From the NCBI RefSeq assembly GCF_054482595.1, contig NZ_CM137008.1: a DNA stretch of 64,000 nucleotides. One strand, given 5' to 3'. Positions 1 to 64,000 of the stretch are shown here, in pieces. The notes under the pieces are model-generated. The model was not told the origin of the DNA. It saw only the letters and a list, made by a program, of their open reading frames with translations, and made no database searches. Positions within the stretch are counted from its first letter, which is position 1, and every line of letters begins with the position of its first letter. The translations under genes and the position numbers were made by a program.

Positions 1-593
1 CTATTACGCGGATTTTCTCGCTCAGTATTACCACCAACTGGCTGGGCTATATTTTACTGGCAGGGATTATCTTTACCGCAGGCGTGGTGGAGTTGCCGGA
101 CCACTGGTATGTCGATCAAACCACGCTGCGCATTCTCGGCATTGGCTTACTGATGATTATCGCGGTTTATTTGTGGTTTTGCGCTTTCGCGAAGCACCGC
201 CATATGACCATCAAAGGGCAAAAGTTGGTGCTGCCCTCATGGAAATTCGCCCTCGCCCAGATGCTGATTTCCAGCGTTAACTGGATGGTCATGGGAGCGA
301 TTATCTGGCTGTTACTTGGTCAAAGCGTGAACTATTTCTTTGTACTGGGCGTGTTGCTGGTTAGTAGTATTGCCGGCGTCATCGTGCATATTCCGGCGGG
401 GATTGGTGTGCTGGAAGCGGTATTTATCGCATTACTGGCAGGGGAGCATACATCCAAAGGCACAATTATCGCCGCCCTGCTCGCTTACCGTGTGCTGTAT
501 TACTTTATCCCGCTGCTGCTGGCGCTGATCTGTTACCTGTTGCTGGAAAGCCAGGCGAAGAAGCTACGGGCGAAAAATGAAGCGGCGATGTGA
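1..593 (+). CDS. ybhN: Inner membrane protein YbhN, C-terminal part (5' end upstream of window)
   Basis: Open frame from window edge to stop at 591-593; multi-TM hydrophobic translation; assignment by conserved K-12 gene order next to ybhM-ybhL-moa. Confidence 0.6.
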   Translation, partial: ITRIFSLSITTNWLGYILLAGIIFTAGVVELPDHWYVDQTTLRILGIGLLMIIAVYLWFCAFAKHRHMTIKGQKLVLPSWKFALAQMLISSVNWMVMGAIIWLLLGQSVNYFFVLGVLLVSSIAGVIVHIPAGIGVLEAVFIALLAGEHTSKGTIIAALLAYRVLYYFIPLLLALICYLLLESQAKKLRAKNEAAM

Positions 594-628
594 AGTTCAG
601 TTAAGTTCTTTAGTATGTGCATTTACGA

Positions 629-1342
629 CTAATGAAAAAAACGCGTATGCCTTTGCCAGACAAGCGTTATAGCTATCGCGGCAAGTATCCCAAAGAAGCC
701 GATAAAATAGTAATAGAGTGTTAATGCACCTGTAAAAGCGCAACGAACCGGACTCCACAACTCTTCACTATGGCATTTCCCCGCCAATTCAAGGAGCTTA
801 TTTCGTCCATGCGAGATAATGCCTGACCATAACACAATCATTAAGCAACTTATTACCCAAATGGGCCGTTCACTCATTAATGCGGCATTCACGATGATTA
901 CCAGGGCCAACCCTGTCAACGTCATCATAATCATAAAACGGTGAGAACCAGGATCAATATTAAATAATAAACCGGCCAGCATACTGATTAAAAACATCGC
1001 GCCCGCAGTGCTGAACACGACGATAATGGCAGGTACAGGAGCTAAACTAGCAACGACAATCGCCACCAAAGAGAGTAAAAACAGATATATTACGCCTGCG
1101 ATGGCGGCATTTATCTTGTTGATATCCTTACTTAAGCCATACATACAAAGTAATAATAACCCTATGGCGACATACATTGGTGGTGAATCATATTTGGTTG
1201 CCGTAATTTCGAGATACTTAGCACCCCAGGCCAGCCCTGCGGTTGCCACCAAACCTAAAGCGGTAATGAGCCATATACCGTTTAATATCCTGGTCTCGTG
1301 CTGAAAATCTAATTTATTGCTGTTTTGCAAGTATGATTCCAT
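629..1342 (-). CDS. ybhM: Inner membrane protein YbhM (237 aa)
   Basis: 237-aa ORF, polytopic membrane protein; size and position match K-12 ybhM. Confidence 0.65.
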   Translation of the reverse strand: MESYLQNSNKLDFQHETRILNGIWLITALGLVATAGLAWGAKYLEITATKYDSPPMYVAIGLLLLCMYGLSKDINKINAAIAGVIYLFLLSLVAIVVASLAPVPAIIVVFSTAGAMFLISMLAGLLFNIDPGSHRFMIMMTLTGLALVIIVNAALMSERPIWVISCLMIVLWSGIISHGRNKLLELAGKCHSEELWSPVRCAFTGALTLYYYFIGFFGILAAIAITLVWQRHTRFFH

Positions 1343-1549
1343 TCTTTTAGTTGTCCTTATAGAAAAATATTAATATTCATCATGAATAAATTTAAACCCA
1401 CGCATACAAAATACTTTTGTATTTATGGATACGGAAAACGCTTCCGCTCGGCCATAAGGCATATTTTATACCTGGTACTTGTTAAGTGTCGTTTTTAGTA
1501 AGAAAAAAAATCCCGACACATGGCCGGGATATTGATGGTGAAAAAAGAA

Positions 1550-2254
1550 TTAACGGCGGTTGCCAAAAATTCGCAGCAACATCAGGAACAGGTTGATGAA
1601 GTCCAGATACAAGGTTAACGCGCCAAGAATGGAATATTTGCGCAGGTTCGACGCGTCGCGGGTATCTATCTGCTCACCCATATTTTTCAGTTTCTGGGTG
1701 TCATACGCCGTCAATCCGACAAAGACAATCACGCCGATATAGGTGACTGCCCACATCAACGCTTCGCTTTTCAGCCAGAAGTTGACCAGCGATGCCAGCA
1801 CAATGCCGATTAACGCCATAAACAGCATATTGCCAAAGCCACTTAAATCGCGCTTCGTGGTGTAACCGTACAGGCTCATTGCGCCGAACATCCCGGCAGT
1901 AACGACGAAGGTACTGGCGATAGAAGCAGCGGTATAAACAATGAAAATACTGGAAAGCGTAAGACCCGTCAGCGCCGAATAAAGCATAAAGAGCATCGTC
2001 GTTACACCTGCGCTCAGCTTTTGAATCATCGCTGATAACACAATAACCAATGCTAATTGCGCGATGATCAGACCGATTAAAAAGACACGGTTAGTGAACA
2101 ACAGCTCCATCACGGCCGCGGAATTAGCCGCATACCAGGCAACAAATGCGGTCAGCAACAAGCCAACGGTCATCCAGCCATAGACTTGCGCCATATAAGT
2201 CTGCAAGCCAGCCCGGGGTTGTACAATTGAATCAGAACGTGGGAATCTGTCCAT
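1550..2254 (-). CDS. ybhL: Bax-inhibitor-1/YccA family inner membrane protein YbhL (234 aa)
   Basis: ORF 1550..2335 trimmed to internal ATG (MDRFPRSDS...) giving 234 aa; 7-TM profile; lies downstream of moaE as in K-12. Confidence 0.7.
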   Translation of the reverse strand: MDRFPRSDSIVQPRAGLQTYMAQVYGWMTVGLLLTAFVAWYAANSAAVMELLFTNRVFLIGLIIAQLALVIVLSAMIQKLSAGVTTMLFMLYSALTGLTLSSIFIVYTAASIASTFVVTAGMFGAMSLYGYTTKRDLSGFGNMLFMALIGIVLASLVNFWLKSEALMWAVTYIGVIVFVGLTAYDTQKLKNMGEQIDTRDASNLRKYSILGALTLYLDFINLFLMLLRIFGNRR

Positions 2255-2389
2255 GACGATCTCCTGAAGATATAAGGAATATCTTAAGGATACTGCAAAA
2301 TGATGAGGCTGTGCATCGACGCAGCGTAAACGCATGTACTGAGCGGTGAAATTGCCGGACGCAGCGGTGCCTTATCCGGCTAACAAAAA

Positions 2390-2842
2390 CTACCAGCGTT
2401 TTGCCGCCTGCTGATCGCTCTCCCGAGCTTCGACCCAGCGGTCGCCCTCCGGCGTGGCTTCGCGCTTCCAGAACGGTGCGCGGGTTTTGAGATAATCCAT
2501 AATAAACTGCCCGGCTTCAAACGCACTGCTGCGATGCGCACTGGTGACACCGACAAAAACGATTTCATCGCCCGGCCATAATTCCCCGATGCGGTGAATC
2601 ACCGTGACGCGCCCCAGCGGCCAGCGGTTACGCGCTTCATCGACAATTTCTGCCAGTGCTTTTTCAGTCATCCCCGGATAGTGTTCGAGGGTTAATGCTT
2701 TGACGCTGTCGCCCAGGTTATGGTTGCGCACCTTACCGGTAAAGGTGACTACCGCACCGTCTTCGTCACGCTCCGCCAGCCACGGGTACTCTTCTCCTAC
2801 GCTGAACGGCTGCGGACCAACAACAATTTTGGTTTCTGCCAT
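2390..2842 (-). CDS. moaE: Molybdopterin synthase catalytic subunit MoaE (150 aa)
   Basis: 150-aa ORF immediately after moaD; size and operon position. Confidence 0.9.
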   Translation of the reverse strand: MAETKIVVGPQPFSVGEEYPWLAERDEDGAVVTFTGKVRNHNLGDSVKALTLEHYPGMTEKALAEIVDEARNRWPLGRVTVIHRIGELWPGDEIVFVGVTSAHRSSAFEAGQFIMDYLKTRAPFWKREATPEGDRWVEARESDQQAAKRW

Positions 2843-2843
2843 C

Positions 2844-3089
2844 TTAACCTCCGGTTACCGGCGGGAAGAAAGCTACTTCGTCGCCGTCAGTCAGCGGATG
2901 GTCAAAACTCACCAGCGTCTGGTTGACGGCAGCCAGTAATTTGCCATCTTCCAGCGCCAGCGCCCAGCGATCGCTCTGCGCAGCCAGGTGCTGGCGTAAC
3001 GCTTCAACGGTTGGGAAATCCGCAGCCACTTCGGTTGCATCTGTTCCTACCAACTCGCGCACCTGGGCGAAAAAAAGAACTTTAATCAT
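2844..3089 (-). CDS. moaD: Molybdopterin synthase sulfur-carrier subunit MoaD (81 aa)
   Basis: ORF trimmed to [12 protein letters not shown]...; 81 aa ending in Gly-Gly (PVTGG) typical of MoaD/ThiS carriers. Confidence 0.9.
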
Positions 3090-3567
3090 CCGCTTCCACC
3101 TTAAAGTCACCCGACTTGCCGCCGCTCTTCGCCAGCAAACGTACCGGACCAATCACCATATCTTTTTGCACCGCTTTGCACATGTCATAAATGGTCAGCG
3201 CCGCCACGGAGGCCGCGGTTAACGCTTCCATTTCGACACCGGTTTTCCCGGTCAGGCGGCATAAGGTTTCTATACGCACCCGATTGTGCTCCGGCTCGGC
3301 CTGTAAATTGACTTCAACTTTGCTGAGCATCAGCGGATGACACAGCGGGATCAGATCCCAGGTGCGTTTTGCCGCCTGAATACCGGCAATACGCGCAGTG
3401 GCAAATACGTCGCCTTTGTGGTGGCGACCATCAATAATCATCGCCAGCGTCTCGCTGCGCATGGTGACAAAGGCTTCCGCCCGCGCTTCACGCACGGTTT
3501 CCGCTTTGGCGGAGACATCCACCATGTGCGCTTCGCCAGCGGCGTTGATATGGGTCAGTTGCGACAT
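3082..3567 (-). CDS. moaC: Cyclic pyranopterin monophosphate synthase MoaC (161 aa)
   Basis: 161-aa ORF in moaABCDE order; overlaps moaD start by 8 nt. Confidence 0.9.
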
Positions 3568-3569
3568 AC

Positions 3570-4082
3570 TTATTTCTTCAAATGTGGATGGAAATTACAC
3601 GGACGCGTACGGGCATCCAGCTGCGGCGCGATGATATTTTCCCATGCGGTACGGCACGCTTTGGTCGAACCCGGCATGGCGAAAATCAGCGTTTTGTTAG
3701 CGACGCCCGCTACCGCACGAGATTGCAACGTGGAAGTGCCAATCTCTTCAAACGACAACATACGGAACACTTCACCAAAACCTTCAACTTCACGGTCGAA
3801 CAACGGCAGCAATGCTTCGGGAGCCTGATCACCTTCCGTCAGGCCAGTCCCCCCCGTAATCAACACCACTTGTACATCGTCGCTGGCGATCCACGCAGAT
3901 ACCTGAGCGCGAATAGCGTAGCGGTTTTCTTTCACAATGGCTTTATCGACAACGTGATGGCCCGCTTCTTGCGCCGAATCGCGCAAATAGTGACCGGAGG
4001 TATCGTCTTCTTCACCGCGACGATTAGAAACCGTAAGAATAGCAATACGGGTCGGGATAAATTCAGTGCTTACCTGACTCAT
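3570..4082 (-). CDS. moaB: Molybdenum cofactor biosynthesis protein MoaB (170 aa)
   Basis: 170-aa ORF, MogA/MoaB-like translation, between moaA and moaC. Confidence 0.9.
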
Positions 4083-4103
4083 CTGATCTCTCCTTTTGAC
4101 GTT

Positions 4104-5093
4104 TTAGCCGCCAATGTACGATAAGTTTTGCGTAATACCGGTGTTGTTTTGATGCAGGAAATGGGTCTGTTTCTTCTCCCGCAGCGCCGCTGAAATACGC
4201 GCTTCCAGCACCTGTTGCTGGGTATCGTCTTCCAGCAGATCGCGCAGGTTAACGCCGCCTTCACCAAACAGGCAGAGATGGAGTTTACCAATGGAGGAAA
4301 CGCGCAGACGGTTGCAAGTGGCGCAGAAGTCTTTTTCATACGGCATGATAAGGCCAATCTCTCCGGCGTAATCCGGATGACAAAAGACTTGCGCGGGACC
4401 GTCGCTGCGTTGACGTAATTGGTGGATCCAGCCGCGACGCAGTAGCTCGTCACGCAGAACCTGACCAGAGATGTGATGCTTACGGAAGAGCTCGCTGCCC
4501 TCGCCCGTTTCCATCAGTTCGATGAAACGCAGCTGGATAGGGCGATGCTGGATCCAGTTCAGAAAGGTGTCGAGCTGGTGATGATTAACATCACGCATCA
4601 GCACGGTATTGACTTTGACCTTCTCAAAACCGGCCTCAAATGCAGCATCAATCCCTGCCATGACCTGGTTGAATTTATCCTGCCCGGTAATAGCGTGAAA
4701 CTGGCGGGCGTCCAGACTATCAACGCTGACGTTGATGCCAGTAAGTCCAGCATCGCGCCAGTTCGCCACATCGCGTTCCAGACGGTAACCATTGGTGGTG
4801 ACCGCTATCTGGCGAATAGCGTCGTTTTCTCGCACAGCGGCGATGATATCGGTAAAGTCGCGGCGTAAAGACGGCTCACCGCCTGTCAGGCGCACTTTTT
4901 CGGTGCCCAGACTGGCGAAGGCGCGCGTAACCCGGCGAATTTCATCGACGGTCAGAAAGCCTTTATTGGTGACGCCGCTCGGTTTGTAGCCATCCGGCAG
5001 GCAGTAGGTGCAACGAAAGTTACACACATCGGTAATCGACAGGCGCAAGTAGTAAAACTTACGCGCAAATGCATCAGTCAGTTGTGAAGCCAT
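4104..5093 (-). CDS. moaA: GTP 3',8-cyclase MoaA, radical SAM (329 aa)
   Basis: ORF trimmed to MASQLTDAF...; CNFRCTYC radical-SAM cysteine motif near N-terminus; 329 aa. Confidence 0.92.
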
Positions 5094-5240
5094 GTACACC
5101 TTTCCAGATACGGGAGGCGAAGTCATTTCTTCCTTCGCCCTGGTGGCAATCTTTACGAGCATTGTCACGGCCAAAGCACCATATCAGTTGACCCAGGTGC
5201 AGAGGCTAGAGTGTTTAGTGGTTAAGCCGATACTAGCGTG
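5094..5240 (-). ncRNA. moaA 5' leader, expected location of the Moco riboswitch
   Basis: Long untranslated leader upstream of moaA; the riboswitch is placed by established knowledge of the E. coli moaA leader, its conserved fold was not verified here. Confidence 0.35.
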
Positions 5241-5429
5241 TAAATGAGATTTTTACCATCCACACTTTCGCTATGTAATCATGTATATAGCGTCATGATC
5301 GTGCTATTTCGCTACAGAATAAGGGAAAATGGCGGTTTTACTTTGATATACATCATCAGGGAGGCATAGCGTGCATCGTCCTTTAGAGGTAGAAGAAAAT
5401 AGTTTGTATCCTCAATATTGGCAGGTTAA

Positions 5430-6398
<969 letters not shown>

Positions 6399-6455
6399 CG
6401 GAAATCCGAAGGAAAACTCCGGCTTCCTGTTGAAGACAAAGTGCGCGTTGTTTAT

Positions 6456-6552
6456 GCCGGATGCGGCGTGAACGCCTTATCCGGCCTACAAACCGCGCTA
6501 ATTCAATGTATTGCAGAATCATGTAGGCCTGATAAGCGTAGCACATCAGGCA
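6456..6552. repeat. REP/BIME element (two inverted REP units)
   Basis: gccggatgcggcgtgaacgccttatccggcctaca and inverted tgtaggcctgataagcgtagcacatcaggca between ybhK and uvrB. Confidence 0.8.
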
Positions 6553-6588
6553 ATTTTGCTTTTGTCATCTGTCTTCTTCGTTATCCTG

Positions 6589-8610
6589 TCACGAAGCCGC
6601 GATAAACAATTCACGCAGCTGATGCAACTGGTCACGAATTTGTGCCGCTTCTTCGAACTCCAGATTCTGCGCGTGTTGCATCATTAACCCTTCCAGCTCA
6701 TGGATTTTCTGTTGCAACGCTTTAGGCGACATATCCATCGGCACATTATCCGGCTCAACAATCGGTCGCGATTTTCCTCTGCCCTTCGCTTTGGTTTTAG
6801 CAATGTTCTGCCCCAACGCCAGGATATCGACCACTTTCTTGTTCAAGCCTTGCGGCGTAATGCCGTGTTCCTCGTTGTACTTCTGCTGTTTCTCGCGGCG
6901 ACGTTCGGTTTCGCCAATCGCTTTCGCCATTGATGGGGTGATCTTATCGCCGTAGAGAATCGCTTTACCGTTAACGTTACGTGCCGCACGACCAATGGTC
7001 TGGATCAACGAACGTTCGGAACGCAGGAAGCCTTCTTTGTCAGCGTCGAGGATCGCCACCAGCGAAACCTCCGGCATATCCAGACCTTCGCGCAGTAAGT
7101 TGATCCCCACCAGCACGTCGAACTCACCCAGACGCAAGTCGCGGATAATCTCCATACGTTCGACGGTGTCGATATCCGAGTGAAGATAACGCACGCGCTC
7201 GCCATGTTCTTCGAGATATTCGGTGAGATCTTCCGCCATCCGCTTGGTGAGTGTGGTGACCAGTACGCGTTCGTTAATTGCCGCTCGCTGACGAATCTCC
7301 GAAAGAAGATCATCAACCTGTGTCGCCACTGGCCGCACTTCGATAATCGGATCAAGCAATCCGGTTGGACGCACCACCTGATCCACCACATCGCCGCCGG
7401 ATTTTTCCAGCTCATAATTACCTGGCGTCGCCGAAACATAGATGGTTTGCGGCGCTAATGCTTCGAACTCTTCAAATTTCAGCGGACGGTTATCCAGCGC
7501 TGATGGCAGGCGGAAGCCGTACTCCACCAGTGTCTCTTTACGCGCCCGGTCACCGCGATACATGCCGCCAATTTGTGGAATGGTGACGTGAGATTCATCG
7601 ACCACCAGCAGCCCATCGGCAGGCAGGTAATCAAACAGCGTCGGCGGTGGCTCACCCGGTCCACGACCAGAGAGGAAGCGCGAGTAGTTTTCAATCCCCG
7701 AACAGTAGCCCAGCTCGTTCATCATCTCCAGATCAAACTGGGTACGCTGGGTCAGCCGCTGCTCTTCCAGCAGTTTGTTGTTTTCCAACAGCACTTTGCG
7801 TCTGGCGGCCAGCTCTTCTTTGATCTCCTCCATCGCCTGTACGATGCGCTCGCGCGGTGTGACGTAGTGCGTTTTCGGGTAGATGGTAAAACGTGGAATA
7901 GTGGAAACAATCTGCCCGGTCAGCGGGTCAAATAACGACAATCGTTCCACTTCCTCGTCAAACAGTTCCACGCGAAGTGCAATGTCATCCGATTCTGCCG
8001 GGAATATATCAATCACCTCGCCACGAACGCGGAAAGTACCGCGCTGGAATGCCTGATCATTACGAGCGTATTGCAGCTCCGCCAGTCGGCGCAGAATCGC
8101 GCGCTGATCGATAATCATACCGACCGTGAGATGGAGCATCATCTTGAGATATAAATCAGGATCGCCCAGACCATAAATCGCGGAAACAGACGCGACCACA
8201 ACCACATCACGCCGCTCCAGCATCGCTTTGGTGGCGGACAAACGCATCTGTTCGATATGTTCGTTTACCGAGGCATCTTTCTCAATGAAGGTGTCGGAAC
8301 TCGGTACATAGGCTTCTGGCTGATAGTAGTCGTAGTAGGAGACGAAATATTCCACCGCGTTTTCCGGGAAGAACTCTTTCATTTCGCCATACAGCTGGGC
8401 CGCCAGCGTTTTGTTGGGCGCAAGTACCATGGTAGGGCGCTGAAGGTCAGCAATGACATTGGCAATGGTGAAGGTTTTCCCGGAACCAGTCACACCAAGT
8501 AACGTCTGGTGCGCCAGGCCATCTTCCAGCCCCTCTTCGAGACGTCGAATCGCCTCTGGCTGATCGCCAGAAGGTTTAAAAGCGGAATTCAGTTTGAACG
8601 GTTTACTCAT
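6589..8610 (-). CDS. uvrB: Excinuclease ABC subunit B UvrB (673 aa)
   Basis: 673-aa ORF; Walker A GVTGSGKT; helicase motifs; C-terminal UvrC-interaction region. Confidence 0.95.
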
Positions 8611-8684
8611 GAGTCGCTACCTGAAGGAGTTGGGCGGGCAGGTATGTAATTTTACTCGTCGTACTTAATTATGCCAACAAATTA

Positions 8685-8704
8685 TACTGGATAAAAAAAC
8701 AGTT
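8685..8704. promoter_or_regulatory. LexA (SOS) box of the uvrB promoter
   Basis: tactggataaaaaaacagtt = CTG-N10-CAG LexA consensus upstream of uvrB start. Confidence 0.75.
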
Positions 8705-9006
8705 CATCACCATAATATTTCTGTTACAGCGTAAACTCCGCTGTCAATCATGAGCAAAATTTACTCTGTGGCGAGATAAAACTCGGACCTTACCGGGTTA
8801 TCCCCAAAGCAACGGCTTTTTTAACATTTGTCAAGATGAGTGATGTCAGTTTTATGGCAAGAGATGCCTGTTCAGTGACTGCCATTGCAATTATCTAACC
8901 AGTTAAAAAATAAAAGATATTTCTTTGAGCCGTCTTTAACGCCAATTCGCGTGCAAGCCGCGTATTCTCTCGCTTGCCTCGTGTTTTCTAACTCTAATAC
9001 ACATGG

Positions 9007-9029
9007 TTATCCACAGGAATAGTGGATAA
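9007..9029. promoter_or_regulatory. Inverted pair of DnaA boxes in uvrB upstream region
   Basis: ttatccaca ggaat agtggataa; two TTATNCACA-type boxes in inverted orientation. Confidence 0.5.
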
Positions 9030-9188
9030 CTGTCTGCAGCCCCTATCCCCCGCCGCCTGGGCAATTCCCACATTCGCCGCATGATGCGGAAGTAAAATTT
9101 TTTTCATGATTATTTTAGAATTTAATTGGTTAAATTGCAGTCAATCGAAGACGCGATCTCGCTCGCAATTTAACCAAATACAGGATGG

Positions 9189-9866
9189 CTACAACAAGGC
9201 AAGGTTTATGTACTTTCCGGTTGCCGCATTTTCTGGATTTTCTGCAAGCCAGGGGATCTCTCCCAGCAGCGGCGCGGGAATCATGCGGGTGAGCGTGGTC
9301 ATATATTCAGCGTGACGTTTTCCCGGAGGCGTGACATCATTCGCCACCCAACCCGCCAGCGTCAGTCCGGCGTGTTGTATTGCCTGTGCAGTCAACATCG
9401 CGTGATTAATACAGCCGAGTTTCACGCCAACCACCAGTATTACCGGCAGTTGTTCCTGTGTTACCCAATCCGCAAAAGTGAAAGTGTCGGAAAGGGGCGT
9501 AAACCAGCCGCCAGCGCCTTCCACTAACACCCAGTCAGCCTGTTGTTCAAGCGCGCGTAATCCGGCGCTCATTACCGATGATTCTATCGGCCTGCCCTCT
9601 TGCGCGCTGATGATGTGCGGTGAGGTGGGTTCTGCGAAGGTGTAAGGATTTACCGTTGCGTAATCCAGCAGAAGGCTGCTGTTGCGCTGTAACGCCAACG
9701 CGTCACTATTACGTAAACCCTCCGGGGTCTTTTCGCTGCCAGAGGCGACCGGTTTATAACCTGCCGTCCGATAACCTACTGCCTTTGCGGCTTGTAAAAG
9801 TGCACAACTGGCGACAGTTTTCCCCACTTCGGTATCCGTTCCGGTGACAAAATAACGTTTACTCAC
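9189..9866 (-). CDS. bioD: Dethiobiotin synthetase BioD (225 aa, GTG start)
   Basis: ORF 9189..9872; K-12-like N-terminus [19 protein letters not shown] preceded by GTG at 9864-9866; P-loop GTDTEVGKT. Confidence 0.9.
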
Positions 9867-10614
9867 GAACAATCACTCCCAAAAAAAGATGATACGTCAG
9901 AGGATATCGCCCCTGTTGTTGCGGCCAGGCCAGTTGCAATCGCTGCAACTGTGAACGCGTTAATATTCGCTGGTCGCGCCCTTCATGAAGATGCGTGGCA
10001 CCGATGCCTTTCAGCGAACGCATGGCACTGAGCGCATCATCAAACCACAGCGTGATGGGCTGAATATGATGTCGATAATGCACGCCGTTCAGTGACTGTT
10101 CGATTTCATCTGGCGGTAAAAAGCGATTAGCATGCGGGCGCTCGTCCACCGCCTGCCACGCCTGATGCAGTTCGGGTAACGATCCCTGCACCAGCGTGGT
10201 AAACGCGACCACGCCTCCGGGGCGCACCACCCGATACAGCTCGCGGAGTGCCGTTGATAAATTACCGCACCACTGCACCGCGAGATTGCTCCATGCAAGA
10301 TCGAACGTCGCAGTCGCTAACGGCAGGGATTCGATATCTCCCGCCAGATAATGGTCTGCAGCATCTTTCTGGCGGGCTTGCGCAAGCATTGGCGGCGAGA
10401 GATCTAACGCCGTCACCTGCGCGTGACGCTCTCGCCAGTGGCGGCTCATCCAGCCAGGCCCACACCCCGCGTCCAGTACGTGGGTGTATTTACGCTGTGG
10501 GAGCATTGCCAGTAAGACATCAGCACTCTGGCGCTGTAACTCTGCGTGTTGCTCATAGTGCGCGGCTGCCCGACCAAATGCCGCTGCAATGGCTTGTTTA
10601 TTAACCGTTGCCAT
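9859..10614 (-). CDS. bioC: Malonyl-ACP O-methyltransferase BioC (251 aa)
   Basis: ORF trimmed to [17 protein letters not shown]...; SAM-binding LDAGCGPG motif. Confidence 0.9.
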
Positions 10615-11755
10615 GCAGCACCTCCAGCAGACGGTCGATATCCTGCATTTCATGCGCTGCGGTTAGCGTTAAGCGCAGTCGCGCAGTACCAGAGGGTACG
10701 GTTGGCGGGCGAATCGCCGTGACCCGGCAGCCTTGCTGGCGCAGTTTTTCTGCCAGTTGTAACGCACGGCTGTTATCACCGACGATCAATGGCTGGATGG
10801 CGCTGCATGAATCAGCAAGCGTAAACGGCAAATCCTGTACTCCGGCACGAAAACGCGTAATGAGTGCCGCCAGTTTTTCGCGCCGTGCATCACCCTCATC
10901 ACTGCGAATTACCGCCAGTGACGCACGTAATGCCTGCGCCTGAGCGGGCGGCATACTGGTGCTGTAGATAAGATGGCGGGCGAATTGCAGCAGATAATCC
11001 GCCACCGTACTGGAGCAAAGCACCGCAGCCCCGCTGACGCCAAATCCTTTGCCAAAAGTCACTACCAGCAATTCTGGTTTTACCTTTTTCAACCAGCAGG
11101 TGCCGCGCCCCTGCTCCCCGATAACGCCCGTGCCGTGGGCATCATCGACCATCAACCAGCCATTGTGCTGTTGCGTTACCTGCTGGATTTCCGCCAGTGG
11201 CGCACTATCGCCGTCCATGCTGAACACGCCTTCTGTCACCACCAGTTGCTGCCCCGGACAGGGGGAAGCAAGCAGTCGCGCCAGATGAGTGACATCGTTA
11301 TGAAAAAAACGGCGAAGCTGCGACGGGCTTAAACTGGCAGCCTCCAGCAATGAGGCATGGCTTAGCCGGTCAGCGACAATGCGGTCCTCTTTTGCCATCA
11401 TCGCGGCAATGACCGCCTGATTAGCGGCAAAACCAGAGATAAACAGCAGTGCCCGCGAATAGCCCAGCCACTCGGCCAGTTCTTCTTCCAGCGCCTGATG
11501 TGCCACGCTATAACCGCTGACGTGACCGGAGCCGCCGCTACCGACGCCAAATTGCTCCGCCCCCTGCTTCCAGGCACGGATAATTTGCGGATGATGGCTT
11601 AAACCTAAATAATCGTTACTGGAAAAGTTCAGATACTGGCGATCGTCCGCCACCAGCCAGCGTCCGGCTCCTTGCGCCACTGGATAACGGCGACGCAGGG
11701 CATCGGCAGCACGCCGCGCATCGAGCGCCGCGTTGATTTTCTCCTGCCAGCTCAT
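10601..11755 (-). CDS. bioF: 8-amino-7-oxononanoate synthase BioF (384 aa)
   Basis: 384-aa PLP-dependent aminotransferase class II translation in bio operon order. Confidence 0.92.
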
Positions 11756-12792
11756 AGTGCTGCCGCGTTGTAATATTCGTCAGTGTCCGGGGTCATCAGT
11801 GCCTGTTCCAGACGCTGCTGTTGTTCGTTATCGCCCGCCAGCACGGCAGTTTGCTGCGGATTTAGCCCCAGTTTGCGGAACAGTTGCAGGTCTTTATCTT
11901 CTTCCGGATTCGGCGTGGTTAGCAGTTTACAACCGTAGAAAATCGAGTTTGCGCCAGCCATAAAGCACATTGCCTGAGTCTGTTCGTTCATCTGCTCGCG
12001 TCCGGCAGAAAGGCGTACGTAAGAGGTCGGCATCATGATCCGCGCTACGGCAATGGTGCGAATAAAATCAAAGGCATCGACATCATCGTTATCCGCCAGC
12101 GGCGTGCCTTTCACCTTCACCAGCATGTTGATTGGTACGCTTTCCGGCGGCGTCGGCAGGTTTGCCAGTTGCAGCAATAATCCGGCGCGATCTTTTACCG
12201 TTTCGCCTAAGCCCACAATCCCACCTGAGCAGACTTTGATCCCGGCATCGCGCACTTTTTCCAGCGTATCGAGGCGTTCCTGATAAGTGCGTGTGGTGAT
12301 GATATTGCCGTAAAACTCCGGCGAGGTGTCGAGGTTGTGGTTGTAGTAATCCAGCCCGGCGTTCGCAAGGCGCTGCGCCTGAGATTCACTCAACGTGCCC
12401 AGCGTCATACACGCCTCCAGCCCCATCGCTTTTACCCCCTGCACCATTTGTTCCAGGTACGGCATATCGCGTTCGTGGGGATTCTTCCACGCCGCGCCCA
12501 TACAGAAACGCGTCGATCCTGCCGCTTTCGCTTTGCGCGCCGACTCCAGCACCTGTTCAACTTCCATCAACCTCTCGGCTTCCAGCCCGGTTTTGTAGCG
12601 CGAGCTTTGCGGGCAGTATTTGCAATCTTCCGGACAAGCTCCGGTCTTAATCGACAGCAACGTGCTGACCTGCACCTGACGAGGATCGAAATGCTGGCGA
12701 TGGACCTGCTGCGCTTCAAACAGCAGATCCAGCAACGGTTTTTCAAATAATTCTGTGACTTGCGACAATGTCCAGCGTGGGCGGTGAGCCAT
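11752..12792 (-). CDS. bioB: Biotin synthase BioB (346 aa)
   Basis: 346-aa ORF; radical [11 protein letters not shown] motif; first gene of bioBFCD. Confidence 0.95.
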
Positions 12793-12836
12793 GGGGCTTC
12801 TCCAAAACGTGTTTTTTGTTGTTAATTCGGTGTAGA

Positions 12837-12876
12837 CTTGTAAACCTAAATCTTTTCAATTTGGTTTACAAGTCGA
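12837..12876. promoter_or_regulatory. bio operator (BirA binding palindrome) between divergent bioA and bioBFCD promoters
   Basis: ttgtaaacctaaatcttttcaatttggtttacaag; imperfect palindrome TTGTAAACC...GGTTTACAA. Confidence 0.8.
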
Positions 12877-12878
12877 TT

Positions 12879-14168
12879 ATGACAACGGACGATCTTGCCT
12901 TTGACCAACGCCATATCTGGCACCCATACACATCCATGACCTCCCCGTTACCGGTTTATCCGGTGGCAAGCGCCGAAGGTTGCGAGCTAATTTTGTCTGA
13001 TGGCAGACGCCTGGTTGACGGTATGTCGTCCTGGTGGGCGGCGATCCACGGCTACAATCACCCGCAGCTTAATGCGGCGATGAAGACGCAAATTGATGCC
13101 ATGTCGCATGTGATGTTTGGCGGTATCACTCATGCGCCAGCCATTGAGCTGTGCCGCAAACTGGTGGCGATGACGCCGCAACCGCTGGAGTGCGTTTTTC
13201 TCGCGGACTCCGGCTCCGTAGCGGTGGAAGTGGCGATGAAAATGGCGTTGCAGTACTGGCAGGCCAAAGGCGAAGCGCGCCAGCGTTTTCTGACCTTCCG
13301 CAATGGTTATCATGGCGATACCTTTGGCGCGATGTCGGTGTGCGATCCGGACAACTCAATGCACAGCCTGTGGAAAGGCTATCTGCCAGAAAACTTGTTT
13401 GCTCCCGCCCCGCAAAGCCGCATGGATGGTGAATGGGATGAGCGCGATATGGTGGGCTTTGCCCGCCTGATGGCGGCGCATCGTCATGAAATCGCGGCGG
13501 TGATCATTGAACCGATTGTCCAGGGCGCAGGCGGGATGCGCATGTACCATCCGGAATGGTTAAAACGAATCCGCAAAATGTGCGATCGCGAAGGTATCTT
13601 GCTGATTGCCGACGAGATCGCCACCGGATTTGGTCGTACTGGCAAACTGTTTGCCTGTGAACATGCAGAAATCGCGCCGGACATTTTGTGCCTCGGTAAA
13701 GCCTTAACCGGCGGCACAATGACCCTTTCCGCCACACTCACCACGCGCGAGGTTGCGGAAACCATCAGTAACGGCGAAGCCGGCTGCTTTATGCACGGGC
13801 CAACTTTTATGGGCAATCCGCTGGCCTGCGCAGCAGCAAACGCCAGCCTGGCGATTCTCGAATCTGGCGACTGGCAGCAGCAGGTGGCGGCTATTGAAGT
13901 ACAGCTGCGCGAGCAACTGGCACCAGCCCGTGATGCCGAAATGGTTGCCGATGTGCGCGTACTGGGGGCAATCGGTGTGGTCGAAACCACTCGTCCGGTG
14001 AATATGGCGGCGCTGCAAAAATTCTTTGTCGAACAGGGTGTCTGGATCCGGCCTTTTGGCAAACTGATTTACCTGATGCCGCCCTATATTATTCTCCCGC
14101 AACAGTTGCAGCGTCTGACCGCAGCGGTTAACCGCGCGGTACAGGATGAAACATTTTTTTGCCAATAA
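12879..14168 (+). CDS. bioA: Adenosylmethionine-8-amino-7-oxononanoate aminotransferase BioA (429 aa)
   Basis: ORF 12768..14168 trimmed to [20 protein letters not shown]...; class III PLP aminotransferase. Confidence 0.93.
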
Positions 14169-14226
14169 CGGGAAGTCAGCGTGAGGGTTTCTGGCTACAC
14201 TTTCTGCAAACTAGAAAGGAGGGTTT

Positions 14227-14703
14227 ATGAAACTCATCAGTAACGATCTGCGCGATGGCGATAAGTTGCCGCATCGTCATGTCTTTAACGGCATGGGTTA
14301 CGATGGCGATAATATTTCACCGCATCTGGCGTGGGATGATGTTCCTGCGGGAACGAAAAGTTTTGTTGTCACATGCTACGACCCGGATGCGCCAACCGGC
14401 TCCGGCTGGTGGCACTGGGTAGTTGTTAATTTACCCGCTGATACCCGCGTATTACCGCAAGGGTTTGGCTCTGGTCTGGTAGCAATGCCAGACGGCGTTT
14501 TGCAGACGCGTACCGATTTTGGTAAAACCGGATACGATGGCGCAGCGCCACCGAAAGGCGAAACCCATCGCTACATTTTTACCGTTCACGCGCTGGATGT
14601 AGAGCGTATTGATGTCGATGAAGGAGCCAGCGGCGCGATGGTCGGGTTTAACGTTCATTTCCACTCTCTGGCAAGCGCATCGATTACCGCGATGTTTAGT
14701 TAA
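14227..14703 (+). CDS. ybhB: PEBP/kinase-inhibitor family protein YbhB (158 aa)
   Basis: 158-aa ORF downstream of bioA; last host gene before the prophage junction. Confidence 0.85.
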   Translation: MKLISNDLRDGDKLPHRHVFNGMGYDGDNISPHLAWDDVPAGTKSFVVTCYDPDAPTGSGWWHWVVVNLPADTRVLPQGFGSGLVAMPDGVLQTRTDFGKTGYDGAAPPKGETHRYIFTVHALDVERIDVDEGASGAMVGFNVHFHSLASASITAMFS

Positions 14704-14793
14704 TCACTCTGCCAGATGGCGCAATGCTATCTGGTATCACTTAAAGGTATTAAAAACAACTTTTTGTCTTTTTACCTTCCCGTTTCGCTCAAG

Positions 14794-14808
14794 TTAGTAT
14801 AAAAAAGT
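14794..14808. other. attR core (P-O-B' junction, tailspike side)
   Basis: ttagtataaaaaagt = reverse complement of lambda core GCTTTTTTATACTAA with one substitution at the phage-side end; preceded by host cgctcaag, followed by lambda-P-arm-like sequence. Confidence 0.85.
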
Positions 14809-14954
14809 TGAATGTGAAACGGTAAAAACAATTAATATCAACAGCTTATAATTGATTCAGTCTAAAAAATAGACTGCATAATGCTACAAAACACAACATA
14901 TCCAGTCACTATGAATCAACCACTTAGATGGTATTAGTGACCTGTAACAGAGCA

Positions 14955-14996
14955 TTAGCGCAAGGTGATTTTTTTGTCTTCTTGCGCTAATTTTTT
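14955..14996. terminator. lambda sib/tI-like hairpin in residual b-region
   Basis: ttagcgcaag N20 cttgcgctaa followed by tttttt; resembles lambda sib retroregulator region as recalled. Confidence 0.5.
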
Positions 14997-15340
14997 GTCA
15001 ACACACTGGGTTAGCTGAATTTACAACCATGCTCAGTATCTCGATAAGCGCAGAGAAATGATGCAGTGGTGGGCGGATTGGCTTGATGAAAAAGTAGAGT
15101 GAGCGACCTTAATAACTATCGAATAGCACAAAGCCTTGCAGTCCAGTACAAAGCTTTGTGTGCATCAGTTTTGTCTTATCAACCACAGCAAGTCATCGAT
15201 CGATTGAGACTTGGATGATAGACTTCATGTCTTTGATTATTAGCTGACAAAAGAAATGTTAAAGCTATTTGCAAAGTACACCTCGATTGGCGTGCTGAAC
15301 ACACTTATACACTGGGTGCAACGGAATCCCAGGCGCACTA

Positions 15341-17266
15341 TTATTTAGCTTGAACCGTTAATATTTTCCCTCCAGAATATTCTGTAAGATTACTTATTTC
15401 ATTAGCCAAAAGCGCTTTGAACATATTTCGGTCCTGCCCGAAAACAACGCCAGAAAAGAAAGTCCCAAGGTTGCGGTAGCCGCCTACGGTCGGCATACGG
15501 ATAAACAGGTAAGACGTACCCTCGTACGTGCCGGTAAACCAAGCATCATAATCTGTGAGAGATTGGTTATCACAGTGAGCAGCTCTAACTAATTTTGCGC
15601 GGGTAGAGATATTGCTGCCTACTGTATTAAGGTCATACGCACCCGATATAGGATTAAGATCTTCCCCGCTGCGTAATGTATAAATAGTCCCAATGCACCC
15701 TCGTTTCCCATACTGACCACCAACGATACGATAATACGGCCCAGCAGACTGGTCTGGATTCGGCAACGCCATATCCCGACACATAGTGGTACTGAACGTT
15801 GGTATGGTTGCCAGCCCACCAAGATTACCTAATGTAGCGAAAGTTGCAGTTTTCGTGTCGTATGAATTCCTTTGAGGCCACGACGTTTCAAACTTATTGC
15901 TGTACACGATTTCTAACTTAGCACCGTTAGTTAAACGGGCCATCGCGCCATTGAAAGTAGTGGTCGAGCTGGCAATTAGTTGCTTAATACTTACTTTAGC
16001 ATAACCAGATAGGTCAAACATGTAGCTACCTGCAGCCTGCGTTTGATCGTACAGATGTATATTATCTATCTGTAAGTTAGCCCCGGTGCCCTTAATAATC
16101 GTACCGCTGTTCTGACGTGAAGGTTGTTCACAACCTAAAGACGAAATGCTGTACGAGCCTGCGTTAAAAATATACGGAATCCCAGCGCAATCGTCAGCGG
16201 CTAATGGACCAATTTCACAATATGAGCCCGTCAACTCAAAGGCACAGTAGTTTGTTTTAAACGCGTTACATTGGGATACTACGTAGCTTGCCCCCCCATG
16301 TATATGAATACCACCATATATCCCGGTAGCGTCGGAACCTTGGACAACGATTTCGCGGATGGAAACACCAACGAAGGTATTGCCGCCAAAATACATCCCC
16401 CATTTTTGCGCAAGGATAAACAGATCACTAAATTCCTGGTATACGGCGGTATTGGGAGTGTAATACCCGTAACTATCCGTTGTATCGTCCAGGATGCGTA
16501 GTCCACGGACAACATTACCACGTTTACCCTTGTTATAGAAAACAGCGTTAATATCCTGAGTTCCTACCGCCGTTTTGCGAATAATGGATGCACGACCCTC
16601 CCCGACGAATCGGCTACCATTTGGTTGATAGTATTTCTCATTGTAAACATCTTCCAAATCGTAAAGAAGAATAGAGTCCGATATCTCATATTCGCCAGCG
16701 GGCACAAATATAGTTTTTCCCAGTTGCGCGGATACAAGCGATGCTCGATTAAAAGAGAGCGTCCAATCTGGATCTGAATCCAGTTTAAAGTCCAGTACAG
16801 AAATAGTTTCAGAGTTTTTCTGGTGTTGCGTTCGATTTACGGCCCCGTTAAATGGTTGCCGAACAGCTATCTTCGCATCATTAACAATAGTAGGACCATA
16901 GTCTTGCGCCAACTCTGACCTTAGTTGATCAGGGTCATACTTAAGCACATTCGGAAAATAGAACTGCTGTGCACCATATGCATCATAAACAGCCATAGAA
17001 TGGCCTTGCACAGTTACGAACTTGGCAATCTGTCCGTTATATACAGGATACCCGCCAGCGTTAATGATGATTGGCTGTGCAACAGGAACGTGAGAACCGT
17101 CTTCATTCTCTACATAAACCTGAATCTGGTTTTCAGGATTTACCGGGTCAGTGTCAATTTTTCCGATATAAATTTTGCCATTGGCAACCGCTTTAAAAGA
17201 ACGCGCCATAGTGAAGAGTTGCGAAGGCATACTCACTACAACATTGGCATTTATTGAATCTGTCAT
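15341..17266 (-). CDS. P22-type tailspike (641 aa): conserved N-terminal head-binding domain, divergent receptor-binding body
   Basis: N-terminus [62 protein letters not shown]... closely parallels the P22 gp9 head-binding domain (recalled); remainder is beta-helix-like with different sequence. Confidence 0.85.
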
Positions 17267-17465
17267 TTAATTTGCTCCAGATACAAGGAATCGCCGCAGC
17301 ATGGCTACGGTTGATGTTTGTTGCATACCGAAATGGTACGATTGTTGATTTGTACAGTAGGTTTTACGATGCCATTCCACCCATTTGGTGAGGCATTGAT
17401 GATGTACAGCAAATACGATGAGGCGCAGTTCCACTTCGGCATAATGCCATATTTTTTCTTTGCCA

Positions 17466-18194
17466 TTATGCAACATTACTCCCATGAATCAGGTGTTGTA
17501 GTGCTTTAACACCTTCCTCATTGTAGCGGAATGCTTCCACCTGTTTGCTGGAATGCGCAGATTTATCCAGGAAGAACTTCCCGTACTGCTCAGTTTTGAG
17601 GTTGTTTGCGTTAGCAATGCGACCAATCTTGTTGGCCGTTACCCCAAGCTGCTCTGCAACCTCCCCTGCTGAGTAGTAATGCTCTTCTATTGCTGGAAGA
17701 GGTATTGCATTAAAACCAACGATCGGGTTGATTATGCTTGCTGCCGCAGTCTGCTTTGCTTCCGGCGCAAGATTTGGCATCAAATCGAACAGATTGGTAA
17801 CAGCTTCAACCGTCATTTTCAATGTTCGCGCCTGGCGATACTCAACAAGTCCACTAGACGATTTACCGCTTTTAATGTGCGCTTCTTGCATACTTTCAAG
17901 TTGGTCTACAAGTGAGCGGCGAACAGCTTTAGATTCACGAGCAGCCACTCGAAGGGCTTGCTTAATTGACATAACAACTTTTTCAGAAGTTGTCTTGTTT
18001 GATTTTTGAACTACGAAAATTTCGTAGTGCTCACCTTCAAGTTCATCCTTAATGCGTGCAATAAAGTCGTTATTGCGGACTTCTTTTTCCCCGCACTGTC
18101 TACGAGCATGATTGACCATCTCTAACAGGTACTGGCTATCAATGGTTTTATCCGTGACAACGGATCCGATGTTTGCTACATTCTTAAAAGTCAT
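17466..18194 (-). CDS. Putative antirepressor-like/regulatory protein (243 aa)
   Basis: ORF 17466..18245 trimmed to ATG at 18194 with AAGGA RBS; C-terminal region loosely resembles KilA-C/ORF6C-type antirepressor tails; sits between ant and tailspike. Confidence 0.35.
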   Translation of the reverse strand: MTFKNVANIGSVVTDKTIDSQYLLEMVNHARRQCGEKEVRNNDFIARIKDELEGEHYEIFVVQKSNKTTSEKVVMSIKQALRVAARESKAVRRSLVDQLESMQEAHIKSGKSSSGLVEYRQARTLKMTVEAVTNLFDLMPNLAPEAKQTAAASIINPIVGFNAIPLPAIEEHYYSAGEVAEQLGVTANKIGRIANANNLKTEQYGKFFLDKSAHSSKQVEAFRYNEEGVKALQHLIHGSNVA

Positions 18195-18282
18195 TAGGCA
18201 TTCCTTATGTGGTAGTAAGGGTGTGACATAGGCCGCCAGCAGCACACTGGCGGTTTTCTTTTTGCGCCGTCCGGCGCACCAA

Positions 18283-18909
18283 TCAATGAATCCATTCCTC
18301 GCCGCGCAGTTTTGCCAGCATTGGCTGAGCGTTCTTTACGACAAAATTGTTGGTATCAAGATTCTTCATTTCACGAAGAAGTGATTTCTTGGTTTCTTCT
18401 GACATGTAGCGAGTCTCATATGCAATATCGTAAATCCTTCCTGAAAGCTCAGAACCAATTTGCTTCATTCCTGGGTAGATGTGTTTGCACATTTGTTGAC
18501 TCTTCTCCATCCACAATTGTAAGTAGCAGAGATTAACCAGTTCTTCGTCAGTAAACTGTTTTGCAATCGGTGAGCATTCTGCCTGCCGATCCAAAATATC
18601 CAGCACCCAGCGGCGGAACTCTTTGGCTACCTGAGTGCGAGCAAACATCGCGATTAGGTGGGCACCGCGTAGTGAGAAAACACGCACTTTTTTGCGATAA
18701 TTTCCTGAGGTACTCACTTCGAGTACCTGAGTCATTCCGGCGCTAAACTCATCGCTATACTTGTTATAAATCATTGTTACTGCACGACTATTTGCGTATT
18801 TAAGTGCAGATGCAATATTAGATGATGTAAACCAAACACCATGCATATCACGGGTGGGCACCAATTCAACTCCGTGGAAGTTATAATCTGATTTTGCTAC
18901 AATATTCAT
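18283..18909 (-). CDS. ant: Antirepressor with Bro-N domain (about 208 aa; start uncertain)
   Basis: FHGVELVPTRDMHGVWFTSSNIASALKY...FSLRGAHLIAMFARTQVAKEFRRWVLDIL is Bro-N-like; ATG at 18909 has AAGGAA RBS; longer frame to 18993 would overlap arc. Confidence 0.6.
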   Translation of the reverse strand: MNIVAKSDYNFHGVELVPTRDMHGVWFTSSNIASALKYANSRAVTMIYNKYSDEFSAGMTQVLEVSTSGNYRKKVRVFSLRGAHLIAMFARTQVAKEFRRWVLDILDRQAECSPIAKQFTDEELVNLCYLQLWMEKSQQMCKHIYPGMKQIGSELSGRIYDIAYETRYMSEETKKSLLREMKNLDTNNFVVKNAQPMLAKLRGEEWIH

Positions 18910-18982
18910 GTTAGTTTCCTTGCATACGGTTACTGACATAGAGGCCCGGTTTGTGTTCACGCACTGCCGGGCTTCACTATTT

Positions 18983-19156
18983 TTACTGGGCATTAGCTCT
19001 TTCCTCTCTCAGGCTTTTAGCCAGTCGCTGCACAATCGCAGAGTTGATAGAAATTCCATCCATTTCAGCAACACGTCTAATCTCCTCCTTCATTCGCGCT
19101 GGCAAACGAAGCTGGAAACTTTGACTTTTACGACCTGTGTAAAGCACATCTTTCAT
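18983..19156 (-). CDS. arc: Arc-like ribbon-helix-helix repressor (57 aa)
   Basis: MKDVLYTGRKSQSFQLRLPARMKEEIRRVAEMDGISINSAIVQRL resembles P22 Arc (MetJ/Arc RHH fold). Confidence 0.7.
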   Translation of the reverse strand: MKDVLYTGRKSQSFQLRLPARMKEEIRRVAEMDGISINSAIVQRLAKSLREERANAQ

Positions 19157-19183
19157 AAGTAATCCTCCCACAATGATACCAAC

Positions 19184-19199
19184 TTGGTTCTAGAACCAA
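19184..19199. promoter_or_regulatory. immI operator candidate: perfect 16-bp palindrome
   Basis: TTGGTTCTAGAACCAA in the divergent arc-mnt intergenic region. Confidence 0.6.
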
Positions 19200-19267
19200 T
19201 TTAACACCATTTATTTTGATGTCAAGTTGGTGCTATTGTTTAGCGAACATCTTTACGTTGAGGTCAT

Positions 19268-19588
19268 ATGAGCAAGTTCCCTAGTCATGAAATGGATAGG
19301 TTCAATATCAGGCTTCCTGCAGGAATGCGGGATGCTATAGCTGAACGAGCCAAACGTAACGGCAGATCAATGAACTCAGAGATTGTTCAGATACTGGAAG
19401 ATGCCTTGAATGCAGAAAATACACTCGGGGAAATAGCAGATAAAATCAACAGCGTCTCGGTTCCGCTAAATGTTGATGCGCTAGTTCAACTTCAAGCCCA
19501 GGTTATCGCCATGCAAAAAGAAATACAGGAAAAGTTCAGAGAGCAGAACGAAAAGTTGAGAGAACTGCTAAACAAAAAAACCACCTGA
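19268..19588 (+). CDS. mnt: Mnt-like repressor (106 aa)
   Basis: N-terminal RHH motif FNIRLPAGMRDAIAERAKRNGRSMNSEIVQILEDAL and C-terminal coiled coil ending KKTT, as in P22 Mnt (recalled). Confidence 0.75.
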   Translation: MSKFPSHEMDRFNIRLPAGMRDAIAERAKRNGRSMNSEIVQILEDALNAENTLGEIADKINSVSVPLNVDALVQLQAQVIAMQKEIQEKFREQNEKLRELLNKKTT

Positions 19589-19612
19589 CGGTGGGTTAAT
19601 TTTTGCCTTTTT
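19579..19612 (+). terminator. Rho-independent terminator after mnt
   Basis: aaaccacc tgac ggtgggtt followed by T-rich tract. Confidence 0.6.
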
Positions 19613-19686
19613 TGGACCATATTGACTACTCATAAAATGAGATCAATATTTAATCGCCCAATAACGGGTGCATGTTGAGGTATATC

Positions 19687-19866
19687 ATGGCGAAAAAACC
19701 AGGTGAAAACACAGGAAAAAACGGCGGAATATACCAAGAAGTTGGCCCGCGCGGAGGTAAGAAAGACAATTTTGCCACCGTCAAGGACAACGAAAGGCTT
19801 CCGCCAACAACAAAGCCAGGTCATGGCTGGGTATTAGATAAGCGAACTCCAGACAGCAAAAAGTAA
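19687..19866 (+). CDS. Small Gly/Lys-rich protein, YjzC-like (59 aa)
   Basis: ATG at 19687 with GAGG 6 nt upstream; MAKKPGENTGKNGGIYQEVGPRGG...LPPTTKPGHGWVL resembles YjzC-family small proteins (recalled, low certainty). Confidence 0.45.
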   Translation: MAKKPGENTGKNGGIYQEVGPRGGKKDNFATVKDNERLPPTTKPGHGWVLDKRTPDSKK

Positions 19867-19879
19867 TAATCAAGCCGGG

Positions 19880-20245
19880 TCACTCCGGCTTTTTGATATG
19901 TCGCTCGCAGAACTCAACAAGCCTGCTCATTAAGTAGCAGTAAGTCTCGTTGGCTCTTCCTGGTTCAACATCAACGCCGACCCTTGAGCAGATATCGAAT
20001 GCCATGTGAGCGCACTCATGGGCAATAGTAGATAGTTTGCCATTGAACACACCTATCACATGCAAAACACCATTCTCGCTGCTCATTGTATGAGACGCTC
20101 CGTTGGCATCCGAGTCCTGCACGTCCACGCCAAGTTTTTGATGCAGGCGTTGCCATTCTGGAAAGTCTCTGCAAAACACAATTGTACCGCTCTCAAAGAG
20201 CGGAACGAGCATTTTTGGTACGTTTCCAATGTTAACTTTTTTCAT
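19880..20245 (-). CDS. Hypothetical 121-aa protein with HExxH motif (possible minimal zinc metallopeptidase)
   Basis: ATG at 20245 with AGGA RBS; translation contains IAHECAHMAFD (HExxH) and a downstream Glu; no TM segment; stop lies inside hairpin 19871..19893. Confidence 0.5.
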   Translation of the reverse strand: MKKVNIGNVPKMLVPLFESGTIVFCRDFPEWQRLHQKLGVDVQDSDANGASHTMSSENGVLHVIGVFNGKLSTIAHECAHMAFDICSRVGVDVEPGRANETYCYLMSRLVEFCERHIKKPE

Positions 20246-20275
20246 GGTATCCTGCTCAAAACTAAGGAGGTTGGT

Positions 20276-20464
20276 GTGAAGAAAAAATTTGTAAACGTTG
20301 CAAAGTGCGCAATTTTTATATTTTTTATGACCTTTTACGGATTTAGTGCCGGAGAAGGTTTCGATCGTGATGCCAATGCATTCAGTTTCTTTTGTCTGTC
20401 TATAGTGGTCATAATTGTATGGGTGGAATTAAAGCAAACATTGTTTCATGTGCTAGGGAAATAA
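20276..20464 (+). CDS. Small membrane protein (62 aa, GTG start)
   Basis: AAGGAGG 5 nt upstream of GTG at 20276; two hydrophobic helices (AKCAIFIFFMTFYGF, FFCLSIVVIIVWV). Confidence 0.4.
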   Translation: MKKKFVNVAKCAIFIFFMTFYGFSAGEGFDRDANAFSFFCLSIVVIIVWVELKQTLFHVLGK

Positions 20465-20481
20465 CCATCCATGGCATTTAG

Positions 20482-22347
20482 TCACTGCTGTGTTGCCTCA
20501 GTGGCAAGCAGCGGTCTGATGGCATTTGCAGCGTTACTTAATGCTCTTTCATAGGCTGGCGTTCCTGCTTTGGTGTTTGCCAGACGTAAGAGCGCATTCC
20601 TGGCCATAGGGCTTTCATAAACCCTCGACATAAGGCCAATCCCTGTTTCCCCAGCCAATAGCGCGCCTCCGGTTTTTAGGTTACCAATAACCCTTACCAA
20701 AGGCGCGAGTGTCATGCCAGTCTTCGTCACAACATTAGCCTCAGATGCTCTTTTGGTAGCATCGAGAATAGATAACATCCCCTCTATCTCTTTTCCGTTC
20801 TTCCCACCAAATACAGTTTTAAACACCTGACCATTTGCTTGTTTTTGCAGCTTGCCAAGCTCGGTCATCATTTTCTGAGGGCTGTCACCTACCTTGTCAG
20901 CTATTTTGCTGATATATGCCGCCCTTAGCATGTCTTTACCTTTTTGATCGAGTTTCCCGTACAATCGAGCTATATCTGACCCATATTGTCCATACACAAT
21001 GGTATTTACAGCCTCGGGAGTTAAATCTCCTTTGTTTAGAACGTTTTTAAGGCGCGTTTGAGTTGCATGTGTTGCCATTTTTGCATAATCAGCTTTTCCC
21101 GCTCTCCATGCTGAAGCATCTTTTGGGCTAAGTCCTTTCGCTATAGATTTACTAAGGCTATTGGTTAGCGAGTTATAGACCCTGTCGACCATTGTTTGCG
21201 ACATTGATGGCAGAACTGTACGATCGCCTTTTACGTCAATGCGGAACTGAGTTCTCAGCTTATCAAGTAACTCAAAGGCATCATCTCCATTTGTTATCTC
21301 CTGAATGGCATTCTTATAATCATTAAGCGCAGAAATGGTCTGGGTGTCAGAAACACCTTTAAGTTTCCCAAGTTCGTTTACTGCTCCGTCGATAGCTCTT
21401 ATGGCGCCACTTGTATCAACTGGCTTTCCAACCATTCTTCCTGACAGGCTGTTTAGTTTTGACTTGGCTAACGATTTTTCCCTTGCAACGCCTGACTTTA
21501 GACTATCAACGACTACAGATGGATCGTAGTCGCCGTATTTTTCGGTGAAGCGATTAACAAGCTTGGTTCTGGCATCCTGCTGTGCGGCTCTCATTGGTCC
21601 AGTACCAGCTATGACTCCTTCTGAGTAACCCTGCAGTTGATTGCCAAGTTTTGTTTTTGGAGGAACTACATCTGATGTCATAACTGGTACATCTGCCGCA
21701 GCGGCACGCTTGAGCAATTGCTGATCTGCTGGTGATATTTCGCCACGAACAGCAGTAATTCCACGCCCTATTCCCTTTGCTGCTGCGGAAAGAACACCCT
21801 GAGCGGCAAGGTTAACTCCGGCATTTTTAGCTGCATTTTGTGCGAAATCGCCTTTCTGATTTGCGGCCTCTGCCAGTGATCCAATAGCCATGCTTCCTGC
21901 CGTTCCAACTCCTGGAACTAAATACCCGCCAATTGTTTCTCCAGCTTGCGCATAAGGGTCTGTCGGTCGCTCGACAGGGCGATAAACATCATCCAAAACC
22001 TTGGGGCCGCCAAGCCCCTGGCTGATTGCATTAATCAGACTTGCGCCACCCTGCAATACGTCAAATGGTATGTTTACCAGACCGCGACCAGCCTGCTCTG
22101 CAATTTGCCCTGCACTTTGACCACCAGTGAGCCAATCGCCAGCTTGTTGCATCAATGATGGTTCTTCTTTCTGCTGCTGAGGCGGAGGGTATGCTGCATA
22201 AAACTGATCTCTTGCTTCAGCCCATTTGTCACCAGCCTTAGGGGCAACAACCTCATCAAAATATTGCGCTTGAGCCTGTGCTTTCTGTTCTTCAGTTAAC
22301 GCCTGATACTGTGGAGAGGCGATAACATCTTTCCATGCTTTAGCCAT
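20482..22347 (-). CDS. P22 gp16-like ejection (internal virion) protein (621 aa)
   Basis: Size and order after gp20; last gene of the P22-type ejection-protein set. Confidence 0.75.
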   Translation of the reverse strand: MAKAWKDVIASPQYQALTEEQKAQAQAQYFDEVVAPKAGDKWAEARDQFYAAYPPPQQQKEEPSLMQQAGDWLTGGQSAGQIAEQAGRGLVNIPFDVLQGGASLINAISQGLGGPKVLDDVYRPVERPTDPYAQAGETIGGYLVPGVGTAGSMAIGSLAEAANQKGDFAQNAAKNAGVNLAAQGVLSAAAKGIGRGITAVRGEISPADQQLLKRAAAADVPVMTSDVVPPKTKLGNQLQGYSEGVIAGTGPMRAAQQDARTKLVNRFTEKYGDYDPSVVVDSLKSGVAREKSLAKSKLNSLSGRMVGKPVDTSGAIRAIDGAVNELGKLKGVSDTQTISALNDYKNAIQEITNGDDAFELLDKLRTQFRIDVKGDRTVLPSMSQTMVDRVYNSLTNSLSKSIAKGLSPKDASAWRAGKADYAKMATHATQTRLKNVLNKGDLTPEAVNTIVYGQYGSDIARLYGKLDQKGKDMLRAAYISKIADKVGDSPQKMMTELGKLQKQANGQVFKTVFGGKNGKEIEGMLSILDATKRASEANVVTKTGMTLAPLVRVIGNLKTGGALLAGETGIGLMSRVYESPMARNALLRLANTKAGTPAYERALSNAANAIRPLLATEATQQ

Positions 22348-23711
22348 TAATCACCCCATAGTGAAGAAAAGTTACTGCCGGCTGCTGGCTGTGATACCTG
22401 TGTAGGTTGAGATTGCTGCCGCTGAGATTTACCAACATTAACGTTATATTGTTGGTTGTAATTGTCGGTATATTGCTGAATGTCGCGCATTGATTGTTGC
22501 AGTGCTTCAGGGCTTGAGAAATCAACCTGTGGCATACCTTGAAAATACATCTTTGCTTCTGCAACGGTGTTGATACCGGATGCCCCCATGTCTCTGGCTG
22601 CTGCAATGCCCTGATTCTGCATCTTTCCTTGGATTCGCTGTGCAGCGTTGTATAGTTTCCTCTGATCACCACCAGATGCACGGCTACGAATATCTGCACC
22701 AAGAGCAGGAGAACCTGAAGAGCCTGTAATGCCAGTCATGAAGCCAAGATCGTCAATTGATGCACCAGAAATTGCATCAAGATCTTTCTTCATTGCGTAA
22801 TTCTGCGCACTTGCTGCCGATGTAGCCGGAGCGGCAATAGAGCCAGCAGGAACGCGAACCATATTCCCCTCGTTGTCGATACCTTCGTAGAACGCATTAG
22901 CCCCAGCGCCGTGAAGCTTCCCGCCTACCGTTACAGTTCTGCCATCTGCTAACTGAACTGTACGCTCATTATTCCCAACCGACCCTTTCATTGATGCTCT
23001 CTGCATCGATAAATCCTGACCGCGCATCGTGATATTCTGACCACGTGCTGTTAGCGCCTCTCCAGCCTTATTGCTGCGGATTGTCTCTGCCAGCTGGCCT
23101 CGGTCAATCTCACGACCAACCATCTTATCCTGAACAGCAAACGCCTTTTCTGGCCCAAGTGCACCGAGAGACATAGTAGTCAGCATGTGTGATAACTGCT
23201 CTGGATTCTGGATACCTGTCTGAATCATCCAGTCAGCATTCGCACCCACGCGATTTAACCTGTCCTTGTTGTCAGTAATGAATTTACTGTAGGCTTCCGG
23301 TCCCTGAGAAAGAGCAACGTTAGCCCTCATGGCTAAATCGCCCATATCGTTGCGTTGCTGCTCATTAAGACCGGAAAACGCCTGTTGTGCCTGTGCAACA
23401 AACGCTGGATTTTCCTGGGCAAACTTAAATAGTCCCGATGGATCACCAGAAGCCCATGCATCAGCGTGAACCTTATTGAACGCACTAATCGCTTTCTGTT
23501 GCTGTTCCTGCTTATAAATATCAGCAACTCCAGCCAGACCACGTAACGCGGTCAGACCAACGTTATTTGCACCTGAGCGAGCCAGTTCATTGTTTTCGCG
23601 GATCAGACCAAGCGTTGCGTTAATGTCGCTTGCCTTTGGCGCATTCTCATTTTGCGTACCGATGCCAGCCAGAAAACCACCAGAATTAATACCCTGTTGC
23701 CACGTAGCCAT
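22347..23711 (-). CDS. P22 gp20-like ejection protein (454 aa)
   Basis: Position between gp7 and gp16; Gln/Ala-rich translation. Confidence 0.7.
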
Positions 23712-23721
23712 TGATTACCCC

Positions 23722-24414
23722 TTAAAACAACGAGCCAAGCAGACCAAGACCGCCGCCGATCGCAGCCCCCCACGGAGTTGATGAACCAATTAATTTCGCA
23801 AGTCCGGCCCCAGCAATAGCACCAGACGCACCTCCGCCAATAGCAGATTGCATTGCTGATGGTCTGTTGGCATTTGCCGCTGCAAGAGCCGCACTTTGCT
23901 GCGAAATCTGACTCATATTGTTGGCATATGTTTGCCCGGCGTTTGCCTGACCTTGCAGTGCGCCAAGACCAATATTTGCCAGATTCTGGTAGTTGTTCAT
24001 CTGACCAGATAGCCATTGCTGACCAAGCGTTGGTGCGATTGTTGCTAACTGATTACCGGTTGCAGTGGAACCCAATCCACCTGTTGCTTCCGCTGCCGCC
24101 AGACTCTGATAGCGAGCCTGACCAGCAAGATCTTTGTACTGCTGAGAGTTGTAATACTGGTTAAGTGCCTGACCTTGCCCTTCCAGAGACGATAAGTTCT
24201 CGAGGCTGTCGACATACTTATCAGCCAGAGGAGTAAACGGCTTCAGGTTGTTCATGATGGTGTTGAACTGCTGATTTTGCAGGTCTGCGGCATACTTCTG
24301 GGCTTCTGCTGCATACTTTGCGCTTTTATCAGAGCTACCACCTTTCCCGCCTTTTTCAGGGCAATAAGGTTCCTCGCCGCGCAGTTTTCTGCCCAGCTTA
24401 AATGCATATAACAT
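23722..24414 (-). CDS. P22 gp7-like ejection protein (230 aa)
   Basis: 230 aa, Gln/Ala-rich with Gly-rich hydrophobic C-terminus; position after gp14. Confidence 0.7.
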   Translation of the reverse strand: MLYAFKLGRKLRGEEPYCPEKGGKGGSSDKSAKYAAEAQKYAADLQNQQFNTIMNNLKPFTPLADKYVDSLENLSSLEGQGQALNQYYNSQQYKDLAGQARYQSLAAAEATGGLGSTATGNQLATIAPTLGQQWLSGQMNNYQNLANIGLGALQGQANAGQTYANNMSQISQQSAALAAANANRPSAMQSAIGGGASGAIAGAGLAKLIGSSTPWGAAIGGGLGLLGSLF

Positions 24415-24416
24415 GG

Positions 24417-24872
24417 CTATCTCCCGTGATTCAGGAAGTCGATTAGTTCTTCGCGTGTGGCGCTGTAAAACGTCACGTCATCCACGCCTTTGAAGTATTT
24501 CTTGATGGTTCCTACACGATTAAGGCCAATCATTGCGCAATACATCTGACCGTGGCGGAATTTGCGTGCGGCGAACGATGTGACGCACTGAACGGTGGTG
24601 TTAGTCAGAATGTATCGCCAGAACGCCAGCCCGATTTCCTTGCTGAATCCACGAACCTCTGGCAGGTACATGGCGTGGCAATCGAATGTCAGCGGCTGAA
24701 TCTCCTGATAGTAAACAATGCCGCCGAACTGCCCGTGCACGTTCACCTCAAAGTAACGGCAATCATGTTTATAGTCGTATCCATCACCGTTGTTGCTCCC
24801 GGCAATAATGTCAGGGTGATTTCCGACTGCTTCTATCAGGTCGATGTTTCGCGTTGGTTTGAATGTAATCAT
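24417..24872 (-). CDS. gp14-position virion protein (151 aa)
   Basis: Position between tail needle gp26 and gp7 in the P22 gene order; assignment positional only. Confidence 0.5.
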   Translation of the reverse strand: MITFKPTRNIDLIEAVGNHPDIIAGSNNGDGYDYKHDCRYFEVNVHGQFGGIVYYQEIQPLTFDCHAMYLPEVRGFSKEIGLAFWRYILTNTTVQCVTSFAARKFRHGQMYCAMIGLNRVGTIKKYFKGVDDVTFYSATREELIDFLNHGR

Positions 24873-25573
24873 CAGTCAATCAACCCATGAGTCCGTAATG
24901 CATCTTCCAGAGCTTTGATACGCTGCCGCGCCTGCTGCAATCCTGTAGCCATAGCCGACACCTCAGACCGTGTGTATGTGGCACTTACCGTGTATGTCTG
25001 GTTAGCGTTGAATGAGCCGCGAAGAGCTGTACCTGTAGCCGCTGTCCACCCTGTCTGACGAGCACCAATAACCTTGGTGCCGCCGACCGAATAGGATGTT
25101 GTTACATTGAGGGGAGATGCCAGCGATTGTGTTGCAGTGGCTGTTTTCGATACATAGTCGTCCTGTAATGCAGAAATGTTGCTCTCAGCAGTCGTAACCC
25201 GGCCATCAAGAGCGCTGACGTCAGCCTGTAAAGTGACTATTTCTCCTTCAGCCGTGGTTAGTCTGACATCCAGCGCTGCAATTGCCGCAGTATTCGCAGC
25301 AATACGGATTTCATGGTCATCTACTTCAATGCGGAGCTGACGAATTCTTTCTTCGTGATCGACCAGAATCACATCCTGCTCATCATTCCTGACTTGTGCG
25401 TCATAAGCGCCCTGTCCGGCCTCGTTGGCCTTGTTCGCCACGTTACCAACATCAGTACCCTGTGCGATAACGTACAGCAGATACGACTGCGAGAAGATAT
25501 TACGTGGAAGTATTGATGTATCGAGCCGCGTCGCCTGGATGATTACCGGCACATTGAGATTCGAATCCGCCAT
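24872..25573 (-). CDS. P22 gp26-like tail needle (233 aa)
   Basis: [43 protein letters not shown]...[13 protein letters not shown] parallels P22 gp26 along its length (recalled). Confidence 0.85.
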
Positions 25574-26991
25574 TACTCAATCCTTATCTGAGCGCCAGAC
25601 AGAGTGACAGGTGACTTCGTGATAACGCGCAATTTGAAGCCAATGTTTTTCCTGATGCGCCCTACTTTCTTCCACAAAACGCGTTTGTCGTAAACGAACG
25701 GTTCATTCTGCTCAATCATCTGCTCACGACCGTAATTGATGCCGTCAGTGGTTGCAGAGAGGAACAGGCGGTCAGCGTACTGCGCAACGCCAGTTGACGA
25801 TTCAACCTCAAAGTCAAACACTCTGGCGTTATCCGCTTTGAACAACGGAGTAAACAGCAGGTGTTCCTGCTGCTTGTCGTACTGGCTGCTGATATCGAAC
25901 TGCAGTTTCCCGGTAACAGATTCCAGCTTATCGCCGCACGTTATCTGATTGCCTTCGTAAATGAAGTCGATAGCGCGGTACACATCGTCATACAGGCCTG
26001 TTTTCAGTACACACCATTGCGGACCATTGGAGCTTGAAGATGCGTCGTACACCAGAACATGGCGCGGAAGATGGATAATCAGCAGCTCATGCGCATCAAA
26101 TCGCAGAGACTCCATCACACCATCAGCCAGTTCATCAGCAGTGTAGGAGCGGAGAATTTTCTCAATGCTCGCGCTGGCGATTGGTGATACCTGACCGGAG
26201 CCGATGATATACACAGACGGCGCACCTGTTGCCGGATTGCTGATGAACGCATACGAATCAGCAAACGGCGTTTTGCAGTAAGTCCCGGCAATGCCTTTCT
26301 GCACCATCAGCGATGGCTGTGCGACATACAAAGCGGCACCAACGGTGGTTGCCCCCGTCAGGGAGAAATATTCAATCGTCGATGAACCAAAGCAGACGAT
26401 GAAGTCTCGCCATGTGCCGATGCCGATGATGCCGTCCGGCTGCGATTCTGCGCGATATTGTGCGCTGTAACGGTCAGGATGCGATTCGTCTTCAAGGTCA
26501 GTGATAAACCATGAATCAGTACCGTCTTTTGACCACGCATAACGCCCACGTAAGCGTGTAATGTCGCGGACTGAACCTAACTCATACTGCGTAAATCCTC
26601 TGTCTGTAGGCCAGTTTGAGACGGTTTTAACCGTGCCATCATAGCGATACTCGACCAGTTGACCATTAACGCCTACTGCCTGTGATGTCCTACCGTGTGC
26701 CATTGATACGCGACCACTTCCGGCAACATCACCGACCTCGCTTTCGCCCTTATACAGCTTGCCGCCACACACGCGATATACAGCATTCTGCGCCATGTTG
26801 TACTCGACGCCGCGCGATACACCGTTCACATCAGATCGTTTGGCAATGCCCGGGAATGAGCGAAGATATCCGCTGCTGTTGAGGATTTCTTTGGGTGTAG
26901 CCAACATATTCACTGGCAGATAGTCGGTATAGTCGGAGTTTCGAAAGTCTTTGCCGACACCTTTCATAAGCGGAAGTTGCTGAATCGGCAT
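25573..26991 (-). CDS. P22 gp10-like tail hub protein (472 aa)
   Basis: 472 aa, same length as P22 gp10; position between gp4 and gp26. Confidence 0.75.
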
Positions 26992-27492
26992 TTATTCGCT
27001 CCCGTTATCGCAAGGTTCCTTCCGGTGGAAGTAATTCCAACCGTTCCACTTCGCCAACTGATTACCGCTACCAACAGGCATACGGTTTGGATAACCGGAC
27101 TTACATTTAGCAGCTTTTGCTCTGTCCATTGCAGACAGTTTGACGAGTCGCTCTTTCCCGTATCTGGCAGTGGTTATAAGTTTTGCAGACGCTTCCAGCG
27201 CATAATCTGGAGCAATGCGGCAGGCAAGGTTGAAAATGACGGCATTTATAGCGTTATTTGATAAGCCGTGCTCATCGCCCGGATCTGGAGCGACATCTGC
27301 ATCAGCAAAAATGTAGCCAACGTTGATCCCAGGTGACGCATCACCGCCAAGCCATTCAGCCATCATCATTTCAAGGTCGTTGACGCCGTCTTCCATAGAC
27401 TGCGGTTCGACATCGGTTAACGTGGCATTTGATGCCACACCGAGCTTACGTAATGCCGCAAGAACTAAATCACCCTTCGTTGTCAGGTTCAT
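26992..27492 (-). CDS. P22 gp4-like tail adaptor protein (166 aa)
   Basis: ORF trimmed to [33 protein letters not shown]..., parallels P22 gp4 (recalled). Confidence 0.75.
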
Positions 27493-27706
27493 CTGCTGCC
27501 GCCTTAGGTTTTCGACCAGGCTTTTTACGCTGTTTTTCTTCTGGCTCTGGCTCCGGCTCTGCAACATCCTTCAAAAGGTCATCAGGATGTGAAAACCAGC
27601 CAGCATCCAGATATTCCTGAAGCTCTTCGGCTTTCACGATTTCAAAGTCGTATCCAACGCCTTTCCATTTCTTCATGTCGCCATGACGAAAGATCATGTG
27701 TGTCAT
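27470..27706 (-). CDS. Small charged protein (78 aa) between coat and gp4
   Basis: ATG at 27706 with GGAGA RBS directly after the coat terminator; Pro/Glu/Lys-rich tail; overlaps gp4 start by 23 nt. Confidence 0.4.
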
Positions 27707-27718
27707 GCTTGTCTCCAG

Positions 27719-27743
27719 ATAAAAAAGGGAGCCGAAGCTCCCT
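27719..27743 (-). terminator. Rho-independent terminator immediately downstream of coat gene
   Basis: minus strand gggagc ttcg gctccc followed by tttttt. Confidence 0.7.
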
Positions 27744-27750
27744 CTGGTTA

Positions 27751-29046
27751 TCACGCGGTCTGGTTAGGCAGACCAACACCAATTGCCTCTGGTCGTACAG
27801 CACATGCTGAATACCACACAGCAATACGGCACTTACCAGACAGAGTGTTGATATCACCCTGCGTTGCGAAGATGCCGTTAACACCAATGCCAGGAATGCT
27901 GAAGGAAGACGTTTTCATACCAGCAAACAGTTCATGGGTTACCGGGATAGGCTGAGACAGCAGACGGATTGAGTCATCAGCCCAGAACACGTTAGCGGTG
28001 GTCGTTGCCACGTTCAGAACGTTTACCGGAGTGGTATCAGCAAGAGAGGTGTTTACGTTAGCGTAAGCCTTCTCTTCTTTTGTCAGTGACGCGTCATCCA
28101 GTGCAATCGGTTTCGGCGTGATTTCGATGTGAGTACCATCGATCACACGGGTGATTGAGAAAGTCGCATCATCAGTCAGCACGTTCTTCGCCATCTGAGA
28201 CAGGAATTTCACACCAGTGAAACTGATTTTGTCGCCGCGCTTAAATCCGGTGGTGGAGGATACGGTCACCGTTGCAACACGGTTGTCGACGTTCTCTTTG
28301 TTACCATCGGTATCAAGGGTGTATGCCTGCGGCTTAAACTTCTGCGCACCAGAAACAGTTACACCAGTAGCGGTTGACTTGGTAACTGCCGGAAGTTTCG
28401 GTGAGCGAAGAATTTCATCAAAGCCAGCAATCTGACGCTGAATAGTACCGTTGTGATACGCATCTTCAGGAACGCGCCCGAAGATGTCACCATCTACAAG
28501 ATTGCGGCCTGCTTTGCGGTAATCGTCAGGGTTCAGGAAGTAACTGATACCCATGTCGCGGTTGAGTTCGCGGGAGAACATCAGTCGCTCTGCATCAGAC
28601 ACAAAATCCCAGCCAGACAGGCCAGTAGATGGACCAATTGCGCGGGTATCGTGAACAACAAGTGAGCCCATTTCGGTTGCCTGTTTGGCAATTGCTGACT
28701 CAATGTTATTCGCCAGTTTTTTGGCGGATGCCTGGATGCGGCGACGGTAAGAACGCTCATCACGCAGGTCATCTGCACGAAGCTCGAAGAAATCGTTATC
28801 CGGATCGCCCATGTTGCACTTCACGGAGAGTTCCAGAATCCCGGTTGCGTTGCCAGTTAAATCCCAGCCAGTCTGGGTTGGCGCTTCCTGCTCAACAGGC
28901 ATCCACACGGTGTTGCTTGAACGCTGCATGGATTCTGCCGGAGGGGTGTATTTTGTCACTTTGGACGCCATTGGCGTCAGGTTCTGGACGGTTTCGATGA
29001 TTTCATCCAGAGCATACGTGACCAGTTGACCTTCATTTAATGCCAT
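27751..29046 (-). CDS. P22-type major coat protein gp5 (430 aa)
   Basis: [54 protein letters not shown]... parallels P22 coat protein throughout (recalled). Confidence 0.9.
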
Positions 29047-29957
29047 TATCGAATTCCTTTATTCAGTTGCGCCTTAAGCTTGCGGTACGTCTCTACATCC
29101 CCTTTGTTTGCTGCCGCTTCCATCTGCTTTTCAATCGCAGAGATATTTGCAGCAACAGCGTGTCCCTGAATGGGTTCATCAGGTAACGGGGCTTCTGAAA
29201 CAGGCTTGGCTCGAGGCTTGAGAGTTAAACGTTCTGACAGTCGAGTGAGTTCAATCAGCGCGGATTGCCCGTCCATCGCCAGCAACTGGCGTGTTTTCTC
29301 AGGATTAGCACCAAGGTGATACATGAGAGCAGCGGATTTCTCCGGGAAGAGGCGCATGATGTCGGCACCGACTGCTGGCGGCACCAGTTGCATGAATGCA
29401 TCCTCTTTCTCCTGATAGTCAGGGATATTGAGCTTTTCCGCTGCGTCGTAGTGCTTACGGGCTGCCTCGACGTATTGCGCTGATTGCTGGGTGAACTCCT
29501 GAGTTTTGCGACCCTGCTCGGCGACAGCCTGGCTTCGTGCGTCCATAGCCTTGATCTGCCATTCACTGTTTGCCTGCTGGAAGGCAGCCAGTGCTCGGCT
29601 CTGGTCATAGTCGTACTTAGCCAGCGCATCTTCGGAAAGATAATCGTTAGGGTCTGGTTGTTTTGGTAACTCAGGGTTCACCCGCAGGTGCTCCGGCAAC
29701 TCCCCACGCTTAACCGCTTCCATCTGCTGCTCAAGCTCACGCTGGCGTTTGCGTTCGATGCGGCGACGGGCAAATTCAGCATTAGTTGCCGGGTCTTGTT
29801 TTGGTTTCTCATCGTCTTTCAGGACAATCTCGAAGCCTTCTTCCTGACCTGCGTTGTCGTTGGCATTATCGACAACTAAGCCATCAGCAGATGCCGCTGC
29901 ATGATTGCCGGGCAGGGTTAATTCTTCAGAAGCCTGAATGTCGGTGGTTTGGTCCAT
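29046..29957 (-). CDS. P22-type scaffolding protein gp8 (303 aa)
   Basis: 303 aa, highly charged helical protein directly upstream of coat. Confidence 0.8.
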
Positions 29958-29970
29958 GGTTAACTCTCTC

Positions 29971-32136
29971 TTATTGAGGTGTCTCGGCTACTCCGCCGGA
30001 GGGGATTTGAACTTGACGCATAAGATTCGCGAAATCCATGCGTTGTGAATGAGTCTGGTCTGCATCTTTAAGAAGCAGCTCAGCGTTAGCACGAGCATCT
30101 TTGCTGCGCTGTTGCTGGAATTGACCTACGAGCTTGAGGTACTCACGCAGTTCTGCCTGCTTGTCGAGGTCCATATTGTTGAAGATTTCCGCAATCTTCG
30201 CGGCGTTGAGTTGGTTTTGGGCTTCAACCTTGGCGGCTTCAACCTGAATCTGCGCCTGTTGGTTCTCTGCCTTGAGCAATTCAGCCTGACCTTGCAGAAG
30301 GATACCCTGCGCCTGAATTTGCTCTGCTGATGGCTGCTGCGGCTGCTGTTGCGCCTGTTGTACCATCTCCATCTCTTCAGGTGTTTCTGGTTTCTTCAGC
30401 CCCATCATCACCAGTTGCTTGTTCGCGTACTCTCGCATCATCTCGACGCCTTTACCGTCAAGCAGCGTGAAGTATTGCAGCATCAGTATCTGGAACTCTG
30501 GAGTACCTTGCGGAACCTTGGTTAGTAATTCCTGAATCTCTGCGCGGTTCTGTTCCTTCATGCTCTGGAAGGATGGTCCAACGTCTGTATAGCACTCATA
30601 GCGACCACGAATGTCGTTGAGTGTGACCACATTGCCGGACTGGTAATCGACAACTTGCGCATAGAGTTGAACGTCTTTCTCGCTTCCATCTTCAAGTGTC
30701 AGCGTTACATGACGAGGAACGTCATAAATATCATTGACCATTGAGGCATAAATCTCGCCATCACGCCGCATTGCGGTAGCCAGGTTATCCTGAAACACGT
30801 ATGTCTCAAGGTCTGCCCGCATGTTCAGTTGATTGACAGTATCGAAAGCGACCTGAGAGTTTGCTGCCTGCGCATCCACGCCAAGACTAGCCACCTCTTT
30901 CACTGCGTTGGTGGCAGCCTCAAGCATGTAAGCGTTGGCTTGCGGCACTTCAGGGTTTTCCATGTAGGAGATTGGACCAATCGGCAGGTCGTTGCCGTTT
31001 TCATCGGTCTTGTTCTGCAAATAGTACGGATAGTCATCATTTCCACCGTACATGTATTCGTAGCCTTCGATTTGCTCAGGGAAGAAGGTCGGTTTCTTCT
31101 TCGGTGAACGAGCAACAATATCGGCGTTGAATGACATGATCATGTTACGAAGGCGTTGACCGTCTTTCGTCAGCCTTACCACTCCTTCGTAGCACTCCTT
31201 GTCACCAGCGAATGACCATTCTCCATACACTGGAACGATTGGAATATGCTCTCCGGCTATCTTCTCGCGGTCTTTCAGTATCTGCGTGCAGGTGATGATC
31301 GACTTATACACACGCCGACGCTTCACCTTGCGCTCTGCTACCTTCATGAATCCACGATTAGCCAGGTCGTCGATGACGTCTTTGATATCCTGCTGGTAAT
31401 AGCTGACCGGCTCACCTGTCAGCGGGTCGCGGTAGATGAAGACCTTCTCTTTCTTCTCTTCTACCTCGTAATACTCAGCGACGTAGACGACATCATTCGA
31501 TACCCACGGAAACAGCCATGTGTCGTTCGGATTCTGGAAAGATGGCAGGGTGTCAGGATCAATACCGTAATCCTCTGCGAACTCTTTCCAGCCATTGCGT
31601 GACAAAGCGTTAATCACCGTGCAGTGCTTAGCGTCGCTCTTATCCATCTGCTTGCTGTTGGCGTCCCATATGACGTGTGAGCAGGCTTCATGGATTGGCA
31701 GGCGTCGGATTACCTGATTGTTGCTTGTTGGATCGTTGTCTTCGTACTGCGTGACCAGACGCCATGCACCAACGCCAGACTCTATCTGCTCACGAACGCC
31801 AACGTTAACAGCAATCTTTGCCGTGTTATGGCGCATATCAGTACGATACATCCCCATCAACACATCGGCTGCATCAGGATTAGCTCCGTCTTTTGGTCTG
31901 AATAGAACGTCGATAGGGTTCCGGCGCATCTCTGCGACCAGTTTCCTGACCACTGGGCGAACAACATCGAATTGTCCGCGATATTGCAGGGTGGTGTAGT
32001 TTGATAGCCAGTCATCCCATTGCGACACTCGGCTAAAAAACAGGTCATTTGTCGCCTCGGTTCTGGCTTCATCGCTCGCCATCCAGTCTGCGTCAAACTT
32101 ACACAGAATGGAATTGAGTCTGTTTTCGTCGGCCAT
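29971..32136 (-). CDS. P22-type portal protein gp1 (721 aa)
   Basis: [45 protein letters not shown]... parallels P22 portal, including Gln-rich C-terminal barrel region. Confidence 0.9.
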
Positions 32137-33636
32137 TTAAGTTCTCCGTGCGATGGGCCTGATTGGGGCTGGTATCTTTTTCTCTTTTGGTTTTTTGATG
32201 TCGCGCATCATTTTGGCGAAGCGGCGCATCATGTATGCATAGCGAACAGCTGAGAGAACGTCGTCGTTAAGCTTGACGATTTTCCCGTTTTCATCACGGT
32301 GATAGAGGCGGAACTCCTCAAAGAATGGCTCACAGGTGTTGAATACTTTGAAGCGACCGTCGAGCATCATGTCTCGCAATTCAGTGATGCCAGGCTCAAC
32401 AGCATTACCGCCATCAGGCCATGTCGCATGCTCCTGCAACATCATAAATCCAGCGTCTGCATACTGCCCTTTGAGCTGCTCACCGCCGCCCTTCTCGTGC
32501 TGGTTTCCGTCATGAGGCCATGCTGTTGGCACTTTATGCGCCCATGATTTAACCGCTCCCCATGCCTGAACGGCTGTTTTTTCTTTCGCCTTCCACACGC
32601 GTGAAACGTAGATTGTGTCTGCGTCCTTATCCCACCAAATCTGAACCTGCGCCTGCGGGTGATCCCATCCGAAATCCATCCCGCCAATTACGTAGAAGTG
32701 ATCAGGACACTCGAACGGCTGACACTTAATCGTCTCTTCCGGTATCTGGAAGATTCGACCACTACCCATCGTAGGAATACCGCGAGCACGCGCCTCTCTC
32801 TCATGCTCAGGATAGGATGCGATGATTTGCTCTTTCTGCTCGTCGGTATAGTGCTCAGCGTCATAGATGGTCATGTTGACCACTTTCTGCGACTTGCTGG
32901 GATTCTTCAGGAACTTGGTAACAACGTCAGACATCCCCATCAGCGGGGTAAATGTCAGAATTGAGAATTGCCCGTATTTGTTGGTACGGGTAAGACCTTC
33001 GCCATAAATGCTGTATGGTGGCTCTTCGTCAAACCACACGCCGTGGATTGTGTCACCCTGCCAGCGAGCACGGCCTTGCGAGTATGGCTTGAAGTAGCAG
33101 ATTGAAATGCCATCTTCAACGCCATCAGCCGTGTGATGCTTAACCAGAAGATGATCAACAAGGTTCGGAAAGAAAGGAGACTTCTTCCAGCTAATGATGT
33201 CTTCTTTCGGTATGGAACCGTAGCCAGGCTCATCATTCTCTTCGATACGACCGCACAGGATGCGTTGAGTCGTTTTGGTTACAGTCTCGTTTGTCTCTCC
33301 ACCAATCCAGAAGACAACAGGCTCATAGAAACGCTTACCTTTCCACTCACCGCCATATTTACCATCAGCAGGATAGCCTTTTGTGCCCGGATAACGACCG
33401 GTAAGGTGAAACGCGACTTCAGCAGCACCAGTAAATGACTTACCAAGCTGGTTACCAGCCATAAAACATCGCTCTGGATAGTCATGCCCGGCGTCGATGA
33501 ACTCACGCTGCTTGCTGTATGGCGTAAATTCATATAGCAGGTGTGTGTTCCGGTAGTTCTCTTCTTCTTCGAGTAGCTCGAGCAACTCGATTTGCTCTTC
33601 GTCGCTCAGGTTATCAAGAATCGCGTCCAGTTCCAC
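32137..33636 (-). CDS. Terminase large subunit, P22 gp2-like (499 aa)
   Basis: 499 aa; ATPase and nuclease domains; position between terS and portal. Confidence 0.88.
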
Positions 33637-34102
33637 GGTTGAATAGCTCCTTGATACGAGAGCGCCGCTTATCGCGATCTCCCTTATCAGGTGTCACGTC
33701 TTCAACTTGCGACTGCTCTTTGAGGCCCAAATCACGGGCGATGATGTTAGCGTTGAGAAGGTCAGCGGCTGCGCCAGAGAATTTCTGGTCGTAGATGACC
33801 TGTTCTGCTCGCGTAACGACTTCAGATAAATCTTCTCGCAGGCGATATGTGCGCCATGTTTCAAGCGTCACATCAATGAACAGAGTGAGGCCGGTAATGG
33901 TCATCGCTCGCATCTTGGCGATAGGCTCTTGTATTACTTCACCCTGATACGAGAACGCCTTCATCTCCCATAGCGGGTTAGCTTCCACCCACTCGAAGTA
34001 TTCACAACAAGCAGCCCACAGCGCCTCAGGCGATTCGAATTTAGGATTTCGCCCATGACTACTGCGGGCCTCCCAAAATCGGTTGCCCTTTGGTGCTGCC
34101 AT
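33614..34102 (-). CDS. Terminase small subunit, P22 gp3-like (162 aa)
   Basis: [55 protein letters not shown]... matches P22 gp3 as recalled. Confidence 0.88.
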
Positions 34103-34181
34103 ATTGATTATTTCCCTTCTGCTTGCTTATCCCATTCATCGCGGAATTTGGATGGGTTGTCGAAACCTTGAGTTGCCATGT

Positions 34182-34424
34182 TTATGCTCCTGTAGTGAAC
34201 AGATCTAACGCTTCCTTCGATTTACGCACCGCTTCGATAGTGCGGGTCGTGATATCTGAATTAGCGCCGCCTGACTGGAAGTGAATTTTGAATAGCTCAA
34301 GCTTCAACTCGTCAGTGCCAATGAACTGAAATGCTTCTTCTGCGGCTGCGTTCTGGTTCATGACCAGTTTGTAAATCTCTAACTGGAATTTCTGTTCTTC
34401 AGTCATGGGAATAATCTCTGCCAT
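34182..34424 (-). CDS. Hypothetical protein (80 aa)
   Basis: Compact ORF upstream of terS; no recognisable motif. Confidence 0.4.
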   Translation of the reverse strand: MAEIIPMTEEQKFQLEIYKLVMNQNAAAEEAFQFIGTDELKLELFKIHFQSGGANSDITTRTIEAVRKSKEALDLFTTGA

Positions 34425-34571
34425 TGTTGGCTCCGTTTATCCGTTAAAAGGGATATCAGTTAAGTTATCCCGTGTAGGGTATAAGCCATTATCAAAGCCA
34501 CTCTGTAGGGAATGGCTTTTGTGATGGCAATAAAAAAGGCCGCCTAAGCGACCTTTCATTTTTCATCCGTT

Positions 34572-34790
34572 TTAATCATCTGGGTAATTAAGCGGCATCC
34601 AGTGTGTAACCTTGCTTGCTCCTGAATCGATGAATGCCTTGGTTCTCTGCCAGTAAGAGCCCATACATGATAGTTTGAACACGTCACCAGTATCAGTAAG
34701 AGCTATAACCTCTTTAGACCACATCCCTTCTTTGCTTTCTGGTAGCCGGTGTTCAACATTGATCCATTGGTTTCCGTTATCATCCATCAC
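34572..34790 (-). CDS. DUF551-like phage protein (72 aa)
   Basis: WINVEHRLPESKEGMWSKEVIALTDTGDVF...THWMPLNYP resembles the DUF551 domain common in enterobacterial phages. Confidence 0.5.
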   Translation of the reverse strand: MMDDNGNQWINVEHRLPESKEGMWSKEVIALTDTGDVFKLSCMGSYWQRTKAFIDSGASKVTHWMPLNYPDD

Positions 34791-35226
34791 AACCTCGTCT
34801 AGTTGTTCGTCATAGATTCAGTGGCTGGCGGTGACGATTCCGCTTTTCGGGAGCTACCCTAGCCACTGTTTTATTCTATCCGATGTCTTTCCATCAGTCC
34901 GCCACCACAAAGAATCTTTTTTGCCATAAGGCAGGAGGTTCATCTTTCAGTGGCTGCCAGTGTTATTTCCCCACCTACTGGCTTGGGTTGTTTCGCTGTA
35001 CTGCCGTAACTGGTTGCCCAGAATAAATTCCGGTTTCATTATCAAGCCCACCCGTAGATAGGCTTTGTAATGAACCGGCTCTTATCTCAACGCAGCCCCT
35101 TACCGCGCGCCAGATGCTCAATATCAAGCATCAGCAATGAGATGTTTAATCTGGATTCACTCCAGAAGTGATCACCACCCTGTCTACAGAGCCAGATGTG
35201 AAGGATGATGAGTAAAATTATCGCTA

Positions 35227-35664
35227 TCATCGAAGGCATTGCGTCCTGATGTATTCCTGCAGGTAGTCAACCTGCGCGGTTATCCTGTCGATTCCACTTC
35301 GGAGACGGTAATAATTGAGTTCAGCATCTGCTGTAAGTCTTGGGCTTTCTCCATTGCCCATGCCGCTGGCTCCGGTCGTTGACTTTGCACAGGTGGCGGC
35401 GACTTGCAGGCGCTTACGACCAGCAGAAACATCAGCACGGAGACTTTCGATAGTCGCGTTAGCATCAGCAAGCTCCTTTGTGTATCTGGCGTCAAGTTCT
35501 GCTACATCACGTTGACGCTTCTGCATGTCAGCGATTGTGGATGTGGCTTTATCACGTTGCTCTTTGTAGGCGATGGCGTTATCACGGTAATGATTAACAG
35601 CCCATGACAGGCAGACGATGATGCAGATAACCAGAGCGGAGATAATCGCGGTTACTCTGCTCAT
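35227..35664 (-). CDS. Rz: i-spanin Rz (145 aa)
   Basis: [31 protein letters not shown]... N-terminal TM plus coiled coil, lambda Rz-like. Confidence 0.88.
35280..35465 (-). CDS. Rz1: o-spanin Rz1 lipoprotein (61 aa), embedded in Rz in +1 frame
   Basis: [20 protein letters not shown] lipobox followed by Pro-rich segment; fully inside Rz. Confidence 0.8.
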
Positions 35665-36137
35665 ACCTCAATCTCTCTGACCGTTCCGCCTGCTTCTTTG
35701 AATTTTGCAATCAGGTTGTCAGCCTTATGCTCGAACTGACCATAACCAGCACCCGGCAACGAAGCCCAGATATTGCTGCAACGGTCGATTGCCTGACGGA
35801 TGTCACCGCGATCAATCATCGGTAAAGCGCCACGCTCTTTAATCTGTTGCAATGCCACAGCGTCCTGGCTTTTGGGAGAGAAGTCTTTCAGGCCAAGTTG
35901 CTTGCGGTAGGCATCCCACCAACGTGAAAGAAGCTGGTAACGTCCGGCGGCTGTTGATTTGAGCTTTGGGTTTAGCGTGACACGTTTGCGAGGGTGATCG
36001 GAGTAATCAGTGAATAGCTCTCCGCCAACAATGACGTCATAACCATGATTTCTGGTTTTCTGACGTCCGTTATCAGTTCCCTCCGACCACGCCAGCATAT
36101 CGAGGAACGCCTTACGTTGATTATTGATTTCCACCAT
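35661..36137 (-). CDS. R: Endolysin R, lambda-type lytic transglycosylase (158 aa)
   Basis: [51 protein letters not shown]... near-identical to lambda R as recalled. Confidence 0.93.
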
Positions 36138-36444
36138 CTTCTACTCCGGCTTTTTTAGCAGCGAAGCGTTTGATAAGCGAACCTATCGAGTCAGTACCGA
36201 TGTAGCCGATAAACACGCTCGTTATATAAGCGAGATTGCTACTTAGTCCGGCGAAGTCGAGAAGGTCACGAATGAACCAGGCGATAATGGCGCACATCGT
36301 TGCGTCGATTACTGTTTTTGTAAACGCACCGCCATTATATCTGCCGCGAAGGTACGCCATTGCAAACGCAAGGATTGCCCCGATGCCTTGTTCCTTTGCC
36401 GCGAGAATGGCGGCTAACAGGTCATGTTTTTCTGGCATCTTCAT
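36121..36444 (-). CDS. S: Holin S, lambda-type with dual start (107 aa)
   Basis: [64 protein letters not shown] matches lambda S105/S107. Confidence 0.93.
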
Positions 36445-36689
36445 GTCTTACCCCCAATAAGGGGATTTGCTCTATTTAATTAGGAATAAGGTCGATTACT
36501 GATAGAACAAATCCAGGCTACTGTGTTTAGTAATCAGATTTGTTCGTGACCGATATGCACGGGCAAAACGGCATGAGGTTGTTAGCGCAGCCTCTTGCCA
36601 CCCGCTTTCACGAAGGTCATGTGTAGAAGGCCGCAGCATAACTATCACTGATGAATTCAGGACAGCTAGTGGCTACGGCTCAGTTTGGG

Positions 36690-36761
36690 TTGTGGCGGCC
36701 GGAATCGAACCGGCTTCCATCGGTGCGCTGCCGATTGCAGTACGCGCGGCGGTCAGCTACA
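36690..36761 (-). ncRNA. tRNA-like remnant (intact T-arm and anticodon-arm-like hairpin; degenerate acceptor and D stems)
   Basis: minus strand GCCGG-TTCGATT-CCGGC T-arm; ATCGG-CAGCGCA-CCGAT hairpin; acceptor pairs 5 of 7; position 33 is A not U. Confidence 0.3.
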
Positions 36762-36980
36762 TGACTAGTATTTTCACTATCGCCTATCTGCTAGCTCGCC
36801 ATTGAGCTTCACCACAACGATAAGAGCACTGCGCGGCACCTTTCACCAATTCCGCGAGGTCTGCGGGTTCAATGCTCTTACCTGTTGTGCAAATAAAAAA
36901 GCCACCGTTGCAACTTAAGAGTCACTAACGGCAGCTTATGCGAATAGTGTTGCTCATTTGTTCAATGATGTCAACACGTT

Positions 36981-37469
36981 CTATGCTACATGTTTAATTT
37001 TCTCTACACGTTTCCGGTTTTTAAACGCACTATCCAGAACTGGGTAAATCATAAACAACGAAGCATTGAGGATTTCGTCAACTTCCCGGCGACAGGTTGC
37101 GAGCGATGGTTTTTGAATACGCCCGCCGCCCCGGCATAACATCTTGCGAGGTCTTGCGACACGATGATAGTAAGATGCAATGGCATGCTTGGAAGATCCA
37201 TGAGCGTAGTAGCTGAGGAGGATGCCAAAGGCTTTCTTGTCAATGCACATGACGGAATCGACGACCTGAGAAATCAACATTCCATCATCATCATTACACA
37301 TTGGCCTTGTCATAACTCTTCCCGGCTCTACGCTCTCCATGAACTTCGCTATTACGCTGCTCATGCGCTTTTCCAGGCGACCTGAATAAACCCATGCGCC
37401 CCACAGTTCAAGCCAGCCATTCAGCCACTCGTGCTGTTCTTTGGTGAGGTTTAGTTCTCTTATGCTCAT
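36981..37469 (-). CDS. Q: Late-gene antiterminator Q (162 aa, short Q21-like type)
   Basis: Position after ninH and upstream of the S holin with a 536-bp pR'/qut-type gap; Cys/His-containing translation. Confidence 0.6.
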   Translation of the reverse strand: MSIRELNLTKEQHEWLNGWLELWGAWVYSGRLEKRMSSVIAKFMESVEPGRVMTRPMCNDDDGMLISQVVDSVMCIDKKAFGILLSYYAHGSSKHAIASYYHRVARPRKMLCRGGGRIQKPSLATCRREVDEILNASLFMIYPVLDSAFKNRKRVEKIKHVA

Positions 37470-37654
37470 CGCCTTCCCCTCTTGCCCTGTTTGACCATCA
37501 GGACGCCGTTAACTATTACGTGACGCTCACCTTTGCTGTCTCGGTTGTACTTGAGCACTGTTCCTCTTGCACAGGAAAGCATCCTTGCCACTTCGGTCTG
37601 ATTGCCTCGTGTCTGGATAAGAAGCTCTGGTATCGTTTGAATTGTGGCGTTCAT
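37466..37654 (-). CDS. ninH: NinH-like protein (62 aa)
   Basis: MNATIQTIPELLIQTRGNQTEVARMLSCARGTVLKYNRDSKGERHVIVNGVLMV parallels lambda NinH (recalled). Confidence 0.75.
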   Translation of the reverse strand: MNATIQTIPELLIQTRGNQTEVARMLSCARGTVLKYNRDSKGERHVIVNGVLMVKQGKRGRR

Positions 37655-38013
37655 ACGTTCTCCAGTTCGGTGATTTTTATTCCAAGCCTTCCGCCTGGTA
37701 CTTTCACACCACGAATTACGCGAATGTCATCGAATTGCTCGTCGTCTTCCGCAAATCCGGCGTGGATAAGGGAGTCGAGTAAACCCTTCAGGATGTTATC
37801 GAGGTCGCGGCGGCGGGAGTCTGGAACGTCTGCGATGACTTTGATGCGGAGTCGTGATTTGGTGAAAATGTCTAACTTGAGTTGGCGGATGATTTGCTGA
37901 ACGTCTTTTCGGTATTTCTGGCCTTTATCGCTGATGTAGTATTGGCTTCCCCGTCTTCGCCAGTAGGTGTTCACCGACGGCGGGTAAGGAAGCACAAACT
38001 GATATTCGTTCAT
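37651..38013 (-). CDS. rusA: Holliday junction resolvase RusA (120 aa)
   Basis: LPYPPSVNTYW...DVPDSRRRDLDNILKGLLDSL...RLGIKITE matches RusA family motifs. Confidence 0.85.
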   Translation of the reverse strand: MNEYQFVLPYPPSVNTYWRRRGSQYYISDKGQKYRKDVQQIIRQLKLDIFTKSRLRIKVIADVPDSRRRDLDNILKGLLDSLIHAGFAEDDEQFDDIRVIRGVKVPGGRLGIKITELENV

Positions 38014-38300
38014 GACTTAATCTTCCCCTCCTTCAGCAGTATCGCCTGCGTCCTGATTACGCCTTCGAGGTGGTAAAGTCTGGCGTCTTTGTTGTCGAGA
38101 TTATGGGTGCGTCGGTCGATCTCCGCGTGGCAGTCACTACAAGCCCATGCGCCGATCAGGTCGTCAGGCTTCATTCCCGTTCCGCAAATTCCAGCCATCC
38201 GGTAATGTGCCAGAACTGTAGTTTCAGGGTTGCCATTGCATACGCCGTAAATACGTACCTGACATTCTCTTCCGCGCGCTTCTTTGCGTAGGTTAGCCAT
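38010..38300 (-). CDS. DUF1364-family protein (YbcO-like, 96 aa)
   Basis: Cys-rich 96-aa protein immediately upstream of rusA, as in DLP12-type nin regions. Confidence 0.6.
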   Translation of the reverse strand: MANLRKEARGRECQVRIYGVCNGNPETTVLAHYRMAGICGTGMKPDDLIGAWACSDCHAEIDRRTHNLDNKDARLYHLEGVIRTQAILLKEGKIKS

Positions 38301-39022
38301 TAAGCAGCCTCCCCTGTTACTTTCAGCATTCCGTTATCGAGCAGCTTTCTGGTCAGCCACTGTTGACCACGCCCGGTGATTTTTGTGGTAAACGATATCT
38401 GTATTCCGTGATTTGTGTTGACCGCTGTTTCTTTCACTGTGAAATAGCCGCGATCCATATATTCCTGCATTGGCACATTGCGCCGGGAACCTGAAGCAAT
38501 AAGGATTTTGTGATCGCGCATCCATGCAAACAGTTTGTTTGGACCAATACCAACAACCTTTGCATAGTTTCCAATCAAAATTCCGCTGGCCTCGCCAACT
38601 CGATCGGCAAACTCAACTTTAGGTGCGGCAATTGCGAGCTGGTTTTCCAGTTGCATTTTCTGCTCAGCAAGATCAGCAGCAAGGCGCAACGCTTCCGGTA
38701 ACGTTTTGGGGATATTAACCGCAGTTTCTTCAAGCTCTCGCCAACGGTCAACAAGACGAGCGGTGAATTCCGGCGACAACTGGGCTACAACGACAATACT
38801 GTCTCGCTTTCCTTGTTCGCCTTCGAAGACGTAAGCCTCGACACTACGGCGCAGCCCTAAGTTATTGATTTTTTCGAAAACCTGCAATGCAGGAAGTTGA
38901 ATAACTCCAGATTTAGCCAGGCGCTCTATTGATATTTTTACGTTATCTGGACGACTTCCCACCAACTCAGCGATTTCAATGCTTGTCATTTTGATGGCAT
39001 TGCCATTTATTAACTCATTCAT
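38300..39022 (-). CDS. Rha-family phage regulatory protein with KilA-C-like C-terminal domain (240 aa)
   Basis: N-terminus MTSIEIAELVGSRPDNVKISIERL (Rha/ORF6N-like) and C-terminal KilA-C-like region. Confidence 0.65.
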   Translation of the reverse strand: MNELINGNAIKMTSIEIAELVGSRPDNVKISIERLAKSGVIQLPALQVFEKINNLGLRRSVEAYVFEGEQGKRDSIVVVAQLSPEFTARLVDRWRELEETAVNIPKTLPEALRLAADLAEQKMQLENQLAIAAPKVEFADRVGEASGILIGNYAKVVGIGPNKLFAWMRDHKILIASGSRRNVPMQEYMDRGYFTVKETAVNTNHGIQISFTTKITGRGQQWLTRKLLDNGMLKVTGEAA

Positions 39023-39191
39023 CGTCTTCTTCCTCGTACATTGAGCTATTCGGATCGCTCATCAGTTCTGCGCAGCAGTGCTTACACACGTGAACTTCCA
39101 GCACATGCAGCTTCTGACCGCAGTTAGCGCACGTTAAAGCTCGCTCGACGCTTTCTTTCTGGTATTGAAGGGATTGGGATGGGCTAAGCAT
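39015..39191 (-). CDS. ninF: NinF-like zinc-ribbon protein (58 aa)
   Basis: [43 protein letters not shown]...; start overlaps upstream stop (TAATG); below ORF-track size cut-off, found by manual translation. Confidence 0.6.
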   Translation of the reverse strand: MLSPSQSLQYQKESVERALTCANCGQKLHVLEVHVCKHCCAELMSDPNSSMYEEEDDE

Positions 39192-39568
39192 TATTGGATT
39201 CTCTGCATCATGAGAAAGACAATCATGGCGGCGCGGAGAGGTCTGGTATCAAATATTGGGCTTACACCTTTTGCATCCACACACCATTCAGTTAACTGGT
39301 CTAAGATAGAAATCCGGTATTTCTCAATAATCGGCCATGAGGCGCTCGGATCATTGCAGTAGTCAGGTAAAGGGTTTAATGGCTCAAGACTTGTATCAGA
39401 ATTTCCGTAATACCATTTATTGGTGTTATTCCCTGATGTTTCCGGTTTACATGCCCAAAGGCCTTTAAAAATTATGTCTCCTACCATTCTGTTAATTTCA
39501 AAATCACTTAACTGTGAATAATCCATTGTCATTTCCTCGCACGATGTATTAGCCACCGGATATCCCAC
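39191..39568 (-). CDS. Hypothetical nin-region protein (up to 125 aa; start uncertain)
   Basis: ORF between ninC-like and ninF; no recognised motif. Confidence 0.45.
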
Positions 39569-39701
39569 AGGTGAGCCGTGTAGTTGAATGTTTTTACGTC
39601 AGATTCTTTTGGGATTGGCTTGGGTTTATTTCTGGAGCGTTTCGTTGGAAGGTATTTGCAGTTTTCACAGATTATGTCGGTGATGCTTCGTCGCTGTCGT
39701 C

Positions 39702-40547
39702 TCATGCCGCATCCTCAAAATTAAATCCAAGCTGACATGAAAATGCTTCACATGATTCAGAACACGAACCTGAATCATACTGTCGCATTGATGTCATTCT
39801 TGAGGCTAACTCATCTCTTGATATATCACTAAACAAGGCAATCAGTGATTTAAGTGTATTATTCCCTCGATACATAACCGGTTCCTTTCCTGTTTTTATT
39901 TCTGTATCAAGGATGTTGATAAATGCATCTGCAAGTTCTGGCTCATCCATGGCTGCCAGCGCAACCTTTTGCATACTTTTTTTTATACAGAAAACACAAT
40001 TACCAAGATGCTCCTGTATGCCAAGATCAAACTTCTGCCCACTCCACCAATCAAGCACATCCTGTTTTTCAAAATCGCTTATATCAGCCAGGTACCGAAA
40101 ACCATTAGCCCTTTTAAGCCTGTTTGGTTCATCTGTGCGAATGCCAAGCCATGTGATGTAATTTCCTTTCCCAAACTTTTCCTGACAATATTTGGTGAAT
40201 GGAACAGACTTCATTCTGTCGGTACAGAACGCACCGCCGATATATGGATGTCCGTATTTATTTAACATCCTTTTCCACGGTATAAGATCTGGACCAATAT
40301 CATTGACACCTATCTCTTCATAACTACTGGCCTTCCCCATTTCTGGATTAGGTATTACACGAAGGCAATGTAAGTCTATTTTCCAGTTACTGACGATATT
40401 TCGGATGAACTCATATGTTTTAGGGTGCTCTGCCCCTGTATCCATGAAAACGTAATGCACGTCTTCACCTGACTGTCGCTTTTGCTCCATTAGCCAGAGC
40501 AAATATGCTGACGTCCTGCCACCTGAGAAACTAACGACATTTACCAT
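39702..40547 (-). CDS. PAPS reductase-like protein (NinC/Orf290 family, 281 aa)
   Basis: ORF trimmed to [22 protein letters not shown] (SGGxxS PP-loop-type motif). Confidence 0.7.
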
Positions 40548-41071
40548 GCAGCCCTCCTGACGCCCTGCCCGATCGCCATCAATGCCGCTTTGGATACGGT
40601 AGTAAACATCCGTCGAGGACTGATGAACGGTCGCCAAATCAGCAGCATGGAGCCTTTGCTGTTTCCCTTCTTCTCCAGCCCTGTCGATGGTTCGATAAAA
40701 TTAATCCGTCCATCAGTGATGATGCGAACTTCGTCAATACTCTCCAGAGCCTTGCTGAACCATCCGACAGACATATCCTCTGGCACAAGCATCACTACCG
40801 TCTGTCGCTGTTGTATGCACTGCTCAGCGGCTTTTTCCACCCACGGCCTGATATTGCTGTACGGTGGGTTATTCCAGATTGCACCGTGGCTTATCCACTC
40901 AGAATTTAGCGCGTCGTCGGCCTCAGTTAACCAGTGAGCGCACAGAGCATTTTTGTCGCTCGCTGCCGAATCCAGCCAGAATCCAAACTCAATATCCAGT
41001 GCATCAAAAAGCCAAAGCGGCGTTTGCCAGCAGTCCTTGTCGTGTGCTGGCGTATTTGATTTGATAGTCAT
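40541..41071 (-). CDS. Phage DNA N6-adenine methyltransferase (Dam family, 176 aa)
   Basis: ORF trimmed to MTIKSNTPAHDKDCWQTPLWLFDAL...; catalytic NPPY motif; start overlaps ninB stop (ATGA). Confidence 0.75.
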   Translation of the reverse strand: MTIKSNTPAHDKDCWQTPLWLFDALDIEFGFWLDSAASDKNALCAHWLTEADDALNSEWISHGAIWNNPPYSNIRPWVEKAAEQCIQQRQTVVMLVPEDMSVGWFSKALESIDEVRIITDGRINFIEPSTGLEKKGNSKGSMLLIWRPFISPRRMFTTVSKAALMAIGQGVRRAAW

Positions 41072-41508
41072 GCAGCCCGATCTCCCCATCTCGCTTTCCA
41101 CTCCAGAGCCAGTCTCGCTTCGTCTGACCACTTAACGCCACGCTCTGTACCGAATGCCTGTATAAGCTCTAATAGCTCCGCAAATTCGCCTACACGCATC
41201 CTGCTGGTTGACTGGCCTATTACCACAAAGCCATTCCCGGCAAGGTTAGGAACAACATCCTGCTGCTTTAATGCTGCGGTAAACACACACTTCCAGCTTT
41301 CTGCATCCAGCCAGCGACCATGCCATTCAACCTGACGAGAGACGTCACCAAGGCAAGCCCAAAGCTTTCGATTCTGGTCTAAGCTGCGGTTGCGTTCCTG
41401 AATGGTTACTACGATTGGTTTGGTTGGGTCTGGAAGAATTTGCTGTACCGCGTGAATAGCGTTTTGCTGATGTGCTGGAGATCGAATTTCAAAGGTTAGT
41501 TTTTTCAT
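41068..41508 (-). CDS. ninB: NinB (Orf-family recombination mediator, 146 aa)
   Basis: MKKLTFEIRSPAHQQNAIHAVQQILPDPTKPIVVTIQERNRSLDQNRKLWACLGDVSRQVEWHGRW... matches lambda NinB as recalled. Confidence 0.88.
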   Translation of the reverse strand: MKKLTFEIRSPAHQQNAIHAVQQILPDPTKPIVVTIQERNRSLDQNRKLWACLGDVSRQVEWHGRWLDAESWKCVFTAALKQQDVVPNLAGNGFVVIGQSTSRMRVGEFAELLELIQAFGTERGVKWSDEARLALEWKARWGDRAA

Positions 41509-41584
41509 GACTTCCCTCTCCCCCAAATAAAAAGGCCTGCGATTACCAGCAGGCCTGTTATTAGCTCAGTGATGTAGATGGTCA

Positions 41585-43021
41585 TCAGAATCCTCCTTTC
41601 TTCTTGGACTGCGGTTCCTCGCGTTCACGTCGGCGCATTTCAGCAGACTGTTGGTCTGTGTCATAAATAGCGCCATTTGCCTGAATGCAATACACCGTGC
41701 CGGTATTGCCATGACGATTGAGACGAAGGATTAGTTCGGTTTCACCAGGCGGAACACTGTCATCAAAAGCACCTTCACGATGGATCCCCACCCAATAATC
41801 GCAATCCTGTTCAATCTGCCCTGTATCGCGCGAGTCACTTGGTAATGGGCGTTTATTGGTTCGGCTTTCCAGTGCGCGGTTAAGCTGCGTCAGAAGCACA
41901 ACAACGCAATCAAGCTCTTTGGCAAGGTTCTTCAGTCCTTTGGTGATCATGCCGTAAGCAAGGTCGTTGCGATCGGCCTTCTCAGCGGTCATTAGTGTCA
42001 GGTAATCGACCAGAATCATGCCAACACATCCTTTTTCTCGCTTGATTCGACGGCTTTCGCTGACGATTTGAGCCAGAGATAATCCCGGCGTGTCGTCGAT
42101 GTAAAGCAGGTCGATTTCACTCAAGCGATTGGCTGTTTCGATCGCCCTGTTGAAGTCACCATCGTAATCACCCTGATAGCCGTCATCAGCGTCATTTGTC
42201 GCCGGAAGGTAAAAAATATTCGGGTTAACACCTGACTTCTGTCCCACCAGTTTTTCCAGTATCTGGTCACCTGGCATTTCAAGGCTGAACATCAGAGCGG
42301 GCTTTTTCTCATGCACTGCGCAGTTGATTGCCATCTGGCTGTATAGCGTCGTTTTCCCCATCTTAGGGCGAGCGCCAATGACAAACAGAGAGCCTTTCAC
42401 CAGACCTTTCGGTGACAGCATCCTGTCCAGCGATGGGATCCCTGTGCTCATTCCCCGTTGTTCGCCTGATGGGTCAAATCGCTTCTCAAGGTCGCTAACC
42501 CAGTCTTCCATGACCTCACCAAATGAACGAAGGCCGCGACGCGATCCGGTTTTTGCATGGTCTGTCAGTTGCGTGAAAATCGACTGAATAGCTTCGTACT
42601 TCTGCGTTGCAGTCATTCCGTTGCGGGAATAGAGCAATTCCGTCGCTTCAGTCATGCGGTTGATGGCGTAGCGTTCCATTGCGGTTTCACGAACCTGCAT
42701 TGCATAGGCAACGATGTTTGCGGCGCTTGGCGTGTTCTTTGCGATCTCAGCGATATAAGCAAAACCGCCAACAGACGCCGTTAACGATTTACGCTCCAGT
42801 TCATCGAAAAGCGTCAGGCCATCTACTGGCTTTTGCTCCCGGTGCATTCTGGTTATTTCTTCGAAAAGGATTTTGTGTGGCCGGCTGTAAAATGAGTCAG
42901 GCTTCAGCATCGCCAGAACTTTCTGGACGCGCTCACTGCTGTCATCATCCAGAAGCAATCCACCAATCACCGCCTGCTCTGCCTCGATGCTATGGGGCGG
43001 CGCATAAAAATTATCGGTCAT
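41585..43021 (-). CDS. Replicative DNA helicase, DnaB-type (P22 gene 12-like, 478 aa)
   Basis: ORF trimmed to MTDNFYAPPHSIEAEQAVIGGLLLD (DnaB N-terminal signature); Walker A GARPKMGKT. Confidence 0.88.
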   Translation of the reverse strand: MTDNFYAPPHSIEAEQAVIGGLLLDDDSSERVQKVLAMLKPDSFYSRPHKILFEEITRMHREQKPVDGLTLFDELERKSLTASVGGFAYIAEIAKNTPSAANIVAYAMQVRETAMERYAINRMTEATELLYSRNGMTATQKYEAIQSIFTQLTDHAKTGSRRGLRSFGEVMEDWVSDLEKRFDPSGEQRGMSTGIPSLDRMLSPKGLVKGSLFVIGARPKMGKTTLYSQMAINCAVHEKKPALMFSLEMPGDQILEKLVGQKSGVNPNIFYLPATNDADDGYQGDYDGDFNRAIETANRLSEIDLLYIDDTPGLSLAQIVSESRRIKREKGCVGMILVDYLTLMTAEKADRNDLAYGMITKGLKNLAKELDCVVVLLTQLNRALESRTNKRPLPSDSRDTGQIEQDCDYWVGIHREGAFDDSVPPGETELILRLNRHGNTGTVYCIQANGAIYDTDQQSAEMRRREREEPQSKKKGGF

Positions 43022-43901
43022 CGTGTTCACCCTCACGAACTTTCAGGTAGGTATTGTCGTTAAGCAGGAAATCAAATCCCTTTTTGTGCCAGACGGTTCC
43101 GCGTTGATGGTTTGGACGCTCTTCGAACATCCATCGGCAATTTTCGCCTACGTAGCTCAAATAATTTCTCCAGTCCTGCATCGTGAACCCATGCCCGTCA
43201 AGCTGGCGGGTTATCACTCCGGCTTTGCGCCAGAACGTTCGGATCTGGTTTTTACGCTTGTCATTCAGTGCGCGGATTCTTGGCGCTTCAGGAAGGATTT
43301 CGTGGTAAGCATCGACAACATCCTGACAGCTGACGGAAGGTTTTTTCTTGTCAGACTTTTTGTCTGCTGTGGCACTCTCTAATACGTCAGTATTAGAGAT
43401 ATTATTTATATTATTGTTTATGGACAACCGTTGGACAACCGTTGGACAATCTCCGCTGAGAGCCGCACCATTACTGGTGTTTGCGTTGGACAACTGTTGG
43501 ACAACCGTTGGACAATTTTTTGCCTGAAAATCGTCATATTTAACGATTGTAAACAGGCTAAATTTCTTCCCCATCGAGCAAATATTAAGCATACCTTTCG
43601 ACTCAAAAGTCCGTAATAAGCTCCGAACTTTGTTGTCGGGGATGAATGTTTCTCTGACCAGCGACGGGCGTCCAGTTATCATCTGACCGCGATCAACAGT
43701 TATCGGACCGATATCCGTATTGACGACAGTAGATTCGTGATTAGCCTTGAGGATTAAGTGAAGCCAAAGATGTACTGCCTGAGAGTCCTTATAGAGCCTG
43801 CTGTCCATAAACTGGCGGTGTATAGAGACATACCCCATACTGGATGCCTCCTGATGTTGTACAGGGTTATGCCTGTAATCAGCTAACTTAACGACGCCCA
43901 T
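43011..43901 (-). CDS. O: Replication initiator O-type protein (296 aa)
   Basis: AGGAG RBS before ATG at 43901; gene contains iterons encoding repeated CPTVVQQLSN/CPTVVQRLS segments. Confidence 0.75.
   Translation of the reverse strand: MGVVKLADYRHNPVQHQEASSMGYVSIHRQFMDSRLYKDSQAVHLWLHLILKANHESTVVNTDIGPITVDRGQMITGRPSLVRETFIPDNKVRSLLRTFESKGMLNICSMGKKFSLFTIVKYDDFQAKNCPTVVQQLSNANTSNGAALSGDCPTVVQRLSINNNINNISNTDVLESATADKKSDKKKPSVSCQDVVDAYHEILPEAPRIRALNDKRKNQIRTFWRKAGVITRQLDGHGFTMQDWRNYLSYVGENCRWMFEERPNHQRGTVWHKKGFDFLLNDNTYLKVREGEHDDR
43419..43527. repeat. Phage origin of replication iterons inside O gene
   Basis: Six copies of CCGTTGGACAA-type units in two clusters (43423..43455 and 43484..43516) followed by an AT-rich stretch. 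Confidence 0.8.
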
Positions 43902-44083
43902 GTTTCACTCCTGCTTTGGCTAGTCTGTAAACACCAACAAGGCGCTCTGCGAACGCCCTGTTATTTGCTGCGGCTACCACTAATCCCTCAGGTGAATCAG
44001 GGTGTCGAATCTCTTCTTTTTCCTGGTATTTCTTACGACGTTTTGTCATAATTACTCCTGTGGATTGATCCAGTCTTTCTACA

Positions 44084-44362
44084 TCAGGCCTCGAAGAATT
44101 CGCCGTTCTTCGGGGCTTTTTCTTTTGTCAGCATTCTGGCTACTTTCTTAGCCAGTTCCGCCAACTCCTCGTCTTCAACACCCCATTCAAGAACAGCCAG
44201 AAGCATTCCCATTTTTGGGATGAAGCTGTCTTTCCATCGCGAAATTTGCGATTCATTAATCCCTAATGCATCAGCAACCTTTCGCTGACCACGTACAGCA
44301 ATTCGATTCAGGATGTTGCTTGTAATTGCATTCGCTTTCTTGCGAGTACTTGTAAGTTGCAT
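44084..44362 (-). CDS. cII: CII-type transcriptional activator (92 aa; start chosen downstream of nutR)
   Basis: ...RKVADALGINESQISRWKDSFIPKMGMLLAVLEWGVEDEELAELAKKVARMLT parallels lambda CII HTH and C-terminal region. Confidence 0.75.
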   Translation of the reverse strand: MQLTSTRKKANAITSNILNRIAVRGQRKVADALGINESQISRWKDSFIPKMGMLLAVLEWGVEDEELAELAKKVARMLTKEKAPKNGEFFEA

Positions 44363-44420
44363 ATGTAAGTATTTCCTTAACAAATAAGAAGTTATGCGCA
44401 TCAACTTATGCGCGTTGTAT

Positions 44421-44464
44421 TCCCGCATTTCGGCGGGAATGAGGACCATGACTGTTAAAGAGCG
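44421..44464 (-). promoter_or_regulatory. nutR (boxA + boxB) between cro and cII
   Basis: minus strand boxA CGCTCTTTAACA (44464..44453) then boxB hairpin TCCCGC-CGAAAT-GCGGGA (44438..44421). Confidence 0.7.
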
Positions 44465-44471
44465 GTGTTAC

Positions 44472-44696
44472 TTATGCTGCCTGATTCGGTTTTGGAAACA
44501 GGTGTGGCAAATCGGGGCGAATTTCGTAAGCCTTGATCTGCCCTCCAGTGGCGTTAACGATGGCGGTAACTTTCTCTGGAGAGACCAACCCGCCTTTCAG
44601 CCATTTGTGTACTGCTGGCTGCGTTACACCACACTTGTCGGCAAGACGCTTTTGGCTACCGACAATTTTCAAGGCTCGTTGAATTACTAAATTCAT
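44472..44696 (-). CDS. cro: Cro-type repressor (74 aa)
   Basis: ORF 44472..44717 trimmed to ATG at 44696 (AAGAGG 7 nt upstream); HTH QKRLADKCGVTQPAVHKWLKG. Confidence 0.75.
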   Translation of the reverse strand: MNLVIQRALKIVGSQKRLADKCGVTQPAVHKWLKGGLVSPEKVTAIVNATGGQIKAYEIRPDLPHLFPKPNQAA

Positions 44697-44717
44697 GAGC
44701 ATACCTCTTGTGGTCAT

Positions 44718-44807
44718 TACTTATAACCAAAGATAACTCAAGTTATAAAAATTAGCAATAACCTTTGTTATTTTACTTTGGATAACCGTAGTTATAGATT
44801 TGTGGGT
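44718..44807. promoter_or_regulatory. OR operators with divergent pR/pRM promoters
   Basis: Repeated imperfect palindromes with ATAAC...GTTAT half-sites (ataactcaagttat, aataacctttgttatt, ataaccgtagttat). Confidence 0.6.
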
Positions 44808-45515
44808 ATGAAAACATTCGCAGAAAGACTAAATGCAGCCATGAGCTCAGCAGGGGTATCACAATCACAGCTTGCTGACATGGTTGGAATATCTCAGCCA
44901 GCCATACAGAAGATGTCGTCCGGTAAAACAAACGGATCTCGCAAGATGGTTGAATTAGCCAATGCTTTAAAAGTGCGTCCTGAATGGCTTAGTTCTGGTA
45001 TTGGTGAAATGAGGGATGGTGCACATGAAGAACCATCCAATGTCCGTGAGTCATCTTTAAAAGCTGTGGTATGGGAAGACATTAAAAGAAACGATGACGA
45101 GTTTGTTGCGTTGCCTCTTCTTAACGTTTCGCTTTCAGCTGGAAGCGGTAGCTGCGAGCTAGAGGAATCATCGGAGTTCTCTTTGGTTTTCAGAAAGCAC
45201 TATCTGAAAAAGATGGGAGTATCTGAAAGATCAGCCAAGCTAGTTAGGGTTGTAGGGCAAAGCATGGAACCAACGCTTCACGATGGCGATGTTGTTGGTG
45301 TTAACACGCAAGATACCACAATCAGAGATGGTAAAACCTACGCTATTTGCCAGTCTGATTTGTTACGAGTAAAAACATTAATCGCCACCCCTACATCGGT
45401 GATAATCAGATCAATAAATCGCGAAGAGTACCCGGATGAAGTAATGGATAGAGATGAATTTCATAAAACCGTAAGGATTATTGGCAGAGTATTCTGGTCG
45501 TCTCATAGTTGGTAA
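44808..45515 (+). CDS. cI: CI-type prophage repressor, HTH + S24 LexA-like autopeptidase domain (235 aa)
   Basis: ORF 44778..45515 trimmed to MKTFAERLNAAMSSAGVSQSQLADMVGISQPAIQKM; C-terminal GQSMEPTL with Ser and later Lys of S24 peptidases. Confidence 0.85.
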   Translation: MKTFAERLNAAMSSAGVSQSQLADMVGISQPAIQKMSSGKTNGSRKMVELANALKVRPEWLSSGIGEMRDGAHEEPSNVRESSLKAVVWEDIKRNDDEFVALPLLNVSLSAGSGSCELEESSEFSLVFRKHYLKKMGVSERSAKLVRVVGQSMEPTLHDGDVVGVNTQDTTIRDGKTYAICQSDLLRVKTLIATPTSVIIRSINREEYPDEVMDRDEFHKTVRIIGRVFWSSHSW

Positions 45516-45757
45516 CCGATAATCAGAAGAAGACTTACGGAAGTGCGGAGGGATAATGGAATTTCTGATAGTTTTTGTTGTTGTTTTGGTCATCATTCTT
45601 TTTGTTTTGCTAAGCATTAGCAAAAAGCTATCTCAAATGATTGAACATAGCTCTAATCGCGCAAAATAGACTGGCCCCCTGAATCTCCAGACAACCAATA
45701 TCACTTATTTAAGTGATAGTCTTAATACTAGTTTTTAGACTAGTCATTGGAGAGCAG

Positions 45758-46123
45758 ATGATTGATGTCTTAGGACCGGAGAAACGCAGACGGCGTACTA
45801 CACAGGAAAAGATCGCTATTGTTCAGCAGAGTTTTGAACCGGGAATGACAGTCTCCCTTGTTGCCCGGCAACACGGTGTGGCAGCCAGCCAGTTATTTCT
45901 CTGGCGCAAGCAATACCAGGAGGGAAGTCTTACTGCTGTGGCCGCAGGAGAACAGGTCGTTCCTGCCTCTGAACTTGCTGCCGCCATGAAGCAGATTAAA
46001 GAACTCCAGCGCCTGCTCGGCAAAAAAACGATGGAAAATGAACTCCTTAAAGAAGCCGTTGAATACGGGCGTGCAAAAAAGTGGATAGCGCACGCGCCCT
46101 TATTGCCCGGGGATGGGGAGTAA
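45758..46123 (+). CDS. insC: IS2 transposase OrfA (InsC, 121 aa)
   Basis: [58 protein letters not shown]3-family HTH OrfA. Confidence 0.9.
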
Positions 46124-46986
46124 GCTTAGTCAGCCGTTGTCTCCGGGTGTCGCGTGCGCAGTTGCACGTCATTCTCAGACGAACCGATGACTGGAAAGAT
46201 GGTCGCCGCAGCCGTCACTCAGATGATACGGATGTGCTTCTCCGTATACACCATGTTATCGGAGAGCTGCCCACATATGGTTATCGTCGGGTATGGGCGC
46301 TGCTTCGCAGACAGGCCGAACTTGATGGTATGCCTGCGATCAATGCCAAACGTATTTACCGGATCATGCGCCAGAATGCGCTGTTGCTTGAGCGAAAACC
46401 CGCTGTACCGCCATCGAAACGGGCACATACCGGCAGAGTGGCTGTGAAAGAAAGTAATCAGCGATGGTGCTCTGACGGGTTCGAGTTCCGCTGTGATAAC
46501 GGAGAAAAACTGCGAGTCACGTTCGCGCTGGACTGCTGTGACCGTGAGGCACTGCACTGGGCGGTCACTACGGGCGGCTTCAACAGTGAAACAGTACAGG
46601 ACGTCATGCTGGGAGCGGTGGAACGCCGTTTCGGCAACGAGCTTCCGGCGTCTCCAGTAGAGTGGCTGACGGATAATGGTTCATGCTACCGGGCTAATGA
46701 AACACGGCAGTTTGCCCGGATGTTGGGGCTTGAACCGAAGAACACGGCGGTGCGGAGTCCGGAGAGTAACGGCATAGCAGAGAGCTTCGTGAAAACGATA
46801 AAGCGTGACTACATCAGTGTCATGCCCAAACCAGACGGGTTAACGGCAGCAAAGAACCTTGCAGAGGCATTCGAGCATTATAACGAATGGCATCCGCATA
46901 GTGCACTGGGTTATCGCTCGCCACGGGAATATCTACGGCAGCAAGCCAGTAATGGGTTAAGTGATAACAGGTGTCTGGAAATATAG
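46081..46986 (+). CDS. insD: IS2 transposase OrfB (InsD, 301 aa; expressed as InsCD by frameshift)
   Basis: DDE integrase-type translation overlapping orfA 3' end in a different frame. Confidence 0.9.
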
Positions 46987-47191
46987 GGGCAAATCCACAA
47001 AAGAAGAAGAGCATCTAATTGATATAAAAGAGATTCTATCTGATATAAAAATCACATTAGATGAAATAAAATACACAACAGATCTAATTGAACAGTATAA
47101 AATACCAACCCCAAACGAGAGAAAAGCAATAGATCAATATCGTATTGACTTAGAAATCGACGAAATGCTAAGCAAAAGAAAAGACTAAAAA

Positions 47192-47220
47192 CACCCGGCC
47201 TCAGCGCCGGGTTTTCTTTT
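47192..47220 (+). terminator. Rho-independent terminator after the IS2-split gene
   Basis: cccggcc tcag cgccggg followed by ttttctttt. Confidence 0.7.
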
Positions 47221-47349
47221 CCTGCCGTTCACCACCCAATCACCCATCATCATCATAGACAAGCATCAAGCCAAAGGTAACACCTTCACCCCGCACGCAA
47301 GCCCTCAAACACCAATCAATCAGCAACATTTACAAAAATAAAATACATT

Positions 47350-47426
47350 TGTTATCCATCACTTATAACTTATTTACCACAAAATATAAGTTAGGTTATT
47401 GACCACACCTATAACCTAAGTTATCT
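47350..47426. promoter_or_regulatory. OL operators / pL region
   Basis: Same half-site family as OR (ataagttaggttat, ataacctaagttat) upstream of nutL and N. Confidence 0.55.
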
Positions 47427-47472
47427 TTAAGCCATCAGCAGGACGCTGGTAGCCAAACGGAACAGATTGGCA

Positions 47473-47514
47473 GGCTCTTTAACATTGATGGGATTGTCCC
47501 GCCGAAATGCGGGA
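47473..47514 (+). promoter_or_regulatory. nutL (boxA + boxB)
   Basis: boxA GGCTCTTTAACA (47473..47484) and boxB TCCCGC-CGAAAT-GCGGGA (47497..47514), identical to nutR boxB. Confidence 0.7.
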
Positions 47515-47708
47515 ACCAAAGAGTAGTTGGCTTTGGGATTGGATGAATGAGCAGGCTGATGCTCGACCAATGTATAAACAGCGCTCATGGCAAGCAGTAA
47601 CCAATCTGCGCCTCAAGACAGCGTCACTGGTAGTGCGGGCGCTCTAACCAGTAAGCCGGAATTCAGCACCGGCCATCCAATCACCAAAGTCAATCATCGG
47701 AGGTCAAC

Positions 47709-48008
47709 ATGACAGTAGTCATTACATATCTGGCTGACGATAACGCCAGAAATCGCCGCAGAGCACGCAGACAGACTCAACGTGAACAGGCAATGCAAGA
47801 GCAGCGACTGGCGCGAAAAATTGCGCTAAAGCTCTCTGGTTGCGTCAGAGCAGATAAAGCAGCATCACTCGGAAGCCTTCGCTGCAAGAAGGCAGAAGAA
47901 GTCGAGCGTAAACAGAACCGTATTTACTACCGCAAGCCACGCAGTGAAATGGGTGTGACTTGTGTTGGTCGCCAGAAAATGAAATTAGGCAGCAAACCAC
48001 TTATTTGA
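47709..48008 (+). CDS. N: Antiterminator N (99 aa)
   Basis: Arg-rich N-terminus (NARNRRRARRQTQREQ) and C-terminus RIYYRKPRSEMGVTCVGRQKMKLGSKPLI paralleling lambda N. Confidence 0.8.
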   Translation: MTVVITYLADDNARNRRRARRQTQREQAMQEQRLARKIALKLSGCVRADKAASLGSLRCKKAEEVERKQNRIYYRKPRSEMGVTCVGRQKMKLGSKPLI

Positions 48009-48016
48009 GGTGAGAT

Positions 48017-48439
48017 GTGGAAGAACAAGCAAACAAGATTCTCGTAGAACTACTGCAAAAAGCCAGCAATGGAATAGACGCGGCTGTTTCATTTAGCCAG
48101 GCACAGATTCCTGATGTTGTTCATCAGTTGCTAATATGGAGTTTTGTCCATAGCGCACTTTTCCAAGTGACTGGGTTGTTGCTTTTAATTGCAGCAATGA
48201 AACTTCCTAGTTTTGCAAGAACGGCAAGAAATAATGGCGAGAGATGGACGTCTTTCGATGGATGTCCAAATGATGGATATTTTATATCTTCGTTTTATTA
48301 CGATATATGCACTGTATTTGCTCCTGTATTTGGCCCAATTATTGGCGTTTTAATTATTGCCTTCAATTTCGAATGGTTGAAGATTTGGCTTGCACCTAAG
48401 TTATTCCTAATTGAATATGCAGCGTCATTGGTTAAGTAA
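48017..48439 (+). CDS. Hypothetical membrane protein (140 aa, GTG start) directly after N
   Basis: GAGG 7 nt upstream of GTG 48017; two or three predicted TM helices. Confidence 0.5.
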   Translation: MEEQANKILVELLQKASNGIDAAVSFSQAQIPDVVHQLLIWSFVHSALFQVTGLLLLIAAMKLPSFARTARNNGERWTSFDGCPNDGYFISSFYYDICTVFAPVFGPIIGVLIIAFNFEWLKIWLAPKLFLIEYAASLVK

Positions 48440-48625
48440 TTTCAGGCCGAATATTCGGCCTTTATTTTTAGCATAAACAACAGAGGTGAATATGAACGCA
48501 GTTGAATTTACAAAATGGATGGCAGAGCAAGATATCACAGGAGCCGACGAAAAGGCTGTGTACTACATGGCTATGCTATGGATTCACAAAGCAAAAGAGG
48601 CTGCAAATGCTCTTGGAGGTGAGTG

Positions 48626-48826
48626 ATGTGCGAGTTTTATGAAGCAGATATCAAACGCCCAGAAATGGCAAGTGATGCGACATTACGTGATTACTTCGCA
48701 GCAAAGGCTATGCAAGCAATGATTAGCAATCCATCGATTATCGATAATGATTCTGATGGAGATGTTAATTATGCAGCAAGCGCTGCATATAAGTTTGCAG
48801 ACGCAATGCTCAAAGCTCGCGAATAA
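48626..48826 (+). CDS. Hypothetical protein (66 aa)
   Basis: ATG at 48626 preceded by GGAGG; acidic translation. Confidence 0.4.
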   Translation: MCEFYEADIKRPEMASDATLRDYFAAKAMQAMISNPSIIDNDSDGDVNYAASAAYKFADAMLKARE

Positions 48827-48921
48827 GCACTGTGTATTCATTCCAACGAGTGAATACACGGAGCAATGTCGCTCGTAACTAAACAGGAGCCGACTTGTTC
48901 TGATTGTTGGAAATCTTCTTT

Positions 48922-48949
48922 GCCCTCCAGTGTGAGGGCAATTTTTTTT
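48922..48949 (+). terminator. Rho-independent terminator within pL operon (antitermination target)
   Basis: gccctc cagtgt gagggc followed by aattttttttg. Confidence 0.65.
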
Positions 48950-48961
48950 GATGGAGGATAT

Positions 48962-49930
48962 ATGAGTGAAGTAACAGATTTAGTTGTTATTGAAAAAGCA
49001 AATGCAATGACTGTATTTCAGTCTGCCGACCAGATTGAAGAAATTCTCCAAAAGGTTGAACGTGAAGTTATGTCATTTGTGCCTGATATCACAACGGCAA
49101 AGGGCAGAAAGGAGATCGCTTCTCTGGCGTATAAAGTTGCGCAGACGAAAACATATCTCGATGGTCTTGGCAAAGACCTTGTTGCTGAACTGAAGGAAAT
49201 TCCAAAGCTAATTGATGCCAACCGCAAGACAGTGCGCGATCGCCTTGATGAACTGAAAGCCAAGGCGCGCCAGCCTCTTACTGATTATGAGGAAGAACAG
49301 GCGCGGATTAAAGCCGAAGAAGAAGCTAAGGCAGCAGCTGAAGCTCTCGCAAAGCAAATTGAGTCTGACCATGAAATAGCGATTTTGATGGATCGCGAAT
49401 TTGACCGCCAAAGAGAAGAGGCAAGACTCAAAGCGGAGCAGGAAAAGCGAGAGCATGAAGAACGATTAAAAAGAGAAGCTGAAGAGAAAGCCAGAGCTGA
49501 AGCCGAAGCAAAGGCAAAAGCCGAAATTGAAGCAGCAGCAAGACGAGAAGCAGAGGCTAAGGCCGCAGCGGAACGTGCAGAGCGTGAACGCATTGAAGCC
49601 GAGCAACGAGCACAGCGCGAAGCAAAAGAGGCAGCAGAACGAGCTGAAAGAGAAAAGCATGCGGCAATTGAAGCAGAACGCCGTAAAGCACAGGAGGAGG
49701 CAGAACGAATCCGGCGCGAGGCTGAAGCAAAAGAGCAAGCCAGAATAGCAGAAGAAAAAAGAATCAAGGACGAAGAAGAGCGTAGAGCAAAGGATAAAGC
49801 TCACCGGAAAGAAGTAAATAACAAAATACTTGCTGACCTTATCAAGGTTGGCGCATCAGAAGATGTTGCTAAAAATATCATAACAGCCATCGTAAAAGGC
49901 GAAGTATTCGCAACAAAAATAACCTACTAA
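48962..49930 (+). CDS. Hypothetical protein with long Ala/Glu/Lys/Arg coiled coil (TolA-like central region, 322 aa)
   Basis: GGAGG RBS then ATG 48962; about 150 residues of EAKAKAE/AERAERE-type repeats. Confidence 0.55.
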   Translation: MSEVTDLVVIEKANAMTVFQSADQIEEILQKVEREVMSFVPDITTAKGRKEIASLAYKVAQTKTYLDGLGKDLVAELKEIPKLIDANRKTVRDRLDELKAKARQPLTDYEEEQARIKAEEEAKAAAEALAKQIESDHEIAILMDREFDRQREEARLKAEQEKREHEERLKREAEEKARAEAEAKAKAEIEAAARREAEAKAAAERAERERIEAEQRAQREAKEAAERAEREKHAAIEAERRKAQEEAERIRREAEAKEQARIAEEKRIKDEEERRAKDKAHRKEVNNKILADLIKVGASEDVAKNIITAIVKGEVFATKITY

Positions 49931-49954
49931 TAAAACCAACATAAGGAACCACCC

Positions 49955-50086
49955 ATGATTTACGCAATCGCGGGAGGCGCTCGCATGGGTGCCTTCCAAT
50001 TAAATGAATCTTTACTTGAACGAATCACCCGTAAATTACGTGACGGATGGAAAAGAGTTGAGGTCTTATTATGCGCAATGAAATAG
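49955..50086 (+). CDS. cIII: CIII-like protease inhibitor (43 aa)
   Basis: MIYAIAGGARMGAFQLNESLLERITRKLRDGWKR; core LLERITRKLRDGWKR matches lambda CIII as recalled; found by manual translation. Confidence 0.7.
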   Translation: MIYAIAGGARMGAFQLNESLLERITRKLRDGWKRVEVLLCAMK

Positions 50087-50223
50087 CCATTAATCACCAG
50101 ATGCTTCGTGCGGCACAAAACAAAGCAGTAATAGCCAGATTTATTGGTGATTCCAAAATGTGGCTTGAAGCAAATAAAGCGATGAAATCAGCTATCAACC
50201 TTCCGTGGTATCGCAGGAAATGA
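50071..50223 (+). CDS. kil: Kil-like host-killing protein (50 aa)
   Basis: MRNEIAINHQMLRAAQNKAVIARFIGDSKMWLEANKAMKSAI resembles lambda Kil; overlaps cIII end. Confidence 0.5.
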   Translation: MRNEIAINHQMLRAAQNKAVIARFIGDSKMWLEANKAMKSAINLPWYRRK

Positions 50224-50477
50224 GTTTTACAGATAACTGGTCAGACGAAGAATTCATTCGTCAGATGAAAGATTTAATCGGTAACGAAGGAGATATTCAT
50301 GTCACTTGCAACCACAGTGAAGGAGAGCAAGTTACAGAGACGCATGTACACGCAGAAAGCTCTCTGGTATCGCCATAATGGCGACCGCGAAGGAATGCGG
50401 GTATGCCTTAATTTGTCCCGAGTCGAAGTATTAAATCAGCGTTATTTCCTTGGGCCATGTCCATTCTGAGGTGAATT

Positions 50478-51185
50478 ATGGATTTGAATAAATTCGATGA
50501 GCCATTCAGCCCTGAAGATATCGAATGGCGAATACAGCAAAGCGGTAAAACACGCGATGGCAAAGTGTGGGCTATGGTGCTGGCTTATGTCACGAACCGG
50601 GCAATCATGAAACGCCTGGACGATGTTTGCGGCAAAGCAGGATGGCGCAATGAATACCGCGATATTCCCAACAACGGCGGCGTTGAATGCGGCATATCAA
50701 TAAAGATTGATTCCGAATGGGTAACCAAATGGGATGCTGCTGAAAACACGCAGGTAGAAGCCGTCAAAGGTGGTCGTTCCGGTGCAATGAAGCGCGCTGC
50801 CGTTCAGTGGGGAATCGGTAGGTATCTGTATAACCTTGAGGAAGGTTTCGCACAAACATCTCTCGATAAAAAGCAGGGGTGGCACAGGGCAAAACTCAAG
50901 GATGGAACAGGATTTTACTGGCTCCCTCCATCGCTGCCGGGATGGGCAATCCCAGCATCAGATAACAAACCATCACCAGAAAATACCAACCAGAAATCTC
51001 CATCGGTTAACTGCGAACAAATCCTGAAAGACTTCAGCGATTATGCGTCAACAGAAACTGACAAGAAAAAACTCATCGAGCGTTATCAGCGTGACTGGCA
51101 ATTAATGGCTGGCAACGAGGAGGCGCAGGCTAAATGCGTTCAGGTAATGAACATCAGAGTTAACGAGCTAAAACAGGCGGCATAA
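50478..51185 (+). CDS. Rad52-type single-strand annealing protein (Sak-like, 235 aa)
   Basis: DIEWRIQQSGKTRDGKVWAMVLAYVTNRAIMKRLDDVCGKAGWRNEY...AVKGGRSGAMKRAAVQWGIGRYLY, Rad52/Rad22-like. Confidence 0.75.
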   Translation: MDLNKFDEPFSPEDIEWRIQQSGKTRDGKVWAMVLAYVTNRAIMKRLDDVCGKAGWRNEYRDIPNNGGVECGISIKIDSEWVTKWDAAENTQVEAVKGGRSGAMKRAAVQWGIGRYLYNLEEGFAQTSLDKKQGWHRAKLKDGTGFYWLPPSLPGWAIPASDNKPSPENTNQKSPSVNCEQILKDFSDYASTETDKKKLIERYQRDWQLMAGNEEAQAKCVQVMNIRVNELKQAA

Positions 51186-51659
51186 ATGGCAAGTAGAGGC
51201 GTAAATAAGGTGATCATTATTGGTCGCCTTGGGCATGATCCAGAAATCAGATATTCACCATCAGGAACGGCATTTGCAAACCTTACAGTTGCTACGTCAG
51301 AACAATGGCGTGATAAGAAAACTGGAGAGCAAAAGGAGCAGACGGAGTGGCACCGCGTGGTAATGAGCGGGAAACTGGCAGAAATTGCCAGCGAATATCT
51401 GCGAAAAGGCTCTGAGGTTTATCTTGAAGGAAAATTGCGGACAAGAAAATGGCAGGATCAAAGCGGACAGGATAGGTTCACTACCGAAGTCATCGTGGGC
51501 GTTGGTGGAACCATGCAAATGCTTGGTGGCAAGCAAGGAGGCAATGAACAGTCTTCACCTCAGCGAAATAACGGTCAGCAACAAAGACAGCAATCTCAGC
51601 AGCAGGGGAATCACAGCGAACCACCTATGAACTTCGACGATTCGGATATTCCGTTCTAG
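51186..51659 (+). CDS. ssb: Single-stranded DNA-binding protein (157 aa)
   Basis: OB-fold N-terminus [36 protein letters not shown], Gln/Gly-rich linker, acidic tail DDSDIPF. Confidence 0.9.
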
Positions 51660-51668
51660 GAGCTGAAT

Positions 51669-52148
51669 ATGAAAATCTGCTCAAGATGCCATCAACAGAA
51701 GGAAGAAAGGGACTTTCAAATCAGAAGAGCATCCAGAGATGGATTAACTGCCGCTTGCCGGGCTTGCCTGGCTGAATATGACAAAGAGCGCGCGGGATTG
51801 CCACATCGAGTATCAGCAAGGAGAAAATATCAATCATCGGAACGCGGAAGAGAACGGTGTAACGCAGCCAAAAAGCGGTTCATTCAGAGCAACCCATGGA
51901 AAAGAAAAGCCCACATCATCGTGGGTAATTTTTTGCGCGACGGTAAGCTAATCCGACCACCACAATGTGAGTGCTGCGGATCAGAATGTAAACCACAGTC
52001 GCACCACTGCGACTACAGCAAACCAACCGATGTGATGTGGCTCTGCAAGTCATGTCATGTCGAGTGGCACAAACATAACAAACCTATCTACCCAGACGAG
52101 GAACCAGTAACTCTCCCCTTCCCTCGTCACGCTATTCACGCAATTTAA
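51669..52148 (+). CDS. HNH-type endonuclease-like Cys-rich protein (159 aa)
   Basis: CSRCH...CRAC and CECCGSE...HHCDYSKP...CKSCHVEWH zinc-binding HNH-like arrangement. Confidence 0.55.
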   Translation: MKICSRCHQQKEERDFQIRRASRDGLTAACRACLAEYDKERAGLPHRVSARRKYQSSERGRERCNAAKKRFIQSNPWKRKAHIIVGNFLRDGKLIRPPQCECCGSECKPQSHHCDYSKPTDVMWLCKSCHVEWHKHNKPIYPDEEPVTLPFPRHAIHAI

Positions 52149-52156
52149 GGACTTAC

Positions 52157-52705
52157 ATGAATCACTTGATGGTTGACCTTGAAACAATGGGCAACGGGCC
52201 ATACGCGCCAGTTATTTCTATTGGGGCGGTATTCTTTGATCCGAATACCGGAGAAACAGGAGAAGAGTTCTCGGTAAATATCTCGCTTGAATCATCAATG
52301 CGATATCGAGCGCGTCCTGACGCTTCAACGATTTTATGGTGGCTGGAACAGAGTGAAGAAGCCAGAAAATCGCTAACCAGCAACACTCAGGAGCTTTCAA
52401 CGGCTCTTTCATGGTTATCTGAATTCATCATAAAGAACGCTAACCACAAATTCGTTCAGGTTTGGGGGAATGGAGCATCATTTGACTGCGTTATTCTCCG
52501 AAACAGTTATTCGCTGACAGGGCAGCCAGTTCCGTGGCAGTGGTGGAATGACCGCGACGTAAGAACAATCGTCGAACTTGGGAAGGTAATAGGATTCGAC
52601 CCTAAGCGAGATATGCCATTCAAAGGAACTCGCCACAACGCTCTTGATGATGCCATTCACCAAGCCAAATACGTTTCAGCGATCTGGAAAAAGTTAGCTA
52701 AATAA
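52157..52705 (+). CDS. DnaQ-like 3'-5' exonuclease (DEDDh family, 182 aa)
   Basis: Exo I motif MVDLETMG, Exo III motif HNALDDAIHQAKY. Confidence 0.7.
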   Translation: MNHLMVDLETMGNGPYAPVISIGAVFFDPNTGETGEEFSVNISLESSMRYRARPDASTILWWLEQSEEARKSLTSNTQELSTALSWLSEFIIKNANHKFVQVWGNGASFDCVILRNSYSLTGQPVPWQWWNDRDVRTIVELGKVIGFDPKRDMPFKGTRHNALDDAIHQAKYVSAIWKKLAK

Positions 52706-52721
52706 TCAACAGGAGAAAACC

Positions 52722-53018
52722 ATGCCAGCGCCTCTGTATGGTGCGGATGACCCGCGCCGCTGTTCCGGCAATTCCGTATCGGAGGTGCTGGATAAATTCA
52801 GAAAAAACTACGATCGGATAATGTCGCTACCTCAGGAAACGAAAGAGGAAAAGGAATTTCGCCATTGTATATGGCTTGCAGAGAAAGAAGAACGCGAGCG
52901 AATTTACCAGACATCAATCCGACCATTCCGCAAAGCCACATATACCCACTTCCCTGAATATATCGACCCGCGCCTGCGTAATTACCGCTCACGCTATGGC
53001 GCTATCAGTAATGACTGA
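52722..53018 (+). CDS. Hypothetical protein (98 aa)
   Basis: ORF with no recognisable motif. Confidence 0.4.
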
Positions 53019-53189
53019 GGAATTTACCATGAGAGGACTTGCATACAATCCCGGCATTCTTCCGGCAGAAATGATTATTCGCCAACGCGTAAAGCCAATG
53101 CCATCGAGAGAGGGATTACTTAAGCGAAACTCGTTTCCATCAGTGAATCAAAACAAATATCTGAATGCGATGTGGCGGAGTGGGAAGAA

Positions 53190-53576
53190 ATGAAACAAAT
53201 GTCACTAATTGAGATGGATGGTTTTCTGAAAGGTAAATGCATCCCACGAGATTTAAAGGTTAACGAAACAAACGCTGAATATCTGGTGCGTAAATTTGCT
53301 GAAGCGGAGGCCAAGTGCGCGGCGCTGGCAGCGGATAATGCGGCGCTTAAACAGTCGGAGAAGGAATTTAATAACTTCTGTCGTCAGGAGTACTACGGTT
53401 GGGAGGACAACTTCACGGAAACCCCAGCCACCGATGCTTTCCTGGCTGAAGTACGGGCGCAGGGTGTGGAGATGGCTATGGAGCATATGCAGTCGAGCGG
53501 TTCGTTAACATTTGGAGATTGCTACATATCACTTAACGAGTTCGCCGCAGAGCTTCGCAAAGGAGGTAACCAGTGA
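53190..53576 (+). CDS. Hypothetical protein (128 aa; start uncertain)
   Basis: ATG at 53190 overlapping upstream stop; no recognised motif. Confidence 0.4.
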
Positions 53577-53872
53577 GTGTATATCTCATTGATAAACGCC
53601 GACGTGGGCAACAAATACCACCTGTAGGAATTCCGAATCACACATGGTTTTGCGTACTTGATATCGATGGCATGGATAAGTTTGTTGACACTCGTCATTA
53701 CTGCGATACCGCAACAGCTACTCCGGCGAAAGCAAAGAAAATGGCTGCTCTGATAGAAAACTGGACTCCACCTGATGGGTGGTGCAATGGGAATGATCGA
53801 GATTGGCATGAAAAAATGAAGGGCTATATCTGCGATTTCTTACGTAAATGCAACGGCTTCAGGGTGATGTGA
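53573..53872 (+). CDS. Hypothetical protein (99 aa)
   Basis: ORF coupled to flanking genes by overlapping start/stop. Confidence 0.4.
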   Translation: MSVYLIDKRRRGQQIPPVGIPNHTWFCVLDIDGMDKFVDTRHYCDTATATPAKAKKMAALIENWTPPDGWCNGNDRDWHEKMKGYICDFLRKCNGFRVM

Positions 53873-53873
53873 C

Positions 53874-54554
53874 ATGAACAAGATTGACTATCAGGCACTG
53901 CGTGAGGCAGCAGAAAAAGCAACGTGTGGTGCGTGGTCGCTCGAATATGGAGAGGAGAGATTTGATGCTGGTGATGCGCTAATTCATCGTGAAGTTGTTG
54001 GATATCTTCCCATTTGCAGAATTGAAGGAGCGCATCCTGAAAGCGGTTTCGATGAAGATTTCCAAATGGAACAGCAGGCCAATGCTGAATTCATCGCCGC
54101 AGCCAATCCGGCTACCGTCTTGGCGCTGCTTGATGAACTGGAAGCCGCAGAGAAGCGTATCGCTGAATTGGAGTCACTGACTGTACCACAGTTACCGCAG
54201 CAAGCGGTGCCGGATGAAATGCCGGAGCCAGATACCGCGAGAATGTTCTTTACCGATGCAGTTGTGGCAATAGCTAAGGTTCAAGGCTGGAACGCCTGCC
54301 GCGCTGCCATGCTTCATAGTGCCGAACCTGTAAGCCAGGCTTACAAGTTGAACGCGCTGGATGGCAACTCTCCGGTAACTCCGGATGGTTGGGTTATGGT
54401 GCCGAAGGAGTTAACGCCGGAAATGATGAGAGCCGTTCAGATTAGAAGTGAGCTTGGAGGGTATGCCACTTCCAATCTATCTGGTGCATACAATATGTTT
54501 TCTGAGTTCTGGAATGTTGCTGTCTCAGCTGCGCCTAAGGTGGATGATTTATGA
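53874..54554 (+). CDS. Ead/Ea22-like family protein (226 aa)
   Basis: N-terminus MNKIDYQALREAAEKATCGAWSLEY typical of Ead/Ea22-like prophage proteins. Confidence 0.6.
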   Translation: MNKIDYQALREAAEKATCGAWSLEYGEERFDAGDALIHREVVGYLPICRIEGAHPESGFDEDFQMEQQANAEFIAAANPATVLALLDELEAAEKRIAELESLTVPQLPQQAVPDEMPEPDTARMFFTDAVVAIAKVQGWNACRAAMLHSAEPVSQAYKLNALDGNSPVTPDGWVMVPKELTPEMMRAVQIRSELGGYATSNLSGAYNMFSEFWNVAVSAAPKVDDL

Positions 54555-54853
54555 ATCTCTATCGCTGCCCATTCTGTGGTTCCACTGTGCTTAACATCGG
54601 ATACTCATTCAGTATCAGAGGGAAAATGCGCTATGTGTCATGCAAATGTGGTGCCCAAGGACCAGAAAAACGAACTAGATCTGAAGCGATTTCTTCATGG
54701 AATAGTCGAATGAAAGTATGGGTTTATGATCCAGAAACCATATTAAACGCTGAAGAGCGCAGGAGAACGGAAGTCTATATTCATAACCTTAATGAAGATG
54801 GATTTACACCAGTGCTTGTAAAGGCTACTCCGCAGGAGGTTAACCATGGCTAA
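54551..54853 (+). CDS. Lar-family (restriction alleviation-like) zinc-ribbon protein (100 aa)
   Basis: CPFCGS...CKCGAQGP...EAISSWNSR resembles Lar family N-terminal domain. Confidence 0.5.
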   Translation: MNLYRCPFCGSTVLNIGYSFSIRGKMRYVSCKCGAQGPEKRTRSEAISSWNSRMKVWVYDPETILNAEERRRTEVYIHNLNEDGFTPVLVKATPQEVNHG

Positions 54854-54940
54854 CCTGCAACTTGACGTCAAAGGTGAATAACAATCCTCGCATTCGCGGG
54901 GATTTCTTTTATCTGAACTCGCTACGGCGAGTTTTATTTT

Positions 54941-55252
54941 ATGGAGATGATTATGACCTGTTCAACATTCAACCCTCTAACGTTACAGAAATACCAGCCA
55001 GACCCTGAAGATTTATGCTCACTGTGTGGCGGAAATCATGGTAAAGCCGCCATGATCGAATGTAAGGACAAAATCCACATTTGCCTTAATTGCGTTGATG
55101 TCCTCGTTGATATCAAAAATGAGAGAGAAGATAAAAAGCGTAGCGAGGCTGTTAGCGCCTTAGATTCATGGATGCGAGATGGGTATAGTGCCGCGCAAAT
55201 TTATGACTTAGCCATTTCAAAAGGCGAAATACCAGGAGTACGCATCGAATAA
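54941..55252 (+). CDS. Hypothetical Cys-rich protein (103 aa)
   Basis: CSLCGG...C-x-N-C pattern; no recognised family. Confidence 0.4.
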   Translation: MEMIMTCSTFNPLTLQKYQPDPEDLCSLCGGNHGKAAMIECKDKIHICLNCVDVLVDIKNEREDKKRSEAVSALDSWMRDGYSAAQIYDLAISKGEIPGVRIE

Positions 55253-55292
55253 GACATAACCGATATTCGAATTGAAGAACTGAAAGAACACC

Positions 55293-55318
55293 AAGCCGCC
55301 TGATGGCGGTTTTTTCTT
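55293..55318 (+). terminator. Rho-independent terminator upstream of xis
   Basis: agccgcc tgat ggcgg followed by ttttttctt. Confidence 0.6.
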
Positions 55319-55342
55319 GCGTGTAATTGCGGAGACTTTGCG

Positions 55343-55561
55343 ATGTACTTGACACTTCAGGAGTGGAACGCACGCCAGCGACGCCCAAGAAGCCTTGAAA
55401 CAGTTCGTCGATGGGTACGCGAGTGCAGGATATTCCCTCCTCCGGTTAAGGATGGAAGAGAGTATCTGTTCCACGAATCAGCGGTAAAGGTTGACTTAAA
55501 TCGACCAGTAACAGGTAGCCTTTTGAAGAGGATCAGAAATGGGAAGAAGGCGAAGTCATGA
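55343..55561 (+). CDS. xis: Excisionase Xis, lambda-type (72 aa)
   Basis: MYLTLQEWNARQRRPRSLETVRRWVRECRIFPPPVKDGREYLFHESAVKVDLNRP matches lambda Xis as recalled. Confidence 0.93.
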   Translation: MYLTLQEWNARQRRPRSLETVRRWVRECRIFPPPVKDGREYLFHESAVKVDLNRPVTGSLLKRIRNGKKAKS

Positions 55562-56609
55562 GCGCCGGGATTTACCCCCTAACCTTTATATAAGAAACAA
55601 TGGATATTACTGCTACAGGGACCCAAGGACGGGTAAAGAGTTTGGATTAGGCAGAGACAGGCGAATCGCAATCACTGAAGCCATACAGGCCAACATTGAG
55701 TTATTTTCAGGACACAAACACAAGCCTCTGACAGCGAGAATCAACAGTGATAATTCCGTTACGTTACATTCATGGCTTGATCGCTACGAAAAAATCCTGG
55801 CCAGCAGAGGAATCAAGCAGAAGACACTCATAAATTACATGAGCAAAATTAAAGCAATACGGGGGGGGCTGCCTGATGCTCCACTTGAAGACATCACCAC
55901 AAAAGAAATTGCGGCAATGCTCAATGGATACATAGACGAGGGCAAGGCGGCGTCAGCCAAGTTAATCAGATCAACACTGAGCGATGCATTCCGAGAGGCA
56001 ATAGCTGAAGGCCATATAACAACAAACCCTGTCGCTGCCACTCGCGCAGCAAAATCAGAGGTAAGGAGATCAAGACTTACGGCTGACGAATACCTGAAAA
56101 TTTATCAAGCAGCAGAATCATCACCATGTTGGCTCAGACTTGCAATGGAACTGGCTGTTGTTACCGGGCAACGAGTTGGTGATTTATGCGAAATGAAGTG
56201 GTCTGATATCGTAGATGGATATCTTTATGTCGAGCAAAGCAAAACAGGCGTAAAAATTGCCATCCCAACAACATTGCATGTTGATGCTCTCGGGATATCA
56301 ATGAAGGAAACACTCGATAAATGCAAAGAGATTCTTGGCGGAGAAACCATAATTGCATCTACTCGTCGTGAACCGCTTTCATCCGGCACAGTATCAAGGT
56401 ATTTTATGCGCGCACGAAAAGCATCAGGTCTTTCCTTCGAAGGGGATCCGCCTACCTTTCACGAGTTGCGCAGTTTGTCTGCAAGACTCTATGAGAAGCA
56501 GATAAGCGATAAGTTTGCTCAACATCTTCTCGGGCATAAGTCGGACACCATGGCATCACAGTATCGTGATGACAGAGGCAGGGAGTGGGACAAAATTGAA
56601 ATCAAATAA
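55539..56609 (+). CDS. int: Integrase Int, lambda-type tyrosine recombinase (356 aa)
   Basis: MGRRRSHERRDLPPNLYIRNNGYYCYRDPRTGKEFGLGRDRRIAITEAIQ... matches lambda Int as recalled; overlaps xis end. Confidence 0.95.
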   Translation: MGRRRSHERRDLPPNLYIRNNGYYCYRDPRTGKEFGLGRDRRIAITEAIQANIELFSGHKHKPLTARINSDNSVTLHSWLDRYEKILASRGIKQKTLINYMSKIKAIRGGLPDAPLEDITTKEIAAMLNGYIDEGKAASAKLIRSTLSDAFREAIAEGHITTNPVAATRAAKSEVRRSRLTADEYLKIYQAAESSPCWLRLAMELAVVTGQRVGDLCEMKWSDIVDGYLYVEQSKTGVKIAIPTTLHVDALGISMKETLDKCKEILGGETIIASTRREPLSSGTVSRYFMRARKASGLSFEGDPPTFHELRSLSARLYEKQISDKFAQHLLGHKSDTMASQYRDDRGREWDKIEIK

Positions 56610-56682
56610 TGATTTTATTTTGACTGATAGTGACCTGTTCGTTGCAACAAATTGATAAGCAATGCTTTTTTATAATGCCAAC

Positions 56683-56697
56683 TTAGTATAAAAAAGC
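56683..56697. other. attL core (B-O-P' junction, int side)
   Basis: ttagtataaaaaagc = reverse complement of GCTTTTTTATACTAA; 56610..56682 matches lambda P' arm as recalled; followed by host aggc... Confidence 0.9.
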
Positions 56698-56743
56698 AGG
56701 CTTCAACGGATTCATTTTTCTATTTCATAGCCCGGAGCAACCT

Positions 56744-58027
56744 GTGAACACATTTTCAGTTTCCCGTCTGGCGCTGGCATTGGCTTTTGGCGTGACGCTG
56801 ACCGCCTGTAGCTCAACACCACCCGATCAACGTCCTTCTGATCAAACTGCGCCTGGTACCTCTTCTCGCCCGATTCTGTCGGCAAAAGAAGCGCAGAATT
56901 TCGATGCTCAACACTATTTTGCATCCCTGACACCAGGTGCTGCAGCGTGGAATCCGTCCCCGATAACCCTGCCTGCGCAACCTGACTTTGTTGTCGGCCC
57001 GGCGGGTACTCAAGGTGTAACGCATACCACGATTCAGGCGGCGGTAGATGCGGCAATTATCAAGCGCACCAACAAGCGCCAGTATATTGCCGTGATGCCT
57101 GGTGAGTATCAGGGAACGGTGTATGTCCCTGCTGCTCCAGGTGGAATTACTCTGTACGGTACAGGTGAAAAACCGATTGATGTGAAGATTGGGCTTTCCC
57201 TTGATGGGGGCATGAGCCCTGCCGACTGGCGTCACGACGTCAACCCGCGCGGCAAATATATGCCAGGTAAACCAGCGTGGTATATGTACGATAGCTGCCA
57301 GAGCAAACGCAGCGACAGTATCGGTGTTCTGTGTTCTGCGGTCTTCTGGTCACAAAACAATGGCCTGCAACTGCAAAACCTGACCATCGAAAACACGCTG
57401 GGTGATAGCGTAGATGCGGGTAACCATCCGGCGGTGGCACTGCGTACTGACGGTGACCAGGTACAGATTAACAACGTTAACATTCTCGGTCGTCAGAACA
57501 CCTTCTTTGTCACCAACAGCGGTGTGCAGAACCGTCTGGAAACGAATCGTCAGCCGCGTACGCTGGTGACCAACAGCTACATTGAAGGGGATGTGGATAT
57601 CGTTTCTGGTCGCGGCGCAGTGGTGTTCGATAACACCGAATTCCGCGTGGTGAACTCACGTACTCAGCAAGAAGCGTATGTGTTTGCACCGGCTACGCTG
57701 TCCAACATTTACTACGGTTTCCTCGCCGTAAACAGCCGTTTCAATGCTTCCGGTGATGGCGTGGCACAACTGGGCCGCTCGCTGGATGTTGATGCCAATA
57801 CCAACGGTCAGGTGGTGATCCGTGATAGCGCCATCAACGAAGGTTTTAATACGGCTAAACCGTGGGGCGATGCGGTGATCTCTAATCGTCCGTTTGCGGG
57901 TAACACCGGCAGCGTTGACGATAGCGACGAAATACAGCGCAATCTGAATGACACTAACTACAACCGCATGTGGGAATACAATAACCGCGGCGTGGGTAGC
58001 AAAGTGGTTGCAGAGGCGAAGAAGTAA
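56744..58027 (+). CDS. ybhC: Pectinesterase-like outer membrane lipoprotein YbhC (427 aa)
   Basis: Signal peptide with lipobox LTAC; 427 aa; host gene on the gal side of attB-lambda. Confidence 0.88.
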   Translation: MNTFSVSRLALALAFGVTLTACSSTPPDQRPSDQTAPGTSSRPILSAKEAQNFDAQHYFASLTPGAAAWNPSPITLPAQPDFVVGPAGTQGVTHTTIQAAVDAAIIKRTNKRQYIAVMPGEYQGTVYVPAAPGGITLYGTGEKPIDVKIGLSLDGGMSPADWRHDVNPRGKYMPGKPAWYMYDSCQSKRSDSIGVLCSAVFWSQNNGLQLQNLTIENTLGDSVDAGNHPAVALRTDGDQVQINNVNILGRQNTFFVTNSGVQNRLETNRQPRTLVTNSYIEGDVDIVSGRGAVVFDNTEFRVVNSRTQQEAYVFAPATLSNIYYGFLAVNSRFNASGDGVAQLGRSLDVDANTNGQVVIRDSAINEGFNTAKPWGDAVISNRPFAGNTGSVDDSDEIQRNLNDTNYNRMWEYNNRGVGSKVVAEAKK

Positions 58028-58043
58028 GAGCTATTAACTATTT

Positions 58044-58152
<109 letters not shown>

Positions 58153-58167
58153 TTCACATGGCGCTTT

Positions 58168-60429
58168 TTACATCTGACGGTTTTTATTGAAGTTAATCAA
58201 ACTACCCGCCTTGATAATCTCGCGCTCTTCAGCAGTCAGACTTTCCATATAGAGCGTAATTTCCGTTACCGGCGCATCTTCATGGATCACATAACCTTTA
58301 AACGTCGTACCCGGATTATCCAGCGCCGCTTTAATGCCAGGGATGTAAATGTAATCCCCCACTTCAAAGGTTGGCACTTCCGCCATCTGCAGAGGTAACA
58401 TCCCCCAGTTGATGACGTTAGAACGGTAGCGTTTAGTCGCGTACTCCTCGGCAATATTCGCCAGACCGCCAATCACACGCTGACAACTCGCCGCCTGTTC
58501 ACGCGCAGAACCATCGCCTGGTTTCACCGCATAGACCATGCTGCCAATTTCAGTTTGCAGCGGATCAATATGCTCCTGACCAGCAATCTGCTTAATGCGC
58601 GCAAACACCTCTGTCAGCTCGCTGACATTCCCCGCCAGACGCTGATTTTCCAGCTCAGCAGTCGCTTTACTTCTGCCAACATAACCTGGATCGCGGCGTG
58701 ACAGGGTAAACTCCGCCAGACCAATCGGATTTGAACGATAAGAAGAGGTTTCACCGGAAGGAATCAGTTCGTCGGTGGTGGTCACTTCGTCGAGGATCTT
58801 CGAGCACACTTTGAGGACGATATTGTCAGTCAGCGCCCCCAATTCCGGCCAGTCTTTAATGTTCGGTCCGTAAATCAGCGGTTGCTGAGTTGCCCCTTTC
58901 ACAATGCCCTGATAAACACGGTTTTTATACGGCGTTACATCGAAGGCGTACTCCGGCACGTTGTCCCAGCAATCAAGTTCGCTGGCAGAGGTTAAATAGC
59001 CACCGTTTGCCGCAGTCGCAGCGATAGAACGAGCGTCCATCAACGCCACCGCTGACATCTGCCCATTAGCTGGCTTAGAGCCTTCGCGGTTCGGGAAGTT
59101 ACGCGTGGTGTGGCGAATACTCAAACCGTTGTTGATTGGCGTATCGCCCGCGCCAAAGCATGGGCCACAGAACGCGGTTCTGATAATTGCGCCTGCGCCA
59201 ATCAAATCTGCTACCACACCTTTTTTGGCTAAATCCATAAACACCGGCTGTGATGACGGGTAAACCGCCAGCGAGAAGGTGTCATTGCCACAGGATTGAC
59301 CGCGCAGTGCATTCGCCGCCGCGATGACGTTTTCGTAGTTACCGCCAGAACAGCCCGCGATAATCCCCTGCTGCACTTTCAGGCGACCATTTTCCACTTT
59401 ATCCAGCAGCGAGAGTTTGGCCTTACCGTGCGCCACGCGTTCGGACTCAATTTCAATCTCACGCAGAATGTCGGTCAGGTTCTGGTTCAGTGTGTCGATT
59501 TCATACACGTTGCTCGGGTGGAACGGCAGCGCAATCATTGGTTTGATGGCACTTAAATCAACGCTGATGCAGCCATCGTAGTACGCCATCGGTTGAGGGT
59601 TAAGCTGGCAGTAATCCTGGCCGCGACCGTGCAGCGTCAGCCAGTTATGGACTTCTTCATCGGTTTGCCAGACAGAACTTAAACAGGTCGTTTCAGTGGT
59701 CATAACGTCAACGCTGTTACGGAAATCGGTAGAGAGCGCAGCAACACCGGGACCTACGAATTCCATCACTTTGTTTTTGACGTAGCCGTTTTTGAACACG
59801 GCACCGATGATAGCCAGCGCCACATCCTGCGGCCCCACATACGGCGCTGGTTTTCCGGTCAGATGCACCGCAACAACTCCCGGATAGTCGATATCCCAGG
59901 TGTCATTAAGCAGCTGTTTTACCAACTCACCGCCGCCCTCACCGACTGCCATTGTCCCTAATGCACCGTAACGGGTGTGGCTGTCTGACCCGAGGATCAT
60001 TTTGCCCCCGCCTGCCATCATCTCACGCATATATTGATGGATGACCGCAATATGCGGAGGCACAAAAATACCGCCATAACGCTGAGCTGCCGATAAACCA
60101 AAAACATGGTCATCACCGTTAATGGTGCCGCCGACGGCGCAGAGTGAGTTATGGCAGTTGGTCAGCACATACGGCAGCGGGAAACGTTCCATTCCGGACG
60201 CTTTAGCGGTCTGTACAATACCAACAAAGGTAATATCGTGAGAGGCTAATGAATCAAACTTAATTTTAAGTTTATCCATATTTCCGGACGTATTATGAGA
60301 ATAGAGAATAGACCAGGCAATAGTGCCTTTTTTGGCTTCTTCTTTTTTAATTTCGCCGGTGAAATGTTCTTCGGCAATTATTTCGTTATTACTGGCGAGA
60401 AACACGCCTTTTTCAGATAACTTGATCAT
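58168..60429 (-). CDS. ybhJ: Aconitase-family protein YbhJ (753 aa)
   Basis: ORF 58168..60453 trimmed to [10 protein letters not shown]...; aconitase-like Fe-S hydro-lyase translation. Confidence 0.8.
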
Positions 60430-60611
60430 CAAATGCTCCAGACATCTGCGCACCGTGAAGTGCGCAGCAAGAAAATAAATGGATATACTCTAAATAATTC
60501 GAGTTGCAGGAAGGCGACAAGCGAGTGAATCCCCAGGAGCTTACATAAGTAAGTGACTGGGGTGAGCGAACGCAGACGCAGCACATGCAACTTGAAGTAT
60601 GACGAGTATAT

Positions 60612-62045
60612 TTACAGCATGTTCCAGCCGATCAGCATATTCCACCACCACACTCCGAGGGTGATATGCACCAGGAAGGTTAATATCGTCAGTACCGCAC
60701 CGACCAACCACCAGGATTTAATATCGTTGTAACCCACGCCAAAGATGACCGGACCTGCCGCGCCGCCATAGTGAGTAACCATGCCGCCATAGGAGTTGGA
60801 GAACAACAGTGCCAGCGCGGTTAACATTAACGGTGCGCCGGAGACGTTCGCCAGCATGGCAAATACCGGTAACATAGCAACGATATAGGCACTACCGGAA
60901 GCGAAGAAATAACGCACGATGATGCTGAGGAAAATAATAACGAAGAAAGCAACGTTACCGTGACCATCAAATGCCAGGTTATTTTTAAAGACTTCAGCTA
61001 ACCATTCGAAAAATTTAACTTTCGATAATAAGGAGCTTAAGCCGATAATACCGCCGTACCAGATTAAGGTATTCCAGCCGCCTTTATTTTTAACCACGTC
61101 TTCCCAGGTAACGATACCCAGCAGCAGCATAGTCGCCATAACAACGATTGCCACGGTGGATTCATCAACCCCCAGAGACTTACTGAAAATCCAGCCCAGC
61201 AGCGCCAGCACAAAGACACCGAGCAGCATTTTTTCGCGGATTTTCATCGGTCCCAGTTCGGCAAGGCCCGCTTTAGCGATGGTTTTGTTATCCACCTTCT
61301 TAATTTCTGGTGGATACATGGTGTAAATCACCAGCGGGGTGACCAGCAGCATAATGATGCCCGGCAATCCGGCGGCCAGCGCCCATCCACCCCAGCTAAT
61401 TTGCAGGTGCAGAATGTCGTTGATCATTTTCAGCGCCAGAATGTTCCCCGCCATTGCGGTAAAGAACATATAGCTGGTGGTTTTGGTGACCATGTAAATG
61501 GACATCATCAGGTAATGTCCGACACGACGCGGACTTTTTTCCGGTTCGGACCCCAAAGCCACCGCCACGCTGTTGATGATCGGTAACACAATGCCGCCCG
61601 CACGCGCGGTGTTAGACGGTGTTGCCGGAGCCAGTACCAGATCGAGGAAAACCGTAACGTAACCCAGACCCAGCGTGGTGTTACCGATTTTACCAATCAG
61701 CAGATAGGCAATACGTTTACCTAAACCGGTGGTCACAAATGCGGCGCTTAAGGTAAACGCCGAGAACACCAGCCAGGTAGTACCTGAAGAGTAACCGCTT
61801 AATACGGCGGTGGTTTTAAACGCACCGTCGGATAAGTTACCGACCACCACCATGGAGGCAGCAACGGCAATTAACAGTACGACAGGTTCCGGGAAAGGCT
61901 TGATAACCAGCCCCACAATGGCCGCCAGGTAAATACCAAAAAGCACCCACGCCAGTTCGCTTAATCCTGCCGGAGCTGGCATAAAGCCAATAATACATGG
62001 GATCGCTAATATCAGAATTAGCTTCCATAACGATTTCTTATTCAT
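60612..62045 (-). CDS. ybhI: DASS-family anion transporter YbhI (477 aa)
   Basis: 477-aa polytopic membrane protein in K-12 order. Confidence 0.8.
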   Translation of the reverse strand: MNKKSLWKLILILAIPCIIGFMPAPAGLSELAWVLFGIYLAAIVGLVIKPFPEPVVLLIAVAASMVVVGNLSDGAFKTTAVLSGYSSGTTWLVFSAFTLSAAFVTTGLGKRIAYLLIGKIGNTTLGLGYVTVFLDLVLAPATPSNTARAGGIVLPIINSVAVALGSEPEKSPRRVGHYLMMSIYMVTKTTSYMFFTAMAGNILALKMINDILHLQISWGGWALAAGLPGIIMLLVTPLVIYTMYPPEIKKVDNKTIAKAGLAELGPMKIREKMLLGVFVLALLGWIFSKSLGVDESTVAIVVMATMLLLGIVTWEDVVKNKGGWNTLIWYGGIIGLSSLLSKVKFFEWLAEVFKNNLAFDGHGNVAFFVIIFLSIIVRYFFASGSAYIVAMLPVFAMLANVSGAPLMLTALALLFSNSYGGMVTHYGGAAGPVIFGVGYNDIKSWWLVGAVLTILTFLVHITLGVWWWNMLIGWNML

Positions 62046-62120
62046 TTAAAATCCTGTTCTTTCTGTATGACTCATACAGAAGTCCTTTATTGATTGTCCT
62101 TATCCTGACAACGAATCTTT

Positions 62121-63173
62121 TCAGGGAAGATAAACTTCACCGGAAAATATTTTTCTGGTCGTCCGAATAACAGATGCGCGTAACGTCGTGGCATCCTGAC
62201 CTTCATTACTTAAATGAACGTCGAGCGCACCACTGGGGTGTTCAATATTGATATTGCCATATCCTACAGAAGGGATGATTTGTCGGGTGACGGTGCCTTC
62301 CAATGCACAACTACTGGAAATAGCAATAGCACCGGTTATCGCCAACGCGCGATGGCAAGAATGCGGCATAAAATAACGCACATTAATTGCCCCGCCTTTC
62401 TGCGCTGGAGAAATAAGCACAGGTTTAGGGATAACCATATTACTGACATCACCTAAGCCCATTGCTTTACCCGCTTGTAGACGGATAGATTCAATGCGGG
62501 CTAATAATGCTTTGTCGGCATCCAGTTCCGCCGGTAATTCATAGCCTGTTTTTCCCAGATATTCAGCCGGAATAATGACGACTGGCATCGCCATATCGAT
62601 ACAGGTCACCGGGACATCGTCAAAATAATCAATCTGATTATCAGTCGGGAAAACTTTTCCGGTTTTGGTTCCAGCGGCATTCAGGAAAGTGAGCGCAACC
62701 GGTGCGGCAGTACCCGGTACGCCGTCAATTCTGGCACTACCCTCGTACTCGACAACACCATTTGGCGTTTGCACATCAGCTTCGATGAACGTACCCGTAT
62801 TGACGTTGCGGATACGTACGCGGGTAACTGGCGAAGTCGCTGCAATCAAACCATTTTCAATGGCGAATGCCCCAACGCCAGACAGCATATTGCCGCAGTT
62901 AGGCGTGGTATCGACACGTTGCTCATGGACGATAACTTGAGCAAACAGATAATCAACATCAGCACGCGGATCGCTGGAACGGCTTATAATGGCGACTTTA
63001 CTGGTCAGTGGATTACCGCCGCCAATACCGTCAATTTCCAGATCGTTACCGGAACCCATAATTGCCATCAATATTTTATCGCGCTGCGTTTGATCTTCGG
63101 GTAAATGTTCCGCTAACAGGAACGCGCCCCTCGAGGTTCCACCTCGCATCATCACGCAGGGTATTTTTTTCAT
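62121..63173 (-). CDS. ybhH: PrpF-family isomerase YbhH (350 aa)
   Basis: 350-aa soluble protein in K-12 order. Confidence 0.8.
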   Translation of the reverse strand: MKKIPCVMMRGGTSRGAFLLAEHLPEDQTQRDKILMAIMGSGNDLEIDGIGGGNPLTSKVAIISRSSDPRADVDYLFAQVIVHEQRVDTTPNCGNMLSGVGAFAIENGLIAATSPVTRVRIRNVNTGTFIEADVQTPNGVVEYEGSARIDGVPGTAAPVALTFLNAAGTKTGKVFPTDNQIDYFDDVPVTCIDMAMPVVIIPAEYLGKTGYELPAELDADKALLARIESIRLQAGKAMGLGDVSNMVIPKPVLISPAQKGGAINVRYFMPHSCHRALAITGAIAISSSCALEGTVTRQIIPSVGYGNINIEHPSGALDVHLSNEGQDATTLRASVIRTTRKIFSGEVYLP

Positions 63174-63356
63174 AATAATGCCCTCAATTTAAAAACATAA
63201 CTTATTGCGATATGGTTACATTAAGGGCAAAGCATCTCTAATGACTTTAGCTCAACGATTAATAACATTTTTTCATTAATTTAAGTTGGCTAAATGCAGT
63301 TAAAATTTTTAACGGCCAGCCACCCAAAATCAACGCTTCCATTTTCCGGAGTAATA

Positions 63357-64000
63357 ATGAAGCATGAATTATCAAGTATGAAGGCATTTGTCATACTGGC
63401 AGAGTCCAGTTCATTTAACAATGCCGCTAAATTACTCAACATTACGCAACCTGCATTAACGCGAAGAATAAAAAAGATGGAGGAAGATTTACATATTCAA
63501 CTATTTGAGCGTACAACTCGCAAGGTTACGTTAACAAAAGCAGGAAAAAGGTTGCTCCCGGAGGCGCGGGAATTAATAAAGAAATTCGATGAAACGCTTT
63601 TTAATATTCGTGATATGAATGCTTATCATCGTGGTATGGTGACGTTAGCGTGTATTCCGACCGCAGTATTTTATTTTTTACCGCTGGCAATCGGTAAATT
63701 TAATGAGCTGTATCCCAATATTAAAGTGCGGATTCTGGAACAAGGCACGAATAATTGCATGGAATCGGTGCTATGTAACGAATCAGACTTTGGCATAAAC
63801 ATGAACAACGTCACAAATTCATCCATTGATTTTAGCCCACTGGTCAACGAGCCGTTCGTGCTGGCCTGTCGGCGTGACCATCCATTGGCCAAAAAGCAGC
63901 TTGTAGAATGGCAGGAGTTAGTGGGTTACAAAATGATTGGCGTACGCTCCTCCAGCGGCAACCGACTGTTGATAGAACAACAGCTAGCCGACAAGCCCTG
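63357..64000 (+). CDS. ybhD: LysR-type transcriptional regulator YbhD, N-terminal part (3' end beyond window)
   Basis: MKHELSSMKAFVILAESSSFNNAAKLLNITQPALTRRIKKMEEDL = LysR HTH; open to window end; absent from ORF track because no stop in window. Confidence 0.8.
   Translation, partial: MKHELSSMKAFVILAESSSFNNAAKLLNITQPALTRRIKKMEEDLHIQLFERTTRKVTLTKAGKRLLPEARELIKKFDETLFNIRDMNAYHRGMVTLACIPTAVFYFLPLAIGKFNELYPNIKVRILEQGTNNCMESVLCNESDFGINMNNVTNSSIDFSPLVNEPFVLACRRDHPLAKKQLVEWQELVGYKMIGVRSSSGNRLLIEQQLADKP

Follow-up and report, generated by a model that had tools for sequence, protein, structure and literature searches.

The block between positions 50,478 and 53,018 of the window, the whole 64,000-nucleotide stretch of DNA that was analysed, is an ordinary P22-like recombination (Rec) module of an already catalogued type. 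It carries five genes and is probably part of the early-left (pL) operon in a lambdoid prophage akin to P22 and Sf6; the genes for an HNH-like protein (HNH) and for a 3'–5' exonuclease (Exo) are optional. The finding of the first four genes by itself matters little, as the seemingly missing exonuclease is explained by the fifth, Abc2. The genes of the module and two small ORFs that precede it are as follows.

50205-50378, + strand: small ORF of 57 aa (PHROG 2123, E 1.4e-41)
50299-50469, + strand: small ORF of 56 aa (PHROG 1723, E 9.4e-36)
50478-51185, + strand: Rad52-fold annealase (SAP), 235 aa (Pfam Rad52_Rad22)
51186-51659, + strand: bacterial-type SSB, 157 aa (Pfam SSB; C-terminus ...NFDDSDIPF)
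51669-52148, + strand: Cys-rich nuclease ORF of the His-Me finger (HNH-like) type, 159 aa (PHROG 2340)
52157-52705, + strand: DEDDh 3'–5' exonuclease (Exo), 182 aa (Pfam Rv2179c-like)
52722-53018, + strand: Abc2 anti-RecBCD protein (Pfam Anti-RecBCD_p2)

All five genes occur in the same order in Escherichia phage CurroJimenez_Bas106 (PQ850599), with 98.4% nucleotide identity over 2541 nt, and are annotated there as Erf-like SSAP, SSB, endonuclease, exonuclease and Abc2. There is essentially no difference between the two modules; the window copy belongs to a prophage that has an integrase of the lambda type. DnaQ-like and HNH nucleases have been recorded in Rec modules of lambdoid phages by a 2025 survey (PMC12315714), in which the module types of Sf6, epsilon34 and mEp235 appear. 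Unlike the window, genes 28-25 of Shigella phage Sf6 (SAP-SSB-HNH-Abc2, HNH being gp26) are without Exo, and genes 36-33 of Salmonella phage epsilon34 and the module of coliphage mEp235 (SAP-SSB-Exo-Abc2) are without HNH; ECP1 has SAP-SSB-Abc2 and neither nuclease. The module is found in ES18 too. Only three panel phages of the survey have two Rec-module genes of the same function, and none of the three has HNH plus DnaQ.

Spacers between the annealase, SSB, HNH and Exo ORFs are 0-9 nt, all four ORFs being on the + strand, and Abc2 starts 17 nt 3' of the Exo ORF. The order of the pL operon would be N-...-cIII-kil-small ORFs-SAP-SSB-(HNH)-(Exo)-Abc2-ea genes-xis-int, with optional genes in brackets. 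An IS element lies upstream of N. The two small ORFs overlap and are located between kil and the annealase gene, where P22 has arf; Sf6 annotates both, as gp30 and gp29. The PHROGs to which they are assigned both carry the label 'recombinase', which stands for a putative function. They were rejected as homologues of Arf, since P22 Arf belongs to a different PHROG (2445), and tblastn for Arf and Abc1 over the window gives merely a 7-residue SDEEFI match.

The preliminary description had recognized the four ORFs from the annealase to Exo, and they are indeed present at those coordinates on the + strand, with domain matches far beyond chance. Its Rad52-type call for the first of them was borne out by a domain search: Pfam Rad52_Rad22 (PF04098) matches residues 4-136 (E 5e-26; score 91.9 bits, cutoff 20.3), which align with positions 7-153 of the 153 in the profile, and the protein falls in PHROG 1097 (E 8e-130). 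The C-terminal 79 residues (157-235) are 63% identical to residues 134-205 of P22 Erf (E 2e-30). No Pfam match to the ERF N-terminal domain (PF04404) was found in the annealase, and tblastn and BLASTP align Erf 134-205 alone. Judged by these homologies, the product of 50478-51185 would be a single-strand annealing protein with a Rad52-fold N-terminus and an Erf-type C-terminus; this Erf domain swap is already known (PMC2629481). The second protein matches Pfam SSB (PF00436; E 2.9e-38) and TIGR00621 (180.6 bits, cutoff 53.95).

The claim that the usual P22 Erf and Abc functions are replaced does not hold. Just downstream of Exo lies the gene for Abc2, which matches Pfam Anti-RecBCD_p2 (PF11043; E 4.3e-62) and is 93% identical to P22 Abc2 over 98 aa, so that the module as first delimited (50478-52705) was one gene short. 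Because Abc2 is present and the Erf C-terminal domain is kept, the P22 strategy is retained. Abc2 of P22 turns RecBCD into a 5'–3' exonuclease, as the work of Murphy (2000) is summarised in PMC5928155, and the mechanism is also covered in PMC12315714. On the strength of the identity between the two proteins, the window Abc2 would likewise bind RecC and convert RecBCD. The preliminary description was correct that lambda Exo, Bet and Gam are missing (tblastn across the 64-kb window, best E 0.7), and also that there is no Exo/RecE-type 5'–3' exonuclease: the best tblastn match to lambda Exo has E 5.6, and the early-left ORFs searched are without such a Pfam domain. This is expected, because Abc2 would convert host RecBCD into an enzyme of that kind.

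The core of the module may thus be pictured by homology and from published work on P22 and HK620. Binding of Abc2 to host RecBCD would yield a Chi-independent 5'–3' resection machine, and the phage SSB would coat the 3' single strand left by the modified enzyme. The annealase, a Rad52 fold with an Erf-type C-terminal partner domain, would then pair this strand with a complementary one, probably in cooperation with SSB. Such annealing would serve to circularise the genome, which is terminally redundant, and to support recombination-dependent replication, and a phage-encoded 5'–3' exonuclease would not be needed in the core module. The arf-erf-abc1-abc2 region of P22 resembles the window in Abc2, in the Erf C-terminal domain, in its position after cIII/kil and in the hijacking of RecBCD. 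The window differs in having a Rad52-type rather than an ERF-type N-terminus, an added SSB and two added nuclease cassettes, and in the absence of Abc1 and Arf. With lambda Red (Exo-Bet-Gam) and Rac RecET it shares operon position and single-strand annealing at DNA ends, but it has no homologue of Exo/YqaJ, RecE, Bet/RecT or Gam, and RecBCD would be modified by Abc2 rather than blocked.

Both nuclease genes are optional cassettes, since all four combinations of presence and absence occur and Abc2 is never missing. Among 85 informative loci with annealases at least 98% identical, 38 have SAP-SSB-Abc2, 24 SAP-SSB-Exo-Abc2, 18 SAP-SSB-HNH-Abc2 and five SAP-SSB-HNH-Exo-Abc2; the presence of HNH is statistically independent of that of Exo (Fisher p 0.20). 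Abc2 is found in every locus whose contig reaches that far, being missing solely at contig ends. About one in five complete E. coli genomes contains parts of the module; 97 genomes have full HNH and 99 at least 80% of the five-gene query. Association of HNH with Exo in every E. coli case was considered and rejected, SAP-SSB(allele A)-Exo-Abc2 without HNH also giving more than 80% coverage. Very rough estimates for E. coli, from a 1-in-10 listing, are about 40 records with both nucleases, 60 with HNH alone, 110 with Exo alone and 180 lacking the two.

These distributions bear on the view that the first four genes are by themselves a complete and unusual system of recombination, in which HNH makes the initiating breaks and Exo processes the ends, together replacing Exo/RecE and Abc. 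The genes are co-oriented and tightly packed, with the 0-9 nt spacers given above, and the window is without a phage 5'–3' exonuclease; tight packing is also the ground on which the DnaQ of epsilon34 and the HNH of ES18 are held to be probably legitimate Rec-module members (PMC12315714). However, Abc2 lies directly downstream and is never missing in relatives, and a 3'–5' exonuclease has the wrong polarity for producing annealase-ready 3' tails. Of the 85 near-identical modules, 38 have neither nuclease and 42 have just one, so that neither enzyme can be an indispensable partner, and a self-contained system seems very improbable. The earlier suggestion that HNH and Exo act in recombination is weakened as far as integral partners are meant, each being present or absent independently in near-identical modules. 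The SAP-SSB-Abc2 core with and without HNH and Exo constitutes a natural deletion series for the contribution of HNH and DexA-like nucleases to phage recombination, a matter left open by the 2025 survey (PMC12315714).

The assignment of Exo as DnaQ-like stands. It matches RNase_T (E 1e-3), and Pfam Rv2179c-like (PF16473) is matched at all 177 of 177 profile positions (E 2.9e-73). The DEDDh residues D7, E9, D110, H160 and D165 are present and align with D7, the Glu of the DFET motif, D119, H186 and D191 of T4 DexA; among 27 relatives D7, D110, H160 and D165 are invariant and E9 is nearly so. The best solved relative is 8KEL/8KEN (E 9.5e-14), which we infer from PMC12153337 to be T4 DexA and its S87A/D90A mutant. 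W130 of Exo aligns with W152 of DexA, one of two residues implicated there in 5hmC recognition. The other, D169, falls opposite F147, which precedes D148; the alignment of this loop is uncertain. Exo is without an equivalent of D90, the Asp that forms the DexA tetramer.

From its sequence, then, Exo appears to be an independent accessory 3'–5' DNA exonuclease, a short relative of T4 DexA (182 aa against 227 aa). Exo shares with DexA the DEDDh fold family (Rv2179c-like), the catalytic residues and the Trp; like EcD, an E. coli homologue of DexA, it is shorter than DexA and without the tetramer-forming Asp, and it differs from both in that its gene lies in the Rec module of a temperate phage. 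DexA resects 3' ends in intron homing (PMC12153337). By analogy Exo may trim 3' ends or flaps in break repair and annealing, a role to which somewhat less than an even chance is given. A pro-recombination role is uncertain: 3' tails are required for annealing and a 3'–5' exonuclease would be expected to destroy them, and according to PMC12315714 recombination is usually inhibited by enzymes of this kind.

Another suggestion is that one or both of the nucleases act in phage–phage or phage–host conflict and not in recombination. Exo could degrade the 5hmC DNA of competing T-even phages, in the manner of EcD ('HREX'), which lacks the tetramerisation Asp, degrades T4 DNA and protects against T4 (PMC12153337). 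Exo keeps the catalytic residues and W130, has D148 and, like EcD, is without a D90 equivalent. The next-closest Exo subfamily (60-63% identity) is found outside Rec modules, next to xis/int, a typical position for accessory genes. HNH, for its part, could exclude HNH-less competitors or mask breaks from break-sensing defences such as GAPS4; according to a preprint (10.1101/2025.09.07.674715), homing endonucleases of the HNH type from phages do not need catalysis to attenuate GAPS4, and they mediate interference competition. Against this, the pL operon is repressed in a lysogen and the two genes are well inside it, and no convincing internal promoter is seen: a consensus scan for a promoter that might permit lysogen expression found six promoter-like sites, fewer than the 14.3 expected in shuffled sequence. 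The comparison with EcD is moreover limited to its first six residues, MIDTET, as read from a primer. None of the 120 homologues listed starts with MIDTET, and a scan of viral contigs for the EcD locus with the 20-mer of the reverse primer matched one unrelated contig. Conflict is considered an unlikely function for either nuclease or for both. The results speak neither for nor against the role in counter-defence that the preliminary description raised.

The HNH call in the preliminary description was upheld in part: the catalytic His residues are kept and a ββα-Me unit is modelled, but there is no Pfam HNH match and the Asn is not conserved. The 159-aa protein belongs to PHROG 2340, 'endonuclease' (E 2e-46). 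Pfam gave no match to it even at E≤10, and with a limit of E≤0.01 neither the window protein nor any of 129 relatives matched a curated HNH family of Pfam or NCBIfam. In Pfam scans of alignments of 32 and 129 relatives, usable matches were limited to the zinc-finger families DUF6510 and Stc1; the sole HNH-named match in both alignment scans was that of one relative to HNH_2 (E 0.13). Searches of the PDB by phmmer and two profile searches found nothing significant, the one HNH-related trace being T5 SciA (E 8.3), and Foldseek with the HNH model found no PDB match at E≤1e-3.

The protein consists of an N-terminal C4 zinc ribbon, a helical hairpin and a C-terminal ββα-Me unit. An AF2 model (pLDDT 91) places H112 and H113 in a strand at 110-113, followed by a strand at 122-125 and a helix at 127-136 that contains H130 and H134; the unit is flanked by C100-x2-C103 and C126-x2-C129. 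The modelled topology fits a His-Me finger, in which the putative general-base His would end strand 1 and the metal-ligand His would lie in the helix. Conservation of these His and Cys residues reaches or approaches 100% among 122 relatives; at position 121, that of the classical Asn, 52 of the relatives have D, 36 E, 8 S and 6 V. The family is very large: in a search that covered one representative per 50%-identity cluster, 30,073 proteins passed E≤1e-10 and 67,601 passed E≤1e-3. No Pfam model or tested function was found for it. The RefSeq annotation pipeline omits the HNH ORF in E. coli genomes, and surveys based on RefSeq annotations miss it because it is left unannotated.

The junctions of the two cassettes were defined by comparison of the window with Sf6, ECP1, mEp235 and E. 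coli NT1W22, and delimit the following segments.

51630..51656, + strand: tip-coding tract of ssb, diverged from HNH-less alleles
51657..52103, + strand: HNH cassette, sequence missing from HNH-less relatives
52104..52148, + strand: borrowed tail, PVTLPFPRHAIHAI plus stop codon, which is the 3' end of ssb in HNH-less relatives
52149..52705, + strand: Exo cassette, an 8-nt leader and the 182-aa ORF (52157-52705)

The Exo junction is clean, TAA/GGACTTACATG...TAA/TCAACAGGAG versus TAA/TCAGGAG (slashes mark the breakpoints). HNH, by comparison of the same genomes, is inserted in a coding sequence. In the window, SSB ends in a free acidic tip, FDDSDIPF followed by the stop codon. In HNH-less relatives DIPF is followed by a 15-aa tail, the C-terminus in ECP1, mEp235, epsilon34 and NT1W22 being ...DDDIPF-APVTLPFPRHAIHAI-stop and the 3' junction of ssb GACGACGATATACCCTTTGCACCAGTAACTCTCC; in HNH+ loci DIPF is terminal and the tail has moved onto HNH. 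This rule held in all loci examined. The stretch 52104..52148 is 100% identical to sequence within the annotated ssb of many HNH-less E. coli prophages. The HNH insertion point is the same in all loci, directly after the DIPF codon of ssb, and the cassette brings with it a stop codon for ssb, a ribosome-binding site (RBS) and the larger part of the HNH ORF.

The ssb sequence beside the insertion is itself distinctive. Consensus sequences of ssb from 22 HNH+ and 18 HNH- loci differ once in the first 444 alignment columns and 13 times in the last 30. Several of these differences, within 27-30 nt of the cassette, are synonymous, and one is a codon insertion; shorter diverged tracts are seen in a few recombinants. 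The junction motif tracks the presence of HNH (22/23 loci versus 1/61; Fisher p 6e-18). As read from the alignments, the tip tract behaves as a co-conversion or target-immunity tract might, though it could be an ordinary mosaic breakpoint instead.

The chances seem about even that HNH is a free-standing element of the homing-endonuclease type, specialised on the 3' end of phage ssb. Such an element would insert after the DIPF codon, give ssb a new stop and take the displaced ssb tail as its own C-terminus, and the re-coded tip sequence would protect its carrier from cleavage. HNH is polymorphic at a single site (23 HNH+ and 62 HNH- loci with annealases at least 98% identical). The same site is filled, beside a different ssb allele, by an HNH variant of 48% identity, and in ES18 it holds an unrelated HNH_3 homing-type gene. 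Decay is also evident: phiKp_30 keeps just the first 8 and last ~20 codons, premature stops interrupt 2 of 23 IMG/VR copies, and chimeric SSB-HNH and HNH-Exo products occur in databases.

The association extends well beyond this phage group. In 60 of 75 loci the gene immediately before the HNH relative encodes an acidic ..[IVL]PF tip at its end, or in 68 of 75 if a tip with a short tail is included, while 0 of 1190 other ORFs in those loci have such an end (p 6e-89). A wider proposal, which we hold tentatively and at slightly worse than even odds, is that the family is a homing-endonuclease lineage specialised on tip-coding DNA, which unrelated phage SSB genes must conserve. The literature searched holds no description of a link between this HNH family and SSB acidic-tip genes; the order ssb-then-HNH has been noted anecdotally for other HNH families. 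In T7 gp2.5/gp2.8, ES18 gp48/gp47, SPP1 36/36.1 and staphylococcal ssb-HNHc_6, HNH starts 0-40 nt after an acidic-tip ssb and is of other families (HNH_3/I-HmuI-like, HNHc_6) than in the window. T7 gp2.8 was rejected as a homologue of the window HNH (hhalign probability 0.1), gene order alone being common.

The same adjacency could equally mean a functional partnership, HNH being not selfish but an SSB-associated accessory nuclease (e.g. a nickase, or an enzyme of branch processing) that is co-expressed with SSB and dispensable in many phages. HNH stays next to SSB-tip genes across relatives of 30-52% identity, the upstream tip proteins range from 78 to 390 aa in several unrelated families, and the adjacency recurs with partners of the Rad52, Erf, Sak, Sak4 and RecA-like types. 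Recurrence of the gene order with other HNH families in T7, SPP1 and staphylococcal phages points the same way, and there is a parallel in the terminase-adjacent HNH proteins that proved functional (Kala et al. 2014, as cited in PMC12315714). A dedicated partner is harder to reconcile with a cassette that splits an ORF, is flanked by a re-coded, target-like tract, and is polymorphic among modules at least 99% identical, and with the decay of HNH in some lineages and its replacement by an unrelated homing-type gene in ES18. In an AlphaFold run of HNH joined by a 30-residue linker to its cognate tip, for which an alignment pairing 35 HNH proteins with their tips was used, the SSB tip was undocked and unstructured (pLDDT about 36-39); this crude run, made without a control, is weak negative evidence. 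An accessory nuclease thus appears rather unlikely, though less so than a role in conflict.

If the HNH family does home to the tip-coding end of ssb, this would explain why HNH genes of several families follow ssb, and would caution against counting ssb-adjacent HNH genes as recombination enzymes. In the phage group of the window, an HNH element would on the same homing reading have split ssb from its 15-residue tail. That tail otherwise caps the acidic tip of SSB and should mask it, and SSBs with and without the cap offer a natural test of the dependence of phage SSB on a free tip.

All four open reading frames that the preliminary description assigned to a recombination module are present on the + strand, spaced by 0–9 nt. 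They are part of a lambdoid prophage, in its early-left operon, whose genes are listed here.

Early-left operon of the prophage, in order of the genes (coordinates in the window).
47709, N-like antiterminator, first in the listed order
49955, cIII
50071, kil
Between kil and the annealase gene, two small ORFs
50478–51185, + strand, 235-aa annealase (Pfam Rad52_Rad22, E 5e-26, residues 4–136)
51186–51659, + strand, 157-aa bacterial-type SSB (E 2.9e-38) with a C-terminal acidic tip, ...FDDSDIPF
51669–52148, + strand, 159-aa Cys-rich protein, here HNH (PHROG 2340, "endonuclease")
52157–52705, + strand, 182-aa exonuclease, here Exo (Rv2179c-like 3'-5' exonuclease family, whole profile, E 2.9e-73)
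52722–53018, Abc2, directly after the exonuclease
After Abc2, Ead/Ea22-like and Lar-like genes
Between these genes and the integrase, an excisionase-like ORF
55539–56609, lambda-type integrase, 356 aa, end of the prophage

The module belongs to a well-known kind. The 2.5-kb block from annealase to Abc2 is matched over its full length, at 98.4% identity, in phage CurroJimenez_Bas106, and 1106 of 5426 complete E. coli genomes match some part of it. Subsets of the block are found in Sf6 (annealase-SSB-HNH-Abc2) and in mEp235, mEpX2, epsilon34 and g341c (annealase-SSB-Exo-Abc2), and ECP1 has annealase-SSB-Abc2 only. A survey of 325 lambdoid phages published in 2025 describes Rec modules made up of SSB, nuclease, annealase and anti-RecBCD genes, counts DnaQ-like 3'-5' nucleases and HNH nucleases among their members, and warns that HNH genes can be mobile (PMC12315714). 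Pairs of genes with the same function were seen there in the modules of just three phages, none of which combined HNH with DnaQ; the arrangement in the window is thus an unlisted combination of known parts and no new kind.

Judged by homology, the strategy of P22 is retained rather than replaced. The Abc2 gene, which begins 17 nt past the exonuclease stop codon and so outside the span described earlier, encodes a protein with a Pfam match to Anti-RecBCD_p2 (E 4.3e-62) and 93% identity to P22 Abc2. Over its C-terminal 79 residues (50946–51182), the annealase shares 63% identity with the Erf C-terminal domain of P22. The annealase is thus a chimera of a Rad52-type N-terminal domain and an Erf-type C-terminal domain, an "Erf domain swap" known from epsilon34 and its relatives (PMC2629481). 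Through the domain in common with Erf it may contact a partner, either Abc2-RecBCD or SSB. In tblastn searches of all 64 kb of the window, lambda Exo, Bet and Gam and P22 Abc1 and Arf found no match. Lack of a phage-encoded 5'-3' exonuclease is to be expected, because Abc2, according to the part of PMC5928155 that summarises Murphy 2000, reportedly gives host RecBCD a 5'-3' exonuclease activity by which ends are made ready for the phage annealase; the action of Abc2 on RecBCD is also covered in PMC12315714. The preliminary description was therefore accurate in the genes it observed and in finding no Exo-type partner, but its proposal that the Erf/Abc functions of P22 had been replaced does not hold, since Abc2 and the Erf C-terminal domain are both in place.

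Both nuclease genes are optional cassettes of the module. Among 80 IMG/VR loci with an annealase at least 99% identical to that of the window, taken together with reference phages and the window itself, 38 loci have the order SAP-SSB-Abc2 (SAP being the annealase), 24 have SAP-SSB-Exo-Abc2, 18 have SAP-SSB-HNH-Abc2, and five carry both nucleases as SAP-SSB-HNH-Exo-Abc2. Whether a locus has HNH is statistically independent of whether it has Exo (Fisher p 0.20), and Abc2 is missing only at loci where the contig ends. The junctions of the exonuclease cassette are clean and fall at stop codons. At one IMG/VR locus (L010, 5107–5573), about 465 nt of extra sequence separate annealase and ssb, two genes otherwise contiguous, and mark what may be a further site of cassette insertion.

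The HNH cassette lies within ssb. In HNH-less relatives (ECP1, mEp235, epsilon34 and E. coli NT1W22) the SSB runs past the acidic tip and ends ...DFDDDIPF-APVTLPFPRHAIHAI, the 3' junction of the gene reading …ATGGATTTTGACGACGATATACCCTTTGCACCAGTAACTCTCCCC…. In the window and in Sf6, by contrast, the SSB terminates at ...DSDIPF, and it is the HNH ORF that terminates ...PIYPDEE-PVTLPFPRHAIHAI; the final 46 nt of this ORF are 100% identical to the 3' end of ssb in many HNH-less E. coli prophages. At all loci examined the tail is on SSB where HNH is absent and on HNH where it is present, and 51657–52103 is therefore an insertion exactly after the DIPF codon. The inserted segment brings a stop codon, a ribosome-binding site and the HNH ORF, which reads on into the displaced ssb tail and its stop codon. 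An old annotation note that Sf6 gp26 has 14 contiguous residues in common with an SSB is probably accounted for by this borrowed tail.

The consensus sequences of ssb from 22 loci with HNH and 18 without it differ at one position in the first 444 alignment columns but at 13 of the last 30, among them synonymous changes and the insertion of a codon. The junction motif tracks the presence of HNH (p 6e-18), with a few recombinants. An ordinary mosaic breakpoint could give such a junction pattern. At the identical site, a different ssb allele (L057) carries an HNH variant of 48% identity, and ES18 has an unrelated HNH_3 homing-type gene in the place of the window's HNH. In Klebsiella phage phiKp_30 (L089, 2680–2883), a decayed remnant of the window-type gene, unannotated in the record, lies between the ssb and exonuclease genes; it consists of the first 8 codons (MKICSRCH), unrelated sequence, and the last ~20 codons with the tail. 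Taken together, the insertion, recoded junction, variants and decay are typical of a free-standing homing endonuclease gene.

The HNH family is very large: at E ≤ 1e-3 it counts 67,601 representative proteins, and at E ≤ 1e-10 still 30,073. In contigs of nine relatives, the gene before HNH encodes an acidic ..[IV]PF C-terminus in all eight that have visible upstream sequence, and the partners are Erf, Sak, Sak4-like or RecA-like proteins. A family-level test of neighbours covered 75 IMG/VR loci with upstream sequence. A tip-ending gene lies immediately upstream of HNH at 60 of them, or at 68 if tips with a short tail are included, and such a C-terminus is encoded by none of the 1190 other ORFs in these loci (p 6e-89). 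Upstream proteins come from several families, with lengths between 78 and 390 aa. With other HNH families, the same ssb-then-HNH order is seen in T7 gp2.5/gp2.8, in SPP1 36/36.1 (PMC6316719) and in staphylococcal ssb-HNHc_6 (PMC8093625). We regard the chances as about even that HNH is a homing lineage aimed at tip-coding DNA, which would be the single sequence that all these unrelated SSB genes must conserve. Adjacency to tip-ending genes also fits a nuclease that works with SSB, a proposal we entertain only tentatively; the tip did not dock to HNH in a crude AlphaFold test. The homing interpretation is preferred because of the population-level evidence of cassette, junction and decay. The close association of this uncharacterised family of HNH genes with the 3' end of ssb in phages is the one lead that merits pursuit.

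Searches of Pfam, NCBIfam and the PDB gave no sequence match to the 159-aa protein. Its relatives conserve two CxxC pairs, H112-H113, D115, Y116, H130 and H134. The AlphaFold model (pLDDT 91) comprises an N-terminal zinc ribbon, a helical hairpin and a C-terminal beta-beta-alpha unit in which the conserved residues are located. The ORF (51669–52148) is unannotated in RefSeq (PGAP) E. coli genomes, whose annotation does include its neighbours, ssb and the exonuclease gene; the entry at 99%-identical matches (H46–H50) is "none". Surveys built on such annotation would overlook it. A weak terminator-like hairpin within the ORF (51909–51926, + strand), with a 6-bp stem and a T-rich run, is probably due to chance, since the 16 such sites in the region are not clearly above the shuffled expectation of 10.4 (sd 3.3).

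Partner proteins of SSB recognise its free C-terminal Phe, which should be masked by the 15-residue extension APVTLPFPRHAIHAI that follows DDDIPF in HNH-less SSBs (L003, 4209–4715; L004, 4209–4724; L006, 2040–2546; L088, 2209–2715). An unrelated 324-aa protein (L095) likewise continues past MDFDDDVPF, with the similar tail APVGLQYARHAISALYA, and thus the tail may be functional.

The exonuclease has the DEDDh set D7, E9, D110, H160 and D165. Among solved structures, its best relative is a 227-aa "exodeoxyribonuclease" (8KEL/8KEN, E 9.5e-14). We identify this pair, from sequence differences equal to the S87A/D90A of PMC12153337, as wild-type T4 DexA and its mutant. DexA functions in host-DNA scavenging and in trimming of 3' ends during intron homing, and EcD, a shorter E. 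coli homologue, reportedly degrades 5hmC DNA and protects against T4 (PMC12153337). Like EcD as described there, the window's exonuclease has no tetramerisation Asp and has retained the Trp (W130). Candidate roles are end trimming, nucleotide scavenging and inter-phage conflict; its polarity makes it unlikely to produce a recombinogenic 3' tail. Relatives of at least 79% identity are located in Rec modules. In contrast, no annealase, SSB or Abc2 lies within 3 kb of a subfamily of 60–63% identity (33 loci, L229–L260 among them; 184–190 aa). In L231 (3001–3567), the one locus examined, the gene is followed directly by an excisionase-like ORF and an integrase and has an HD-domain-like ORF beside it, as is typical of accessory genes or morons. 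E. coli DexA homologues are presented as bacterial defence in PMC12153337, where prophages are unmentioned. Those examined in E. coli and its relatives belong to the early-left operons of prophages, and the "bacterial" EcD-type exonuclease may thus be phage-borne.

Elsewhere in the window, the opposite-strand ORFs upstream have sizes like those of a P22-like virion gene set. A lipoprotein gene after the integrase (region 55539–58027) is presumably a ybhC-like host gene, a neighbour that points to integration at or close to the lambda attachment site. Between the cI-like repressor gene (44778–45515) and the N/pL region is an insertion sequence of the IS3 family (45713–46986), whose two transposase ORFs overlap and which we take to resemble IS2 InsC/InsD; from this position it may alter operator or promoter function, or signal a defective prophage. 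At 48866–49930 (probable start 48962) is a 322–354-aa protein of PHROG 1376, with no Pfam match and a long coiled-coil segment rich in Glu, Ala, Lys and Arg; it is conserved in Sf6 (gp33), in Bas106 and in prophages of E. coli, each time directly before cIII.
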